Positions 1 to 64,000 of a DNA stretch of 64,000 nt are shown here, piece after piece. Source of the DNA: a virus; IMG/VR virus record IMGVR_UViG_3300009155_000040, positions 32,001 to 96,000 of that record; one strand, written 5' to 3'. The translations under genes were made by a program, and so were the position numbers. Every line of letters starts with the position of its first letter. The first letter of the stretch is position 1. The notes beneath the pieces were generated by a model. That model saw nothing but the letters and a program-made list of their open reading frames with translations, searched no databases and was not told where the DNA came from.

Positions 1-1019
1 CTGAGAAGGGCAATTTCTTCACCTTCTGTAATACCGCTATCTGCGGCAATGGTTATTGTGGTACTGGCCATTCCACTAAGACCGCCATCTGTACTAGATA
101 CTGTAAATGACCCAGTTAAAGTTGCAGGATTAAAATCAGTGCCGGTAATGCCTGCACCGGAAATTGTGTAAGGCAACACTGTACCATTTGGCACATTACG
201 TGTATACATGTATACAATTATGGAGTTACCGTCAGACACTCCAGGAAGATTAGTCTTAAAAGAAAATTCAGCTTCGTCATAGGTAAGGATGATAATACCT
301 TGCGACCCAGCTCCGCCAGCTGTAAATCCGCGAGATACATATGACGCTCCAGGGTTTGGTGTTCCGCCGGTAGCTGTCCTTTCTGTAGATACTCCTTGAG
401 ATGCACCGCCACCTCCGCCTGAACCCGTGAAGCCCTGTCCGTCGGCACCGGTTAACCCTTCGCCGCCGCCGGCGCCGCCACCGCTTGCACCCCTGGTGCC
501 ACCTGCTATTGGTCTTGCGGTTGTTTGATCAAATACTCCGCAGCCGCCGCCGCCGCCGCCACCATAAAGGGTTCCTTTATACAGATATCCTGCTGCGCCT
601 GCACCTCCAATAATCCCATTTTCAGGTAGTCCGTTATTAGCAGGACTAGGGCCGCCGCCTCTCGCACCTGCACCTTGAGACGTAACGGTAAGCACACCAT
701 CAATAGTTCTAGAGGATCGGTTACTGCCCAATGCCCCTCCACCGAGCGCACTTAGTGCTCCAAACGTAGTAGTAAAACCGGTACCGTTTGGTGCCACGCT
801 GGCTCCGACGGCATACGATATTGATGTGCCAGGACTAACTATTATATTCCTTGTAAGGAGGATACTGCCGCCGGCGCCGCCGTAACCGCCACCGTTCACG
901 TTTCCTTGTCCAGCAGCACCGCCACCAACAAGAAACACCTCACTAAGTAAAAAACAGTTAGCAGGGGGGGTCCATGTTGTGGGTGATGTACTGGTTAGTG
1001 TGACTGTTTGTACGGCCAT
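1..1019 (-). CDS. Glycine-rich virion structural protein, truncated at the window start and absent from the ORF track (MAVQTVTLTSTSPTTWTPPANC...)
   Basis: Manual translation from ATG at 1019 stays open for 339 codons to the window edge. Contains LVGGGAAG, GGGGGGG and GGAGSQGIIILTY Gly-rich motifs, then an Ig-like beta-rich region (YTRNVPNGTVLPYTISG). AAGGA RBS and TATAAATA lie upstream. Confidence 0.85.
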   Translation of the reverse strand, partial: MAVQTVTLTSTSPTTWTPPANCFLLSEVFLVGGGAAGQGNVNGGGYGGAGGSILLTRNIIVSPGTSISYAVGASVAPNGTGFTTTFGALSALGGGALGSNRSSRTIDGVLTVTSQGAGARGGGPSPANNGLPENGIIGGAGAAGYLYKGTLYGGGGGGGCGVFDQTTARPIAGGTRGASGGGAGGGEGLTGADGQGFTGSGGGGGASQGVSTERTATGGTPNPGASYVSRGFTAGGAGSQGIIILTYDEAEFSFKTNLPGVSDGNSIIVYMYTRNVPNGTVLPYTISGAGITGTDFNPATLTGSFTVSSTDGGLSGMASTTITIAADSGITEGEEIALL

Positions 1020-1044
1020 TATTGTGTTATCCTTAACTCAGGAA

Positions 1045-1052
1045 TATTTATA
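1045..1052 (-). promoter_or_regulatory. T4-type late promoter TATAAATA
   Basis: Exact TATAAATA on the minus strand in the gap upstream of the 1019 start. Confidence 0.75.
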
Positions 1053-1056
1053 TAGT

Positions 1057-1977
1057 TCAAGTCGCAGTTATTGACGATATTGAATACGTTGGGCTTGTGA
1101 TAGTAAATGTTCCAGTAGGCACTAACAATCCTGCTGCTTTTAGTTCGTCCACAGCCACTGCCAATGTGCCGTCTATTACATCTCCCGGTGGAAAGATTGT
1201 AGGAGGGTTTGGATACCCAGGATTTAGCGTATCTGGATCAACATAAGCATCATTCCAAATTACCTTGATGTAAACAACTGTGGCTGTTCCGCCCACATTG
1301 TTTGCCACATTAGTTTTGGCCTGCAATTGATAATTGTTAGACGAGTAAGAGCTGGTTGCACCCTGTTGATAAAATGTTTGATAAACATTGGTTAACGAAT
1401 AAAATGTTGCACCGCCGGGTGTGTTTGCACCAAGTCCCTGTGATCCAATAGTATCTAACAAACTTGTCCAAGATGAATTTTGTGGAGTTGTTGCTCCGCC
1501 GGTTCTCGTACTGGAAATTCTAATTTTTCCGCCACTGTTAAAAAAGTATCTTGCTTGATTTGCTGAACCAAAAGTAACAGTAATCTCACATGATGATTGC
1601 GATGCCCATGATCCTGTTCTTGATGTTCCGGGTTTAGCAGTAATTACTGACTGGTCAACACCAATATTAAATCTATTTAGACTGGCTGCGTCAGCAGCAA
1701 TATCAAATCCGTTGTTAGGAAATGTTATTCCTTGTTGAATAACAGATAGTGGTTCCACTTCTGCAAGAGCAGGTTCTCCGCCATCTTGATGTATTTTGAT
1801 ACTGCGAAGCATGTTGCGCAAATCGTCCCATTGAACTTTGGAAATTTGCTCGCCTTGCGATACTGTGGCTCCTAATACTGTTTGTCCATACCCCTTTGAG
1901 CCCGTGCCTGTCCCAAGAATGTCAACAATCTTGGCGCGGATATTATTGTAATCGGATGATGATATTTGAGTAGGCAT
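1057..1977 (-). CDS. Putative virion structural protein (306 aa)
   Basis: Long S/T/G-rich beta-type ORF in the fibre operon, tightly coupled to the upstream gene. Confidence 0.7.
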   Translation of the reverse strand: MPTQISSSDYNNIRAKIVDILGTGTGSKGYGQTVLGATVSQGEQISKVQWDDLRNMLRSIKIHQDGGEPALAEVEPLSVIQQGITFPNNGFDIAADAASLNRFNIGVDQSVITAKPGTSRTGSWASQSSCEITVTFGSANQARYFFNSGGKIRISSTRTGGATTPQNSSWTSLLDTIGSQGLGANTPGGATFYSLTNVYQTFYQQGATSSYSSNNYQLQAKTNVANNVGGTATVVYIKVIWNDAYVDPDTLNPGYPNPPTIFPPGDVIDGTLAVAVDELKAAGLLVPTGTFTITSPTYSISSITAT

Positions 1978-1978
1978 T

Positions 1979-3796
1979 TTATAACACTAGTGCTTCAATT
2001 GTTGTTATTCCGTCAACATCACTAGACTCAAGTGCAATTGCAAATGTATCTACGTTGAAATTTTGTCTTACTAGCGCAGTACCAGCTGGGCCTGCTACCA
2101 GTCTATCGCCTTTCTTAACAGCACCTGTTACTTTAACAGGAACTCGTCCTTTAAGGGCAATGTATGTACCGCCTACTAGATCTTTATTCATCATAAACGC
2201 TGGATTTGCACTAACTACACCAATAGCTCTGTCGCCTTGTGTGCAGGCAGTAACTTCTTTAGTACCTCCAACTGCAACCACTGTGCCTGTTTCGTAGTCG
2301 GCGTCTGCCAGATATTTTTCTGCCAAGTCAGCATATTGAGCTGATGTAGCTGTTCCGTCAAATACGTTGGCTAACAAATTACCTGCGGCATTTCTAGCAG
2401 CAATTGTAAATGCTGTTTTTGTTGTTCTAGCTGATCTGTACCAAGTGCTTTGATCGCTGCCGTTCCAAGTGGTATCAGTGGCTGCATCATCAATTTTTAA
2501 TTTGTTTGTACTTGTGGCAATGCCGTTGAATTTTACAGCATTTAATTCACCTAATGAGTTTCTTACTGCTATCGAATCGGCGGTTGCTGTAACTTCACCA
2601 GATAGTGAATTTAATTCTAACGCATTTGATGCTGTTCCGTTAACATCTCCTTGAACAGAACCAAATAAGTTTCCTCTAAGAGTTGCACCAGTGTAACCAA
2701 TTTGTTTAGTAGTACCATTAATCAATACAGTGGCATCAGTTGCTAGGACATTTCCTACAAATGCTCCAGTAAATTGTTTGGTAGAATAATCATATGCAGT
2801 TGTAAGGTCAGACGCTTTAAGATTTGCCACTACGCCGTCAGCATAAACAGATCCCCATTTAAGCGTTGGCGATCCTAAATTATAACCTTCATCTATTCCT
2901 GGTACTATTCCTGTACCCGTAAACACAGCAACGTTTTGTTTAACAGTGCCATTGGTAATTCTAACAGTAATATCATTGTTATTTTTATTTTCAATAATAA
3001 CATCTTCACTGTTTTCAATCCAAATACGAAGATCAGTATCAGTACCTACATAAAAACCTACATCTGGAAAAGTAATTGCTGAAGTAAACGGATTTGCAAT
3101 ACCAACTCGAACATAGTCAGATGCTAATCTTCCACCTAACCTGTCTGAATTACTTGCTGTTCCCCAGAATCTATAATCGCTAGTGGTCTGTCCATTACTC
3201 GGAGTATTAATTAATGTAATACCCTGTTTAATAACTGGAAAGTTTGCTGTCAATCCTGTTGAACTTGCTGGAATAAACTCTTCAAGGGCGTTGACAATTG
3301 CTACAATCTCTCCGCCTGCAATAATTTTAATAATGGCATGTGTATCAGCAACCGGCGATTGATTATCTTTAATTGTATCAGTAGCAATAGCACTAGATCC
3401 AAGTTCAGGACTTGCAGCTGGTCCAACTAGAACATACTGTGTTCCGGACCACGTGTATAATTGTTTAGCGTTTGAATCCCACCAAAACTCACCAGTAGCC
3501 AAGCCTGCGGGCTGAGTAATGCTGACTTCAGCGCCATTGGCAACTTTAAATTTAACACCATCGTAGAATTTTAGCTTTTTATTTCCGCTATCATACCATA
3601 TTTGCCCTGGAACCACTTTTGGGGGTGCTGAAGTGTTTGCAAAATTTTCCATTAAATGTAGGAAATTTTCGTTTTGTACTTCGCCGTAGCCTGCGTAGTT
3701 TTTACCTACAAATCGTAGATCAGTGCTGGAATCGATTGTTCCGTCTGCTACAGTTGTTTGTAGTACTCCGTTAAATTTGTTTACTTGATATGCCAT
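1979..3796 (-). CDS. Tail fibre/spike paralogue with C-terminal intramolecular chaperone (Peptidase_G2-like autocleavage domain)
   Basis: Shared N-terminal module (GKNYAGYGE-QNENFLHLMENFA...GQIWYD). The C-terminus AQYADLAEKY...GVVSANPAFMMN...IALKGRVPVKV...KGDRLV matches my recollection of the G2 chaperone pattern. Confidence 0.75.
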   Translation of the reverse strand: MAYQVNKFNGVLQTTVADGTIDSSTDLRFVGKNYAGYGEVQNENFLHLMENFANTSAPPKVVPGQIWYDSGNKKLKFYDGVKFKVANGAEVSITQPAGLATGEFWWDSNAKQLYTWSGTQYVLVGPAASPELGSSAIATDTIKDNQSPVADTHAIIKIIAGGEIVAIVNALEEFIPASSTGLTANFPVIKQGITLINTPSNGQTTSDYRFWGTASNSDRLGGRLASDYVRVGIANPFTSAITFPDVGFYVGTDTDLRIWIENSEDVIIENKNNNDITVRITNGTVKQNVAVFTGTGIVPGIDEGYNLGSPTLKWGSVYADGVVANLKASDLTTAYDYSTKQFTGAFVGNVLATDATVLINGTTKQIGYTGATLRGNLFGSVQGDVNGTASNALELNSLSGEVTATADSIAVRNSLGELNAVKFNGIATSTNKLKIDDAATDTTWNGSDQSTWYRSARTTKTAFTIAARNAAGNLLANVFDGTATSAQYADLAEKYLADADYETGTVVAVGGTKEVTACTQGDRAIGVVSANPAFMMNKDLVGGTYIALKGRVPVKVTGAVKKGDRLVAGPAGTALVRQNFNVDTFAIALESSDVDGITTIEALVL

Positions 3797-3818
3797 GTTT
3801 GATCCACCTTAATCTTTG

Positions 3819-3826
3819 TATTTATT
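3819..3826 (-). promoter_or_regulatory. Late-promoter-like box AATAAATA
   Basis: TAAATA core in the intergenic gap upstream of the 3796 start. Confidence 0.6.
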
Positions 3827-3828
3827 CA

Positions 3829-4185
3829 TTATATAATACGAGTTGCAGCCGCTTGTCTTTGAGTTTCTAAATCTAAATATTGCTGTTGCGTTAAACTCGT
3901 TGGAATCGACAATGCTTGCTGTCTAATATGACGCAAAACTTTCCAATCTGTGCTTCTTAAAAATTCTAAATCGCTTGCATTTCTTAATTGATTTTCTTTC
4001 TGTGTTAAAATTTCAACGCCTACTGGTTGAACAGTTTTAGTAGGAATATCAAAATAGTGAGTTTGTGCTATTATGGAGTTATGATCAGCATCACTAATCT
4101 CCGATACTGACACAGTATTAGGAACGGACGGTGCATAACTTAATATGCTGATTACTTTATTATCTTCTATACATACGTAGTGCAT
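3829..4185 (-). CDS. Tail fibre assembly chaperone-like protein (118 aa; start re-called to ATG 4185)
   Basis: ATG lies 2 nt after the fibre stop codon at 4188. The C-terminal EFLRSTDWKVLRH...LETQRQAA resembles fibre-chaperone L-x-x-T-D-W motifs. Confidence 0.65.
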   Translation of the reverse strand: MHYVCIEDNKVISILSYAPSVPNTVSVSEISDADHNSIIAQTHYFDIPTKTVQPVGVEILTQKENQLRNASDLEFLRSTDWKVLRHIRQQALSIPTSLTQQQYLDLETQRQAAATRII

Positions 4186-4187
4186 TT

Positions 4188-6473
4188 TTAACTCCAAATT
4201 GCCATGTAATTGGCGGCCGGTGTAGATCGTTGTTCTGTATTTTGAACATATACTCGAATCCTGTCTCCAAGATCGCTCCAGGTACAACGTAGTGAGTCGT
4301 TACCATCAACTCCGCCGGCATAGTGTATAACTGCTATACTAGGCATAAATGCAATTAAATTAGCCATTGTTTTGCCTGAGGGCGGAAACACATCAAAAAA
4401 GTTTGCGCCATTATTCCAACTGCCTACTTGATTTGTGTAACCCGAAGTACTGTAAACTGTATTACCGTAGGTAAATGTATACTGTGGTAATCTACTGTCA
4501 ACATACTGTTTAGGAGTGGCATGTAAATCAGATATCGGATTGCCGTTCAGTGTTAGGTATCCAGACATTGTGCTACCGGAAATGGCTACTTTTGTTGGAT
4601 CGGTTGCACTAATTGATATATTAGTTGTGCCGTCAAACGACACACCATTAATAGTTCTAGCTGTTTGTAATCTCGATGCCGAGGTTGCATTTCCAGTTAC
4701 TGCTCCAACTAACGAAGCTGTAATTGTTCCTGCTGAAAAATTACCACTAGAATCACGTGCAACTACTTTACTTGCAGTATTAGCAGATGTAGCATCTACA
4801 GAAATTGTTAATGGTAACTGAGTATCGTAGTAACTCGGTGAACCAGTGCCTGAATAAGAAATATAAGTGCCAGCAGTTAATTTTTCTAACGCCATTGCAC
4901 CCCATGTTATAGAGTTGCCGCCGGTTGATTTAAGAACATAGCCAGGGGTGCCGGCTGGTAAAAATGCCGTTGTTCCAGATGCCGTTTGATAAGGTACAGA
5001 ACCGGCACTGCCGCCGGCGATGTTTGTAGATCTAGTTGCTAATGTTGCTGTTTCTGCATTGCCAACTAGAGTATTTGCATATATTTTATCCCATTTATTG
5101 TTTGAAGTTCCCAAATTAATTGGATCTCCAGCATGTATAAAATTAGGTGCAAAAGCTGGCTGGTTAATTCCGCTGCTGCTTAAAGATTGCGCAGATGTAA
5201 TAAAACCAATATCGGCGAAGTCTCCAGTAACAGCAGTATCAAATATTTTTAATAAAAATCCGGTTTGCTGATTTGCTGATAATGTTGGTGTACCACCTTG
5301 CACTCCAAGTGTAAGTTCTTCGGCTCCACCAACTGTTACTCCAAGGTCTGCAACATTTAAAGAATTAAGTGTTCCAACGTCAGTTAAAGACGAATTTAAA
5401 ACACTAGGACTTAATATGTCCCCAGTCAATGTTTCTGCGGCGGCTGGAATACTAATGTCAGCAGTTCCATCAAAATTAACATTATTGATTTTTCTAGGTG
5501 TTGTTAATTTAGTTGCTGTAGCAGCATTACCGCTAAGTGTTGCTCCAATAAATGTATTGGCTTGAACTACGTCAAAGGTGCTGGTTCCACTTGATGCTGT
5601 TACATTTCCAAGTAAGGTAGCAGTAATTGCGCCTGCTGAAAATCCGCCTGTGCTATTTCTTGCTACTACTTTTCCTGCTTGATTTGCAGACGATGCATCA
5701 ACAGCCCATGTAACTTCTGTTGACCCATTAAAATCAGTTCCAGTTAGATATGTTCCACGTTTCAACCTGTTGGTAGTATTTGATAAAACTGTTACATCCG
5801 ATGTTCCATCGAACACTGTACCGTTAATCAATCTTGGTGTTATCAGTCGTGTTGCAGTTGCCGCATTACCTGTTAGATTTCCTTTAACTACTGTTGATGA
5901 ATTTAATGTCAGGCCGGCTGCTAAGTTACTAAATCCAACAAGTCCATATGAAGGATTAATTGTAAATGCTGTGGCTGAAATAATGCCGATTATGCCGCCG
6001 TCGATTGTTAATTTTATAACTGGTCTACTGACATTGTCGCCATCTAATAAAGTAGTCGATACTGCTCGGGTGATTCCGAACCCTTCGGCAGTTTCTGGTC
6101 CGATGAATCGCCAATTGTTATCAGCCCATACATGCAATGTATTAAACGGAGATTTTAACCACAAAGCACCATTTGATGGCTCTTCCGGTGGGTCATTTGA
6201 TATTACAGCCGAGCCAACAATGGTCCATTTTGAGCCGTCATATACGTGTAAAATATTACTTAAAGTATTAAACCAAGTTTGACCTTGTAAAGGCCTTGCA
6301 GGAGGAAATTCATTTGCAAAATTTTCTAACATCCATACAAAGTTTTCGTTTTGTGTTTCACCATATCCAACATAGTTTCTTCCAACCAAGCCAATGCTGG
6401 TAGAAGTATCTATTGTACCGTCTTCTAAAACGACTAACGGTTCATTGTTAAATTTATTAATTGTATATGGCAT
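4188..6473 (-). CDS. Tail fibre protein paralogue (761 aa)
   Basis: Shared N-terminal module. Three RxINxxxFDGTxD/NI/V shaft repeats and two VDAxSANxAxKVVAR repeats. Distinct C-terminal tip, with a chaperone gene directly downstream. Confidence 0.8.
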   Translation of the reverse strand: MPYTINKFNNEPLVVLEDGTIDTSTSIGLVGRNYVGYGETQNENFVWMLENFANEFPPARPLQGQTWFNTLSNILHVYDGSKWTIVGSAVISNDPPEEPSNGALWLKSPFNTLHVWADNNWRFIGPETAEGFGITRAVSTTLLDGDNVSRPVIKLTIDGGIIGIISATAFTINPSYGLVGFSNLAAGLTLNSSTVVKGNLTGNAATATRLITPRLINGTVFDGTSDVTVLSNTTNRLKRGTYLTGTDFNGSTEVTWAVDASSANQAGKVVARNSTGGFSAGAITATLLGNVTASSGTSTFDVVQANTFIGATLSGNAATATKLTTPRKINNVNFDGTADISIPAAAETLTGDILSPSVLNSSLTDVGTLNSLNVADLGVTVGGAEELTLGVQGGTPTLSANQQTGFLLKIFDTAVTGDFADIGFITSAQSLSSSGINQPAFAPNFIHAGDPINLGTSNNKWDKIYANTLVGNAETATLATRSTNIAGGSAGSVPYQTASGTTAFLPAGTPGYVLKSTGGNSITWGAMALEKLTAGTYISYSGTGSPSYYDTQLPLTISVDATSANTASKVVARDSSGNFSAGTITASLVGAVTGNATSASRLQTARTINGVSFDGTTNISISATDPTKVAISGSTMSGYLTLNGNPISDLHATPKQYVDSRLPQYTFTYGNTVYSTSGYTNQVGSWNNGANFFDVFPPSGKTMANLIAFMPSIAVIHYAGGVDGNDSLRCTWSDLGDRIRVYVQNTEQRSTPAANYMAIWS

Positions 6474-6494
6474 TTGAGCCGCTCCTAAATTTCA

Positions 6495-8387
6495 TTATAT
6501 TGTTACACTTCCAACGAATGTCCAAGCACTGCCTATAATTCTAAATGTTCTAACACTTCTAACAGGATTCAATATTTGTGCATCTAATGATTGTGCTGGT
6601 ACTGATAAACTGGTAATTGCCGATGCTGATCCACCAGCTGCTACTGTAAACACATTGCTTCCTGGCGAACCAATATTGAGATTCAGCGTGGATGGTAAAT
6701 TGCTTAACTCCATACAGAATATTCTTGCAAATGTGTTTACATCGTATTCAGCTATGGGTGCTATTTCCGGCAACATTGTGCCAGCAATATACCCGTTGGT
6801 AATTGTCGGATTGCCTGCAGAGTCCATTGGAATTACCAATGATAATACCACAGCCCTTGATCTAATTGATGCATCAACGTATGCTTTATTTGTAGCATCG
6901 TTAGCAGATGCAGGAGTTCCTAATCCAGTAATTTTAGGAGTACCAATTAATGCAATACTACCGCCTAATGAAGAAATTTCTAAATTTGGTAGTGCCGCAT
7001 TAATTGATGATATTCTATTGTTTTCTATTCTGACTGTTGATACACTTGCTGGTCCAACGTTAAGTTGTGTTAACGTACCAAAGGATGTAACACCCGGAAT
7101 ACTGGTAATTCCTGCACCCAATGAAGTTGCTGATAATACTTCAACTCCGTTAATGGCAAAATATTTTCCTGCTGCAATATTGATATGTTCAGAACTGTTC
7201 CATGCTGTGCCTAATAACTGCGGAGTTGAATCAGTGTATCCTGCTAGAACTGCGGCTGCTGTTGACTGTTGTGGAGCAAGTCCGCTAGAATCGGCCCATA
7301 AAAATATATGACTGCTGGCGCCTTGCAGGATTATGCCGCCACCGCTGGCATTTTGATCTGTTGGCACAGTAGATGTTTGTTTAGCTAATACAATGTTTTT
7401 ATCTTCTACAACTAACGTTCCAACATCAACAGTTAGGTAATCTCCTTGAACTGTGAGGTTTCCAACTACTGTTAAACTTCCGCCAATGGTTGTTTGGCTG
7501 GCAGGTTGTCCGTCGTATATGGAAACTGTACGAGAGTCGGATGCAATTCTAACAGCATCTTCTTGTACAATACCTTTTCTAACGTTAAAAACAATATCTC
7601 GGTTTGTTGCAGAGTTTGAAAGAATTACATTTCCTCCGCTAACAGTAATAGCACCCTGGCCAGCACTACCGACAGATATTCCTAAGTCAGTATTAATTCT
7701 TATCTGCCCTTCAATAATATTTGAAGTATCTTTACGAACATAGGTTGTAGCATCTGCGCCACCTAATTGTTCTGCATTTGTAGCAGTTGCATAAAATTTA
7801 AAACCGTCAACTGTTCCTGCATTGAAACCTGGACCGATGGATCCTGAAAATCCTTGAATGGCAGATTTTGGAGTAAATGCATCTTTTGAAAAGATTCCCA
7901 ATAATATTCCATTGTTGTATAGATAGGTTACAACTCGTGTTTGATTCAGCGTATCTAAAATACTTACAACTTTGAGACCACTTAATCCTTGACTAGCAGA
8001 ATATGCTGGTCCTAATAGTATTGTGCTAGTACCGTCATAAAAATATAATTGTTTTTCAATACTATTAAACCACAAGTCACCTGCACCCAAAGTTAAAGGC
8101 TGCGATCCTGCAATTGTTGCAGAACTTACTGGAATAAATTCATTTCCGTTATAAACTTTTACTCTGTTTTCTGACGTATCAAACCAAACTTGACCGCGGA
8201 TTGGATTAGTTGGGGTGTCGGCACTTGCAAAATTTTCCAATAGCTTGATTAAATTTTCATTATATATCTCACCAAAGCCGCTGTAATTTTTACCAATAAG
8301 AGTTAAGTCAGTGGATGACTGATCTATTTGACCGTCTGGAACTGTAGATACTATAGTTCCGTCTGTTTTATTAATTTGATATGCCAT
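6495..8387 (-). CDS. Tail fibre/baseplate-attached protein paralogue (630 aa)
   Basis: Shared N-terminal module (GKNYSGFGE-YNENLIKLLENFA...GQVWFD), beta-rich body, PASANDATNKAYVD fibre motif. Confidence 0.75.
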   Translation of the reverse strand: MAYQINKTDGTIVSTVPDGQIDQSSTDLTLIGKNYSGFGEIYNENLIKLLENFASADTPTNPIRGQVWFDTSENRVKVYNGNEFIPVSSATIAGSQPLTLGAGDLWFNSIEKQLYFYDGTSTILLGPAYSASQGLSGLKVVSILDTLNQTRVVTYLYNNGILLGIFSKDAFTPKSAIQGFSGSIGPGFNAGTVDGFKFYATATNAEQLGGADATTYVRKDTSNIIEGQIRINTDLGISVGSAGQGAITVSGGNVILSNSATNRDIVFNVRKGIVQEDAVRIASDSRTVSIYDGQPASQTTIGGSLTVVGNLTVQGDYLTVDVGTLVVEDKNIVLAKQTSTVPTDQNASGGGIILQGASSHIFLWADSSGLAPQQSTAAAVLAGYTDSTPQLLGTAWNSSEHINIAAGKYFAINGVEVLSATSLGAGITSIPGVTSFGTLTQLNVGPASVSTVRIENNRISSINAALPNLEISSLGGSIALIGTPKITGLGTPASANDATNKAYVDASIRSRAVVLSLVIPMDSAGNPTITNGYIAGTMLPEIAPIAEYDVNTFARIFCMELSNLPSTLNLNIGSPGSNVFTVAAGGSASAITSLSVPAQSLDAQILNPVRSVRTFRIIGSAWTFVGSVTI

Positions 8388-8410
8388 GTTCTTATCCTAA
8401 ACGCCTTATA

Positions 8411-10543
8411 TTATATTACTGTACTGAATGCAGGTGGTCCGGATCTAATAATATAATTAATTGTTAGATACGGATTCATAATACCCACTGGTTGCGCTAA
8501 TGCAAATGTTGGGTCTGGTTTAGTAACCGGTCCTGAATTATTAAAATACTGTGCTTGACCTGGGGCTGTTGGTCCTAAGCCTGTGGTTGCTGGCGGATTA
8601 ATTGCAGTGTCTACACGTAGCGCAGAATACTGCGTTGTGCCATTTTGGAATGAATGTGTATGTTCCGGTAAATTACCCAGTGTCAATGTTGCAGCACTTT
8701 GCCCTGCATCTCCACCCAATGTTTGTGCTTTTGTGTCAGGCACCCGTCCTGCTGTACCGCCACCGCCATCAATGTAAGATCCTGTAGACAACGGAACTGA
8801 AACTCCGTTATCCATGTTGTCTTTACCAAGAGGAAATCTACCTCTCAAGTCTGGTAATCGATAAGTGTTAAAACCATTTAGTACTGATGAGCCATTGTAA
8901 GTAACTCCTATAGTATCATACAATGCTTGATACTTTGCAATTTCAACTTCAGATCCATCACACAACAAGTATCCGTAAGGAACGTTTGGTCCAGCATACG
9001 GAAGTATTGCTCCGATAGGAACTCCTAAGTCGCCAACAAAGGTATCTCTAGTTTGTTTGTAAAGACCAGTTGATCCAATACTTCTGTAGGTCAATACATA
9101 ATCAGACGGTTTTGAAACTGCAGGAGATGGTTCAGGTTTAGCAGAAATAATATTTGCTGTCAACTGTGTGTTAAAAATCTTTGAATTACTTTCAACCTGT
9201 CCGTCGAATCTAATAATGTTAGTACTGATAACGTCGCCTTGCATTTGGAAGGTTGTAATATTTTTAAGGTTAGTAGCAGTATTGGCATTTCCGCTGATGT
9301 TGCCATCAAGTACTCCTGAAATAGTTTCAGCAATAATTGTTTTTGCTCTAATTTCTTTCCAACGTTTTGACGCTGTTCCTAAATTGTAAGTATCGGTTGT
9401 TTTAGGCTGGGTAGCTGATAGGATCGTTGTTCCTGATATTTCAAGATCAGTGCCGACTCTAAGATTTTTTGTAATTGATACTCCGCCTGCTGTTCTGATA
9501 CTACCATCGCTAAGACTAGTACTTTCATCAGAGTTTGTAATTATTACCGATCCAGTTGTTTTTATGTTACCAATAATATCCAATGCTTCGTCCGGAGTTT
9601 CATTGTTAATACCAACCTTATCATCAATTATTCGGATAATAGCCGTTGCTCTTCCATCAATGTTTGTTTGAAGATCAATACTGCTACCAGTTTGAGAATT
9701 AAAAATTCTTGCAGATGTTGCTGTTGTTGATAATGTAAATGTTCTGTCAGCACCTAATGTTATACCTGTATTATTTGCAATATTAAATCCAGCAGCAGAA
9801 ATTGTATTTGCTGTGTCTGATCTTAAAAAGAATCCAGAATTAACTGTGTCTCCGTTTACAATTAATGCATCGGCAGCAAGAGCTGTTCCGTATAATTTAG
9901 GAAGCAATCCGCCTTCAAAATTTGCAGCTTCTGATAAACTCGGAACGTTAAGATTAATACCAGATTTAATAATTGGGAAGCCATTTAAAATAACTTTAGG
10001 TGTAAACGTATCTTTACTAAAAATAATAACAGGAATGTCAGCAATATAAAATACCAACACACTTCTAGTTGTATTATCACTGTCAGATATTCTTTCTACT
10101 GTAGGACCGTATCTTAAACCATCAATCGAACTTTCGCTCGGACCAACTAAAATCCAACGACCATTTTCTCCTCCAGAGAAAATACGCAACTGTTGATTGG
10201 TCGTGTCAACCCACAATTCGCCAACCTTTGCCGTATCAACTGAAGGTTCGGTTGGACCTTTTTGTATGTTTGACGCTGCCTTCCAACTCGAGTTATCCCA
10301 TATTTGTAAAATACCGTTTGTAGTATCATACCACAATTGGCCTTCTACTGGATTAACCGGTTTATTATCTTCATCGTTGGCAAAATTTTCTAACAGATGT
10401 AAAAAATTCTCTGCAATAATTTGTCCATAGCCTGTTTGATTTCGACCTGGAAATACTAAGGAAGTATCAAAATTTGATGTGTTGTCGTATACCGTAAGGT
10501 CTGTTTTGTTATTACTATCTGAAAATTTAATTGAATATGGCAT
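8411..10543 (-). CDS. Short-tail-fibre-like protein with C-terminal tail collar domain (710 aa)
   Basis: Shared N-terminal module. VPIGAILPYAG...GYLLCDGS...Y.ALYDTIG...YRLPDLRGRF and a terminal MNPYLTINYIIR are collar-domain (T4 gp12-type) motifs. Confidence 0.85.
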   Translation of the reverse strand: MPYSIKFSDSNNKTDLTVYDNTSNFDTSLVFPGRNQTGYGQIIAENFLHLLENFANDEDNKPVNPVEGQLWYDTTNGILQIWDNSSWKAASNIQKGPTEPSVDTAKVGELWVDTTNQQLRIFSGGENGRWILVGPSESSIDGLRYGPTVERISDSDNTTRSVLVFYIADIPVIIFSKDTFTPKVILNGFPIIKSGINLNVPSLSEAANFEGGLLPKLYGTALAADALIVNGDTVNSGFFLRSDTANTISAAGFNIANNTGITLGADRTFTLSTTATSARIFNSQTGSSIDLQTNIDGRATAIIRIIDDKVGINNETPDEALDIIGNIKTTGSVIITNSDESTSLSDGSIRTAGGVSITKNLRVGTDLEISGTTILSATQPKTTDTYNLGTASKRWKEIRAKTIIAETISGVLDGNISGNANTATNLKNITTFQMQGDVISTNIIRFDGQVESNSKIFNTQLTANIISAKPEPSPAVSKPSDYVLTYRSIGSTGLYKQTRDTFVGDLGVPIGAILPYAGPNVPYGYLLCDGSEVEIAKYQALYDTIGVTYNGSSVLNGFNTYRLPDLRGRFPLGKDNMDNGVSVPLSTGSYIDGGGGTAGRVPDTKAQTLGGDAGQSAATLTLGNLPEHTHSFQNGTTQYSALRVDTAINPPATTGLGPTAPGQAQYFNNSGPVTKPDPTFALAQPVGIMNPYLTINYIIRSGPPAFSTVI

Positions 10544-10545
10544 GT

Positions 10546-11208
10546 TTAGACCTCAGTGAAACCAGTTAAACTCTGTATGCGGATTGTATAATCAATCTGC
10601 AATAATCTGTTTAAAGATTTTTGTACAGGGTGGAATACTACATGGGTCAACAGTTTGCCGCCCTCTGGATGAAATGATTTTAATCCCAGTTCATCAAATA
10701 CAAAGTTGCCGGATAAATCAACAGAATTATCAAATGCTTCTTGCCCTAACGGTTCACCGTAGTCAAGCAAACAGGTTACAATAATGTCACTGTAAGTTGC
10801 TCCGCTAACATGGCGTATCTCCATTTTATTTCTAATTGGATCTGTATTTTCAATAACGTTTTGATCAACAATTTTGTTATAAGTTTGATTGTATAAGCTA
10901 GAATTAATTCCTATAGTATTCGGAGTCAAATATGTTATCAATCCAGTTGGGTCAACCACTGTGCCGCCAGTGCCGAATACCATTTCATATATGGTTCCGT
11001 TGCCTTGATTTGATAAACTGTTAACCATTGCTACTGACATGTTTTCGTAATGTATAGCATTTCGTTTATCAACAGCAATTTCGCCGGTTTCGGGATACCA
11101 AATTTTGATATGTCCTTCAAAATGGAACCCGCCTGTTTCATTTGGGCGAGTTGTTTGTTGTTTGTTTTGATCGTTATTTTCTGGCATGTTAGTCTCTTGT
11201 GATTCCAT
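10546..11208 (-). CDS. Putative baseplate structural protein (220 aa; alternative start 11187)
   Basis: Lies between the giant wedge-like gene and the fibre genes. FDELGL...LLTHVVFHPVQKSLNR...IDYTIRI looks like a baseplate/fibre-attachment beta-sandwich. Confidence 0.6.
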   Translation of the reverse strand: MESQETNMPENNDQNKQQTTRPNETGGFHFEGHIKIWYPETGEIAVDKRNAIHYENMSVAMVNSLSNQGNGTIYEMVFGTGGTVVDPTGLITYLTPNTIGINSSLYNQTYNKIVDQNVIENTDPIRNKMEIRHVSGATYSDIIVTCLLDYGEPLGQEAFDNSVDLSGNFVFDELGLKSFHPEGGKLLTHVVFHPVQKSLNRLLQIDYTIRIQSLTGFTEV

Positions 11209-11213
11209 AGTAG

Positions 11214-11221
11214 TATTTATT
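11214..11221 (-). promoter_or_regulatory. Late-promoter-like box AATAAATA overlapping the stop codon of the giant gene
   Basis: TAAATA ends 5 nt before ATG 11208. Confidence 0.6.
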
Positions 11222-14200
11222 CGGGCAGTCTAGTAGTCTTTTTAGCTATGAACGCAGCAATAGGAGTACTGTTTTCTAACAATGTAATACCCTTGCTGAC
11301 TGTTGTAGCACCTTTTTCGTACCAAATATTGCCTACCTTTTTAATAATTGAAATTCTAGTTCCGGCTGGTATTTTAGATGTTAGTCTAATGTACGGACTA
11401 ACTCCATCTACTGAAAAATCAGCTTCTAAAACAACGTCCGAGGACGGACTAGATGCTCCTAGTGACTCATCGTATACTTGTAGAGAATCTTTTCTCAATC
11501 TTTCTCCGCCAGCAAATACTTCAAATTCATCACAAGGTCCGTATTCTTCTGGTATAGTAACAGTTGTTGCTGTAGTCCATATTCTGCTAGATTTCGTTGG
11601 GATAAAATCTAACGGGCCAACTAACAATGTGCTTCCGTCGCTTATAAAGTCTAATTTATTTTGACTTTCTTTGTAAGGAATTGTTTCATTTCTGCCAATA
11701 TCAACTACAAAACTTCCTGCACTATGAATAGGTGCAATAGCTGTTCCGCTAACTCCACGTCTTAATTGAGTTAGCGTATTGCCAGTTTTTTGTAGATATT
11801 CAATTCTTTCACTGTTAATTATCAAAGTTCCAGGAATGTTTCTTTCTCTCATGGGTTCTGATAACGTTGACGCATCTGTCACAACAATCTCTTGATCGTA
11901 ATATGTTAACTCTTTGGTTAGAGTAACTGTACTGTCAACACTGTATCGTTTGAAAGAATAACCGTTTAACATATCTTTGTGTATTTCATATGCGCTCGGT
12001 GATCTATATATTTTAGAACCAAATAATACTATTTTAATAGTATCATCAGTTGTTGTGGAGTCTTTCAAGTAGACAACACCACGCGGTAGAGAAACATAAA
12101 ACTCTCTGTCCTGAACAAGTCGTTCTCCGTTTTTGTATACCCATACATAACTAGCATCCAATGGTGCAAATCCTAACTGATAGTTAATTTTTCCGCCAAC
12201 ATATTCGTCGGACACTATTTCCATTGACGGATATTCACTAAACCAAGTAATTTTGATAATGTCATTATCTGTTTCGTTTGTTGTTGACATTGGGAGCGTA
12301 CTGTTTAAAGTTAATATTGTAGCTGTTGAATCTGTTGAAATTGTATATTCAGCTCTAAAATCATTTTCAATCTTAATAGTATCGCCCTCGGACATGTCCT
12401 TAGTGATTATCAACTGTTTTGTCGGGCCGTTGTAGATATAATCTTTAACAAACTCTGTTAACTCGTTATTAACAAAAACTTTTATGTTAGAAGATAATAC
12501 TGTACCAGCACCTTCGAGAGGGTCTACTCCAATAACAAAAGTATTTGTTACGCCGTCATATATTGCTGATATAGTATCCACACCTTGCAGTATTGTTCCA
12601 TTAAGTTCAACCACAACTGATGCAACGACCGATCCTTTTGATTGAATGCTTAAATCAGCGATTTCAAAGCTTCGTGTGCTTCCTTCAAATTCAAATTCTT
12701 GTGAATGCACTCTAACAATGCCTGAGGATGTTGCGCCTGGGCCTATTGATAGAATTTTAATAACTGAGTTGGCCAATGGGGTTGTTCCAAATTGTATCAA
12801 TGTTTTTTCTAATGTGTCTACTACATTCGTGCTGTTGATAAACCCGGTATCTTCGTAAATTCCGTTAACCGATACTGAAACCATATCTGTGTCTTTAAAA
12901 TTTGCATTGGTCAAGAATAAATTCGTTTCACCGTCTGCAATAAACTCCTGATAATCTAACAATGCAACACCGCCAATTCCAAAAGATATTAATTCAATAA
13001 GCATTCCTGTTGTAGGTGCTGTATTAAACAATACTTCATTGGATACAAAATCTATAGAGTAATCAAAAGAAGATGTTCCTTGATACTCTTTTTTGTTTTT
13101 GTCAACATACACCAATAATGAATTAGATTCAAATATGTTTAAACCTATTTTAAATATTGTATCGCTACCGTTACCTACTAGTGTTTTAGTCTGTAGAGGT
13201 GCAGCACCGTCGCTATCTGTTGTAAACACTTTAATGCTAACGCTGTCAAGAATCTGTCCTGGGATATTCTCTTCAGGAGCAGGTACTTGATCTGGTCCGA
13301 TCAACTTACCGCCGTCGATGGTTATATCTTCTGCTCGTGTTCCTGTTGCAGTAATATATGCCGGACCCATTGCTGCAAACGACCCGCCGCTGAGTTTAGT
13401 ATCTAATAAATTAGTGTCGTTAATTGTAACAGATCCATCACTGTCAACTGTTCTAAAAATTAATGTATCGCCGGCATTGGTGTGAACATACTCGCCAATT
13501 TCAACTACCTTAGTAGAGCCGTCGCCAATAAACGTAGGCATTAGTGCATTTGGATCAGTTCCTACCACTCCGTCAATTCTAACTGTTGGCTGGTTAGAAA
13601 TAATTGGTTCGTAGACCACTGTGGGTGCTGTATCATCTCCTAATGTCTGTATTGTCTTTGGTGAGCGGCCTAGTCCGGATCCTGTTCTCTTTAGATATAC
13701 ATTTATTTCTTTTCCATCTAATGGTGTAAACGGTAATGTAATATTTGTTGTGCTACCATCGCAGACAACATAAAAATCAGCACTTGATTCAACGCTGTCC
13801 CATGCATCGGTAAACCACGGTAACGCATCCCAGCCACCTGTTACGTCAAAGGTCGTTCCTTGTACCTGTACTCCGCCATAGTCTATACCTGTCATTAACT
13901 GTCCAAGGTCTTTGCCTTTCATTCCAGTTAATGGATAGTAGTATTTGCTGATCCTGTTAACACTGTCTAATAATTCATCATTTTTTACATAATAAATTTC
14001 AATTAAGTCGCCTAGATATCCAGTGGCTACATTTGGACCTGCTGGAACTTCTGTGAATATAATTTTACCTTTTAGTAAAGAGAATGTGTCAGTGCTTGAT
14101 TTAAACAACGTGATATTGTATTCGTTGCTCAATACCACTTGGTTATTTTTTAACACCTGAATTTGACTCTTATCTCGCGTTGGAGCATAAGCCAATTCAA

Positions 14201-17200
14201 ATGTTGCACTGTATCCGTTAGCTCTAAATTGTTGGAAATTATCTAGAGAAGATAATAAACCAGTTTTAGTAAATCTGTCAAATTTTATTCCTAGATTAAA
14301 TGTTCTAGCTTTTGTATTTCCGATAATTGCCACAGCAGTTGCAGTATTGTCGCTTGATCCATTACCGCCAACTAATGATATAGTCGGAGCTGATGTAAAA
14401 CCTGTTCCTGAATTTATTATCGAAACACCTGATACTTTGCCATTAGAAATGTACGCTTTAGCAACAACTCCGGTTCCGTCTCCTGTAATTAATACATTTG
14501 GAGCTTGAACATACCCGCTTCCAGGATTTGAAATTTTTATAGAAACAATTTCATATGTGTGATTATCAAGCCACGATCTCCATGGGTAGGCCAATGATGT
14601 TTCGTCAGATGCTGTTACAGGTAATATTTTTCCTTCTGCTACTGAGAATGTAGGTGGCAAATCAAAATCGGTATTGGCTGATCCAACACGATCTATTTTT
14701 TCGTAATTGCTGATATATTCTCGAATTGTGGTTCTATACGGCTTAACTTCGTTTATGTATTCTTGATAACTTTCAAGGTTATCGTTTTTGTAATTAAGTT
14801 TTTCTTTTAATTCTCCGACATAATGAGTAGCATTTAAGAAACTTGTTTTAAATGCCCAGTCGATATACTGTTGTTCTGCAAGTGCATATCGAACTGATGT
14901 AAAGAATAATTTATTCCATTCGTTTTCATATTCGCCAATGAATAAAAATTCTTTGATACGCTGTAAAATAATTCTTAATTCTTTGCTGTTGTCGATGTCA
15001 TAGGAATCGGTGTCAAAAGAAACAGTATTGTCAAAGCCAATACCGGACAATTTATTATTCCAAAGAGATTCTGCTAACTGAATAGTTCCTGTGCCGCGGC
15101 CAACTAATTTGTACCTAGCAAAGAATTCTGCACTATCAGAAACTCTTTCAAATACTGCCCAGTCTCCGGTATCATATTGCTTTGCTCTGATCAAATCGCC
15201 AATTTTGGTAGTAAGTAGTGGCTCATAACTTATATCTGGGATTTCTGTTGTGATTCTAGTTTTTATAGAATAGCCTTCGGCCCACCAGTCATATGCATAT
15301 CCGTATCGAGTAGTGTCAAATGCTTGCGCTCTACTTCTATAAAATGTTTGACGCTCATTGTCCCAAGAATAAATTCCCCAGAATCCTTTAGTTGTTTCGT
15401 CAGATGTAACCAACACAGCAAATTGTCTTACGCTGGCTGTTGCTTCACTGTATTTTTTACCTTTTGAGACTACGGTCACTGATGCAATTCTGCCTTGGTT
15501 ATCAAGAACAGCCGTTGCCGATGCACCGTTACCGTCGCCATAAATGCTTACGGCAGGCGTTACTCGATATCCAAATCCTGGATCTAAAATGTCGATAGAG
15601 GATATTTGATTATTTGAAATATTAACTCTTAATGTGGCCTGTTTCACACGAGTTGTACCAACTGTCTGCAATGCTTCGTAAGTGTCTACCGCTTGGTCGT
15701 ATAGATTTAATGCCTGATCGGGCGGCATATCTATTAAATTTAAATCTTCAATCAGTATCTGATCAGCCCAAGGTTGTTGTAATAAAAATTCATTTACCTT
15801 TGTTACAATTATTTTTAGTATAGGCGCACGGTTAACAAACATGCTTTGTCTTGGTCTAAAACTCAATCCATACTTTTGTTTGGCTGGTAAGTTAGGGTCG
15901 GGCACCGGGCCGCCCTGTGAATCAACACCAATCAAACTGTCTAACCATTTAGTTTCTAATGCTTCTGTCGGTCTACTTAATATATGGTCTTCTGTTAACA
16001 GTTGGTATTCGTTATGTATTGGATTTAATTTATCGCTATTTTTAAAATACTGTATGTTCAATACCGCAGTATCCGACGACATGATTGATTTAAAATTATA
16101 AGCTATAAATTTATCGGAATCAATCAATGCAATGTGTGCAATTCCTGATGCAGCCGGATTGGTAATATACGACGAAACCGTAGCAGATGAAATTTCCCTG
16201 CCTGGCATGTTTTCAGGTACTGTTGTTTTATTTTTAACCCAGTAAAAGTATAAAGTTCCAGAAATTTCGCCTGTGGTTGGATTGTATAATTCTTTAACAG
16301 AATATACTGTATCATCTGGATATTTAGGTTGCCCTGAGATACCTAGCGCCAATCCTTCTGTAGTGTCTGCTACAATAGACCATTCGCTTGGTAATAATCT
16401 AGTTTGTACCCATTCATAAACATCAACGCTTGACCCTTCTACTAGACCGTTCCAGTTGCTGGTCTTGTATGCAATGTCGCCTTGTTCATAATATTTCCAC
16501 TTGACTCTAGAAAGATCCCACCATAGTTTTCCAACATTTTTTTCTGCCCAAGCTGTTGTCGAATCAACTGCTTGATTGTCTGTGCCTATTGTATAAGTTG
16601 CTGGGTCATATAGTGTTTTGAATTTAATTTCTTTTTCAGCTGAATTAAGTATTTTTAATTTTGAATGGTCAACATAATCAATGTCTTGTACTTTGACATT
16701 TTTAACCGTGTCGTACATTGAAATGCTTTTAACTTTTCTTACATCAACCAATGGTTTCTGCTGTTCTAAAATTTCCCACGAATTAACCGACGGGTCTTTA
16801 GTAAACAATCTCACAGTACCAATCATTGGACCATCAAACAACACACTCGATCCAGTGTTAACTGGTGCTCGGTAATCTGGTGATCCGACAGCAATTTCAG
16901 AATCAGTACAGTCTAAAGTATAACCAAAAGACTCGTACGGTGATGCTTCGATTTCTAATTTTTCAACTAGGAAGAATTGATCATTTTTCTTTTCAAATAC
17001 GTAGACGCCGCCGGCATATCCTGAACGTTCAACGAATCTAGTTCTGCCTTGATCAAAAGTAGTTTCTTTAGTCGAATCTAATTTTGCCAGTACAGTGAAC
17101 GGTGTATTCTTAGAACCAATTGCAATTCTGTTACCAGACGAGCTAATTGAAACATTTTGTCCAAAGAATTCATTAGGATATTTTTCAAAACTTTCTAATT

Positions 17201-20200
17201 TTTGTTTTAATCTATATTCTATTGATTCTAAACTGTCTGTTTTAAACACATACGCAGAACCTTGATTTTGAAAATTGACATCTGCTTTTGGACTAGAAAT
17301 GATCAATGTAGATCCGGTATAATCTAAATCGGCCGAATAACCAAATTGATCTCCAACATTGATATCGGGTGTGCCTCCTGCGGTAATTTCTAAAGATCCT
17401 GTAGCAGTGGTTAAGGCTACTACACCGCTTCCAAAGGTTCTGCTGACTTTTATTTTTCCATTAACTCCGTATTGTAGAATTTCTTTAACATAATATGTTG
17501 TGCCAGAAATTAATCCGCCAAACGACACGCCTGTAACCAGTAGAGGCATGTTTATTACAATGCCTGTGGTATTCTTTAATACTATTGAATTGTCAACGCT
17601 AGAAGTTACAATTGCACGTGAATTTACTACTGAAGGAGTATCATCTATTAATACCAATGATCCAGCATCAATCGTTTGTATTAAATTGTATTTGTCATCG
17701 GTGTCTCTTTTGTAAACAAAGACTTTACCAGAAGCTTGTGCGCTGCTGTCACCGACATCATCCCATCCGGCATTGCTCGGGTCTACCCCCACTTCGCTAG
17801 ACGAGTCTGCAAGTTGATAATAGTTGTCTTGATATTTTACTACATCATCTTGATTGTAGATAATATCAGACTTCCACCAGCCTCTATAATTTTCAAAATA
17901 TTGGCCATCACTATTCGGAGCTCCGACTACTAACACTGTGCCATCGCCGCTGGTAGCTAATGTAGTACCAAACTCGTCACCATCTTTGATTATTTCAACA
18001 TCAAAATTTACACTCGAACCATCAGACCCTAATGCAATCTGTTGAGGTAGTGCAAAATCAGTATTGTCTATATTCAAGATTTCCCAACTTACAGAGTCGT
18101 CGCCAAGTGTGGTTCCTTTAAACAGATACACTCTGCCTTTATTTCCAAATGCCGCTTTAGCGGCCACTGATGCATAGTAAGTAGTGCCAGACTGACTGAT
18201 TGTTATTTCAGAACCAAAGGTTTCATTGTCTATTGGTCGAGGACTTAGATATGAATTAGTAATTTGCCAACGCTGTCCAGTCCAGTGGTACACTGAAATC
18301 ATACCTTGTTTTGTAAAGCCCGAACTAGTACCAGACGTGGTTACTGGAATTATTCCTTGCGGAAGCCACACGGTTGATGTTGAGTTTGGATACGGCGGTG
18401 TTGCTAAAGATACTTGAGCAACCCACAATCTGTTATCCCACTCTACAATCTCATTTGGTGCATACGCAGTTAAAGGATTAAATGTTCCTTTATAATAGCT
18501 TTTGAGAGATCCTGCAAGTGGAGATCCAACAATTAATTGTTTACCGTCTGGGCTAAGAGCCATTGCTTTGCCGAACGATCCGGTGACACTTGGTCTAATG
18601 CTTTCGGCCGGAGTTAATACCTGTGTAACTCCGATGCCGTTTAATGACTGGGCATACACCATCACATATCCAGTATCTGGGATGCTGGCAAATGTTTGAC
18701 GTGTTAGCGAGTTGTAAACTACCCTAGTTCCTAAATGTGACGGCTCTGCAATTCCAGCATCGATCAATTCTTTAGTAACAAATTGTTTTTTCTTTTTTAT
18801 TACTTCCCAGCCAGTTGTTGTATTATTATCAATCCATACTGTTGAACCAGTTTTTAATAAAGCTGCTTGCTGAGGACTCAATTGTTCATAGTTAGCAAAT
18901 CTTGCTTCTGTGAATAGATTTAAATTAACAATTGAACTGCCGTCCCATTCTGGTGGTTGAGCTTTTGCCGATACTTCTACTGTGATAGTTCTTGGAGTTG
19001 CAGAAACTATTTTAAAGAATCCAGTTAAATTAACAATGTCTTTAATACCAACAATGTCGTCAATTTTACACTCGTGGAATCTTCCTAATTCAATTGTAAC
19101 TTTAGTTTTTTCTTTTGTAATGTTTGTAATAATCAAAATTGGAGATTGATTATATCGCAATACTGTCCACGAATAGTTGTCAAAGGTAATCCAAACATTG
19201 TCATTTTCATTAAAATTAGCAATATCTAAATCCAATATCGAATCTCGAGAGGAAATTATAAAATTTACTTGATCTGTTTTTACATAACCCGGAGTGCGAG
19301 AAAGCAACAGATCATCTGTAGTAGGATTGATATCGACTGAATATTTGTCAGGATCAATTGTAAAATCAGTTTTAAGTACTCTATAATATTGGTCGGAAAT
19401 AGAATCTGATATTTCGTTTGCAATAATAATAGGTTGAGGATTAATTACAAAGCTGTCTTTGTTTAGAGTCATCTCAACTTCTCTTAGTTGATCAACTCCT
19501 CCTAACCTACCAACTCTAAACGCCCATTCTTCTTTAAGGTCTACACTGCCTGCTGCAGAATTGCTGAGTTTATCAAATACTTTTGTTATCGAGTTTGCTG
19601 TTCCTTTCTCTTTAATAAAGCCTTGATACAATTGAAATTGTGTAACAGAATCTTCTGCTAAATTTTGTAAGTATTCTCTTTCTTGATAGCCAATCGAATG
19701 TCTGGCTAGATTTCTTTGATTGTTTCCTAGTCCGTCTGCAGAAACTTCAAAGTAATCTTCAAATTGATTAATTTTGTAATCGAAGTTTGATACTAATTGT
19801 TTCTTCGGATCGCTGTCAAGTTTGGTCCAATAGGTATCGTCAAAAGATTCTACTCCTATCTGATTTGTTAAACTTGTCCAGTTATAACTTCTATAAGAAA
19901 CAATGTCTCCAGATTTATAATCTGTAAACGGTTGCCATTTCTGAATGTTTACATTGTCGAATAAGAAACCCGGACTTGTGTAATCTCCATCCCAATCTAC
20001 TGTTACAAAGCCTTGAGTTTTGATACGATCCTGTCTATATCCTGTAGTCTTGTCATAGATAACATCGTTGAAAACGGTTCTGTCGCTGAATATTACTACA
20101 TGCTCTTTAAGAACAAAATAAACTTTTAAGAAATAAATTCCGTTGGTTGTATTAACTGTTTCTACAGTTATGGATTGGAATCCTCTATTAACATTAATAT

Positions 20201-23200
20201 TTGCGACCGGTAATACTTTACCGTCATCTTTTAAAATTTGATAATCATAAAAACCGTCTAGTAAATTGTCTGCAACGCCCACAGGCATTGTGATATCAAT
20301 TTTTTCTGCGGCTGGACTTAATGTAATCAAAGATCCAATGGCCCAATTATGGGTGGTCCAGTACATAAATTCTTTAGATGATGTTAGCCAGTTTGTTGCT
20401 GATTTAATAGTGGGATCAAAATTATCAAACTTAAATCCGACTGATATTAAATAATTTTCATAACCTAATAGAAAATCTACAACAGCCTGTATCGACGTTA
20501 ACTTGGTACCGTATACTAATTTTTGAGGATTTAAAGTGTTGAATGATCTTCTACGCTGTGCCTCAACTCCGCCAGTTAACGGAATGTTCGGTAATTTTTT
20601 CCAAAGAGTGGCATCAAACTCAGCAGTTGATGTATGGGTTTTTAATGCCCGATAAAAATCATTTCTATACCTTACAATTCTACCATTGTTAAAATTAGTA
20701 TCTTGTGACCAGTCTGTAAAATCTTCACTTACACCGCCTACTGTAATAAGAGGGTCTCCTTTATTAGGGCGGGCTTCATGATAGTTAAAATAAGGATGTA
20801 TATTATCGTAGCCTGTAAGAACCCATCCTCCTTCAGTCTTTTCAATGATCACTCCACTGTATGTTAAATTAGAAATCGGTGAACTTACATTAAAAATAAT
20901 ATCGTAGTTTTCTGAAGGAATAAAAATACTACTTGACGATGACTTTGGACTCTTACTGTCTAACAAATATTTTTGTTGCGATTTATCTGCAAATCCAGAC
21001 AATCTAGTCGACAGTGCTACATCTAAATTTTGTAATTTAGCTTCGTATTCGGCTAATTCTAAACCTCTCGACTTTACATATCCTGCAAGATATTTTACAA
21101 GGCCAACTGTTAAGTCTGCACTAACTCCAGGAAGCGTTATGTCAGCCGGTGTTACAAATAAGTTTGTTTCTGAATGTACGGTCTGTCCAATGATATTAAT
21201 TTTTGTTTTAGAAATGTCAAAACTATCGTTGATAAACTCAAATGGTTTTAATAACGACATTGCCATGACAACCGCAAACGGCCATTCGGAACTAGATCTC
21301 CATGCATATTCAGCAGGACTAATATCACCTAATACAAATGGGCCTCGATTATTAATTAAACTAAAGTTTTGTGCTAGATTTGAATCAAGAGGACTTAATA
21401 AATTACCATCACCGTCAACTGGGATGTGACCTATTATTGTTGGACGTTTATATCGATCGTATGTGCCTGCTCGATCGCCTTGACGAATTATACCGTCTCG
21501 TAAATCTTCCCATAACAATAAGTTACCGCTGGTATAAGGAGCAGGACCATATTCGCTTTCCCACCAATCTGGTTGTTCACTGAAGCCTAACATCTCCCAA
21601 GGACAACGATGTGGCCTGTCGGTGTCGTAAAACCATTGATATACACCTCTCCAATATCCAGGAAGATTAATAGTTCCCGAAGGATCGGCCATATTAGTAT
21701 AGGTATATGTGAATGAATTTTCACTGTCAAAATACTCGTTCAATGTGTAATTAATATTTGTATTTTGCACCCATTTTAAAAATTCTTGAACAACTACATT
21801 ATCAAGCTGTGCTTTAGAATATGTGCTGGTTGTATAATAGAATCCTCCAACGATATCGTCTATATTAAAAATATCTCTATTGTAAGTAACTTTGATATTG
21901 TTATAAATTCTATATTCTAATTCTAATAATAGATCATCACGATAGTCATCATAGGCAACTGTGATACTACCGTCGTGCCCTTGTATAACCATTTGAGGTA
22001 CAACATAAGTATCGTCTAAAAATTTTGCAGGAGTATATTTTTTGTATAATCCCATCGCAGACGGAGTAGGCGGAATATGATTGTATGCTGTGGATACATA
22101 TTCTCTAATCTGGATTTGATCGCCTCTGTTCAATTGAACTTTTAATATTACAAAACCAAATGTTGAATTAAATTCGTACTCTTTTGTGTACAATAACTGC
22201 TGTTCATTTATATAAACATATACTGCTTTTCTACTTAGAGTATCTAATCCAAATTTTTCTGATAATGCAAACGTGTTAATTCCTGTGTCATCAACTGTGT
22301 AATCAATAGACGTATATGCTCCAGAACCGATCATGTCTGAATCTGCAAATGGGCTGTTTTCTGATTTTGTTTTTGTTAACTCATTTATGATATCATCAAC
22401 AAAATCTGCAACATTTTCATTAAAGTCTATTTCTGTTGCTTTTAAAATAAAATTATTTTTATAGTCAGTATAAGACTTTTTAGCATATTGTATCGATTTA
22501 ACAATGTTAGAAGTTTTGTCTGTTAATAGATTAATTGCTAGAGGAGTTAACCCAGAATGTTTTAAAAATCTCTTACTGTTTTTTTGGTAACCAACAATGT
22601 CACGTAAATTAGACACGCCAGGCAGTGCACCAACAAATTCGTCTGTAAACTCGACAGCACTTAGTAAATGATCAATTGCCTGACCAAGTGTAAATGATGT
22701 TAAAATTTGATTTAAAGGATTCTTTTCTAATCCTACAGGAATTTCATAGTAGCCTTCGTTTGGCTCTAGATCTGTAATTATTTTTACAGACACAACATCT
22801 TTATCTGCAAATGTAGTGTTGTCAAAAGTAAATGTCGATCCTGCCCGTGTATATGAATCTGTGAAACGAACGCCGTTTAAATAGAAATTAATTTTTAATA
22901 GCGTTGTATCTGTTACTAAACTCCAATCAACTGGATTTAAAGAAACTGAATTAGTAGACTGTGTAACAATGGTGCTGTCAATGATTGGTTGGATAAAAGA
23001 GTTATCTGTCGTGATCCATCCGTTGGCATTGTTTCCATTTATTTGATAAAATCCTGTTGAGATAGATTTTGAAAATACCTCTTGATTTGCTGTGTAATAA
23101 AATGACTCAGTGTCCCATACCCAGTTAAATTGTATGTCTCCGATATTGTCAATATTAAGATAACTTAGACTAAATCCTAATTCAGAGTCAGCAGTACTGC

Positions 23201-25130
23201 TTCCAATTTTATAAGATAAAATTTCTGTTCCAGCAAAGGTTGTTGTAGGGTAATATGCTTCGTCTGAAAAACTTGTGCCGTTTTCATCAAATGCATCAAA
23301 CTTAGGCTGTTGATTGACTTTCGATTTGCTTTGGCTTTGAACCCAATTAGATCCGTTGTAGTGGAACATTGTTCCACCATACTCGTTACCTCTTTTTACA
23401 ATAACGCCTTCGCCAAGTAACGGTTCCGAATCTTCTGTCGCTCTCAGATGTATTTGTGTTCTACCATTGTGATTAATAAATTCAACTTGATAAATTTTAT
23501 TATTTGCTAATATATCGGGGTCTGCAATTACTAAAATTCTTGCGCCTTCAAATAGAAACTCACCGTCTATGTTATAACCTAGACTACCTTCAATAGTAGA
23601 AAATACATCTGTAGTAAAATTGTCAACAAAATCCACAGCCTCTTTGGCTACTGATCCGTGATTGATTAATTTTAAGCCCGGAACAAATTCAATGATAGGA
23701 CGTTTTGCTCTTGCAGCTTCCGAAGCAGGAAAATCCTGACCTCTTGTTTTGTAGGCATTTTCAAGGACTGATCTATGAAACCATCTATTGTAGCGACTCC
23801 ACGGGTTTCTATCCACGCTGCTTCTGCTGATAGTAATGTAGTCTTTCTGTCCGGGATATTGGGTAGCATCATCAAATGGGCCGGTGTCAAAACCGCCATC
23901 GTCAAATAATACTTCTGGAACTGATTTAGAAATAATAGGAACAATTAAATCAGTAAATTTAATTAGAGAAATCTGATCACCAACACCATCAATTACCCAG
24001 CTATCTGTAGAGTATTTGGTTGGCGTCACTGTTCCTGTGAACTCTATCACCATGCCATTAGAAAATTCTACGCCGTTGCTACTGGTGTATGTAGACTTTC
24101 CTAATATTTCTTTTTCTATATTAAGTTCGGTATTTGATTCAATATTTGAAATTACAAATTGACCAAATTTATTAGGATCAATTATACTTTGGTAGTACAA
24201 TACGTCCGGTGCATCGTACGGAACTTCAAAAGTTAATATGCCATTTTCGATTCTATTATTAGTCACACCTTTATTATAATCAGACGGTGTTCCTATTGAT
24301 ACTAATGAAATATATTCCCAATCTTGAGAATCCGTTGTAATTGTGCTGCCATCGCCTGCAGGAATGTCTACTTTAGCTTTCCAAACTTTACTGTCAAATA
24401 TAGTAACTTGGCCTTTAGAATAAGACATTTCTGGCCTAAAGTATAGTGTACCAACATCGTAATTAGTTCTAATTACAAACCCATCATTAGGTGCATCTAT
24501 TTTAAATTTGTAAGTCTGTCCTCTATACAATGTTACCAACGGATTATTTGTATATCCATCAGGGGTGAAGATAAATGACGACCCCGTTCCAAGAGAAACT
24601 TTGTACGAGCTTACAATTCCTTTTGCCTGTCCACTTACAGGAATTGCAGGCGGTCCAGAAGGTTCCCAATAATATTCTCTGTAGTTGATAAACTTGTCCC
24701 AATCGATTGGGGGGTTCCAAGAATAATGCTCTTGGCTGGTTATTAGATCATCTCTTTCATTTTCGTTTCCAAAGAATTTTAATTGATTTTTAAAATCAAG
24801 ATAATCATGAAAACTTTCAATGTCGTTAGAAACTGTATGGGCATGAGTTGTTACTCCGGCGTCTTGATTTTTAATAATTACACCGGGCTCTAGTTGGTAT
24901 CTGCTACGAAGCGTTTGATCAGTATTAAGATAGATATCCGAACCGTTATAGGTTTTTCCATACCTTTTTCCAACGTAACCGACTGTTTTTTGTAAAACTC
25001 CTGGCTGAATTAATGGGTCAATGACTCCAGCCATAAATTTTTCATTAGTTGGTGTTTGAAAAACTTGAGGTAGAAGATCTACAGATCTTCTAATAGGTAA
25101 TCCGCTCTTTGGAAATATTTTGTTTGCCAT
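11217..25130 (-). CDS. Giant (4,637 aa) baseplate-associated structural protein; positional equivalent of T4 gp7 (inference)
   Basis: Uninterrupted 13.9-kb ORF directly downstream of the gp6-like gene. Contains FG-GAP-like propeller repeats (FGxxxAxSxDG..LxVGxP), W...Y..GDxVxY carbohydrate-binding-like repeats and IxxPGxGYxxAPxVxI repeats. Confidence 0.75.
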   Translation of the reverse strand: MANKIFPKSGLPIRRSVDLLPQVFQTPTNEKFMAGVIDPLIQPGVLQKTVGYVGKRYGKTYNGSDIYLNTDQTLRSRYQLEPGVIIKNQDAGVTTHAHTVSNDIESFHDYLDFKNQLKFFGNENERDDLITSQEHYSWNPPIDWDKFINYREYYWEPSGPPAIPVSGQAKGIVSSYKVSLGTGSSFIFTPDGYTNNPLVTLYRGQTYKFKIDAPNDGFVIRTNYDVGTLYFRPEMSYSKGQVTIFDSKVWKAKVDIPAGDGSTITTDSQDWEYISLVSIGTPSDYNKGVTNNRIENGILTFEVPYDAPDVLYYQSIIDPNKFGQFVISNIESNTELNIEKEILGKSTYTSSNGVEFSNGMVIEFTGTVTPTKYSTDSWVIDGVGDQISLIKFTDLIVPIISKSVPEVLFDDGGFDTGPFDDATQYPGQKDYITISRSSVDRNPWSRYNRWFHRSVLENAYKTRGQDFPASEAARAKRPIIEFVPGLKLINHGSVAKEAVDFVDNFTTDVFSTIEGSLGYNIDGEFLFEGARILVIADPDILANNKIYQVEFINHNGRTQIHLRATEDSEPLLGEGVIVKRGNEYGGTMFHYNGSNWVQSQSKSKVNQQPKFDAFDENGTSFSDEAYYPTTTFAGTEILSYKIGSSTADSELGFSLSYLNIDNIGDIQFNWVWDTESFYYTANQEVFSKSISTGFYQINGNNANGWITTDNSFIQPIIDSTIVTQSTNSVSLNPVDWSLVTDTTLLKINFYLNGVRFTDSYTRAGSTFTFDNTTFADKDVVSVKIITDLEPNEGYYEIPVGLEKNPLNQILTSFTLGQAIDHLLSAVEFTDEFVGALPGVSNLRDIVGYQKNSKRFLKHSGLTPLAINLLTDKTSNIVKSIQYAKKSYTDYKNNFILKATEIDFNENVADFVDDIINELTKTKSENSPFADSDMIGSGAYTSIDYTVDDTGINTFALSEKFGLDTLSRKAVYVYINEQQLLYTKEYEFNSTFGFVILKVQLNRGDQIQIREYVSTAYNHIPPTPSAMGLYKKYTPAKFLDDTYVVPQMVIQGHDGSITVAYDDYRDDLLLELEYRIYNNIKVTYNRDIFNIDDIVGGFYYTTSTYSKAQLDNVVVQEFLKWVQNTNINYTLNEYFDSENSFTYTYTNMADPSGTINLPGYWRGVYQWFYDTDRPHRCPWEMLGFSEQPDWWESEYGPAPYTSGNLLLWEDLRDGIIRQGDRAGTYDRYKRPTIIGHIPVDGDGNLLSPLDSNLAQNFSLINNRGPFVLGDISPAEYAWRSSSEWPFAVVMAMSLLKPFEFINDSFDISKTKINIIGQTVHSETNLFVTPADITLPGVSADLTVGLVKYLAGYVKSRGLELAEYEAKLQNLDVALSTRLSGFADKSQQKYLLDSKSPKSSSSSIFIPSENYDIIFNVSSPISNLTYSGVIIEKTEGGWVLTGYDNIHPYFNYHEARPNKGDPLITVGGVSEDFTDWSQDTNFNNGRIVRYRNDFYRALKTHTSTAEFDATLWKKLPNIPLTGGVEAQRRRSFNTLNPQKLVYGTKLTSIQAVVDFLLGYENYLISVGFKFDNFDPTIKSATNWLTSSKEFMYWTTHNWAIGSLITLSPAAEKIDITMPVGVADNLLDGFYDYQILKDDGKVLPVANINVNRGFQSITVETVNTTNGIYFLKVYFVLKEHVVIFSDRTVFNDVIYDKTTGYRQDRIKTQGFVTVDWDGDYTSPGFLFDNVNIQKWQPFTDYKSGDIVSYRSYNWTSLTNQIGVESFDDTYWTKLDSDPKKQLVSNFDYKINQFEDYFEVSADGLGNNQRNLARHSIGYQEREYLQNLAEDSVTQFQLYQGFIKEKGTANSITKVFDKLSNSAAGSVDLKEEWAFRVGRLGGVDQLREVEMTLNKDSFVINPQPIIIANEISDSISDQYYRVLKTDFTIDPDKYSVDINPTTDDLLLSRTPGYVKTDQVNFIISSRDSILDLDIANFNENDNVWITFDNYSWTVLRYNQSPILIITNITKEKTKVTIELGRFHECKIDDIVGIKDIVNLTGFFKIVSATPRTITVEVSAKAQPPEWDGSSIVNLNLFTEARFANYEQLSPQQAALLKTGSTVWIDNNTTTGWEVIKKKKQFVTKELIDAGIAEPSHLGTRVVYNSLTRQTFASIPDTGYVMVYAQSLNGIGVTQVLTPAESIRPSVTGSFGKAMALSPDGKQLIVGSPLAGSLKSYYKGTFNPLTAYAPNEIVEWDNRLWVAQVSLATPPYPNSTSTVWLPQGIIPVTTSGTSSGFTKQGMISVYHWTGQRWQITNSYLSPRPIDNETFGSEITISQSGTTYYASVAAKAAFGNKGRVYLFKGTTLGDDSVSWEILNIDNTDFALPQQIALGSDGSSVNFDVEIIKDGDEFGTTLATSGDGTVLVVGAPNSDGQYFENYRGWWKSDIIYNQDDVVKYQDNYYQLADSSSEVGVDPSNAGWDDVGDSSAQASGKVFVYKRDTDDKYNLIQTIDAGSLVLIDDTPSVVNSRAIVTSSVDNSIVLKNTTGIVINMPLLVTGVSFGGLISGTTYYVKEILQYGVNGKIKVSRTFGSGVVALTTATGSLEITAGGTPDINVGDQFGYSADLDYTGSTLIISSPKADVNFQNQGSAYVFKTDSLESIEYRLKQKLESFEKYPNEFFGQNVSISSSGNRIAIGSKNTPFTVLAKLDSTKETTFDQGRTRFVERSGYAGGVYVFEKKNDQFFLVEKLEIEASPYESFGYTLDCTDSEIAVGSPDYRAPVNTGSSVLFDGPMIGTVRLFTKDPSVNSWEILEQQKPLVDVRKVKSISMYDTVKNVKVQDIDYVDHSKLKILNSAEKEIKFKTLYDPATYTIGTDNQAVDSTTAWAEKNVGKLWWDLSRVKWKYYEQGDIAYKTSNWNGLVEGSSVDVYEWVQTRLLPSEWSIVADTTEGLALGISGQPKYPDDTVYSVKELYNPTTGEISGTLYFYWVKNKTTVPENMPGREISSATVSSYITNPAASGIAHIALIDSDKFIAYNFKSIMSSDTAVLNIQYFKNSDKLNPIHNEYQLLTEDHILSRPTEALETKWLDSLIGVDSQGGPVPDPNLPAKQKYGLSFRPRQSMFVNRAPILKIIVTKVNEFLLQQPWADQILIEDLNLIDMPPDQALNLYDQAVDTYEALQTVGTTRVKQATLRVNISNNQISSIDILDPGFGYRVTPAVSIYGDGNGASATAVLDNQGRIASVTVVSKGKKYSEATASVRQFAVLVTSDETTKGFWGIYSWDNERQTFYRSRAQAFDTTRYGYAYDWWAEGYSIKTRITTEIPDISYEPLLTTKIGDLIRAKQYDTGDWAVFERVSDSAEFFARYKLVGRGTGTIQLAESLWNNKLSGIGFDNTVSFDTDSYDIDNSKELRIILQRIKEFLFIGEYENEWNKLFFTSVRYALAEQQYIDWAFKTSFLNATHYVGELKEKLNYKNDNLESYQEYINEVKPYRTTIREYISNYEKIDRVGSANTDFDLPPTFSVAEGKILPVTASDETSLAYPWRSWLDNHTYEIVSIKISNPGSGYVQAPNVLITGDGTGVVAKAYISNGKVSGVSIINSGTGFTSAPTISLVGGNGSSDNTATAVAIIGNTKARTFNLGIKFDRFTKTGLLSSLDNFQQFRANGYSATFELAYAPTRDKSQIQVLKNNQVVLSNEYNITLFKSSTDTFSLLKGKIIFTEVPAGPNVATGYLGDLIEIYYVKNDELLDSVNRISKYYYPLTGMKGKDLGQLMTGIDYGGVQVQGTTFDVTGGWDALPWFTDAWDSVESSADFYVVCDGSTTNITLPFTPLDGKEINVYLKRTGSGLGRSPKTIQTLGDDTAPTVVYEPIISNQPTVRIDGVVGTDPNALMPTFIGDGSTKVVEIGEYVHTNAGDTLIFRTVDSDGSVTINDTNLLDTKLSGGSFAAMGPAYITATGTRAEDITIDGGKLIGPDQVPAPEENIPGQILDSVSIKVFTTDSDGAAPLQTKTLVGNGSDTIFKIGLNIFESNSLLVYVDKNKKEYQGTSSFDYSIDFVSNEVLFNTAPTTGMLIELISFGIGGVALLDYQEFIADGETNLFLTNANFKDTDMVSVSVNGIYEDTGFINSTNVVDTLEKTLIQFGTTPLANSVIKILSIGPGATSSGIVRVHSQEFEFEGSTRSFEIADLSIQSKGSVVASVVVELNGTILQGVDTISAIYDGVTNTFVIGVDPLEGAGTVLSSNIKVFVNNELTEFVKDYIYNGPTKQLIITKDMSEGDTIKIENDFRAEYTISTDSTATILTLNSTLPMSTTNETDNDIIKITWFSEYPSMEIVSDEYVGGKINYQLGFAPLDASYVWVYKNGERLVQDREFYVSLPRGVVYLKDSTTTDDTIKIVLFGSKIYRSPSAYEIHKDMLNGYSFKRYSVDSTVTLTKELTYYDQEIVVTDASTLSEPMRERNIPGTLIINSERIEYLQKTGNTLTQLRRGVSGTAIAPIHSAGSFVVDIGRNETIPYKESQNKLDFISDGSTLLVGPLDFIPTKSSRIWTTATTVTIPEEYGPCDEFEVFAGGERLRKDSLQVYDESLGASSPSSDVVLEADFSVDGVSPYIRLTSKIPAGTRISIIKKVGNIWYEKGATTVSKGITLLENSTPIAAFIAKKTTRLPE

Positions 25131-25132
25131 CT

Positions 25133-28100
25133 TTAAGTACTCGATACTATAGAATTAACATCTGCCCTAACTTCAATTGCTGTAATAGCTTTTACTATTT
25201 CAACATCGTCAACTGTTGCACCGCTGACAAAAATTTCGTCAGCTCTGCTTTGTATTTCAAAAAGACTACCAAATGCTTGGCTAGACTGTTTTGGGATTAT
25301 AATCATGTTGCTTACATCCGGAGTTACTGAATTAATTACATAGGTAACCAATTCACTAAGGTAGAAGCGATCTCCAAAATCCCAATTGTTAATATCAAAA
25401 AATGTGTTAACAGCTGAAATAATTCTAACCTTTAGATCATTATCGTTAATCGATTGTGATGGATTTTTAACCACTTTAAATGTTGCTTGTAATTTTTGAT
25501 CAGCTTTAGATCCAAACAAAATTTTATATTTTACAGGATGATAGATAATTTCATCGCTGATAGATTTAATAGAATCTAATGTAGATCCATAATTAATTCG
25601 TAATTGATCAGTTGTCGGCGGAGACGGTTCTGTTGAGCCTCCAGCAATGTATGTTCTAAATGCGGTATCATAATTTCGAGTTAACAAGAATATATCAATT
25701 ATGTTGCTAGAACTTGGATCAATTCTTCTGTTAACACTGGCATTGTGAATGTATTGGAATTTCAAACCTTGTCTTCCAACGTATGCTTTGTATGACGGTT
25801 GTAAAATAAATGTATTTGTAGCTGTGTCAATAGACATAATTCTATCTTCGTTGCTGTCATAAAAATATACCAAGTCGCCGTCGGTGATAGCTGTTCCGTC
25901 TGGCCAAGTTACAAAATCAGTAACTGATGTTTGTTTTAAGAAGAGGCGTATTTTTGTGACAGAAGTGTCAACTAACACATCTGATACATTTCCATAAGTA
26001 TCTGCTGTTTCTTTAAAAAACAAATAGCCTAGATCGATATCCTGCCCTGCAACTTCAATAAAAGATTCTGGGTCGTCAATAACTCCATCATCGTCGCCAT
26101 CTTTAAATGCTACCTGTATTTCTGTTGAACTTTCAAACCCGTCTTCAAATTTTATAGTGTCAACAATTTCGAAAGAATAGTCGCGATTTAAAGACGAAGT
26201 TCCGTCGCTGGTAGGATTGATACTCAATACCTTAACTTGATCTTTTACCACATTGCCTAATCGATCATTATATTGTTTTTCACTAGAATCAAAATAAAAT
26301 CTGTTCTGCTCAACGCTACCAAAGATATATTCAATAGATCTAATACGAATCAAATACTGATCGGCTTCTTTTACAAATGCAATCAGCCACGATGAATCAA
26401 GATTGTTATCTGTAGTATCGCCAGCTTTACCTAAAGTAAAATTATTTGAAAAGTTTACGTTAGATGCTGAAATTATTTTCCATGTAGTTGTAGCAATGTC
26501 GTATCGAACGCCAAAGTTTAAATTTTGATAGATTTGATTTACTAGTTCATTTTCTAATGCGGGGGGTAAATCGTTAATAAATTTAGGGATAATTTGTACT
26601 GCAACTGCTCCAGACGGAATAACATCACTAAATGTAATTGCTCCGATTCCGCTTGGCAGTGTGCCAACTCCGTTGGCAGTACCGTCACCAACTACTTGCA
26701 CAGCCTTGGTCCATATTCTAGTTGTTTGATATGGATCTGCTGCATTATACGTAACCAATGCACCATTTTTAAAAGCATATCCTGTCGGTGGTACAAATTT
26801 AATTAAAGTATCTTTGGCCATATACTTCAAACTGTTTGTTGAATATGAACCAACTCTTAATTTTGAACTGTCAACAAAATTATAAAAATATCCGGTAGAC
26901 ATGTTTATATCTGTTGTAATCGATTCCCAGCGAATATTGGTGTCACCAAATAAAATTTTATCAAATTTAGTTAGATAATAATTGTATACGTAGTCCTGAT
27001 TAATCAGAACCTCGTAGGCTTGTCTAATATAATTGATAATGTCAACTCTGCTGGCAAATTTAAAAGTTTGAGTTTTTTCAGATTCTTTTTTGTAAATGTA
27101 ACCATCGTCGGCAAATACTGTCACCGAGCTGTATTTTCCAGAAGCATCAATAATTTCGTAGTTTCTTGAAATTCCGCTAGAGGTTCTATTAATAGATTTA
27201 ATTTTAATAATATCTTGACTGCTTGACAATGGAGCAAGATTATAGTCTTCTCCAGTAATCATTCTATTTTGTGTATAGTAAAGCGCCGGAGCATTAGTTC
27301 TAATAGTATCTATGTCTTCGGAAGGTGCTGCAGACGAAACTGAAGATTGTAATGCAAGGTTGATAGATACTGTATGTCTAGTTCCTTGTTTATTAACGTA
27401 AGGAATAGCAATTGTAATTCCTCTAAGTTCATTAGGGGCAACGATATATGAAAGACCGTTACTTACTCTATAATAAACTCTGAATGTACCTTGCGGCAAA
27501 TTACCATAAACGCCGTCTGCAAAAATAAGATCAATCTTGTCAGATTCTTTTGTTTGTACAGCATAAATGTTTCTAATATTTTGTGATACGCTGTTATATG
27601 CAATATTGTTGCCAACTAAATTAGCAACCTGTGTCCATTGATCTAATTGTACACCACCCGAACTCAATTTAAACAACCACACATCATCATTATTGATGTT
27701 TGCGCTGTCTACGGCAATTTTTTCATTGGTGGTAGGAACATCAATAGCAAAGTCAGCAAGCTCTAAACTTCCTTGCTTGAACATCAAATAAAATCCGGTG
27801 TTAGCAGATCCAGGTCCACTGCCATCATTTCTGTAAATATATCCTAACTGATTACCGGGCACCGGAGCTTCTTCATACGGTGCTTGAGCATTTTTAAAAG
27901 AAGTTGAAACAACTTCAAATACCATGGCGCGGCCTGCAACAGTTTTGCTAAAAGAATAGATTGGCACGTCTGTTGATATCGAATTAAATCTATATTGTTC
28001 TGTGAGAATTCCTTGAATCGTTGCAGAACCTTGGCTACGACCAAATTCTGTATTGCTTGCCATTGAAGCATTCAATATGATAATAAACTGTTCTAGCCAG

Positions 28101-28552
28101 TTTGAATTTGTAGGATCGTTCCAAGAAATAATTTGTTGGGCAAGATTTTTTCCGTTGCTGTCAACTATGCTTTCTGTTGTTGACACCGAAGTAAATTTTA
28201 ATAAACCAGCTGCTGGCTTATTTCTTTTAGGATTATATCCTAGCATTCTAGCTAGGCGTAAAACAGAATCTTTACGTTCTGCAAGTTCAATAAAGTTTTC
28301 TCTGCTGGCTAGATCAATCCTAAAAGCCAGGCTTTGTCCTAAAAATGCAACAGCATCAATTAGTGCTAGATACTCTGAACTTTCAATATAATCATTAAAA
28401 TCTTCTGGGTAATTTTCACGCAAATAAGTGATCATAACCCTACGTAGATTTTCAAAGTCGTAAGATTTAAAATCAGCATTCTTAAATGTCTGATATATTC
28501 TTGTCCAATCTTGATTAAGAATTAGATTGTTTTGTCTAGCGGTTGTTGTCAT
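25133..28552 (-). CDS. gp6: Baseplate wedge subunit, T4 gp6-like (1,139 aa)
   Basis: YDFENLR...DYIESSEYLALIDAVAFLGQSLAFRID...ENFIELAERKDSVLRLARMLGYNP and QNRMITGEDY are gp6/baseplate-J-type motifs. Adjacent to the gp25-like gene. Confidence 0.85.
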   Translation of the reverse strand: MTTTARQNNLILNQDWTRIYQTFKNADFKSYDFENLRRVMITYLRENYPEDFNDYIESSEYLALIDAVAFLGQSLAFRIDLASRENFIELAERKDSVLRLARMLGYNPKRNKPAAGLLKFTSVSTTESIVDSNGKNLAQQIISWNDPTNSNWLEQFIIILNASMASNTEFGRSQGSATIQGILTEQYRFNSISTDVPIYSFSKTVAGRAMVFEVVSTSFKNAQAPYEEAPVPGNQLGYIYRNDGSGPGSANTGFYLMFKQGSLELADFAIDVPTTNEKIAVDSANINNDDVWLFKLSSGGVQLDQWTQVANLVGNNIAYNSVSQNIRNIYAVQTKESDKIDLIFADGVYGNLPQGTFRVYYRVSNGLSYIVAPNELRGITIAIPYVNKQGTRHTVSINLALQSSVSSAAPSEDIDTIRTNAPALYYTQNRMITGEDYNLAPLSSSQDIIKIKSINRTSSGISRNYEIIDASGKYSSVTVFADDGYIYKKESEKTQTFKFASRVDIINYIRQAYEVLINQDYVYNYYLTKFDKILFGDTNIRWESITTDINMSTGYFYNFVDSSKLRVGSYSTNSLKYMAKDTLIKFVPPTGYAFKNGALVTYNAADPYQTTRIWTKAVQVVGDGTANGVGTLPSGIGAITFSDVIPSGAVAVQIIPKFINDLPPALENELVNQIYQNLNFGVRYDIATTTWKIISASNVNFSNNFTLGKAGDTTDNNLDSSWLIAFVKEADQYLIRIRSIEYIFGSVEQNRFYFDSSEKQYNDRLGNVVKDQVKVLSINPTSDGTSSLNRDYSFEIVDTIKFEDGFESSTEIQVAFKDGDDDGVIDDPESFIEVAGQDIDLGYLFFKETADTYGNVSDVLVDTSVTKIRLFLKQTSVTDFVTWPDGTAITDGDLVYFYDSNEDRIMSIDTATNTFILQPSYKAYVGRQGLKFQYIHNASVNRRIDPSSSNIIDIFLLTRNYDTAFRTYIAGGSTEPSPPTTDQLRINYGSTLDSIKSISDEIIYHPVKYKILFGSKADQKLQATFKVVKNPSQSINDNDLKVRIISAVNTFFDINNWDFGDRFYLSELVTYVINSVTPDVSNMIIIPKQSSQAFGSLFEIQSRADEIFVSGATVDDVEIVKAITAIEVRADVNSIVSST

Positions 28553-28569
28553 TTTTCTTCCCTATATCA

Positions 28570-28577
28570 TATTTACC
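28570..28577 (-). promoter_or_regulatory. Late-promoter-like box GGTAAATA
   Basis: TAAATA core in the gap upstream of the gp6-like start. Confidence 0.55.
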
Positions 28578-28593
28578 AAACAAAATTAACTGC

Positions 28594-29034
28594 TTAGTTT
28601 ATGACTGAACGTTGTTTATCGAAGTCAAACGTCATTCTTTCGTTAACATTAAATGGAATATAAGTTATGTCTGCTTCAATCCTAATACCTTGGTCTGTTG
28701 AATCAACTGTTACCGCATTTACCACAACACGAGGATCATAATTTACAATATCTTCAACATCTTTGGCAATGATTGTTTTAACTTCTTCTGTAAATGGTTC
28801 AAATAAAATGTCCCATATTACTGTGCCAAATTCTGGATTTTCTAACTTCTCTCCCTTTCGAATATAAAAATTATTAATGATATCTTGTTTTACCAGATCA
28901 ATATCATAAAGTTTATAATTCCTTTTATATTCTTTTGAGCTAAATCCTTTATAGGCAAATGCTCCGGAGTTGGCGTCGCCAACTGATGCTTTGTTTACTG
29001 CAACTGTTTTATTATTGTAAAGTTTAGTTGACAT
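28594..29034 (-). CDS. gp25: Baseplate wedge subunit, gp25-like
   Basis: RKGEKLENPEFGT..WDILFEP...IVNYDPRV is the gp25/GPW signature. Confidence 0.9.
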   Translation of the reverse strand: MSTKLYNNKTVAVNKASVGDANSGAFAYKGFSSKEYKRNYKLYDIDLVKQDIINNFYIRKGEKLENPEFGTVIWDILFEPFTEEVKTIIAKDVEDIVNYDPRVVVNAVTVDSTDQGIRIEADITYIPFNVNERMTFDFDKQRSVIN

Positions 29035-30650
29035 TATTGAACCTCTCTATCCGTGTTTGCCGGAGTTAATAGTTGTGGCGTTTGATTCTCATGCAATATC
29101 CATGGCTCGTGCATTGGGATGCGTTTCATAATACTAGAAATAGCAGCCTCTTGATATTTGGCTTCTGCCCAATCAGTGGCCGTGCTTGTTTTTGGATTTT
29201 GATGAAGATTCAACGGATTTATAGCTACTGCTTTTGTTGCTGTTCTAGCCACTGGTCCGTTCATATCGATCCTTGCCGCAGTTTCTGTATGATTTCCACC
29301 GCTCTTGATATCTGTAGTTGTGCCTGCTGTAAACTTGTTGCTGGTTCCAGAGTTTAAATCAAACGATGCCGATGTTGTGATTTTTGTGCTGCCGCCAATG
29401 ACATGTTCGTAGTTTCCACCAAGTGTAATTTTTCCATTTGATCCAACTGTGACTAAAAGTTCTGTTGCTATGTCCATTTGCATACGACCGCTCTCTGTGT
29501 GCAGATTAATATTTCTACCTGCTTCCATATTGATGTCTCTATCGGCTTTGATGTTTAAATCATTTTCAGAGTGAATGCTGATAGAGTCTTTTGCAAAAAT
29601 ATCTATCTTTCCATTAGCTGTGAGTTCAATCCACGTTGTGCCTTTGCTGTTGGCAATGTAAATCAAATCTTCTGAATTGTGCATCAATATCTGATGGCCA
29701 GTCCTTGTGCGGATACGGAAATACTCATTATAAGGAATTGTTGGTTCGCCTTTGTCGTTTGTTTTATCTGTTGAACCGACGTATGTTCCGTTTAACACAT
29801 CAACATATTTCATAGGACCAGACGAAGCAGGAGTTGATCTAACATATCTATCATCGCCATCATCCATTACAAATGTGGTTCCTCCTAATCTACTAACAGG
29901 AACCGTCGCTGGCGACTGGTCGTCGGTTTTGCCGATGAATGCTTTTTTTGCTCCGGCTTGTCGATCTACAGGACCAGGAGTTGAAATTCCAAATACCATG
30001 CTCGGTGCTTCTCTGCGAGCTGACGATGTTGTAACTCCGCGGATATCGTCTTCTAATAATCCTTGCTCTACAAATCTATCAACTATAGGATGCAAAGGTT
30101 TTTTAATTTTTTCAACATCGTCAATTTGATTTTTAGAATTTAATCGCTTGTTCATTTCTGCAACAGGCAAAGGCTGTTTTGTGTTAAGACGTTTTTTATC
30201 GTCGTCGTCTAGGTCAACATTTGTTGATCCAGCAATCGCTGGAACCATGTTGTTGATGAATCTTCCAGGAACACAGCCCATCCAGAAACCTTGGCTCGGG
30301 TCTCCGTTGACAAAAAATACAAGAACTGTAACTCCGATATCTGGTGGTACCATCCACCATCCATAGCTTTTTTGAGTATCGTTATATGCTTCAACAGTTT
30401 TAGCGCCATCTGCCGCAGAGTTATTCCCCATATATTCAAATGGAGTATATCCAAAGAAAGGAGATGCTCCTTGAACAACATACGTTTGATCGTTATCGGC
30501 GTTGGCGTTTCCTTGCTCTCTTAATAGGGTAACCTCAAGGCTTCCCATAAAGCTAGGATCTAAATGACTGACAATTCTAGCAAGATACGGGCCTGCACCG
30601 ATATTATTATTTTCGGTCTTACTTGCTACGGTTCTACGTTGTTGAGCCAT
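29034..30650 (-). CDS. gp5: Baseplate central spike, gp5/VgrG-like (OB fold plus beta-helix, no lysozyme insert evident)
   Basis: SYGWWMVPPDIGVTVLVFFVNGDPSQGFWMGC (gp5 OB fold), RIRTRTGHQILMHNSE, then S/T/G-rich beta-helix repeats. Confidence 0.8.
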   Translation of the reverse strand: MAQQRRTVASKTENNNIGAGPYLARIVSHLDPSFMGSLEVTLLREQGNANADNDQTYVVQGASPFFGYTPFEYMGNNSAADGAKTVEAYNDTQKSYGWWMVPPDIGVTVLVFFVNGDPSQGFWMGCVPGRFINNMVPAIAGSTNVDLDDDDKKRLNTKQPLPVAEMNKRLNSKNQIDDVEKIKKPLHPIVDRFVEQGLLEDDIRGVTTSSARREAPSMVFGISTPGPVDRQAGAKKAFIGKTDDQSPATVPVSRLGGTTFVMDDGDDRYVRSTPASSGPMKYVDVLNGTYVGSTDKTNDKGEPTIPYNEYFRIRTRTGHQILMHNSEDLIYIANSKGTTWIELTANGKIDIFAKDSISIHSENDLNIKADRDINMEAGRNINLHTESGRMQMDIATELLVTVGSNGKITLGGNYEHVIGGSTKITTSASFDLNSGTSNKFTAGTTTDIKSGGNHTETAARIDMNGPVARTATKAVAINPLNLHQNPKTSTATDWAEAKYQEAAISSIMKRIPMHEPWILHENQTPQLLTPANTDREVQ

Positions 30651-32974
30651 TAAACTAGTCCTTCGCCTTTGTCGTTAACCGCATATTCTTCTGCGGGGTT
30701 TGTTTTTGGTTTTTCTTGTTGTCCGTTAGATTGAACTGCTAATTGTTTAGATTTATCGTTAGCAATATTAGCAATATTATTAGGATTACTATCTTTAAAG
30801 TCTTGACTTTGCCCAACTTGTCTTATGCAGGTTAGTCGTTGTTTGAATACACCATCGTTAAAAGTATTTTCACACTGAGTAACTCTGTAGATTCCGCTGA
30901 ACGGACTTTCTTTACCCTTTGTAGGCCACTGATATAATCCTGTTTTTTCATCAATATCTGCAGGAGTTCTAAATGTTATGTAGATAAAAACATCTCCGCC
31001 TTCGTAGTTTAACGTTCCGTCTTCTGTTAAAAATCTACTCTTTGTACTAGTCCTAGCAAAATAATTTGAAATTCCGCTGTCTACCATCCAGTAAGGATCG
31101 CCAACGGTTTCTAAATTAACTTTAACTAGGTCGCCGGCGCCAGAGGAAATAAATGCCTGATGGAATGATTCTGCAACTTTTTGTTCTGTGTCTTGATCTC
31201 GTTGTCCGCCTGTGGGTTTTTTCAATTGCACCGGATCTTTTTTAACTCGACGTCTTCCATTAACCACTTCCAGTGCCTTGGGCCCCGAGGCTGTTTTATT
31301 AGTTGGTGTTTCTTTTCCGGGTGCTTCAGTAGTACCTTTTTGGTCTTGATTTACTACTTTGCCGCTGTTGGCTTCTGGTGATGAATTAATTCCTGTAAAG
31401 AATAAATTATCAATTGTAATATCAAATTTTAACACGTCTACATTTTTTCCAGTGTAGATATAATTGTATTGTTTAACTACTTGTTTTAACAGCTCGGAGT
31501 AGTCCATTGGCCCAGCGGTTGCAGGCGAAAACACAGAACGGTGAACTAGGAACGGCACAACTCTAAAAACATATTTGTAAGCATAGTCGCCTGTGTAAGG
31601 ATCAAGTGATTTTATCTGCACTTGGGTATCTAGTCGCCACCATTTGATAAAATCATTTACAAGATTTTTTGGATCTAGTGCTCGCTTTGCATACGTCGAA
31701 CTTAGAATAATTTGATTTATTATGGTTGTTAATTTTTGTTCTTGGGTAAATTGGAATGTTCGTGTTTTAGGATTGATAACCATGTTATCTCTGTTGACCA
31801 CTCCTGTTGCTTTATCAACCGAATCGCCAACTTGACTAAACGGGTAATTTCCTCCAGTGGATTTTCCTAGTGCAAAATCTGCCTTTCCGATGTCATTCTC
31901 TCCAAACTCGAGAACCACCGCAACATTTTTTCCGGTGACCTGTGCTGTTTCAGGGGCTTTAGGATCCGCTGTGGCTCTTTTTGTAACTCCCGGAATCTCG
32001 GCAGCATTAATATACTCGTCTGACTTTGTAGGAAATTCAATTATATAGGTATCCGGAACACTTATTTTTTCTGCTTTAACTGCTTGCTCTTCCAAGCCGT
32101 TTAGATATGCCATTAAACTATTTTTACCAGTGCATAATAATTCTTTTACATCTCCAGGACCGTTGTCTGATAAACTTAATTTTACATCAGTATAGGCAAC
32201 GTTGACCGCGTCATCAAAACCTGCACTACTCATAGGCACAGCTTCGCATTTATATACGCTGCCGGTCTCGGTTACAGTGAATGTTATTTTTATAAACTTT
32301 AGTCCCCAAAACTTTGGTTTGATCGATGATAATATTTTTCCATCATCACTAGATCCCATAAAATCTAATCTTAATACAAACGGAGCTTGATTATAATTAA
32401 CATGCCCTGCATTTTTTGCAGCAACCTGTAAACTTTGTAATAACAGGCCCATGCTGTGAGGTTCAATAATATCAAAGGTGAATTTAAATGCATTTGTGTT
32501 ACCGGTTTTTCCAGTAGGTGCAATTGCAGTCTGCATCACAAAGTTATTAACATAGTACTCAGGAGCACCGTAGGCTGTACTAACACGTTGCTTATCAAAC
32601 CGTCCGCCAGATGCAAACACAACATATTGTAAGTCCTTAGGACTATTTCTATAAGACATTGGATTATTAAACTGTTCAATAGTAACCGCAGACAGCGTCC
32701 ACATCGGCGACATTGAAGCAAAATTTTCTAAAGGATTTAACAGAAGGTTAGTAAGATTAGACTCTGGGGTAGTTTTAATAATTCCTTCTTTTTGAAGGAT
32801 AGATGTTATACCGCCTAGCTGTAAAGGATCTGATGCTTTCGCTGGAAGCAGTCCGGTTATTCTTTGTGCAGCCCCTTGAGCTAGACCGCTGGCTGTAGCA
32901 ATAAAGTCTAGTGCCGAACCGTCTGGTTTTACAAGTTTAGCAATGTCAGATACGCCAATGTCTCGAATCGCCAT
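30650..32974 (-). CDS. Putative baseplate hub protein (gp27-like; 774 aa)
   Basis: Position between the gp53-like and gp5-like genes. VNLETVGDPYW and FSGIYRVTQCENTFNDGVFKQRL resemble hub/late-control-D C-terminal motifs. Confidence 0.6.
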   Translation of the reverse strand: MAIRDIGVSDIAKLVKPDGSALDFIATASGLAQGAAQRITGLLPAKASDPLQLGGITSILQKEGIIKTTPESNLTNLLLNPLENFASMSPMWTLSAVTIEQFNNPMSYRNSPKDLQYVVFASGGRFDKQRVSTAYGAPEYYVNNFVMQTAIAPTGKTGNTNAFKFTFDIIEPHSMGLLLQSLQVAAKNAGHVNYNQAPFVLRLDFMGSSDDGKILSSIKPKFWGLKFIKITFTVTETGSVYKCEAVPMSSAGFDDAVNVAYTDVKLSLSDNGPGDVKELLCTGKNSLMAYLNGLEEQAVKAEKISVPDTYIIEFPTKSDEYINAAEIPGVTKRATADPKAPETAQVTGKNVAVVLEFGENDIGKADFALGKSTGGNYPFSQVGDSVDKATGVVNRDNMVINPKTRTFQFTQEQKLTTIINQIILSSTYAKRALDPKNLVNDFIKWWRLDTQVQIKSLDPYTGDYAYKYVFRVVPFLVHRSVFSPATAGPMDYSELLKQVVKQYNYIYTGKNVDVLKFDITIDNLFFTGINSSPEANSGKVVNQDQKGTTEAPGKETPTNKTASGPKALEVVNGRRRVKKDPVQLKKPTGGQRDQDTEQKVAESFHQAFISSGAGDLVKVNLETVGDPYWMVDSGISNYFARTSTKSRFLTEDGTLNYEGGDVFIYITFRTPADIDEKTGLYQWPTKGKESPFSGIYRVTQCENTFNDGVFKQRLTCIRQVGQSQDFKDSNPNNIANIANDKSKQLAVQSNGQQEKPKTNPAEEYAVNDKGEGLV

Positions 32975-32975
32975 A

Positions 32976-33275
32976 TTATATTCCTAGAAATTTTTCTAGA
33001 TTACTTTTTTTAGGAATGTAGATAGTGGTTCCTGGAGTAAAATCGTAAATTGGATCTTTGAGAACACTCATATTTCTTTGAACAAACACCCACCATAGTT
33101 TTGGATTGCCGTACAAGTCGTATGCCAGCAAATCGGGTCTATTGTTATATTGTCCTTCTATGGTATATTTGAAATCGTCAGGCTCCGAAGGAATAGGGCG
33201 GATGTCCATCAACTCCATATAAAAATTATTTTGAGAAGTTGTATACCACGGACTAGAATTATTATATGTTGCCAT
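32976..33275 (-). CDS. gp53: Baseplate wedge protein, gp53-like (LysM-type)
   Basis: YNNRPDLLAYDLYGNPKLWWVFVQRN...IYDFTPGTTIYIP. Confidence 0.85.
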   Translation of the reverse strand: MATYNNSSPWYTTSQNNFYMELMDIRPIPSEPDDFKYTIEGQYNNRPDLLAYDLYGNPKLWWVFVQRNMSVLKDPIYDFTPGTTIYIPKKSNLEKFLGI

Positions 33276-33276
33276 C

Positions 33277-34368
33277 TTAGATGAAACCTATGTTGTCACT
33301 ACCTTGAGTGGTTTTACCTTTTGCGTAATCTTCTAAACTAAACTTACGCAATCTTCTTCTATTGTAAACAGGAGATACTGTAACTGTTATTGTGCTTAAT
33401 ACCGGAACCCAAGTGTTGGCTCCAAACTTTGTACATCGTATGTAGTTGACATCGTCTTTAAGTTCGACCTGAAACGATTTAACAATTACTGGAACTTTGT
33501 CAAATACATTTGATCCATATCCTGTTAAATTACAAATGATCGGAGGATTGCCTGCTAAAGCTCCTTCGCCAAAAAACATTTTGGTAGCAGTCTTAAAGAA
33601 TGTAGTTGCGGCAATCCAGTAGGCTGCTTCACCATCTGTTTCACAACTAAACTCACCAGAAATTGTTATATCTTCAACGGAACTGTTTTTATAACCGTAA
33701 GATGTATAATTGCTATGAACTGGTTCAATCGGAGTGTAGTTTGCTTTTGTTGAAACTGTAATATTTGGAGTATACGGCCAAACTACACCGCCTGTATTTT
33801 CTAAAAGTTTAAACCATTCGCCACCAAATAAATTCCATTGGCAGGTTAGTCGTACTCTCCAGTCGTCTTTCGCGCCAGGAGATAATTTGATACCTTGGCC
33901 TTGATTCATAAATAACTCACCACCAGCAGGAAGATTCGCTCCACGTTTTAAACTTAGGAGATTGTTCAACATGCCAGCACCACTTGAAATTTTTCCAGCA
34001 AGATCTTGTAAGCCGCCGGCTAAATTTCCACCCGTAAATTTATTAAGTACACCTTGGATATCTGCTGTAGTATTGCTGATTATTCCAGGAACAGATGATA
34101 GAGAACTTGTGAGTCCGCCTAGGCCAGGAATACTACCAGGCTTAAAGCCAATACCACTAAATGTAGATGCATTAAGTCCAATGCCGGAACTGAACTGATT
34201 GAGTCCACTTCCTAACTGTCCACTAAGCTGTGCGACTTTAGCATCTAAGTTTTCTTTTGACAAGGAGTCAACCGAAGGTAGCGATCCCATTGATTCAGAT
34301 ACACGTTTAGCCAGGCTTTCTGATTGAGTTGCAATCAATTGTGCTAGAGGATTAATGTTTAACGCCAT
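33277..34368 (-). CDS. Tail-tube initiator/baseplate cap protein (gp48/gp54-like)
   Basis: Low-complexity N-terminal half, then VWPYTPNITVS.KANY...HSNY...ITISGEF...GNPPIICNLTGYG...VPVIVKSF, a tube-like fold pattern. First gene of the baseplate operon. Confidence 0.65.
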   Translation of the reverse strand: MALNINPLAQLIATQSESLAKRVSESMGSLPSVDSLSKENLDAKVAQLSGQLGSGLNQFSSGIGLNASTFSGIGFKPGSIPGLGGLTSSLSSVPGIISNTTADIQGVLNKFTGGNLAGGLQDLAGKISSGAGMLNNLLSLKRGANLPAGGELFMNQGQGIKLSPGAKDDWRVRLTCQWNLFGGEWFKLLENTGGVVWPYTPNITVSTKANYTPIEPVHSNYTSYGYKNSSVEDITISGEFSCETDGEAAYWIAATTFFKTATKMFFGEGALAGNPPIICNLTGYGSNVFDKVPVIVKSFQVELKDDVNYIRCTKFGANTWVPVLSTITVTVSPVYNRRRLRKFSLEDYAKGKTTQGSDNIGFI

Positions 34369-34394
34369 TTTGGTAAGATTCCTTTATTATACTC

Positions 34395-34402
34395 TATTTA
34401 TT
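34395..34402 (-). promoter_or_regulatory. Late-promoter-like box AATAAATA driving the baseplate operon
   Basis: TAAATA core in the divergent gap, 26 nt upstream of ATG 34368. Confidence 0.65.
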
Positions 34403-34449
34403 CTTGACAATATGTGCTATTATTATAACTAGTAGGAGAACCTTAACTA

Positions 34450-35334
34450 ATGACTATTATTACAACTGTACCAAAAATTAAGTACTTGACAAACAAGGAT
34501 TTATTAAAAGAAATCCATTTAAGCAAAAATACGTATTGCAGTTTTACCAAACCCGAATATCACGAATATGACCTAATTGTTCCTAACTTAGAAAAACTCA
34601 ATATTCGTACTGTTGCCGAAGCTAAAAGAAACAGGGCAATAAGATTAGGCAAACAGGCACACGAAGCTGCTGTAATCGCAGGGGGCAAAAAATTACCATC
34701 TAAAGAATTTGAAGTTGATTATAAAAAAATCAAAAAAGAAGAATTAGTTTTTAGAATTATGACATTCCAACACGTTCCGCTTGCTCCTGGACGTAAAAAG
34801 ACCTTAAAGAATACCGCAGATAGTCACGAAAAAGTAAATTTTCCTCCCTTCCAACATTGGAAGTATGACGACAAAGGTAATTTAATCTGTGTAGGCAAGA
34901 GCCATTGGAAGGGTGATTTAGTCACCGGCGAGTTTAATAAAGAATATGGGCAGATGACCAACAACTTGGCTCGTATGTTTATTAAACTTTGCGAAAGATA
35001 TGCAACACGTGGCAACGTTCGCGGTTACACATACAACGATGAAATGCGTGGGCAAGCAATTCTCCAGTTAACTCAGATAGGATTACAATTTGATGAGTCT
35101 AAGAGCGACAACCCTTTTGCTTATTATACTGCTGCCGTTACTAATAGCTTCGTCAGAATCATTAACATTGAGAAGCGTAATCAAAATATTAGGGATGATA
35201 TTTTAGAAATGAACGGAATGAATCCAAGTTGGACTAGACAGAATGCAGGTGCTGGCCCAATTACTCCCGGCCCTGTTACAACAGGCGGAGTTGTTGGAGG
35301 AACAGTTGACAGTACTGGTAGTGATTGGGATTGA
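34450..35334 (+). CDS. gp55: Late-transcription sigma factor, T4 gp55-like
   Basis: KYLTNKDLLKEI and GYTYNDEMRGQAILQL...FDESKSDNPFAYYT...NSFVRIINIEKRNQ resemble gp55. Immediately precedes gp47/gp46, as in T4-like phages. Confidence 0.85.
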   Translation: MTIITTVPKIKYLTNKDLLKEIHLSKNTYCSFTKPEYHEYDLIVPNLEKLNIRTVAEAKRNRAIRLGKQAHEAAVIAGGKKLPSKEFEVDYKKIKKEELVFRIMTFQHVPLAPGRKKTLKNTADSHEKVNFPPFQHWKYDDKGNLICVGKSHWKGDLVTGEFNKEYGQMTNNLARMFIKLCERYATRGNVRGYTYNDEMRGQAILQLTQIGLQFDESKSDNPFAYYTAAVTNSFVRIINIEKRNQNIRDDILEMNGMNPSWTRQNAGAGPITPGPVTTGGVVGGTVDSTGSDWD

Positions 35335-35360
35335 CCTTTAGCCGTACAACGTAGTACAAT
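35331..35360 (+). promoter_or_regulatory. Sigma70-type promoter for gp47-gp46
   Basis: TTGACC-18 nt-TACAAT, followed by AAGGAG RBS at 35365-35370. Confidence 0.6.
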
Positions 35361-35375
35361 AATAAAGGAGATCCT

Positions 35376-36386
35376 ATGAACCTATTCAAAAAAGTTGCTT
35401 GTTTCACCGACATACATTTCGGTTTAAAATCTGGAAGCCGTACCCATAATCAAGATTGCGAAGATTTTGTGACTTGGTTTTGCGAAACCGCGAAGCGGGA
35501 AAATTGCGAAACAGCAATTTTCTTAGGCGATTGGCACCATAATCGTAGTACTACCGATGTCAGTACTATGAATTACACCGTTAGTAATCTAGAACGCCTA
35601 AGTCAGAACTTTGAAAAAGTCTATTTTATACTGGGCAATCACGATCTATTCTACAAAGACAAACGTGAAATCAACAGTGTTGAGTTTATGCGATTGTTTC
35701 CAAACGTAGTACCTATTAAAGAAACGCTGACAGAAGGCGGTGTCACTATTATGCCTTGGCTGGTTGCTGATGAATGGAAGGATATTCCTAAAATCAAAAG
35801 CAAGTATCTATTCGGACATTTAGAATTACCATTATTCTATATGAATGCCATGGTACAGATGCCTGATCACGGGCAGTTGCAAGCTGATCATTTCCATAAT
35901 CAAGAGTATGTGTTTAGTGGGCATTTCCACAAACGTCAAACCAAGGGCAATGTAACCTACATCGGTAATGCTTTCCCTCACAACTATGCAGACAGCAGTG
36001 ATGATGAACGGGGCATGATGATTTTAGAGTGGGGCAGTAAGCCTGAATATCATACTTGGCCGGGACAACCTGTATATCGAACTTATAAACTAAGTCAAAT
36101 TATTGATAGTCCAGACAAATTACTGCGTGAAAAGATGCATTGTCGTGTGACCATTGACTTGCCCATTAGTTTTGAAGAAGCAAACTTTATTCGTGAAACA
36201 TTTATGCCGCAGTACAATCTGCGTGAGCTGATGTTGATCCCAGAAAAAGTAGAAGTAGATTCTAATACAACGCCAATTGATATTAACTTTGAAAGTGTTG
36301 ATACAATTGTAATGAATCAAATTAATGCTATCGAAAGCGATGCTTACGACAAGAATCTATTATTGGACATTTATAAAGACTTATGA
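35376..36386 (+). CDS. gp47: Recombination endonuclease subunit (Mre11/SbcD-like)
   Basis: Metallophosphoesterase motifs DIH, GDWHH, GNHD, GHFH. Confidence 0.93.
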   Translation: MNLFKKVACFTDIHFGLKSGSRTHNQDCEDFVTWFCETAKRENCETAIFLGDWHHNRSTTDVSTMNYTVSNLERLSQNFEKVYFILGNHDLFYKDKREINSVEFMRLFPNVVPIKETLTEGGVTIMPWLVADEWKDIPKIKSKYLFGHLELPLFYMNAMVQMPDHGQLQADHFHNQEYVFSGHFHKRQTKGNVTYIGNAFPHNYADSSDDERGMMILEWGSKPEYHTWPGQPVYRTYKLSQIIDSPDKLLREKMHCRVTIDLPISFEEANFIRETFMPQYNLRELMLIPEKVEVDSNTTPIDINFESVDTIVMNQINAIESDAYDKNLLLDIYKDL

Positions 36387-38161
36387 TCAAAATAAAAAAC
36401 CTAACTGTTAGAAATTTTATGAGTGTGGGCAATCAAACCCAAGCCATAGACTTTGACAAAGGACAGCTTACACTGGTACTAGGTGAAAACTTAGACTTAG
36501 GCGGAGATGATAGTGGTGCTCGTAATGGTACAGGTAAGACCACAATCATCAACGGGCTCAGTTATGCTATCTACGGTACAGCATTAACCAACATCAAACG
36601 TGATAATCTCATCAATAAGATCAACGGCAAAGGCATGTTGTGTACTGTTACCTTCGAAAAAGACGGAATTGAGTATCATATTGAACGAGGACGCAAGCCT
36701 AATCTATTAAAATTCAGTATTAATGGGCAAGAACAGGATCTTGAGGATCTAGACGAATCGCAAGGCGACAGCAGAGAAACACAAAAAGCCATCGAAGAAA
36801 TGATTAGCATGAGTCACGACATGTTTAAACATCTTGTGGCATTGAATACCTACACAGAACCGTTCCTAGCTATGAAAGCTGGCGAACAAAGAAACATTAT
36901 TGAACAGCTATTAGGTATTACCCTGCTTTCAGAAAAAGCAGAATCTCTAAAAGAACTGGTTCGATTGAGCAAAGATAATATTCAAACTGAAAATACTCGT
37001 ATCGAAACTATCAAAGCCAGTAACGAACGTATTCAACAGAGTATCGAAGCACTAGAGCGTAAGCAAAAAATGTGGGACGATACTAAAGAAAAGAATATTG
37101 AAAACATTTTAAAGAATATTGATCATTTAAGTCACATCGATTCGGACGTTGAAATTGCTAATCACAGAGCATTGGCTGAATACAACACCAAACGAAAGGA
37201 TCTTGCTGATCTAAACAAATCAATTGTACGTGCAGAAGCAGACGAAGCACGTGAACTGAAACAGGTTGAAAAACTAAAGAAAGAAATTGCAGATCTAGAG
37301 GATCACAAGTGTTATGCTTGTGGACAGGATCTACATGACAGCAAGCACGAAGAAGTATTAGAGTCTAAGAAGAAAGCTCTACAAGAATCTGCACTACAGG
37401 CGCTGTCTACAAATACACAATGGATCGAACTAACTGGTGCTGTTAAAGAAATAGGTGAACTAGGACCTATGCCTAAGGTATTTTACGATAGTTTAGAACA
37501 GGCACTTAACCATAAGAACACAATTGAGAGTTTTGAAAAGGATTTAATGCTGAAAGAAGCAGAAACCAATCCTTATCTAGAGCAAATTGAAGAATTAAAG
37601 AAAACAGCCGTGCAGGAAATCGACTGGAATGCTGTAAACGATCTAGTGCGTGTTAAAGAGCATCAAGAATTCTTGTACAAACTGCTGACAAATAAAGATA
37701 GCTTTGTACGTAAACGTATTATTGATCAAAACCTAGCATTCTTAAATCAACGATTAACCTACTATCTCGATAAAATTGGTTTGCCGCACATTGTTGAGTT
37801 TCAAAATGATCTAAGTGTGGTTATTACACAGCTAGGACAGGACTTAGACTTTGATAATTTGTCACGTGGTGAACGTAATAGATTGATTTTATCGTTAAGT
37901 TGGGCGTTCCGTGATGTATGGGAAAACCTTTATCATCCAATTAATCTATTATTCATTGATGAGTTAGTAGACAGTGGCATGGATGCCAGCGGTGTTGAAT
38001 CTAGTATTGCTGTGCTTAAAAAAATGACACGTGAACGCAACAAGAATGTATTCTTGATCAGTCACCGAGACGATCTAACAAGTCGTGTTAATCATGTTCT
38101 TAAAGTTATTAAAGAAAACGGTTTCACTAGCTACAGCAACGATGTGGAGATTGTTGCTTGA
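36383..38161 (+). CDS. gp46: Recombination ATPase subunit (Rad50/SbcC-like)
   Basis: Walker A GARNGTGKT, coiled coil with CYAC zinc hook, signature LSRGE, Walker B LLFIDE. ATGA overlap with gp47. Confidence 0.95.
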   Translation: MIKIKNLTVRNFMSVGNQTQAIDFDKGQLTLVLGENLDLGGDDSGARNGTGKTTIINGLSYAIYGTALTNIKRDNLINKINGKGMLCTVTFEKDGIEYHIERGRKPNLLKFSINGQEQDLEDLDESQGDSRETQKAIEEMISMSHDMFKHLVALNTYTEPFLAMKAGEQRNIIEQLLGITLLSEKAESLKELVRLSKDNIQTENTRIETIKASNERIQQSIEALERKQKMWDDTKEKNIENILKNIDHLSHIDSDVEIANHRALAEYNTKRKDLADLNKSIVRAEADEARELKQVEKLKKEIADLEDHKCYACGQDLHDSKHEEVLESKKKALQESALQALSTNTQWIELTGAVKEIGELGPMPKVFYDSLEQALNHKNTIESFEKDLMLKEAETNPYLEQIEELKKTAVQEIDWNAVNDLVRVKEHQEFLYKLLTNKDSFVRKRIIDQNLAFLNQRLTYYLDKIGLPHIVEFQNDLSVVITQLGQDLDFDNLSRGERNRLILSLSWAFRDVWENLYHPINLLFIDELVDSGMDASGVESSIAVLKKMTRERNKNVFLISHRDDLTSRVNHVLKVIKENGFTSYSNDVEIVA

Positions 38162-38388
38162 GTTCAGAAAGTCACGATAAGATGATTGCTGCTTTTCAGG
38201 AATATTTTAAGTGGCAGGACAGATTTGAATACCGAGGCTCAGACGAAGCAGGCATTAAGGCACGATATTGGCTATCAGAAATACGCAACGAAGCATCAAA
38301 AAGACGAACAGAAATACAGGCAAAACGAGAAGAACGTAAGCTAGCCAGAAAAGGCAAGCCCGGAAGGCCACCGAAAATAACTAAGTGA
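38158..38388 (+). CDS. Small basic protein, possibly Hc1 (histone H1-like) family
   Basis: TTG start overlaps the gp46 stop. GSDEAGIKARYWLSEIRNEASKRRTEI resembles the Hc1 core. Basic tail KGKPGRPPK. Confidence 0.5.
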   Translation: MSSESHDKMIAAFQEYFKWQDRFEYRGSDEAGIKARYWLSEIRNEASKRRTEIQAKREERKLARKGKPGRPPKITK

Positions 38389-38823
38389 GTGCATTGGACG
38401 TATCAAAATCAACCCGTAGACGAAATACCAGAAGGCTATATTGGCTTTGTTTATATAATCACGAATAAAACAACCGGACAGAAGTACATAGGCAAGAAAC
38501 TAGCACAGTTTAAACGTACTAAACCCCCACTCAAAGGCAAAAAACTTAAAAGAAGAAGCACAGTAGAAAGCGATTGGCGTGAATACTGGGGTTCATCCGA
38601 TAGGTTAAACGCAGACGTCCAAGCATTAGGTCCGGAAAACTTCACAAGAGAAATACTTTACCTTTGCAAATCCAAGGCAGAACTAAGTTATTTAGAAGCA
38701 AGAGAGCAGTTTGAACGCAGAGTTTTAGAAACAGATGACTATTATAATGGCATTATAAACGTCAGAGTCGGCGGATCGAATATACTTAGACAGCGTCTAG
38801 AAGAACAAAAAAAGACAAAATAA
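38389..38823 (+). CDS. GIY-YIG family endonuclease (stand-alone, 144 aa)
   Basis: GFVYIITNKTTGQKYIGKK...YWGSS...F.REIL...E motifs. GTG start directly after the previous stop. Confidence 0.8.
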   Translation: MHWTYQNQPVDEIPEGYIGFVYIITNKTTGQKYIGKKLAQFKRTKPPLKGKKLKRRSTVESDWREYWGSSDRLNADVQALGPENFTREILYLCKSKAELSYLEAREQFERRVLETDDYYNGIINVRVGGSNILRQRLEEQKKTK

Positions 38824-38840
38824 CGTTAAATTTATTGGTT

Positions 38841-39101
38841 ATGACAAAACTAAAATGGGACAGATCATCACAGAATAGTGTGTTAACCTCGGATTATTAT
38901 CTAAATCCGAAGACTGGATTTGACCAAAAATGGCATAATCAGCGTAAAAATATGCAAGAAACCCTTGGTATACACAAAGATCATAACTGGCAAATTATCA
39001 ACAAACCCACAGGCCCACACGCAGGCAAAGTAGTTTGTAACACTTGTAACGGAAAATTCGTTGCTTGGTTACCTAAAGGCTACATATCATCTAACACTTA
39101 A
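38841..39101 (+). CDS. Hypothetical protein with H/CxxC metal-binding motif (start ATG 38841, or TTG 38835)
   Basis: GPHAGKVVCNTCNGKFVAWL. Confidence 0.6.
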   Translation: MTKLKWDRSSQNSVLTSDYYLNPKTGFDQKWHNQRKNMQETLGIHKDHNWQIINKPTGPHAGKVVCNTCNGKFVAWLPKGYISSNT

Positions 39102-39471
39102 GGTTAGCGGGCCAGCTATAATACCGCTGTGGAAAAACCGGGGAATAACCGGACACGTAACATATTGATGCACTCCCGTCGTGGAATACGACTATCCTGA
39201 AAAATCGGAAGTGAGTTTGAGGTTGAAAACAAAGATAACCAACGCATTGATATAGTATGAATGTTAGCATACGAAAACACTGGCTATAAACACTTAAACA
39301 CTAGGAACGAGGTTTAAGATAGCAATAGAAATATTGTGAAATCGTGGTAGGAAGGAAAAGCACAGAGTCCTTTAGCATACAGTGTATAAAAATACCTACT
39401 TCTAAGGTCTTGGCTAATGCAACTCGCATAATGCAAGCAAGCGGAACCGTTAAAAACGGTTCCGTCTGACT
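39102..39471 (+). ncRNA. Candidate large structured non-coding RNA (unassigned family)
   Basis: Only large gap in the window, densely tiled with helices: 39106-10/39124-28, 39138-41/39149-52, 39178-82/39188-92, 39251-56/39283-88, 39293-99/39312-18, 39322-27/39332-37 (GAAA loop), 39346-51/39395-400, 39352-56/39368-72, 39417-20/39426-29, 39441-50/39456-65. A terminator lies downstream. Confidence 0.55.
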
Positions 39472-39576
39472 AAAAACAATCTGCATAATACTTAAATTGC
39501 TTCGCAATTATAATAAGTTCAATAACTTTAACATTATCTGAAAAGAAAAAAATGCTTTGAGCGGAAGCGAAAAAGC

Positions 39577-39598
39577 AAACGAGCGTGAGCTCGTTTTT
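39577..39598 (+). terminator. Intrinsic terminator
   Basis: AAACGAGC-GTGA-GCTCGTTT followed by TT. Confidence 0.75.
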
Positions 39599-39606
39599 AA
39601 TAAATA
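39599..39606 (+). promoter_or_regulatory. Late-promoter-like box AATAAATA
   Basis: Immediately after the terminator and upstream of ORF 39635 (AGGA RBS). Confidence 0.6.
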
Positions 39607-39634
39607 AAATTATACCTTTTAGGAATCCCTTGAC

Positions 39635-40897
39635 ATGAGAATTAATCAAATACTAACTGAATCTGAACAGCAACAATTAGAAAAATTATATGAAGGACCA
39701 AAGTTTAATAAGTTTGGTAAAGCTGTAGGCGACGTAGCCGGTATGGCTGCTAAAGGCGTTGGCGCAGTAGCTGGTGGTGTTGCTGGAGCATGGGACGCTG
39801 CTAAGAAAGGATTTAGCTCTGGAAAAGCCAGAGTAGCACAAGGTGGTGATTCACCAGATGCAGTTATAGATCCCCAAAAACGAACAAGAGCTAAAGCAGC
39901 GCCAGCAGGTGGAACAGCACCCGGAGGTGCAGTAGGCGGTGGCGCAGGTGATCCAGCAGGCTATAACACAGCAGACCCATCGACAGATCCAGCAGGCAAA
40001 AAGCCAGGATTCTTAGCAGGAATGAAGCAAGGGCTATCGGGTAAAAAAGGTAAACCAGCACCAAAAAGTGCTGCGGCTCCAGCAGGAGGATCTGCTGTAG
40101 GTGGAACAGCACCAGCAGATAATGCAGCCGCTTCGGCAGCACCAGCAGATAATGCAGCCGCTGTTAATGCTGCAGGTCCAAAAGGTACAGCTCCGGCTAA
40201 ACAACAAACAGGTAAAGCTGCGGCTGCTGTAAAAAAATCCGCTGATGCAACAGCAGGTGTAGGTGCAGAAAAAGCAGGACAAACATTATACGCTCAAGTT
40301 AAATCACAAGTAGGTCAACTTGACAAGAAAGGCAAGCAACGTATCATGCAGTTGCTACAAAAATCTTTACAACAACCTGCGCCAGCAGCAGCGCCTGCAG
40401 GTGCACCAGCTGCTCCCGCAGGCAAAAAGCCAGGTGCAGCACCAGCACCAGCACATGCTAACATTCCAGGCGCAAAAACAGCTCCAGCAGCAAATGCTGC
40501 TCCAACAGCACCTGCTGCAGAACCAGCAGCGCCAGCATCTCGAGTAAATGCTGCCAACGGCGGAGTACAAGTAGGTACTAAACAATCTGAACCAGGTGCA
40601 AATTTTGATACAGCAACAGGTAAAGCACTTCCTGGTAGAGCTCTTAATGGTGTTCGTAGAAAAGCAGAAGTTGGTGCCGGTGCATTAGGCAAAGCAAGAA
40701 AAGGTATGAATGCTAGAAAAGCACCATCACCAAGTCAAGCAGAATATGATGCAGATAGAGAAGCAAAGATGGGCGTAACATCAGACAGTATCATTAGATC
40801 ACACAATGGTCTTGCTGAAACATTAATGCAGGCCATTGCAGAAGAAAAACGCAGAATGGTTGCCGAAGGTAAAATCAGTATTTTTAGAACACGATAA
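39635..40897 (+). CDS. Ala/Pro/Gly/Lys-rich low-complexity protein, putative head-internal protein (420 aa)
   Basis: N-terminus MRINQILTE, very A/P/G-rich body, late-promoter box upstream. Confidence 0.6.
   Translation: MRINQILTESEQQQLEKLYEGPKFNKFGKAVGDVAGMAAKGVGAVAGGVAGAWDAAKKGFSSGKARVAQGGDSPDAVIDPQKRTRAKAAPAGGTAPGGAVGGGAGDPAGYNTADPSTDPAGKKPGFLAGMKQGLSGKKGKPAPKSAAAPAGGSAVGGTAPADNAAASAAPADNAAAVNAAGPKGTAPAKQQTGKAAAAVKKSADATAGVGAEKAGQTLYAQVKSQVGQLDKKGKQRIMQLLQKSLQQPAPAAAPAGAPAAPAGKKPGAAPAPAHANIPGAKTAPAANAAPTAPAAEPAAPASRVNAANGGVQVGTKQSEPGANFDTATGKALPGRALNGVRRKAEVGAGALGKARKGMNARKAPSPSQAEYDADREAKMGVTSDSIIRSHNGLAETLMQAIAEEKRRMVAEGKISIFRTR
40107..40162 (+). repeat. Intragenic tandem duplication (26-nt exact copy, 30-nt period)
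   Basis: CAGCACCAGCAGATAATGCAGCCGCT at 40107-40132 and 40137-40162, encoding APADNAAA twice. Confidence 0.9.
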
Positions 40898-41322
40898 TGA
40901 AAATTCACGAAATAATTGTTGAAGGCCCTGGATCTGAAATTGGCGACATTGCCCAACTTAATGTGAACAACCTTAACAAAGGTATCGATGCAGGTAGGGA
41001 TGTATTTTCACCTTCAAAATGGTTTAAATCTAAAGATGTCGATGTAGATACTACTGAACCCGGTACTACACAAAAAGCAGCACCTAAAGAAGAGCCAAAG
41101 AAAAAACCACAAGCAGTAGAAACACAGCGAATTAGATTTGCCTTACAGAAAGCAGCCAAAGGCGATCAGCTTTACAATGACGATGTTGGTTACTTGAAAG
41201 CTGCTTATGGAAAAGTTGATAAAGGAACGCCTGAGGCTGATGCATTATTGGCCGCAATCAAAATACAACCACTAGACAAGCAACAACAGGCTGTGTTGCT
41301 TAATCTTAGCAAACAATATTAA
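40897..41322 (+). CDS. Hypothetical protein, putative head-internal protein (141 aa)
   Basis: TAATG coupling to the previous gene. N-terminus MKIHEIIVE parallels MRINQILTE. Confidence 0.6.
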   Translation: MKIHEIIVEGPGSEIGDIAQLNVNNLNKGIDAGRDVFSPSKWFKSKDVDVDTTEPGTTQKAAPKEEPKKKPQAVETQRIRFALQKAAKGDQLYNDDVGYLKAAYGKVDKGTPEADALLAAIKIQPLDKQQQAVLLNLSKQY

Positions 41323-41528
41323 AAGAACGGTAGGTTAGTTTTTTTAGTAGTCTCTAGATTTTCTTTAATAATCTCAGAAACAATACTTCTTTCTTCTGCG
41401 CTCAATGACATGCCTTCTGCAAAAGACAGACCTCGCATGTACCAACACATTTTAAGTATGTCTTTCTTTATTGCCCTAGCTTCGTTGTCCATTTGTTCGG
41501 ACCAAGCTAAGATCTCAGGATAGGGCAT
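41319..41528 (-). CDS. Small baseplate-hub/tail assembly protein (gp51-like); probably expressed as the -1 frameshift extension of the upstream gene
   Basis: ILKMCWYMRGLSFAEGMSLSAEERSIVSEIIKEN resembles gp51/tail-chaperone C-terminal segments. No RBS before its ATG. Its frame is open back to the slippery site. Confidence 0.6.
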   Translation of the reverse strand: MPYPEILAWSEQMDNEARAIKKDILKMCWYMRGLSFAEGMSLSAEERSIVSEIIKENLETTKKTNLPFF

Positions 41529-41552
41529 GTCTAAGATCTTGCGGCGAAAAAA
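41509..41552 (-). other. Candidate programmed -1 ribosomal frameshift signal
   Basis: Slippery heptamer T TTT TTC (41552-41546), 5-nt spacer, 10-bp stem AAGATCTTAG/CTGAGATCTT with a 12-nt loop. Confidence 0.65.
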
Positions 41553-42397
41553 TCCGATTGATCCATTTGCACTGGCAAATCAAATGGTTTTTCACATTCT
41601 TGACAAGCTACATTTAGTGCTTTAATCTCAAGGCTTTCTTTGATTCCACCAACGTGTGATGAAATTTTATCAAACACATCTTTAGAGCAGTTGTTGATAA
41701 ACTCTAAAATTTGACCTCTATCAGAAGTTTCTCCATTTGGTGTAGAAATTTTTGCTATGCAATCTGCAATAACATCTACGGTTAATTGTGTAATTTTTAC
41801 AAAACTTTTACCAAACATGTCAATTTTTTGTTCGTCAGTTAATTCATCACTGTTGATAACATTAAAAATTTTCTGTTGTTCTAAAGATTTAATAGCAGTC
41901 TTGCTAACCTGTAAATAGGTATACGGACGTACATAGATAGTCAACGGATCAATATCAATTTCCTCAGCATATTCAAACGCTGTAAATTTTTGAAACCATA
42001 AGTTGAGATCAACATCATAGGAGTTGTCGGCCTCACAGTGAGGACATTTTGCGCCAACTTCCATTTTATCACCATAGGTAGCGATGCGGATAGCAATTAA
42101 TGCAAAGTCTAGATCAATCGATGGCATTTGCCAAGGATCTAATATTGCCGGAATACAGCTTTTGATAATTTCAACAGTTGATTGCCCCGACAGCAATGCA
42201 TCGGGAGTTTTAAACATCAGTTCGTCTTTGGCAGTCATAGCATAAACAGGATACTCTCCGTTAGAACTAACGTCTAACGCTCCCTGAGGATAGAACTTGC
42301 CTTTAGACGGTAATTTCACATAAATTTTAGGTTGTCTGAACCAATTTGCCAAAGGATTTTTATTTTGGTTTGTTGGCGTATTTGTAATATCACTCAT
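41531..42397 (-). CDS. Baseplate hub assembly protein, gp26-like (288 aa)
   Basis: NPLANWFRQPKIYVKLPSKGKFY...VYAMTAKDELMFKTPDALLSG...IDLDFALIAIRIATYG; two CxxC pairs (CPHC, CQEC). Divergent from the tape-measure-like gene. Confidence 0.7.
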   Translation of the reverse strand: MSDITNTPTNQNKNPLANWFRQPKIYVKLPSKGKFYPQGALDVSSNGEYPVYAMTAKDELMFKTPDALLSGQSTVEIIKSCIPAILDPWQMPSIDLDFALIAIRIATYGDKMEVGAKCPHCEADNSYDVDLNLWFQKFTAFEYAEEIDIDPLTIYVRPYTYLQVSKTAIKSLEQQKIFNVINSDELTDEQKIDMFGKSFVKITQLTVDVIADCIAKISTPNGETSDRGQILEFINNCSKDVFDKISSHVGGIKESLEIKALNVACQECEKPFDLPVQMDQSDFFAARS

Positions 42398-42406
42398 TTT
42401 TTCTCC

Positions 42407-42436
42407 AATAAATACTATTAGTGAAAAGTATTTATA
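42407..42436. promoter_or_regulatory. Face-to-face arranged late boxes in the divergent gap: AATAAATA (+, 42407-42414) and TATAAATA (-, 42429-42436)
   Basis: One box on each strand in the 68-nt gap between the gp26-like and tape-measure-like genes. Confidence 0.65.
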
Positions 42437-42465
42437 TGCGCATTTTACCAGGTAAAAATTAATCT

Positions 42466-45186
42466 ATGGCTAATCCAGTAACAATTGATATTCCGGGCAT
42501 CGGATCTGTAGTTGCTAACAATGCAGCAACTGAAGCCACGCTGAAAGAAATCCTTAAAGCTATCCAAGGCGGAGAAGGTGGCGGCTACAAGAAAGGTGGC
42601 AAACCTGGCGATGCTAAAAACAAAGAATATGCTGGAGGAGGTGGCGGTGGTTCTGGAGGAGGTGGCGGTTCTGGTGGTGGCGGTAAAGGAGCAGCTTCAT
42701 CGGCCATGAGCCTGTTTGGCCTCGGTAAAGCTGTTGGAACACTGGGCCGATATGTGGGTATAGCTACAGGGGCGTTTATTGGAGTAGGCGAAGCAGCTAC
42801 AGAAGTTGTTCAGCAGTTTGCTAATGTGGGTGACAGTATGGAAAATGCTGCCGCAGTATTTAAAAGTATCCCACTACTAGGCACAGTATTTGGAGCAGTA
42901 GCAAATGCTGCTGAAAAAACTCTAGCATCGTATCAATCAGCAACTGCCAGCGGTGCTACATTTGGTAATAGTATGGGTAACTTTGCGGCAGCGGCCAGCT
43001 CTGCTGGCATGACCATGGATAAATTTGCTGCTATCATTGGTAAAAATGGTGCAGCAATGCAAATCCTAGGAGGTAATACTGAAGAAGGTGCAAGACGATT
43101 TGCCAGCATCAGTAAAGATCTAAGAACAAGTCAGGTAGGTGCCCAACTAGCAGGATTAGGTTATAGCTCTGAACAAATTAATCAAGGAATGGCTTCTTAT
43201 GCTAACATTATCGGAAGAAGCGGAGCCCTTCAAGGTAAATCAAATAAAGAAATAGCGGCAGGTGCAGGTGCATACATGAAAGAACTTGATGCGCTGGCAA
43301 AAGTCACTGGTAGAAGCAGGCAAGAATTAGAAAATGAAGCCGATGAAAGAGCCAAGGATGCACAGTGGATAGCTATGACTCGAGGCATGGACAAAGATCA
43401 ACGATTAATGATGGAATCTTTTGTTTCAAGTTATCCCAAAGAACAACAAGCTGCTATTAAAGATATGTTGACCACTGGTAGTATTACCAGTGATGCTGCT
43501 ATTAAATTTAATGCTATGATGGGAGGAACTGCCCAAGAAGTTATGCAAATGGGTCAGGCGATTCGATCTGGTCGAAAAATGACCCAAGCAGAAATTGACA
43601 AAACTAAAAACAATTCAATATCCGAAGCTGTACAAAAAGCCAATTCTGCAGAATTTAAAACAATGGGCGGATTTGTTGGCGAGTTTGCAAACGAAGTAAA
43701 TGGTATAAATCAATTAGCTAACCAAGAAACAAACGGTCGTAAGAAAGCAATGACCGCACAAGAACAAGCAGAAGCTAATGCTGCGGCTGGCTTAAAAGCT
43801 TTCAAAGAAAATTTAGCTGAACTATCAAACGGTTTTCAAATAGCATTGGTTAACAGCGGAGTGCTTAACTCTCTAATGAGCCTGTTTACTACATTTGCTG
43901 ATATAGTTCAGAGATTTATAATTCCTATTTTTAATATTATGGCGGCCATAATTCCAAAAGTAGTCTATGGTTTTGAATTATTACTAGCACCAGTAGTAGA
44001 AGCTATAAGCGGACTTTTTGGAGATACATCAAACACACTTCAAATGTTAGACGACATCATGAATGCTGTATTTCCAATACTAGATGCAACTGTTCGCTCA
44101 CTAATATTAGTGTTTGAAGGCGCATGGGATGCAGTGGTGTCTTTGTTTGAACCGATTAATAATCTAATGGATGAGATTTTTGGTGCAGGCAACGGCATGA
44201 GCGGTCTTACTGATATTATAATTGATACCGGAAACTTTATTGGCGGTGTATTTAGGATGGTCGGAGGCATTGTCGGAGGTCTAATTGACGGGTTTACATG
44301 GCTTATTCGTACAGTTAAAAGTGTTATTGGTTCTTCGGAAGTTTTAACAAGCTATTTTGACGGGCTTGCGAAAGGAATAAAAGCTATATGGACATGGATC
44401 CATGAGTTATTGAGCGTTGACGGGGGCAAGGCAGTTGTTATGTGGCTTGGAAACGCGGTATTAAAAATAATGTATTACCTTCAAGATATATTTGGATCAA
44501 TGATCGACGGTGTGCTGGCTGTAATTCCAAATGCTCTCGGAGGCATTAGCGCAGAAGAAAAGAAAAAACGTGATGAAGATAGGGCCGAACGTGCTAAGAC
44601 TCGTGATGAAGAAACTAAAGCAAGAGATGCTGAAGTTGCAAGATTACACGAATCGTCAAAAAAAGAAGTAGCAGCCAACGATAAAAAAGCAGAACATCAT
44701 AAACAGGCTTTGAAACAAGACGTTGCTAATTTCAACAAGAAAGAGTCACATCTCAGTAAAATGGGAGGACTTCAAAAGAAAGAGGAAGATCTCAAAGAAG
44801 AGTCGATAGTTAAAAATTACGACGACCCGATCGAATTATTAAAAGCACAAGCCACACAACAAAAAAGCGGGCTAATTCAAAATCCTGCAGGAAATCCTGT
44901 TGCAAATGCAGAAGGCGGCAGAAGAGCTGTAGAACAGGCAGCTGAAGCTAAAGTTCAAGCAGAAAAAGCAGCAGCAGAAAAAGCCTCAGGCAAAGGTGGC
45001 GGCACTATTCCAGGGTCAACAGCCCCAGCAGGACCTGCTCAAGAATCACCGTCAGTATTACTGGCTAGCTTAAATACTAAGATGGATCAGTTAATTAAAA
45101 TCAGTAAAGACCACCATGACATTGGTGCTGTTCAAGTAAGAACACTCGGACAACTAAGCGGCGACCTATATGCCGGAGTTGGTTAA
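42466..45186 (+). CDS. Tail tape-measure-like protein (906 aa)
   Basis: Ala/Gly-rich helical composition, hydrophobic F/W-periodic central region, charged coiled-coil C-terminus. Adjacent to tail assembly chaperone-like genes. Confidence 0.7.
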   Translation: MANPVTIDIPGIGSVVANNAATEATLKEILKAIQGGEGGGYKKGGKPGDAKNKEYAGGGGGGSGGGGGSGGGGKGAASSAMSLFGLGKAVGTLGRYVGIATGAFIGVGEAATEVVQQFANVGDSMENAAAVFKSIPLLGTVFGAVANAAEKTLASYQSATASGATFGNSMGNFAAAASSAGMTMDKFAAIIGKNGAAMQILGGNTEEGARRFASISKDLRTSQVGAQLAGLGYSSEQINQGMASYANIIGRSGALQGKSNKEIAAGAGAYMKELDALAKVTGRSRQELENEADERAKDAQWIAMTRGMDKDQRLMMESFVSSYPKEQQAAIKDMLTTGSITSDAAIKFNAMMGGTAQEVMQMGQAIRSGRKMTQAEIDKTKNNSISEAVQKANSAEFKTMGGFVGEFANEVNGINQLANQETNGRKKAMTAQEQAEANAAAGLKAFKENLAELSNGFQIALVNSGVLNSLMSLFTTFADIVQRFIIPIFNIMAAIIPKVVYGFELLLAPVVEAISGLFGDTSNTLQMLDDIMNAVFPILDATVRSLILVFEGAWDAVVSLFEPINNLMDEIFGAGNGMSGLTDIIIDTGNFIGGVFRMVGGIVGGLIDGFTWLIRTVKSVIGSSEVLTSYFDGLAKGIKAIWTWIHELLSVDGGKAVVMWLGNAVLKIMYYLQDIFGSMIDGVLAVIPNALGGISAEEKKKRDEDRAERAKTRDEETKARDAEVARLHESSKKEVAANDKKAEHHKQALKQDVANFNKKESHLSKMGGLQKKEEDLKEESIVKNYDDPIELLKAQATQQKSGLIQNPAGNPVANAEGGRRAVEQAAEAKVQAEKAAAEKASGKGGGTIPGSTAPAGPAQESPSVLLASLNTKMDQLIKISKDHHDIGAVQVRTLGQLSGDLYAGVG

Positions 45187-45211
45187 TGCTGTTATTGGAT
45201 AATACAAAATT

Positions 45212-46915
45212 ATGAGTTGGAAAAAATATTTCACACCAGTTGACATTAGTAACCAATCAGGAACGTTTAGTCCTATGGGAGGACGTGGTCGTCCAGGTCC
45301 AGCCAAAGCAAACTATTCAAGCTACTTGCCAGATGTTTATGCAGGTGCACCAAATCGTATTGATCGTTATCAACAGTACGACACTATGGATACAGACAGC
45401 GAAGTTAATGCTGCTTTAGATATCCTTACAGAATTTTGCACACAAAAAGACAAAGAAAACGCAACACCATTTCAAACTTCCTTTAGAGGAACTCCGACAG
45501 CAACTGAAGTTAAGATTCTAAAAGACGCATTACAAAAATGGTGTAAACAACAACAGTTTGAAACACGTATTTTTCGTATTGTTCGTAACACATTCAAATA
45601 CGGTGATTGTTTTTTTATTCGTGATCCAGAAACTAAAAAATGGTTATACGTTGATGCTATCAAAGTTACAAAAATTATTGTTAATGAAAGTGAAGGTAAA
45701 ATTCCTGAGCAGTATGTAATTAAAGATATTAATTTTAATTTTACAAACTTAATAGCAACAACACCACACGGTACATCAAACACAGCACCTAGCGGAACAG
45801 CAAGTTATACTACAGGTGGTGGCTTTGGTCGTGGAGTGGTTGGAGCAACAGCCAACACGCCCGGTTCTAGATTCGGCAATCAAATTAATGAAATCACAGT
45901 AGATGCTAAACACGTAGTGCATATCAGTCTGAGCGAAGGTCTAGATAATAACTATCCTTTTGGTAACAGTCTATTAGAATCGGTGTTCAAAGTCTACAAG
46001 CAGAAAGAATTGCTCGAAGATGCTATCATTATCTATCGTATACAACGTGCTCCAGAAAGACGTATTTTCTACGTAGACGTTGGAAATATGCCGGCGCACA
46101 TGGCTATGAGCTTTGTTGAACGTGTTAAAAACGAAATCCAACAAAGACGTATTCCTAGCTCAACAGGTGGCGGAGCAAACGTCATAGACGCTAGTTATAA
46201 TCCTCTAAGTGTAAACGAAGATTACTTCTTTCCACAGACAGCAGAAGGTCGTGGATCAAAAGTTGAAACACTACCAGGCGGTACAAACTTAGGTGAAATT
46301 ACAGATTTACGTTATTTCACAAACAAACTATTCCGTGCCTTGCGTATTCCAAGTAGTTATTTGCCAACATCAATTGATGAACAGCCCAATACAGTTGCTG
46401 ACGGCAAAGTAGGTACAGCATACATTCAAGAATTACGTTTTAACGAATACTGCAAACGACTACAATCTATGGTTGTAGAAACATTTGATTTAGAATTTAA
46501 ACTGTGGCTTAATGATCAAGGTATCAATATTGACTCAAGTCTTTTTGAACTTAAATTTAATCAGCCACAAAACTTTGCTGCTTACCGTCAATCCGAACTT
46601 GATACAGCTCGTGCAGCAACCTATGGTACAATTTCTCAAATTCCACATCTCAGCAAGAGATTCGCATTAAAACGTTTCTTAGGATTATCAGAAGACGAGA
46701 TCAAAGAAAACGAAAAATTGTGGAGAGAAGAAAACGGTGCGCAATTGCAACCGCCAGCAGATGCAGGTGCAGAACTACGTTCCGCAGGCATTTCACCGGG
46801 TGGTATGTCCGCAGACATGTCAGGACAAGCAGCAGAAGCTCCGGAAGATATGGCAGCTGAAGCAGATCCAGCAGCGGCTGGCGGTGAAGAAGCCGCAGCA
46901 GCACCAGCCCAATAA
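45212..46915 (+). CDS. gp20: Portal vertex protein
   Basis: QKELLEDAIIIYRIQRAPERRIFYVDVGNMP...EDYFFPQTAEGRGSKVETLPGG...LFRALRIPSSYL are gp20 signatures. Confidence 0.95.
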   Translation: MSWKKYFTPVDISNQSGTFSPMGGRGRPGPAKANYSSYLPDVYAGAPNRIDRYQQYDTMDTDSEVNAALDILTEFCTQKDKENATPFQTSFRGTPTATEVKILKDALQKWCKQQQFETRIFRIVRNTFKYGDCFFIRDPETKKWLYVDAIKVTKIIVNESEGKIPEQYVIKDINFNFTNLIATTPHGTSNTAPSGTASYTTGGGFGRGVVGATANTPGSRFGNQINEITVDAKHVVHISLSEGLDNNYPFGNSLLESVFKVYKQKELLEDAIIIYRIQRAPERRIFYVDVGNMPAHMAMSFVERVKNEIQQRRIPSSTGGGANVIDASYNPLSVNEDYFFPQTAEGRGSKVETLPGGTNLGEITDLRYFTNKLFRALRIPSSYLPTSIDEQPNTVADGKVGTAYIQELRFNEYCKRLQSMVVETFDLEFKLWLNDQGINIDSSLFELKFNQPQNFAAYRQSELDTARAATYGTISQIPHLSKRFALKRFLGLSEDEIKENEKLWREENGAQLQPPADAGAELRSAGISPGGMSADMSGQAAEAPEDMAAEADPAAAGGEEAAAAPAQ

Positions 46916-46925
46916 CCTAGCCCAG

Positions 46926-46933
46926 TATAAATA
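46926..46933 (+). promoter_or_regulatory. T4-type late promoter TATAAATA
   Basis: Exact consensus, 5 nt before ATG 46939. Confidence 0.75.
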
Positions 46934-46938
46934 CAAGT

Positions 46939-47184
46939 ATGCTTCTTAACGAATTTTTTTATTTTAATGACAGTTCTAACGGTATGTCTACCGATCGTAG
47001 ATACGACAGTAGTAAAGATAGTTCTGTGGTTAAAAAAAGTGACACACGAAAGATTCGTCTAACGCTACGTCAAATTAATAAACTACGATTACAATCTGAA
47101 GCGCACGAAGCAGAAGAAAAATCAGAACTGGGCTTTATTCAACAAATGTATGCAACCCCAGTTGAAGCAGAACCCGCCCAATAA
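46939..47184 (+). CDS. Hypothetical protein (81 aa) in the head module
   Basis: ORF right after a late promoter; DTRKIRLTLRQINKLR basic helix. Confidence 0.65.
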   Translation: MLLNEFFYFNDSSNGMSTDRRYDSSKDSSVVKKSDTRKIRLTLRQINKLRLQSEAHEAEEKSELGFIQQMYATPVEAEPAQ

Positions 47185-47797
47185 TATAGCCTTTGTCCTA
47201 GGAAACGGTCGCAGTAGATTACCTATTGCTTTAGAACCTCTCCGCAAATTAGGATCAACCTACGGCTGTAACGCACTGTACAGAGAATTTGCACCCGATG
47301 CTTTAATAGCAGTTGATGTTAAAATGGTCAACGAAATCATTTCAGCAGGGTACAATAAAGATCACGAAGTATGGTCCAATCCAAACAAAGGTATTATATC
47401 AAAAGATCACCTAAACTTGTTCAACCCCCACAAGGGTTGGAGCAGTGGACCTACAGCATTGTGGTTGGCCTGTAGTCGCGGACACAAGGATGTTTACATC
47501 TTAGGGTTTGACTATCAAGGTGTAGGCGGAAAACTTAATAATGTGTATGCAGACACATTTAACTACAAAAAAAGCAGCGATGTAGCAACGTTTTATGGCA
47601 ATTGGCTCAATCAAACTGAGCGAGTAGTACAGGAATTTAGGTCAACTAGGTTCCATAGAGTAATAGAAAAAGGAAATATAATTCCTGATAAACTGGGGGC
47701 TATGCCCAACGTTGGTCATATGTCTGTAGAAGAGTTCCAGGGTATATTTCCTGACACTATATATACGGAACAAATCAATCAAAAAAGTGTCATTTAA
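47150..47797 (+). CDS. Putative nucleotide-sugar/pyrophosphate transferase-like protein (MptE/DUF115/GT42-like fold)
   Basis: AFVLGNGRSR...TYGCNALYREFAPDALIAVD...WSSGPTALWLA...VYILGFDY is the GNGxS / GxN / SG..A / ILGFD pattern of this fold. Confidence 0.55.
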   Translation: MQPQLKQNPPNNIAFVLGNGRSRLPIALEPLRKLGSTYGCNALYREFAPDALIAVDVKMVNEIISAGYNKDHEVWSNPNKGIISKDHLNLFNPHKGWSSGPTALWLACSRGHKDVYILGFDYQGVGGKLNNVYADTFNYKKSSDVATFYGNWLNQTERVVQEFRSTRFHRVIEKGNIIPDKLGAMPNVGHMSVEEFQGIFPDTIYTEQINQKSVI

Positions 47798-47817
47798 CCC
47801 CATTTTTTAATCTACGT

Positions 47818-47825
47818 AGTAAATA
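47818..47825 (+). promoter_or_regulatory. Late-promoter-like box AGTAAATA
   Basis: In the gap before the core/protease/scaffold/capsid operon; AAAGGAG RBS follows. Confidence 0.6.
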
Positions 47826-47860
47826 AAACACAGCCTTAACAATCCAAAGGAGAATACAAC

Positions 47861-48727
47861 ATGGCAGATAAAACCCTATTGTCACAGATGCTAGAGCAAC
47901 TTGTGAACGACAACCAAGCTAAAGCCGAAGAGCTTTTCCACGAATACGTAGTTTCAGCTTCACGTGAAATTTATGAAAATTTAATCGAATCTGAAATTTC
48001 TGAAGAAGATGACGAAGAAAAGAAAGACGACGATCTTGAAGAAGCATCTGAAGAAGATGAAGAGAAAAAAGACGACGATCTTGAAGAAAACTTTGACGAA
48101 ATTGCCTACGAAGGCGATGACGAAATGGACTTAGACGACAGCGATCCAACAGATGATCTAGCTGGCGAAATTGATCCAGATGCAGAAATGGACGGCGAAG
48201 AAAAGTCTGAAGAAGAATTATTCCAAGACTTAGACGCTATTGTCGACGAACTACAAGCTAAGTTCGACGAACTAAAAGGTGGCGATCATGAAGAGCCAGA
48301 TATGGACAACATGGGTGGCCCAAGCGATCATGATGCTGACAATGAAGAATTTGACCTAGCTACAGTACGTGAGTACGTAGAAAAGGTTCCAGCTGGTCAC
48401 GGCGCAGAAAAGAAAGGTGCAGCAGAAAAAGCTGACGGTTCTGCAAAATCTCCAGTAGCAGGTAAGAATGATATGGGCGGTACAACTGCTAATATTTTAA
48501 GCGGTCGTAACGGCGCAGAAGCTGGCGGTGTTGGCGCAGGTGGAACAATTAAAGGTTCTGCACTAAGCGACACTAAAGCAAAAGAAGATAATGCTGGCAA
48601 CATCAATGTCCCAGGCGCTAAGAATGGTAATGCATTCTCTAAGAAAGAGCCAGGACATGGTGCTGAGAAAGCTGGTGCAAAAGAATCACCAGACAACAAG
48701 CAAAGCCTTTTCCGTGGTCGTAGATAA
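47861..48727 (+). CDS. Highly acidic prohead core protein (gp67/gp68 positional analogue)
   Basis: D/E-rich, with a duplicated SEEDxEEKKDDDLEE segment. Located between portal and protease. Confidence 0.65.
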   Translation: MADKTLLSQMLEQLVNDNQAKAEELFHEYVVSASREIYENLIESEISEEDDEEKKDDDLEEASEEDEEKKDDDLEENFDEIAYEGDDEMDLDDSDPTDDLAGEIDPDAEMDGEEKSEEELFQDLDAIVDELQAKFDELKGGDHEEPDMDNMGGPSDHDADNEEFDLATVREYVEKVPAGHGAEKKGAAEKADGSAKSPVAGKNDMGGTTANILSGRNGAEAGGVGAGGTIKGSALSDTKAKEDNAGNINVPGAKNGNAFSKKEPGHGAEKAGAKESPDNKQSLFRGRR

Positions 48728-48735
48728 TAGGACTG

Positions 48736-49374
48736 TTGACGGTGAATAAACTTACTCTTAGTGAACATTTGAGTTTCGACCAGGCTAAGATTGTCTTGGA
48801 GAGCGAAGAAGGAAGCAACGGCAAGAAGTCGTTGCATCTCAACGGGATTTGCATTCAAGGAGACATCCGCAATGCAAATCAACGTGTTTATTCTTCTCAA
48901 GAAATTGGCAAGGCTGTCAAAACGCTCAACGAGCAGATCGCTGGAGGATACTCTGTACTAGGTGAAGTTGATCACCCGGCAGATTTAAAAATCAATCTTG
49001 ATCGTGTTTCACACATGATAACCAAGATGTGGATGGATGGTCCTAACGGCTACGGAAAACTTAAAGTACTACCAACTCCAATGGGTCAGTTAATTCAGAC
49101 CATGTTGGAGTCGGGAGTAAAATTAGGTGTTAGTTCCAGAGGATCTGGAGAGGTTGACGGAAGCGGCAACGTTCGAGATTTTGAAATTATTACGGTTGAT
49201 GTAGTAGCACAACCTAGCGCACCAGGTGCGTATCCAACACCAGTATATGAACATTTAATGAATAACACAGGCGGTTACAAGGCATTTCAAGTAGCACAAC
49301 AAGTCCAAGGCGACCCAAAGGCACAGAAGTACATAGCAGAGAGTTTAAAGAGAATTATCTCTAAACTCAACTAA
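48736..49374 (+). CDS. gp21: Prohead protease
   Basis: QGDIRNANQRVY, LGEVDHP, LGVSSRGSG, VDVVAQPSAPGAY. Start could be GTG 48742. Confidence 0.92.
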   Translation: MTVNKLTLSEHLSFDQAKIVLESEEGSNGKKSLHLNGICIQGDIRNANQRVYSSQEIGKAVKTLNEQIAGGYSVLGEVDHPADLKINLDRVSHMITKMWMDGPNGYGKLKVLPTPMGQLIQTMLESGVKLGVSSRGSGEVDGSGNVRDFEIITVDVVAQPSAPGAYPTPVYEHLMNNTGGYKAFQVAQQVQGDPKAQKYIAESLKRIISKLN

Positions 49375-49387
49375 CTAGGAGAATCAC

Positions 49388-50482
49388 ATGCTAGACATCG
49401 TTAAACAATTGTTTGAAAACAATGTGATTTCCGAAGAAATAAAATCGGAGATTGAAACCGCTTGGACAAGCAGGATTCAAGAAAACCGTGATCAAGTTAC
49501 TGCTGAACTACGTGAAGAATTTGCTCAGAAATATGAGCACGATAAAGGTGCGATGGTAGAAGCTGTTGAGGGAATGCTAATGGACCGCTTACAAGCGGAA
49601 CTAGGCGAACTCGCAGAAGATCGTCAGGGCCTAATCGAAGCTAGAGCCAAATATGCAGCAAAAATGACAGAAGATGCGAAAGTGTTAGAATCATTTGTGT
49701 TGAACAATTTGAAAAAAGAACTAGCTGAACTACACGAAGATCGCAAAGCAGTTGCAAACAATGTTGCAAAATATGAATCATTTATCGTGGATGCACTAGC
49801 GAAAGAAATCGCAGAATTCCATGCTGATAAGAAAGATTTGGCAGAAACTAAAGTACGTCTAGTACGTGACAGCAAAGCTAAGTTTGAGTCTATCAAGAAA
49901 GATTTCATCGCACGTTCAGCACAAATCATCGAAGAAACAGTCTCCAAAGGACTTAAATCTGAAATGACTCAGTTGCGTGAAGACATTGAAGCAGCTCGTA
50001 AAAATGACTTTGGTCGTAGAATTTTTGAAAGCTTCTCAAGCGAATATGCTGCAAGTCATCTGAATGAAAAATCTGAAACTGCAAAACTATTAAAAGTAGT
50101 TAAAGTTAAAGAACAAGAATTAGAAGAAGCGGCAAAGATTGTTGCAGAAACACAAAAACTAATAGAAAGCAAAGAAACAGAGCTACGCATTGCCAAAGGT
50201 CAAGCTGTTCGCAAAGAAGTTATGGGCGAATTGTTAGGTCCTTTAAGTGGTGATAAGCGTTCAGTAATGGGCGAACTATTAGAATCAGTACAAACTGAGA
50301 AATTACGCTCAGCGTATGACAAGTATCTACCGGCAGTAATGAACGGCGGTACTCCAATTAAAAAAGCATTAACCGAAGGCAAAGAAATTACAGGCGATAA
50401 GAATCAGGCACAAACAATCAGCAGTGAAGAAAAAACTGCTGAGATATTTGACATCCGCAGGCTTGCGGGACTAAAAGTTTAA
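49388..50482 (+). CDS. gp22: Prohead scaffolding/core protein
   Basis: Acidic coiled-coil protein of 364 aa between the protease and the major capsid gene. Confidence 0.8.
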   Translation: MLDIVKQLFENNVISEEIKSEIETAWTSRIQENRDQVTAELREEFAQKYEHDKGAMVEAVEGMLMDRLQAELGELAEDRQGLIEARAKYAAKMTEDAKVLESFVLNNLKKELAELHEDRKAVANNVAKYESFIVDALAKEIAEFHADKKDLAETKVRLVRDSKAKFESIKKDFIARSAQIIEETVSKGLKSEMTQLREDIEAARKNDFGRRIFESFSSEYAASHLNEKSETAKLLKVVKVKEQELEEAAKIVAETQKLIESKETELRIAKGQAVRKEVMGELLGPLSGDKRSVMGELLESVQTEKLRSAYDKYLPAVMNGGTPIKKALTEGKEITGDKNQAQTISSEEKTAEIFDIRRLAGLKV

Positions 50483-50493
50483 GGAGAACTATA

Positions 50494-51672
50494 ATGTCAC
50501 AATTACTCGAGTCACGCTGGTCGGAAACCAAAGACGCTCTATTAGAAGGGCTTCAAGGTACTAAGCGTACAGTGATGGCAACAACTCTCGAAAATACCCG
50601 CAAGTATTTGTCTGAGTCTGCCACAGCTGGCGCAACTTCGTCCGGTAACGTTGCAACCCTAAATCGTGTGATCCTTCCAGTGATCAGACGTGTGATGCCT
50701 ACGGTCATCGCTAATGAATTAGTTGGCGTACAGCCAATGACTGGTCCAGTTGGTCAGATCCACACACTACGTGTTCGTTATGCAGATACATTTAACGATA
50801 CAAGTGCTGGAAACACTGATACAACAGCTGGTGAAGAAGCACTAAGCCCATTCAAGATTGCAGAAGGCTATTCTGGTGCAGCAGCAACAGCTAAAGCAGC
50901 TTCAACAGCAGCTTTAGAAGGCGTAGCTGGTAACAGATTAAGCATTCAAATCTTGAAACAAACAGTTGAAGCTAAGACACGTAAATTGTCAGCTCGCTGG
51001 ACGTTTGAAGCTGCTCAAGATGCACAAGCCCAACAAGGCATTGACATCGAAGCAGAAATCATGGCTGCTTTAGCGCAAGAAATTACTGCTGAAATCGATC
51101 AAGAAGTTCTTTCTTCTTTATCTAACTTAGCAACAACAGTATTAACATACGACCAAAACACTGTTTCTGGTACTGCTACATTCGTTGGTGACGAACATGC
51201 TGCTTTAGCTGTTCAAATCAACCGTGTTGCTAACTTGATTGCACAGCGTACACGTCGTGGTGCTGGTAACTGGGCAGTTGTTAGCCCAACAACTTTAACA
51301 CTTCTACAAAGTGCTACAACTTCTGCGTTCGCAAGAACAACAGAAGGTACATTCGAAGCTCCAACAAACACTAAGTTCGTTGGTACATTGAACAGCGCAA
51401 TGAAGATTTATGTTAACGGCTACGCTACAAGCGATGACGTATTAGTTGGTTACAAAGGCTCTTCTGAGTCTGACGCAGCAGCATTCTACTGCCCATACAT
51501 CCCATTGATGTCAAGCGGTGTTGTTCTAGATCCAACAACTTTCGAACCAGTCGTATCATTCATGACACGTTATGGTTATGTTGAGTTGACAAACACAGCA
51601 TCATCTCTAGGTAATGCTGGTGACTATCTAGGCAAAGTTGGTGTTACAACTGCTAACTTGAAATTTGCTTAA
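50494..51672 (+). CDS. gp23: Major capsid protein
   Basis: LVGVQPMTGPVGQI, VEAKTRKLSARWTFEAAQD, EITAEIDQE, FYCPYIPL...DPTTFEPVVSFMTRYG. Confidence 0.96.
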   Translation: MSQLLESRWSETKDALLEGLQGTKRTVMATTLENTRKYLSESATAGATSSGNVATLNRVILPVIRRVMPTVIANELVGVQPMTGPVGQIHTLRVRYADTFNDTSAGNTDTTAGEEALSPFKIAEGYSGAAATAKAASTAALEGVAGNRLSIQILKQTVEAKTRKLSARWTFEAAQDAQAQQGIDIEAEIMAALAQEITAEIDQEVLSSLSNLATTVLTYDQNTVSGTATFVGDEHAALAVQINRVANLIAQRTRRGAGNWAVVSPTTLTLLQSATTSAFARTTEGTFEAPTNTKFVGTLNSAMKIYVNGYATSDDVLVGYKGSSESDAAAFYCPYIPLMSSGVVLDPTTFEPVVSFMTRYGYVELTNTASSLGNAGDYLGKVGVTTANLKFA

Positions 51673-51698
51673 TTAGTAAAGTTCAAAGTAACAAACTC

Positions 51699-51722
51699 AA
51701 AAAGGACCCTCGGGTCCTTTTT
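51699..51722 (+). terminator. Intrinsic (probably bidirectional) terminator after the major capsid gene
   Basis: AAAAAGGACC-CTCG-GGTCCTTTTT. Confidence 0.85.
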
Positions 51723-51728
51723 GTTTGA

Positions 51729-51736
51729 CTTAAATA
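51729..51736 (+). promoter_or_regulatory. Late-promoter-like box CTTAAATA
   Basis: Directly after the terminator, 5 nt before ATG 51742. Confidence 0.55.
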
Positions 51737-51741
51737 TCGTC

Positions 51742-52008
51742 ATGGAGATAGACTTCAATAGAGATTTTTCAAACTTACGTAAACAGTACGGAGTATGGCG
51801 AAAACGCTTTCCGATGTTTACACACGATGTTGATCATATAGAACACGTTATAGAACGGCATATACAGAATTTTTCTATTGCAGGCATACATTACAGGCAA
51901 ACGCACAGCAGAACCTACTTAGAAAAAGCCCAGCACGAATTAGACGAAATTGACAGGGTTATTGCTATGGTTGAAAAAATTGAACTGATGGCAATGTTAG
52001 CACGTTGA
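51742..52008 (+). CDS. Hypothetical helical protein (88 aa; start re-called to ATG 51742)
   Basis: The track start TTG 51721 lies inside the terminator. MEIDFNRDF... follows the promoter box. Confidence 0.6.
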   Translation: MEIDFNRDFSNLRKQYGVWRKRFPMFTHDVDHIEHVIERHIQNFSIAGIHYRQTHSRTYLEKAQHELDEIDRVIAMVEKIELMAMLAR

Positions 52009-52014
52009 TAAATA
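52007..52014 (+). promoter_or_regulatory. Late-promoter-like box GATAAATA
   Basis: Overlaps the previous stop codon and precedes a structured leader. Confidence 0.6.
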
Positions 52015-52018
52015 CAAT

Positions 52019-52073
52019 GTCTATGAAAGAACTTGCATAGGGCAAGACTTATGGGGTAACCATCCCCGTAGAC
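52019..52073 (+). promoter_or_regulatory. Candidate structured 5' leader RNA
   Basis: GTCTATG/CGTAGAC closing stem with internal hairpins CTTGC/GCAAG and ATGG/CCAT. Confidence 0.45.
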
Positions 52074-52101
52074 CTAGAACGTCAAATTAAGGAGAAACAA
52101 A

Positions 52102-52767
52102 ATGGGACGTCCATTAAAGAAAGATATTAACGGTAAAGAAGTATTAGGGTTACCAGGTTTATCAACAAACACACTAGCAGGTATTGCAGTCAGCGGTTAC
52201 TTTGGTGGTGCATTATCTACAAGTTATGTGCTAATCAAACAACGTGGTGCTCAAACTTACGTAGTTGCAAAGATTGAAAATTTCACATGCAACACAACTA
52301 CAGGTAGCGCAAGCATTACTAACATGAGCGATCAAGTTGAAGTTACAGTTGGTGATGAGATCAGCGGTCCTGGAATTCCATCAGGTGCAAGAATTGCTAG
52401 CCTTGACAGCTCAACAACGGCAACTATTACTGCTGCTGCAACAGCAACAGCAACAGGTATCACAGTTACTCACTGGGGTGCTTTCCAAGTTGGTACAACA
52501 GTTGACACAACTCCAAACGCTAACGGCGAAATCCTAATTCAAGGTTCTACAAGCGGTATGTTAGATGCTAACCTAGTTCCAATTCGTAAACTAACACGCA
52601 GAATTGCTTATGGTTTCCCATCAAGCCCTGTGTTATCAAATGGCTTCCAACGCAGTGAAGATGACAACACATCTACTAACCACGACGAAGCAAAATATAC
52701 ATGGTATCTAGAAAACGATTCATCAGCAGACTACATTGTATTAACAGCATTTACAACAAAGATGTAA
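52102..52767 (+). CDS. Putative virion structural protein (221 aa)
   Basis: Strong AAGGAG RBS, T/A/G-rich beta-type sequence, first gene of a late operon. Confidence 0.7.
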   Translation: MGRPLKKDINGKEVLGLPGLSTNTLAGIAVSGYFGGALSTSYVLIKQRGAQTYVVAKIENFTCNTTTGSASITNMSDQVEVTVGDEISGPGIPSGARIASLDSSTTATITAAATATATGITVTHWGAFQVGTTVDTTPNANGEILIQGSTSGMLDANLVPIRKLTRRIAYGFPSSPVLSNGFQRSEDDNTSTNHDEAKYTWYLENDSSADYIVLTAFTTKM

Positions 52768-52781
52768 TTTAAGGAACCAGC

Positions 52782-53774
52782 ATGGGACAGGTAATACAGG
52801 TCAACGGCGACTACAATATTAAATCTAAGATCGGGGCTACTATCAAGCTCGATACCGGAGCCGGTGTAGGTCAAACAATCATCACCGGTAATCTTGTAGT
52901 CCAAGGTACCAACTTAACTGTTTCAACCGAACAATTACAGATTAAAGACAACATCATTATTTTAAATGATGGCGAAACTGGACCCGGAGTAACACTACGT
53001 TATTCCGGAATCCAAATTGACAGAGGACCGTCAAATGTTGCAGACGATGCATTTTTATTGTATGATGAAACAGACGGCAGCTGGAATTTATTAAACAAGA
53101 CGGGCAATGATCCGTATAATTTTAACAATACTGCTTTAAGATTAAGAAGTATATTAACTGACACCGATACCGACGGCGGCGATCTAACATTGATTGGAAC
53201 CGGCACAGGTGTTGTGAATGTTGCAGGCACAAACGCTTACGAATTACAAGTTATTGCATTCGGAGACGATGCAATACCAAACAAAAAATATGTTGATGAT
53301 GCTATTCAAGGATCACCAGCAAGACAGATTAGAGATGATAATACTCGAATAATTATTGCGGATAGACAAGCTATTCCTACAGGCGGCGGATTAGATTATC
53401 TAGGTGCAGTTGTAGCTGAAACACAAATTCAAGTTGTGGTAGACGCTATTCCTAACACTACATTTTTTATCAACAGAGTAGTTATTCAAGGGTTAGAAGT
53501 TAGCGATTCAGAAATTGCCAACCTTGATACCAATACAGATACCTATCTAAGAACTACAGGTACAGGTAAACTTAGAACAAATTATGCACTAAAAATTGAT
53601 CAACAAGGATCAAACGTTGCTACAGTTGCAGGATATTCTCAACTGTATGCCAAAACACCAAGTACAGGTAACACTGGTTTGTACTTTTCAACAACCAGTA
53701 CCACAGCGTCACCAAACGGAAATAGAGAATTAATAAGTACTAATAGAGCATTATTATATAGTATGTTATTTTAA
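52782..53774 (+). CDS. Putative virion structural protein (330 aa)
   Basis: GNLVVQGT...IKDNIIILNDGETG...SGIQIDRG beta-fibre motif, also seen in the 630-aa fibre paralogue. Confidence 0.7.
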   Translation: MGQVIQVNGDYNIKSKIGATIKLDTGAGVGQTIITGNLVVQGTNLTVSTEQLQIKDNIIILNDGETGPGVTLRYSGIQIDRGPSNVADDAFLLYDETDGSWNLLNKTGNDPYNFNNTALRLRSILTDTDTDGGDLTLIGTGTGVVNVAGTNAYELQVIAFGDDAIPNKKYVDDAIQGSPARQIRDDNTRIIIADRQAIPTGGGLDYLGAVVAETQIQVVVDAIPNTTFFINRVVIQGLEVSDSEIANLDTNTDTYLRTTGTGKLRTNYALKIDQQGSNVATVAGYSQLYAKTPSTGNTGLYFSTTSTTASPNGNRELISTNRALLYSMLF

Positions 53775-53783
53775 GGATAGGAC

Positions 53784-54134
53784 ATGGCAATTAAAAACAC
53801 ACCAATAACAACCACTGGATCGACTACATTATATACAAGTAGTGGAACCAATGCGATTGTTACAATTATTATCTGTAATATCGGAGCACCGAACGCAACT
53901 GACGAATCGATCAACGCCTGTACTCTTAACCTTTACGCTGTAAAAAGCGGAGAAAGTGCAGATACTAGCGCACAGACATACGGCAATAAAATTGTATCAA
54001 GTCTATTAGTGCCAGCAGGCGAAACGATATTTTTTAGTGATGAAAAGATTATTTTAGACAGCGGCGATTTTATTGTTGCAGTTGCAAGTGCAGGCAATTT
54101 ATTAAGCATAACGGTAAGCACACTAGCAGTATGA
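53784..54134 (+). CDS. Small structural protein (116 aa), paralogue of 57001..57333
   Basis: TTLYT...IIICN...VPAGETIFF..EKIILDSGD versus TLLQVP...IGCN...IPPNTSL...EKLILPQG. Confidence 0.7.
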   Translation: MAIKNTPITTTGSTTLYTSSGTNAIVTIIICNIGAPNATDESINACTLNLYAVKSGESADTSAQTYGNKIVSSLLVPAGETIFFSDEKIILDSGDFIVAVASAGNLLSITVSTLAV

Positions 54135-54691
54135 AATATTTAAAAACTAAAAACATTTCTAAATTCAGTATCTCAGACGATGCGTTGGTTGCCAAACCAT
54201 CTGGAAGATACGTAATGGATGGCATCGGTGCTCTACGCTTGCCAAAGGGCACAGCAGCACAACGTCCTGATGTTGTAGTTGGAGTACATAACGGTCCTAA
54301 CGGATATATTCGTTACAATACTGATAACGACAGCGTAGAAGCATACATCGGCGGATACTGGCAAACTGTTAGAGCTCCTAGCTCTACAGCTATAACAAAA
54401 CAGACATTTGGCCCAGGCAACGGAGTTGAAACAGTATTTGGTCCTTTGACCACGGTACCTGCAGGAACAGGATATAGAGCTAGTGCTAATAATATCATAG
54501 TACTAGTTGAAAATACTATGCAAATCTCAACAACTAATTTTACAGTCCAACAAAGCACTTCCGGAAGCCTCAGCGGCCCAGGAGCACCTTATGCTGATGG
54601 GTGGTATGTTAAATTTACCTCAGCAGTACCAAACACTGGAGGCGGCGGAAATCCTGTATACGTGACAGTATATCACGGATACGCTGATTAA
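54131..54691 (+). CDS. Putative structural protein (186 aa)
   Basis: LRLPKGTAAQRP...GYIRYNTD..SVEAY.G.W module, shared with the next two genes. Confidence 0.7.
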   Translation: MKYLKTKNISKFSISDDALVAKPSGRYVMDGIGALRLPKGTAAQRPDVVVGVHNGPNGYIRYNTDNDSVEAYIGGYWQTVRAPSSTAITKQTFGPGNGVETVFGPLTTVPAGTGYRASANNIIVLVENTMQISTTNFTVQQSTSGSLSGPGAPYADGWYVKFTSAVPNTGGGGNPVYVTVYHGYAD

Positions 54692-54693
54692 CA

Positions 54694-55770
54694 ATGCCAG
54701 TACCTGACAGTCAACTAGGGCGAATTGGCGGTCAACTTTTAACAGACAACCTGCTTAGAGCAGGAGTTGACATTGCTGTTGAAACCAGTTTACTATACTT
54801 AGATGTTACCAACAAACGAGTTGGTGTAAAAACATCTGCACCAACACACCCTCTACAAGTTAACGGAACTACACGAGCACCAGATGTAATTGTTGACGGT
54901 ACTTCTGCCCGAGTTAACAATGTTATAATCAACACCAATGGTTCGTTTAGCACACTAGTTGGTGCGTTAAACATCACTCCAACAGGCGGCCCGAGTATTG
55001 TTATATCGCATGAGCGTGTGATAACCAACAGCTTAGACATCAACGATAACTACATTCGAGGTAGGATCGCTGATAGAAACTTTGAACTGCGCCCTAACGG
55101 TACAGGAAACACCAAGTTAAACGGTAACACCTATATTGATGAAAATTTGCTGGTCAGCACTTCCTTGTTTGCCCAACAAAATGTCAATGTCAAAGGTATT
55201 TTTACCATTGGTGATACTGCATACGATACCCTAACTGTGGTTCCAGATTTTACACAAAGTATAATTCCGGGAGACAACAACCTATATGATTTAGGTACAC
55301 TTGCTAAAAAGTGGAGAGGCGTTTATGTGAACAATAACAATCACATAGATGGATTTACTTCAATTACCGCAACAGTTAGCAATCAAGTGTTTATGAGCGG
55401 TAACACTATCAGCACCTTACAATCAAACGATGATTTGATAGTATCTTCAACAGAAGGTACGATAACGTTAAACAACTTGTCAATCAAAGACAATACGATA
55501 ACCAATTTATTATCAACACCAACAACAATAACTCACACAGGAAACGGGTATCTGCAAATTGCAGGAACATTCGGCTTCCAAATGCCACATGGCACAACAT
55601 TAGAACGTCCAGATACTCCAGAAACAGGAATAACTCGTTGGAATACTGATCTAAGCTATCTAGAATGTTTTGATGGCACAGTATGGGGAGTTGCAACTGG
55701 CGGTGGTGCAACAGTTACTCAAGCATACATGGAAGAGCTAAGTCACGTTTATACTCTACTGCTCGGGTAA
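54694..55770 (+). CDS. Putative fibre/structural protein (358 aa)
   Basis: GRIGGQLLTDNLLRAGVDIAVETSLLYLDV N-terminus and GTTLERP...GITRWNTD..YLECFDG C-terminus. Confidence 0.72.
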   Translation: MPVPDSQLGRIGGQLLTDNLLRAGVDIAVETSLLYLDVTNKRVGVKTSAPTHPLQVNGTTRAPDVIVDGTSARVNNVIINTNGSFSTLVGALNITPTGGPSIVISHERVITNSLDINDNYIRGRIADRNFELRPNGTGNTKLNGNTYIDENLLVSTSLFAQQNVNVKGIFTIGDTAYDTLTVVPDFTQSIIPGDNNLYDLGTLAKKWRGVYVNNNNHIDGFTSITATVSNQVFMSGNTISTLQSNDDLIVSSTEGTITLNNLSIKDNTITNLLSTPTTITHTGNGYLQIAGTFGFQMPHGTTLERPDTPETGITRWNTDLSYLECFDGTVWGVATGGGATVTQAYMEELSHVYTLLLG

Positions 55771-55782
55771 ATCTCCAATCTG

Positions 55783-55790
55783 TATAAATA
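55783..55790 (+). promoter_or_regulatory. T4-type late promoter TATAAATA
   Basis: Exact consensus in an intergenic region. Confidence 0.75.
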
Positions 55791-55795
55791 CTACT

Positions 55796-55901
55796 AGTTG
55801 CAAAGGTTGACCAAATCTTTGTAAAATCCGACTGTGGTATACCGACAAAGAGCGCAAGCTGAAAATCTGGTAATCCGTGTAAAACGGTGTATATTGGAGA
55901 G
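55796..55901 (+). promoter_or_regulatory. Candidate structured 5' leader RNA (about 110 nt)
   Basis: 11-bp hairpin 55798-808/55814-824, AGC-GCAA-GCT GNRA hairpin, CCGT/ACGG hairpin, then GGAGAG RBS. Confidence 0.45.
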
Positions 55902-55904
55902 CTC

Positions 55905-56990
55905 ATGGCTATTGGTCGTATTTCCGGTCAGCTCCTTAAGTCAAATCTACTCCGTAGTGGTGTAGACCTAGCTTTTGAGACTGATCTTCTCTATCTAAAT
56001 GTTGTTGACTCTCGAATTGGAGTTAACAAAGGCTCCCCAACATCTGTAGCTGGGCTTACCCAGTATCCTCTAGACGTAAACGGCACCACAAGGACAACAG
56101 ATTTAATTGTTGATAATACTCTAACGGTAGGACATTTCACAATCAGTGGAAATACTATTGCCAGCGATTTACCAACAATTACATTTGCACCAAGTGGTGG
56201 CGAACCTACAATTTATCATTCAAGATTGCAGGTCAATGACATTGACATTACAGACAATGTAATTTCTACCCTGAGCACTAACGCTGATTTAGAAATTAGC
56301 CCAAGCGGCACAGGCGCTGTAAAAATGTATTCCGATGCTACAGTTTCTGGTAACTTGACAGTTACTGGAAATATAGATGTTACTGGGAATATTACAATCG
56401 GTGGCAATCTTACCATTGGTGATGCGCTTACAGACAACATTGTAATCAACGCCAGTATCAAAAGCAGTTTAATTCCTGAAAGCGATAATGCCTATGATTT
56501 AGGTTCTATATCGTTTCAATGGAGAACTGTATATGCTAGAAACATCAACGCAGACAACTTAAACTCTGACACCCTTGATGTTGGCAATATTAAATTTTCC
56601 AACAATGTTATTTCAACAACACCCGGTACTGATCTAGTATTAGATCCAACAGGCACGGGCCGAGTTAGACTGGGCAACTTTGCAATATTAGACAACACCA
56701 TTACCAACGTTTCAGTAAATGCTGTAACTGTGTTAGCGCAAACAGGTGCATCTGCATATTTTAGAATAAATGGAACTAACGGATTCCGCCCACCAGTTGG
56801 TACGGTTGGACAACGTCCAACATCATACATGAGCCCGGCAACTGTAGGTGTTACACGCTTCAACATTGAAAGCCGAGCATTGGAAGTTTGGGACGGACTT
56901 GGTTGGGCAAGCCCTGCAGGTTCATCTGGGGCTGTTTCTGAAATTGGCGCCAGCGACATAGCACTTAGATATGTTTTAACACTAGGATAA
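55905..56990 (+). CDS. Putative fibre/structural protein (361 aa; start re-called to ATG 55905), paralogue of 54694..55770
   Basis: GGAGAG RBS. IGRISGQLLKSNLLRSGVDLAFETDLLYLNV N-terminus and GTVGQRP...GVTRFNIE..ALEVWDG C-terminus. Confidence 0.75.
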   Translation: MAIGRISGQLLKSNLLRSGVDLAFETDLLYLNVVDSRIGVNKGSPTSVAGLTQYPLDVNGTTRTTDLIVDNTLTVGHFTISGNTIASDLPTITFAPSGGEPTIYHSRLQVNDIDITDNVISTLSTNADLEISPSGTGAVKMYSDATVSGNLTVTGNIDVTGNITIGGNLTIGDALTDNIVINASIKSSLIPESDNAYDLGSISFQWRTVYARNINADNLNSDTLDVGNIKFSNNVISTTPGTDLVLDPTGTGRVRLGNFAILDNTITNVSVNAVTVLAQTGASAYFRINGTNGFRPPVGTVGQRPTSYMSPATVGVTRFNIESRALEVWDGLGWASPAGSSGAVSEIGASDIALRYVLTLG

Positions 56991-57000
56991 AAAGAAGAAA

Positions 57001-57333
57001 ATGCCAACCTCATTTAATCAAGCAATTGAAAGCGGAATTGGAACTAATCCAGTGACACTATTACAGGTGCCTACAGGATTTAAAGTTACAGTAATCGGTT
57101 GCAATTTAACAAACATTACAGAATACGACAACGCTATTGTTGACGTACAGATTACAACAGAAGGTAGTTCGTATGCTTACTATGCAAAAGGTGTGGTAAT
57201 ACCACCAAACACCAGTTTGAAATTAGTAACCAACGGAGAAAAATTAATACTTCCGCAGGGCGGCGGTATTAAAGTAACCAGTGATATAGATGGCAGCATT
57301 GATGCTGTTGTTAGTTACGTAGAATTGTCATAA
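57001..57333 (+). CDS. Small structural protein (110 aa), paralogue of 53784..54134
   Basis: Shared motif pattern with 53784..54134. Confidence 0.7.
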   Translation: MPTSFNQAIESGIGTNPVTLLQVPTGFKVTVIGCNLTNITEYDNAIVDVQITTEGSSYAYYAKGVVIPPNTSLKLVTNGEKLILPQGGGIKVTSDIDGSIDAVVSYVELS

Positions 57334-57342
57334 GGAGGATAT

Positions 57343-57720
57343 ATGCCAGCAGGTGGAAGTAATTATTACGTAGGTACAGATCCATATTCTTCGTTAGGAG
57401 ATACTCCTAGATTTTTCTACGGATTAAGAAAAAATGAAAATGGCAGTATGTTTTTTGAGCGTCTTGACAACATTCGAGATAAAGATACAGTAACTTTAAA
57501 TAATCCAGGATTGGATACTGATAACTACAATGACTTTGAAGTCGGTGTGGATTTCTTTGAAGGTACTGATGTTACACACAATCCTGTATTTTTAAATTTA
57601 AAATACCCGCAATACCGATGGGACGACAGAAGTTTGTTCTATTATATAGACGATGAAGGACAATTGATTGTGAGAATTAACAATGGTCACACCTACAATA
57701 ACGGTGACTCAGAAGGATAA
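57343..57720 (+). CDS. Hypothetical protein (125 aa) in the structural operon
   Basis: AGGAGG RBS; aromatic/acidic sequence (RFFYGLR...QYRWDDRSLFYYIDDEGQL). Confidence 0.7.
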   Translation: MPAGGSNYYVGTDPYSSLGDTPRFFYGLRKNENGSMFFERLDNIRDKDTVTLNNPGLDTDNYNDFEVGVDFFEGTDVTHNPVFLNLKYPQYRWDDRSLFYYIDDEGQLIVRINNGHTYNNGDSEG

Positions 57721-57725
57721 TGTAA

Positions 57726-60700
57726 ATGGCAGAGTTTAAATTAGCTAGATTTAAGTATACTTGGCAAGGAGACTGGGCACCAGCTGGTCGATATAACCCC
57801 GATGACATGATTGCCTATGGCGGCAAAGTATACACCTGTCTAGTAACACACAATGCAGCACCTGATTTTTATCTAGATTTAAATTATTTTAACAATGACA
57901 CGCCGCCATTGGCTGTTCCTCGTTGGGAACTTGTGGCTGATGGAGTTACATGGCAAGGCGATTGGCAATCAGATACCTACTACAAAATAGGCGACATAAT
58001 TAAACAATCAGGAACAGTTTACATCTGCGTTGAAGGACACACTTCAAACAGCAGATACTATCCAGATCCTTTTGATCCAGCACATCCGTTGATTATTAAT
58101 CCAACAGACCCAACGGGCGTTAAAGGATTTTTCACCAATGATGTTGACATAAATCAATATTGGACTGTACATTTAACTTCAAAAAATTGGCGCATTGATT
58201 GGGCACCAAACAGTTATTACACTGTTAATGACGTGGTTCGAGCAGGCGGTAGAACATATAGATGTAATCGTTCGCACACTTCAGCCAGTTCGTTCGAAGG
58301 CGGATTAGAAAGCAATATCTTATCATGGGATATTGTCAACATTGCCGACGACTGGAAAGGCAACTGGCAAAAAAACACCAAATATATTGTCAATGACATT
58401 GTTAAAGATGGGGGCAATGTATATCGTTGTGTTGCTGCACATCATTCAGCACTTTCAGATTCTGCAGGGTTAGCAGCAGATCTAGATCTTGGCGATAGCA
58501 CCCTGACAAAATGGGAAATCTTACACGAAAGCACTCAGTATAGAGACACATGGGTGTCTTCAACTCCAGTACTGGTTGAAGGGTTAATTACAAATGTATC
58601 AACTATTTACAAAGTCAATGATGTAGTAAAATATGGTTCATATGTTTGGAAATGTAATACATTCCATGTTGCAGGCGTTACGTTTGATCAACCAAAATTT
58701 GATATATTTTGTCCAGGCGAAGAGTTTGATGCAGACTGGTCTGCTACAACGTTTTATCAAGTAGGTGACATTGTATTTTACGGCGGTGATGTTTTTGTTT
58801 CAACATCCGGACATTCAAATGCGAACCCTTCGACCAGCCCTGCAATATGGTCATTGTTATTCCAAAGCAGCAATATTCGTGGAACTTGGAACAGTCTACG
58901 CCCATACAAAATCGGCGATGTTGTTAGAAAAGGCGGCAACGTATACCTAGCAGTAATTGACAATACTTCACAAGATCCAGATCTTCCTAATGACGGTAGC
59001 TCAACAAATTCTGGATATTGGGATTTGGTAATTTCCGGAATAGCATGGAAAGGTATTTGGACCGTTGGAAATGCTTATTCTACCGGCGATGTAGTTTCTT
59101 GGGGTGAAACATCATACAGATGTATAGATTCACATGATGCCACAGCATTCAACGCACCATTCGACGATGCGAATGGATTTACATGGACTCCTATTGTTGT
59201 TGGTAATAGCTATGCTAGATTAAAGCAAGTTGGAGATATTAAAACATATGGTCCTACATCAAGTAGCACTCTTGACTCTAAACGTTTGTCTATCGGTACT
59301 GAAGGAAACGTAGTAAGAGCAAATGCATACGGTGAAGTTGAGTGGAGAAACATATGGTCGTCTGCAAAAGTTTATTATGTAGGATTAACCGGTGAAGATG
59401 AACCTTCTTACGGTCTTACGCAACAGAAGCCATGGAGAACATTAAGATATGCCCTTGACAATGTCACTGGGTATGCCACAATTTTTGTAAGAACTGGAGT
59501 ATACGAAGAAATATTACCACTGCGTGTTCCGGCATTTGTGGCAGTAGTTGGTGATGAACTAAGAAGCACAGTGATTAAACCAGCTGGTCAAGTTTTTACA
59601 GATCTATATTTGAGTTTATTGGTTGTTGGATTTAGCTATCTAAAAGATTTAATCGGCCATATTATTAAAGAGGAATCTATCGGAACTACCGATATAGAAA
59701 GTGCTGCATTTGGAACTGTGATCTATGGAGAAATTGCACAAGATTTTTCGGGAACACCGGGTACAACAAGTGAAGTAACAGTTGTTGAAGGTTTGTTAGA
59801 AACATTCCTTACAAGAATTAGCACACGAGGCGGATCAGTATCAATCGCTGGATCTAACACAATAACAACCAGCACAAACATGCTGAACGCTAGACTGCAG
59901 ATACTTAACAATAAAGAATTTTTAAAGAACGAAATTACATTATATGTAGAAAATGTCTTTACAGATTCTACAGTAACTGACCTTCCAGCTAACTGGGATG
60001 TTGATCTAGATAGAGGTATTGATGCAATTACGTACGATATATATCGTGCAGGTAATTATAAAACAATCAGTGCTGCAGATTATTTTGTCTATGGAAATTT
60101 ACCAGACGTAAACAAACGTTCTAACATGTTCTTGTTAAGAGACGGTACTGGTTTAAGAAACATGTCACTGATTGGACTAAGTGGAACACTTGGTGCGATC
60201 AATTCCTATGGTACAAGACGTCCAAATGCAGGAGCATTTGCCAGCTTAGATCCGGGCTGGGGACCAAGCGATACAACTGCTTGGGTAGGCACACGAAGCC
60301 CTTACGTACAAAACGTTTCGACATTTGGCGACGGATGTATCGGTATGAAAGTTGACGGCGACCTACACGGCGGCGGCAACCAAACCATTGTTGCCAACGA
60401 CTTTACACAGATTATTAGTGACGGTATCGGTATGTGGTGTAACGGAACAGGCAAATCAGAACTTGTTTCGGTGTTCGTATATTATTGCCACGTGGGATAC
60501 TTGTGTACCAACGGTGGTAAGATTCGCGGAACAAACGGTAACTGCTCATACGGCGAGTTCGGTGCAGTATCGGAAGGTTACAACTCAACAGAAAATCCAA
60601 TTACAGGAACTGTTAACAACTACTATTACGAAGCTGATGTAAGTCAGATATTATGTAATGTGACCGGAAATATGTTAAAAGTATTTTTCTCTAATGCAGG

Positions 60701-63700
60701 TGTAAATTATTCATCAGGGAATTTTGCTGTTTCTGGTTCAGGCGGCAACGGTTCACTGGTCATGGACGAGTTCCGTGATGGCGCGGTATACGAAGTTCGA
60801 ATTGTCAACAGAGGCGATTCAAGTGCAGAAGGAGGTAGCTCATATCTATTCAACACTAATAAGTCTCAAGCTAGTATTGACAATTATTCTGTAATTCTTG
60901 CAGGTAGTGATGAAAATACCCCGGCTCAGTATAGAGGAATGCGATTGCTGATCACTGAAGGAACTGGTATCGGACAATACGGATATATCGCAGAATACAT
61001 TACTGCCACACTTACAATCATAATGGGTAAAGAATCAAAACCTCAATATGCTGTAACACAAACTTTTGCATCGGGCAACTTGATAAAAATTGCTTCTAAC
61101 ACACACTTAAACTTGAACGACAGAATCATATTCACAGGTACTAAGTTTGGAAATATCCAAGACAACTACATTTATTATGTTAAGGCTCTTTCTGGATCAG
61201 ACGGCTTCACAATCAGTACTTCTCCAGGAGGTACAGTATTCGGAATGATTAACGGTCTTCCTAGCACAGCGCCAGGAGCCACTCCGATGGTATTACATTG
61301 TGTAGGATGGGAGCATCTTAATGAAGGTACTGCACCTGTATCTGTATTAGATACTACTTCTGTTTATACTATTGAACCGAGAATAACATTTACTAGTCCA
61401 GGATTTACTACAGGCTCAAGCACACTGCCAAATAACTTAACATGGACCAGCATTGCATCTAGTGGCTTAAGATGGGTAGCTGTTGCTACAGGATCCAACG
61501 TGGTTGCATATACAGCAAACGGCACTAGCTGGAGTACTTCAACAATGCCGGCAAGCACTGCTTGGTGTAAAGTCGAACGTGTTGGCAATATCTTTATTGC
61601 TGTGTCTACCAGCGGAGTTGCTGCAAAATCTTCAGATGGTATTTCTTGGTCAGCAATGACAATGCCTACTGCTGCTCAATGGACCGACATTGCCTATGAC
61701 GGTACAACTTACGTTATTACAGCATCTGGTGAAAACTATGTAGCAACATCTACAGATGCTACTACTTGGACAACAGCTACTATCTTAGGCGGACACACAT
61801 TTACCTTAGGCAGTGGTGCAAAATTATCTACAACACAACAAAAATTTGGAGCTACTAGTTTAGTACTAAACGGAACCTCAGACTTCCTCACAGTAGGTTC
61901 AAACGCTGATTTTAATTACGGCACCGGCGACTTTACCATCGAAGGATGGTTCTATCCAAATGCATTAAGTGGCACACAAGCATTGTTTGATCAAAGAACC
62001 GCAGCCACTGAAGTGGCAATAATGATGGACGTGAATACTTCTGGAGTTGTTAGATTGTATGTTAACGGATCTTATGTACTCAGCTCTAACACAACAATTT
62101 CAGCAGGTGCATGGACACACATTGCTATTGCAAGATCAGCAGCGGTCACATCGATGTGGGTCGGCGGAACGCTTCAGTCAACTACATACGCAGATACAAA
62201 CAACTATCCAACTCGCCCAGTAGCGATTGGGGCATATTATGGCGGAGCTACATTTTTTAACGGTTACATTGATGAGGTTAGAATATCAAAAGGCATTGCT
62301 CGATATACAACAACATTCACACCAGCAACAGCAGCATTTGCATGGACTACCGGAACTGTATTATTGTTACACTTTGATGGCACTAACCTTAGCACAACAA
62401 TTTTAGACAATGCCGATGACTGGACCGGAGTTGCTTACGGAAAAGGAAAATTTGTTGCAGTTTCCTCAACAGGTTCTTTCTCAACCAGCACCAACGGAAC
62501 TAGTTGGACTGGTGGTTTTACTACAGTTGGATTAGCAAACATAGCCTACGGCGAAAATAAATTTGTTGCGGTACAAACAGGACTTGGTTCGACTGTTAGT
62601 GCAATATCGGTTGACGGCACAACATGGACATACGGAACACTACCAGCGGCAAATTGGCTTGGAGTTGGATACGGCCAAGGAACTTGGATTGCTGTAGCAC
62701 CAGGATCAAATTCAGCAGTTTCAAATGACGGAATTAACTGGACAACACAGTCGATTGGCAATGATCAATGGTGTGCAGTTTCTTTTGCAAATGTATCAAA
62801 ACCTGGAAAATTTATTGCAATTGCAGGTAAGTTGACAACATCTACTTCTGGTGTAGTAATCAGTACAGGAACCACAGCACAGGCTCGCGCAACTGTTGTT
62901 GCAGGAAGAATTTCAGAATTTAAAATTTGGGAACCAGGTAGCGGATATGTGTCTGCACCAGTAATGACAATTACAGATCCAAACAACAGTTCAGAAGTTA
63001 GCACATCGATACGCATTGGCAACGGAGTCATAGGAAATCCAACAATTGTAAATGCAGGTATTGGGTATCAAACTAACAGTACTAGAGCAATCATAACAGG
63101 AAACGGTTATAAAAATCAATATCAACTAGGCAGCTTCTTAGTCTGCGATAATGTTACCAGATTGCCTGGCCCAGGTGATAATTTATCAATCAGTGGAATC
63201 AATGACTATACCTATAAAGTATTGTCACATATAGTATTAGGTGGATCTATCGGAAACTACACATTGCAATTAAACATTGCAAAAGATTTAGGTAGAGAAG
63301 AAACACCAGAGCATGATACTACTATTGAAATTAGACAGGCATACAGTCAAGTTCGATTAACAGGACACGATTTCTTAGACATTGGACTAGGTGGAGTTGT
63401 GGCATCTAATTACCCAAATACACTGTCGCCAAACGGCACAGTACTTGCACCAGAAGACGAAATTCAGGAAAAAAATGGTGGACGTGTTTTCTACACATCA
63501 ACTGACCAAGACGGCAACTTCCGAGTTGGTGAGCTATTTGCAGTTGAACAAGCGACTGGTACTGTTACGTTGAATGCACAGTTCTTTGAATTGCAAGGAT
63601 TGGAAGAATTGCGATTGGGTGGTGTTACAGTTGGCGGATCGGGTGTTGTTATTCGTGAGTTTTCTACAGATAATACTTTTACTGCTGATTCAAATAACAT

Positions 63701-63923
63701 TGTACCGACACAAAAAGCCATTAAGGCCTATATACAAAGACGTGTATCGGGTGGCGGCGCAGACGCAATAACCAGTTTTGTTGTTGCTGGTTTGGTACAA
63801 ATAGGACCAACTGGAATTGGAACTACGGACGGAACAGAGTTAAAATTCCCGGTAAGGGTTAATTTTAAGAAGGGTGTGGACGGAACTTATCTTGCACAGA
63901 CTTATTTTATGTCAAAGAAGTAA
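57726..63923 (+). CDS. Large multidomain tail fibre/spike (2,065 aa)
   Basis: About ten W-x-G-x-W...Y..xDxV..GG..YxC repeats, a YYVG..G.D....PWRTLRYAL beta-helix cap, W-x-x-x-A-Y/S-G propeller repeats and a LamG-like domain (GDFTIEGWF...WTHIAIAR...YIDEVRISKG). Confidence 0.8.
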   Translation: MAEFKLARFKYTWQGDWAPAGRYNPDDMIAYGGKVYTCLVTHNAAPDFYLDLNYFNNDTPPLAVPRWELVADGVTWQGDWQSDTYYKIGDIIKQSGTVYICVEGHTSNSRYYPDPFDPAHPLIINPTDPTGVKGFFTNDVDINQYWTVHLTSKNWRIDWAPNSYYTVNDVVRAGGRTYRCNRSHTSASSFEGGLESNILSWDIVNIADDWKGNWQKNTKYIVNDIVKDGGNVYRCVAAHHSALSDSAGLAADLDLGDSTLTKWEILHESTQYRDTWVSSTPVLVEGLITNVSTIYKVNDVVKYGSYVWKCNTFHVAGVTFDQPKFDIFCPGEEFDADWSATTFYQVGDIVFYGGDVFVSTSGHSNANPSTSPAIWSLLFQSSNIRGTWNSLRPYKIGDVVRKGGNVYLAVIDNTSQDPDLPNDGSSTNSGYWDLVISGIAWKGIWTVGNAYSTGDVVSWGETSYRCIDSHDATAFNAPFDDANGFTWTPIVVGNSYARLKQVGDIKTYGPTSSSTLDSKRLSIGTEGNVVRANAYGEVEWRNIWSSAKVYYVGLTGEDEPSYGLTQQKPWRTLRYALDNVTGYATIFVRTGVYEEILPLRVPAFVAVVGDELRSTVIKPAGQVFTDLYLSLLVVGFSYLKDLIGHIIKEESIGTTDIESAAFGTVIYGEIAQDFSGTPGTTSEVTVVEGLLETFLTRISTRGGSVSIAGSNTITTSTNMLNARLQILNNKEFLKNEITLYVENVFTDSTVTDLPANWDVDLDRGIDAITYDIYRAGNYKTISAADYFVYGNLPDVNKRSNMFLLRDGTGLRNMSLIGLSGTLGAINSYGTRRPNAGAFASLDPGWGPSDTTAWVGTRSPYVQNVSTFGDGCIGMKVDGDLHGGGNQTIVANDFTQIISDGIGMWCNGTGKSELVSVFVYYCHVGYLCTNGGKIRGTNGNCSYGEFGAVSEGYNSTENPITGTVNNYYYEADVSQILCNVTGNMLKVFFSNAGVNYSSGNFAVSGSGGNGSLVMDEFRDGAVYEVRIVNRGDSSAEGGSSYLFNTNKSQASIDNYSVILAGSDENTPAQYRGMRLLITEGTGIGQYGYIAEYITATLTIIMGKESKPQYAVTQTFASGNLIKIASNTHLNLNDRIIFTGTKFGNIQDNYIYYVKALSGSDGFTISTSPGGTVFGMINGLPSTAPGATPMVLHCVGWEHLNEGTAPVSVLDTTSVYTIEPRITFTSPGFTTGSSTLPNNLTWTSIASSGLRWVAVATGSNVVAYTANGTSWSTSTMPASTAWCKVERVGNIFIAVSTSGVAAKSSDGISWSAMTMPTAAQWTDIAYDGTTYVITASGENYVATSTDATTWTTATILGGHTFTLGSGAKLSTTQQKFGATSLVLNGTSDFLTVGSNADFNYGTGDFTIEGWFYPNALSGTQALFDQRTAATEVAIMMDVNTSGVVRLYVNGSYVLSSNTTISAGAWTHIAIARSAAVTSMWVGGTLQSTTYADTNNYPTRPVAIGAYYGGATFFNGYIDEVRISKGIARYTTTFTPATAAFAWTTGTVLLLHFDGTNLSTTILDNADDWTGVAYGKGKFVAVSSTGSFSTSTNGTSWTGGFTTVGLANIAYGENKFVAVQTGLGSTVSAISVDGTTWTYGTLPAANWLGVGYGQGTWIAVAPGSNSAVSNDGINWTTQSIGNDQWCAVSFANVSKPGKFIAIAGKLTTSTSGVVISTGTTAQARATVVAGRISEFKIWEPGSGYVSAPVMTITDPNNSSEVSTSIRIGNGVIGNPTIVNAGIGYQTNSTRAIITGNGYKNQYQLGSFLVCDNVTRLPGPGDNLSISGINDYTYKVLSHIVLGGSIGNYTLQLNIAKDLGREETPEHDTTIEIRQAYSQVRLTGHDFLDIGLGGVVASNYPNTLSPNGTVLAPEDEIQEKNGGRVFYTSTDQDGNFRVGELFAVEQATGTVTLNAQFFELQGLEELRLGGVTVGGSGVVIREFSTDNTFTADSNNIVPTQKAIKAYIQRRVSGGGADAITSFVVAGLVQIGPTGIGTTDGTELKFPVRVNFKKGVDGTYLAQTYFMSKK

Positions 63924-63937
63924 TGGTTTGGTACACA

Positions 63938-63945
63938 GGTAAATA
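63938..63945 (+). promoter_or_regulatory. Late-promoter-like box GGTAAATA
   Basis: In the gap before the next gene; GGAG RBS at 63964-63967. Confidence 0.55.
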
Positions 63946-63973
63946 TATAATATGCGAAAAAACGGAGCTATAA

Positions 63974-64000
63974 ATGGCAGAGTTTAAACTAGGTAGAATT
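63974..64000 (+). CDS. Start of a paralogue of the 2,065-aa fibre (MAEFKLGRI..., truncated by the window end)
   Basis: ATGGCAGAGTTTAAA is identical to the start of 57726 (MAEFKLARF), and an RBS is present. Confidence 0.75.

What the first reader, a model, noticed from the sequence alone, without database searches (positions are those of the whole stretch)
39102..39471. Candidate novel ~370-nt ornate non-coding RNA
Seen: in a window where other gaps are under about 135 nt, this gap is about 530 nt, and its first 370 nt are tiled by at least ten helices. These include a GAAA-capped stem (39322-39337), a three-way junction (39346-39400), a 10-bp stem (39441-39465), a possible pseudoknot between loop CCAG (39112-15) and CTGG (39280-83), and a possible 5'/3' closing helix (39102-07 with 39466-71). 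G-U pairs in several stems favour RNA over DNA structure and the + strand. It starts on the base after a stop codon and is followed by a terminator. I cannot assign it to tRNA, tmRNA, RNase P or group I/II introns. Large phage RNAs such as GOLLD and ROOL are precedents, but membership is untested.
Basis: partly seen in the sequence, partly recalled or inferred. Interest (0 to 1): 0.8.

Follow-up and report, generated by a model that had tools for sequence, protein, structure and literature searches.

The report
Large pseudoknotted phage RNA, orphan family
The gap holds a real, about 400-base, highly folded non-coding RNA found in hundreds of freshwater phage genomes; it is a divergent form of an RNA known only as the orphan Rfam motif Polynucleobacter-1, and its function is unknown.

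Summary
Window 39089-39490 (+ strand) encodes a structured non-coding RNA.

- **Thermodynamics alone are weak.** The MFE z-score is -1.6.
- **Comparative evidence is strong.** A loop motif pulled 114 IMG/VR loci, 112 of them true relatives. In 72 distinct sequences my structure is 97.5% canonical over 87 pairs in 18 helices, with crossing helices. 42 pairs show compensatory change, against 25.7 in shuffles (0/500 reach it) and 7-11 in slid controls.
- **Rfam does not detect the window RNA.** Close relatives carry a different RNA ("type A") at the same locus, and its 5' 141 nt is RF01718 Polynucleobacter-1 (100.8 bits). The window's "type B" shares the locus, the overall layout and a peculiar 3' module.
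- **The 3' module is unexplained.** Two direct repeats of about 16 nt flank the last hairpin. They co-vary by identity through at least 13 sequence variants, with fixed differences (CUC versus UCU, G versus A). No complementary partner was found.
- **A GIY-YIG gene is usually adjacent.** A 144-aa GIY-YIG gene lies within 1.3 kb in 152 of 170 loci. 17 loci lack it, and the RNA also occurs in non-T4 phage contexts.

Best reading: a self-contained, trans-acting phage RNA of unknown function. I class it as a new variant of a known orphan family.

The parts
39089..39101 (+). Conserved 5' leader AUCUAACACUUAA. It overlaps the last codons and the stop of orf88. CUAACA 39091-96 pairs with loop UGUUAG 39262-67.
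   Evidence: Conserved in all contexts, with or without orf88. The pairing is 100% canonical in 72 sequences, with one compensatory change in L188.
39102..39471 (+). Core of the structured RNA ('type B'). Helices:
- P1 39102-05/39468-71
- H1 39106-10/39124-28
- long-range 39131-34/39400-03
- H2 39138-41/39149-52
- H3 39162-71/39244-53
- H4 39172-75/39213-16
- H5 39178-82/39188-92
- H6 39195-97/39207-09
- H7 39221-24/39237-40
- H8 39255-59/39268-72
- H9 39293-99/39312-18
- H10 39322-27/39332-37
- PK 39344-46/39361-63
- H12 39347-51/39395-99
- H13 39352-56/39368-72
- H14 39283-86/39373-76
- 3' hairpin 39442-49/39457-64
   Evidence: Alignment A3 of 72 distinct homologues. 97.5% of cells are canonical. 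42 of 87 pairs show compensatory change, against 25.7 +/- 1.9 in shuffles (0/500 reach it) and 7-11 in slid controls.
39298..39313 (+). Invariant loop motif ACACUAGGAACGAGGU in hairpin H9. This was the signature used to collect the family.
   Evidence: 114 IMG/VR stretches matched, 112 with the whole RNA around them. The 18 matches in 596 Gb of prokaryote genomes all lack that context.
39420..39434 (+). Repeat copy 1: CAA-CUC-GCAUAAU-G-C. R1 is 39426-32.
   Evidence: Each variable position has the same position of copy 2 as its top mutual-information partner, by identity.
39477..39491 (+). Repeat copy 2: CAA-UCU-GCAUAAU-A-C. R2 is 39483-89. It lies just outside the closing helix.
39495..39509 (+). 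Hairpin AAUUG-CUUCG-CAAUU, conserved in the T4-like relatives
   Evidence: Stem changes keep the pairing in relatives (AACUGCUUCGCAGUU, AAACGCUUCGCGUUU). Seen by eye, not tested statistically.
39553..39577 (+). Hairpin UGCUUU-GAGCGGAAGCGAA-AAAGCA. The inner GC-GNRA-GC is flanked by GA/GAA.
   Evidence: The same GAGCG-NNA-GCGAA core sits between variable complementary arms in type A and type B T4-like loci. Seen by eye.
39579..39598 (+). Intrinsic-terminator-like hairpin ACGAGC-GUGA-GCUCGU followed by UUUUU
   Evidence: The scan lists the hairpin on the - strand, and the U run on + follows it.
38389..38823 (+). 144-aa GIY-YIG-only protein: SegE_GIY-YIG domain, best PHROG phrog_447. It is the usual neighbour of the RNA.
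   Evidence: Pfam PF19835 E = 1.4e-36. phrog_447 E = 7e-41. Adjacency counts.
38835..39101 (+). orf88, a small CxxC protein with no family match. It is present in only part of the type B loci.

Best explanation
Window 39089-39490 encodes a self-contained, highly structured non-coding RNA of about 400 nt.

**Fold.** Its 5' and 3' ends close on each other. It has at least three pseudoknot-type crossings and several invariant, purine-rich loops.

**Family.** It belongs to a phage-only superfamily. One branch (type A) holds the Rfam motif Polynucleobacter-1 as its 5' domain. The window carries the other branch (type B).

**Expression (inferred).** It is transcribed on the + strand as the tail of the gp47-gp46-orf76-GIY-YIG(-orf88) unit and ends at the terminator at 39579-98. 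It is probably trimmed to a stable RNA around the closing helix.

**Action (inferred).** It acts in trans with host or phage factors, as an RNP scaffold, decoy or ribozyme. It is not a leader or 3'UTR of one gene.

**The neighbouring nuclease gene.** The GIY-YIG gene beside it is best read as a nuclease gene that rides next to, or was fixed beside, a conserved RNA gene. T4 segB in the tRNA cluster is the analogy, from my own knowledge.

**Shown:** the structure, the strand, the family, phage restriction and the neighbourhood. **Inferred:** transcription, processing and trans action.
For: - **Structure.** 87 pairs are 97.5% canonical in 72 distinct sequences, and 42 show compensatory change, against 25.7 in shuffles and 7-11 in slid controls. 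RNAalifold independently predicts 71 pairs, 32 of them compensatory.
- **Not coding.** Indels are not multiples of three, and open frames are not kept.
- **Family size and restriction.** 112 type B loci and more than 200 type A loci come from IMG/VR. None are found in one genome per species of GTDB.
- **Independence from any one neighbour.** Type B occurs after GIY-YIG, after GIY-YIG + orf88, before GIY-YIG, and in non-T4 contexts with no GIY-YIG.
- **Link to RF01718.** L002, with flanks 93% identical to the window, scores 100.8 bits. A sequence model of the type A 3' module hits the 3' modules of type B loci at E = 9e-4 to 0.014, and only there.
- **Shared grammar.** Both types show CUC-R ... 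hairpin ... GUNUGAC ... UCU-R.
Against: - No expression data.
- MFE z is only -1.6.
- RF01718 does not score the window or five other type B loci even at a loose E-value cut-off (E <= 10 for the window, E <= 5 for the five loci).
- A type B sequence profile finds no type A. Homology of the cores therefore rests on position, layout and the 3' module.
- The tight linkage with the GIY-YIG gene (152 of 170 loci; 63 of 64 close SegE homologues) could mean partnership rather than hitch-hiking.
- The co-varying direct repeats have no place in this explanation.
Confidence: 0.5

Rival explanations
1. The RNA is the partner of the adjacent 144-aa GIY-YIG nuclease, with orf88 as an optional third part. 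The nuclease lacks a DNA-binding domain. The RNA would supply targeting or scaffolding, and the two identical R elements could be specificity segments.
For: - A GIY-YIG gene lies within 1.3 kb on the same strand in 146 of 170 loci upstream and 6 downstream.
- 63 of 64 close SegE homologues are followed by the RNA.
- The gene is fixed rather than sporadic, with more than 595 relatives.
- The protein is a bare catalytic domain.
- Weinberg 2010 already noted Polynucleobacter-1 downstream of one gene family.
- R varies between lineages, as a specificity element would.
Against: - 17 of 170 loci have the RNA with no GIY-YIG gene within 1.3 kb, among them a separate non-T4 phage lineage.
- Most linked loci are one syntenic T4-like lineage, so the counts are not independent.
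- The two R copies are identical, not complementary, so together they cannot read both strands of a duplex.
- No RNA-guided GIY-YIG enzyme is known to me.
Confidence: 0.17
2. It is a cis-acting element of the transcript. It might be a 3' structure that protects or times decay of the gp47-gp46-nuclease mRNA, or it might control the downstream terminator and read-through into the late gene at 39635.
For: - It starts on the stop codon of the upstream gene with no terminator between them.
- It is followed by conserved hairpins and a terminator.
- Weinberg 2010 scored Polynucleobacter-1 as possibly cis-regulatory.
Against: - About 400 nt with pseudoknots and invariant loops is far more than protection or attenuation needs.
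- The same RNA sits behind unrelated genes in other phages and ahead of different genes.
- The downstream gene has its own late-promoter-like AATAAATA at 39600-07 (reading from my knowledge of T4 late promoters).
Confidence: 0.12
3. The unit is mainly a mobile or recombining DNA cassette. The RNA gene is the homing target or cargo of the nuclease. The two direct repeats are DNA-level crossover or att-like cores, kept identical because recombination needs identity.
For: - Mosaicism: the window and L002 share 93% identical flanks, yet carry type B + orf88 versus type A between them.
- The RNA occurs in several phage backbones.
- 7-nt identical cores with fixed flanking differences recall attL/attR overlap regions (my knowledge of tyrosine recombinases).
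- AUCU precedes both the 5' leader and R2.
Against: - The repeats enclose only 47-93 bp, including the 3' strand of the closing helix.
- No recombinase gene is linked.
- No family member was seen with the interval deleted.
- The strong RNA-level covariation shows that the RNA itself is under selection.
Confidence: 0.1
4. It is a self-processing ribozyme. It would cut itself out at the pyrimidine tracts (AUCU before the leader, AUCU before R2). Copy 1 would be an internal mimic of the cleavage site, bound by the same pocket or guide.
For: - Invariant loops and pseudoknots are typical of ribozyme cores.
- AUCU stands at both borders of the conserved unit.
- UGUGGA 39128-33 can pair with both CUC-RCA and UCU-RCA in 71 of 72 type B sequences.
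Against: - No hit to any ribozyme family in Rfam.
- The candidate guide does not co-vary with R positions 4-7, and it has no clear counterpart in type A.
- There is no biochemical evidence.
Confidence: 0.08

Closest known systems
Polynucleobacter-1 RNA motif (Rfam RF01718; Weinberg et al. 2010, PMC2864571)
   Same: - Same genomic slot: directly after the short GIY-YIG gene that follows gp46/orf76 in freshwater T4-like phages.
- Similar first hairpin, with a G/C-then-AAUA loop, then a purine tract (GGAUGGAAA versus GUGGAAAAA), a small hairpin, and an enclosed domain with a CUAUCC...GGA hairpin.
- The full type A RNA and the window RNA share the 3' module and a UGUUAGC hairpin loop that forms a pseudoknot.
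- Function is unknown for both.
   Different: - RF01718 models only 141 nt. The type A RNA is 345-430 nt, with two further pseudoknots.
- The window RNA is not detected by RF01718.
- It lacks the motif's second hairpin, has extra helices (H4, H5), and has a different central core (H9, H10, pseudoknot, H12-H14).
- Its loop pseudoknot goes to the 5' leader, not to a 3' segment.
Large ornate RNAs of phages and prophages (GOLLD, ROOL)
   Same: Large, multi-junction, pseudoknotted RNAs with invariant loops. They are carried by phages and have no known function.
   Different: No Rfam match. The window RNA is smaller, at about 400 nt against roughly 580-800 nt from memory. It is not next to tRNA genes, and this 139-kb genome fragment has none. 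Whether it forms multimers is untested.
Free-standing GIY-YIG (Seg) endonuclease genes beside conserved RNA genes, e.g. T4 segB in the tRNA cluster (my knowledge)
   Same: A GIY-YIG gene sits immediately beside a conserved structured RNA gene. Mosaic exchange occurs around it.
   Different: The nuclease gene here is nearly universal in its lineage and has no DNA-binding domain. Homing has not been shown.
T4 gene 60 translational bypass element (my knowledge)
   Same: Matched sequences before and after a gap of about 50-60 nt. A stop-like triplet (UGA/UAA) follows the first match, and the gap holds a hairpin.
   Different: There is no reading frame. The spacing is 47-93 nt with no multiple-of-three bias, and the second copy also carries the stop-like triplet.

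Membership tests
Polynucleobacter-1 (RF01718) | Covariance-model score at or above the gathering score (37 bits) | tested here: not met
   No RF01718 match on window 38800-39700 at E <= 10, nor in five other type B loci. The syntenic type A locus L002 scores 100.8 bits.
Polynucleobacter-1 (RF01718) | Position downstream of the GOS11034 / PSSM2_218-like gene (Weinberg 2010 supplement) | tested here: inconclusive
   The window RNA follows the same short GIY-YIG gene as type A, with orf88 inserted between. I did not verify that GOS11034 is this gene family.
Polynucleobacter-1 superfamily (full-length type A RNA) | 3' module: NNA-CUC-R7-G ... hairpin ... GUNUGAC ... NNA-UCU-R7-A, with R copies identical | tested here: met
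   Present in the window (39420-34 and 39477-91), in 72 type B sequences and in 129 type A sequences. The type A module model hits type B modules.
Polynucleobacter-1 superfamily (full-length type A RNA) | Detectable sequence or profile similarity of the core | tested here: not met
   The nhmmer type B profile finds no type A sequence.
GOLLD / ROOL / OLE / HEARO / raiA | Rfam covariance-model match | tested here: not met
tmRNA | tRNA-like domain with T-loop and CCA end, plus a tag reading frame; detection by ARAGORN or Rfam | tested here: not met
   ARAGORN finds nothing in the window or the 139-kb genome. No Rfam hit. The 3' hairpin loop UUAAAAA is not a T-loop (sequence).
RNase P RNA, group I and group II introns | Rfam covariance-model match; for introns, interrupted host gene | tested here: not met
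   No hit at E <= 10. The flanks are complete genes or intergenic DNA.
skipping-rope RNA (RF02924) | Score at or above 36.7 bits | tested here: not met
   17.5 bits, E = 0.44 at 39212-39281. It does not recur in relatives.
Gene-60-type bypass element | Take-off and landing codons in one reading frame of a real gene | tested here: not met
   No conserved ORF. Spacing shows no mod-3 bias.

The most novel reading that the evidence does not exclude
The RNA is the core of a new kind of machine. Its two identical, lineage-specific 16-nt elements would be specificity segments. One sits in the body and one on the 3' tail, and they differ only at fixed positions. Two forms are possible: an RNA-dependent partner of the minimal GIY-YIG nuclease, or a large self-processing ribozyme that reads the same sequence twice.
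Probability: 0.15. Interest if true: 0.9.

Novelty: new variant of a known kind. Interest (0 to 1): 0.62.

Why it matters
- **It redefines an orphan motif.** Polynucleobacter-1 has sat in Rfam since 2010 as a 141-nt motif with 16 examples, no function and no known phage carrier. Here it turns out to be the 5' domain of a 345-430-nt pseudoknotted RNA.
- **It places that RNA in phages.** It is carried by freshwater T4-like phages, and a second, undetected variant (the window's) spreads across at least two phage backbones.
- **It raises a testable puzzle.** Two direct repeats stay identical through at least 13 sequence variants while keeping fixed differences. Base pairing within the RNA does not explain this. 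It points to a copying, dual-recognition or processing mechanism that can be tested by mutating one copy.
- **It frames a question about the nuclease.** A near-universal, domain-minimal GIY-YIG nuclease gene next door makes an RNA-protein partnership worth testing.

Tried and rejected
- **Rfam.** No hit in the gap at gathering or at E <= 10. The weak skipping-rope hit did not recur in relatives.
- **tRNA and tmRNA.** None in the window or the genome.
- **Phage GenBank records.** blastn in distant mode found no match.
- **Folding energy.** Not distinctive.
- **Coding.** Minus-strand ORFs of 59-68 aa are not conserved, and lengths vary out of frame.
Rejected.
- **5' UUAGC or loop UUAGC with GCUAA 39413-17.** Compatible but weak. 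The outermost of the five pairs, 39264 with 39417, is canonical in only 68% of sequences and the other four in 97-100%, with no compensatory change. The leader-loop pairing fits better.
- **Hairpin around R1 in type B.** Not supported.
- **Complement of R.** Not found within +/-2-3 kb. No complementary co-varying column in type B or type A.
- **R as a genome-wide signal.** It is not reused elsewhere in the 139-kb genome.
- **Bypass or endless-ORF readings.** Spacing shows no mod-3 bias.
- **Host or prophage origin.** The motif is absent from GTDB genomes apart from context-less matches.
- **Type B profile against type A.** No hits.
- **Covariance models.** A full-length model is over the size limit. 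The 3'-module model came out without base pairs because the hairpin was misaligned, so it is sequence only.
- **Literature.** No paper links a GIY-YIG gene with this RNA. Only Weinberg 2010 mentions the motif. Whether it is among the >10,000 unnamed candidates of Fremin et al. 2023 (PMC10690425) could not be checked.

Full report
**What is in the window.** The stretch lies in a T4-like phage fragment. The window is bases 32001-96000 of a 139-kb IMG/VR record. On the + strand, in order:

| Feature | Coordinates |
|---|---|
| gp47-like phosphoesterase | 35376-36386 |
| gp46-like SMC/AAA protein | 36383-38161 |
| 76-aa ORF | 38158-38388 |
| 144-aa GIY-YIG-only protein (Pfam SegE_GIY-YIG, phrog_447) | 38389-38823 |
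| 88-aa CxxC ORF with no family | 38835-39101 |
| 533-nt gap | 39102-39634 |
| 420-aa ORF | 39635-40897 |

Two other gaps of 305 and 391 nt exist in the window under a crude ORF tiling. The gap is therefore long but not unique.

**First checks.** Rfam finds nothing in the gap at gathering thresholds or at E <= 10. The only entry is a 17.5-bit skipping-rope match that does not recur in relatives. ARAGORN finds no tRNA or tmRNA. The minimum free energy is only 1.6 sd below dinucleotide shuffles on the + strand and 1.4 sd on the - strand.

**Homologues.**
- Relatives found through the downstream protein have 93% identical flanks but a different 340-nt non-coding stretch right after the GIY-YIG gene. 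They share only a 17-nt match near the 3' end.
- A pattern from that match pulled about 90 true loci. These fall into two groups: a large "type A" and a small window-like "type B". All show gp46 - orf76 - GIY-YIG - RNA.
- An invariant type B loop, ACACUAGGAACGAGGU (39298-39313), then pulled 114 IMG/VR stretches. 112 of them carry the whole RNA.
- The same 16-mer gives only 18 context-less matches in 596 Gb of prokaryote genomes. The family is phage-only as far as these collections show.

**Structure of the window RNA.**
- On 72 distinct type B sequences (alignment A3), RNAalifold predicts 71 pairs, 32 with compensatory change.
- I extended the structure from helix-by-helix covariation. It has 87 pairs in 18 helices, with crossings.
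- 97.5% of cells are canonical.
- 42 pairs show changes on both sides, against 25.7 +/- 1.9 in column shuffles (0 of 500 reach it) and 7-11 when partners are slid by 1-3 columns.
- The covariation score is 0.280, against 0.119 in shuffles and at most 0.055 in slid controls.
- Many conserved G-U pairs fix the + strand.

- **Confirmed:** the GAAA-capped stem (39322-37), the 3' stem (8 bp, 39442-49/39457-64), and the helix that closes 39347-39399.
- **More complex than described:** the last region also holds an H-type pseudoknot (39344-46 with 39361-63, all three pairs co-vary) and a crossing helix (39283-86 with 39373-76).
- **Compatible but unproven:** the 5'/3' closing helix is canonical in 97-100% of sequences, but only one-sided changes occur.
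- **Not supported:** the proposed CCAG/CUGG pseudoknot (65% and 25% canonical at two of its pairs).
- **New:** a conserved leader, AUCUAACACNNAA (39089-39101), precedes the RNA in every context. In the window it overlaps the last codons of orf88. Its CUAACA pairs with the UGUUAG loop of hairpin 39255-72 in all 72 sequences, with one compensatory change.

Open frames in the region are not conserved, and indels are out of frame.

**Relation to a known family.**
- cmscan on the type A locus L002 gives RF01718 Polynucleobacter-1 at 100.8 bits over the first 141 nt of that RNA.
- Weinberg et al. 2010 described 16 examples. They gave no function. They noted a position downstream of one gene family with possible homology to a cyanophage gene, and they found none in sequenced phages.
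- Twenty type A sequences support a much longer RNA, with 79 predicted pairs, 26 of them compensatory.
- By eye there are two further pseudoknots with clear compensatory changes. One joins the 5' end to a hairpin loop. The other joins the UUAGCGU loop to ACGCUAA.
- The window RNA is not scored by RF01718, and sequence profiles of one type do not find the other.
- What links the two types: the identical genomic slot, comparable length, a parallel order of elements in the 5' half, a UGUUAGC loop engaged in a pseudoknot, and the 3' module. A sequence model of the type A module hits type B modules, and only those, at E = 9e-4 to 0.014 in 329 kb.

I therefore treat the window RNA as a divergent variant of the same superfamily, not as a member of RF01718.

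**The unexplained 3' module.**
- In both types the last hairpin and the 3' strand of the closing helix are flanked by two direct repeats: NNA-CUC-R-G-N and NNA-UCU-R-A-N. In the window these are 39420-34 and 39477-91, with R = GCAUAAU.
- R takes at least 13 forms across lineages.
- In 72 type B sequences every variable R position has the same position of the other copy as its best mutual-information partner, by identity. There are a few mismatches at R positions 1 and 7.
- In 129 type A sequences the two copies agree at all four variable R positions in 129 of 129. The match is also strong at -6, -5 and +8. CUC/UCU and G/A at +7 stay fixed differences.
- No complementary partner co-varies.
- The motif is not reused elsewhere in the genome.
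- The spacing is 47-93 nt with no multiple-of-three bias, which excludes a coding hop or an endless reading frame.

Candidate readings are dual recognition by one factor, a processing site and its internal mimic, template switching, or DNA-level crossover cores. None is tested.

**Neighbourhood.**

Loci with at least 1.3 kb on both sides:

| Type | GIY-YIG upstream, same strand | Downstream | Overlap unclear | None | Total |
|---|---|---|---|---|---|
| A | 105 | 0 | 1 | 7 | 113 |
| B | 41 | 6 | 0 | 10 | 57 |

- The loci without the gene include a separate phage lineage with different neighbours.
- Seen from the protein side, 63 of 64 close homologues of the window's GIY-YIG protein are followed by the RNA.
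- The gene has more than 595 relatives, so it is fixed rather than sporadic.
- orf88 is present in only part of the type B loci.
- The window differs from L002 by an exchange of [orf88 + type B core] for [type A core] between 93% identical flanks. This shows recombination at the borders of the RNA.

**Interpretation.** The data show a real, strongly constrained RNA that is portable between phage backbones. I judge a self-contained trans-acting RNA the most likely reading (0.5). A partnership with the GIY-YIG nuclease comes next (0.17). After that come a cis role in the operon (0.12), a mainly DNA-level cassette (0.10) and a self-processing ribozyme (0.08). These overlap in part. No expression data could be obtained.

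**Verdict.** The RNA is not wholly new. It is an undetected variant of a superfamily whose other branch contains an orphan Rfam motif. Other first-stage notes on the same stretch (e1-5957143, e1-5957150) raised the nuclease-RNA module idea. I tested it only by neighbourhood counts.

Noticed in passing
window 52031-52104 (+): Rfam freshwater-2 RNA (RF02980), 62.4 bits against a gathering score of 49.9. It lies between two + strand ORFs in the late region.
   Followed up: no
window 38835-39101: orf88 is a small CxxC protein with no Pfam or PHROG match. It is found between the GIY-YIG gene and the RNA in only some type B loci. Its last four codons are the conserved RNA leader, so protein and RNA constraints overlap there.
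   Followed up: partly
window 39553-39577, and the same place in L002-L004 and many type A loci: A conserved hairpin has a GAGCG-NNA-GCGAA core (a 2-bp stem with a GNRA loop, flanked by GA/GAA) between variable complementary arms. It sits just before the terminator and may be a separate protein-binding or stabilising element.
   Followed up: no
window 38389-38823: The GIY-YIG gene is a bare 144-aa catalytic domain. Its best PHROG is phrog_447, oddly annotated 'NAD synthetase'. It has more than 595 relatives in IMG/VR and two alleles of about 93% and 53% identity. It looks fixed, not sporadic like typical homing endonucleases.
   Followed up: partly
L124, L163, L175, L188, L223, L230: the 70 nt upstream of their RNA copies: In the non-T4 contexts the RNA is preceded by 3-4 spaced copies of (U/C)(U/A)AGGCA / UUGGCA, ending in UAGGCAUAUCAUCUAACAC. 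This may be a promoter or an operator array.
   Followed up: no
L161 1-1174 (-): The most divergent type B carrier has an array of six tRNA genes about 4.4 kb downstream of its RNA copy, on the same strand.
   Followed up: no
window 752-1056 and 3797-4187: Two other long stretches have no ORF of 50 aa or more in a crude tiling. I did not examine them.
   Followed up: no
type A loci (alignment A1; L066, L004, L120, L096, L026): The Rfam Polynucleobacter-1 model misses two pseudoknots that show clear compensatory changes. One joins the 5' end to the loop of the fourth hairpin (GCGG/CCGC, CGCCAA/UUGGCG, CACCAA/UUGGUG). The other joins the UUAGCGU loop to ACGCUAA.
   Followed up: partly
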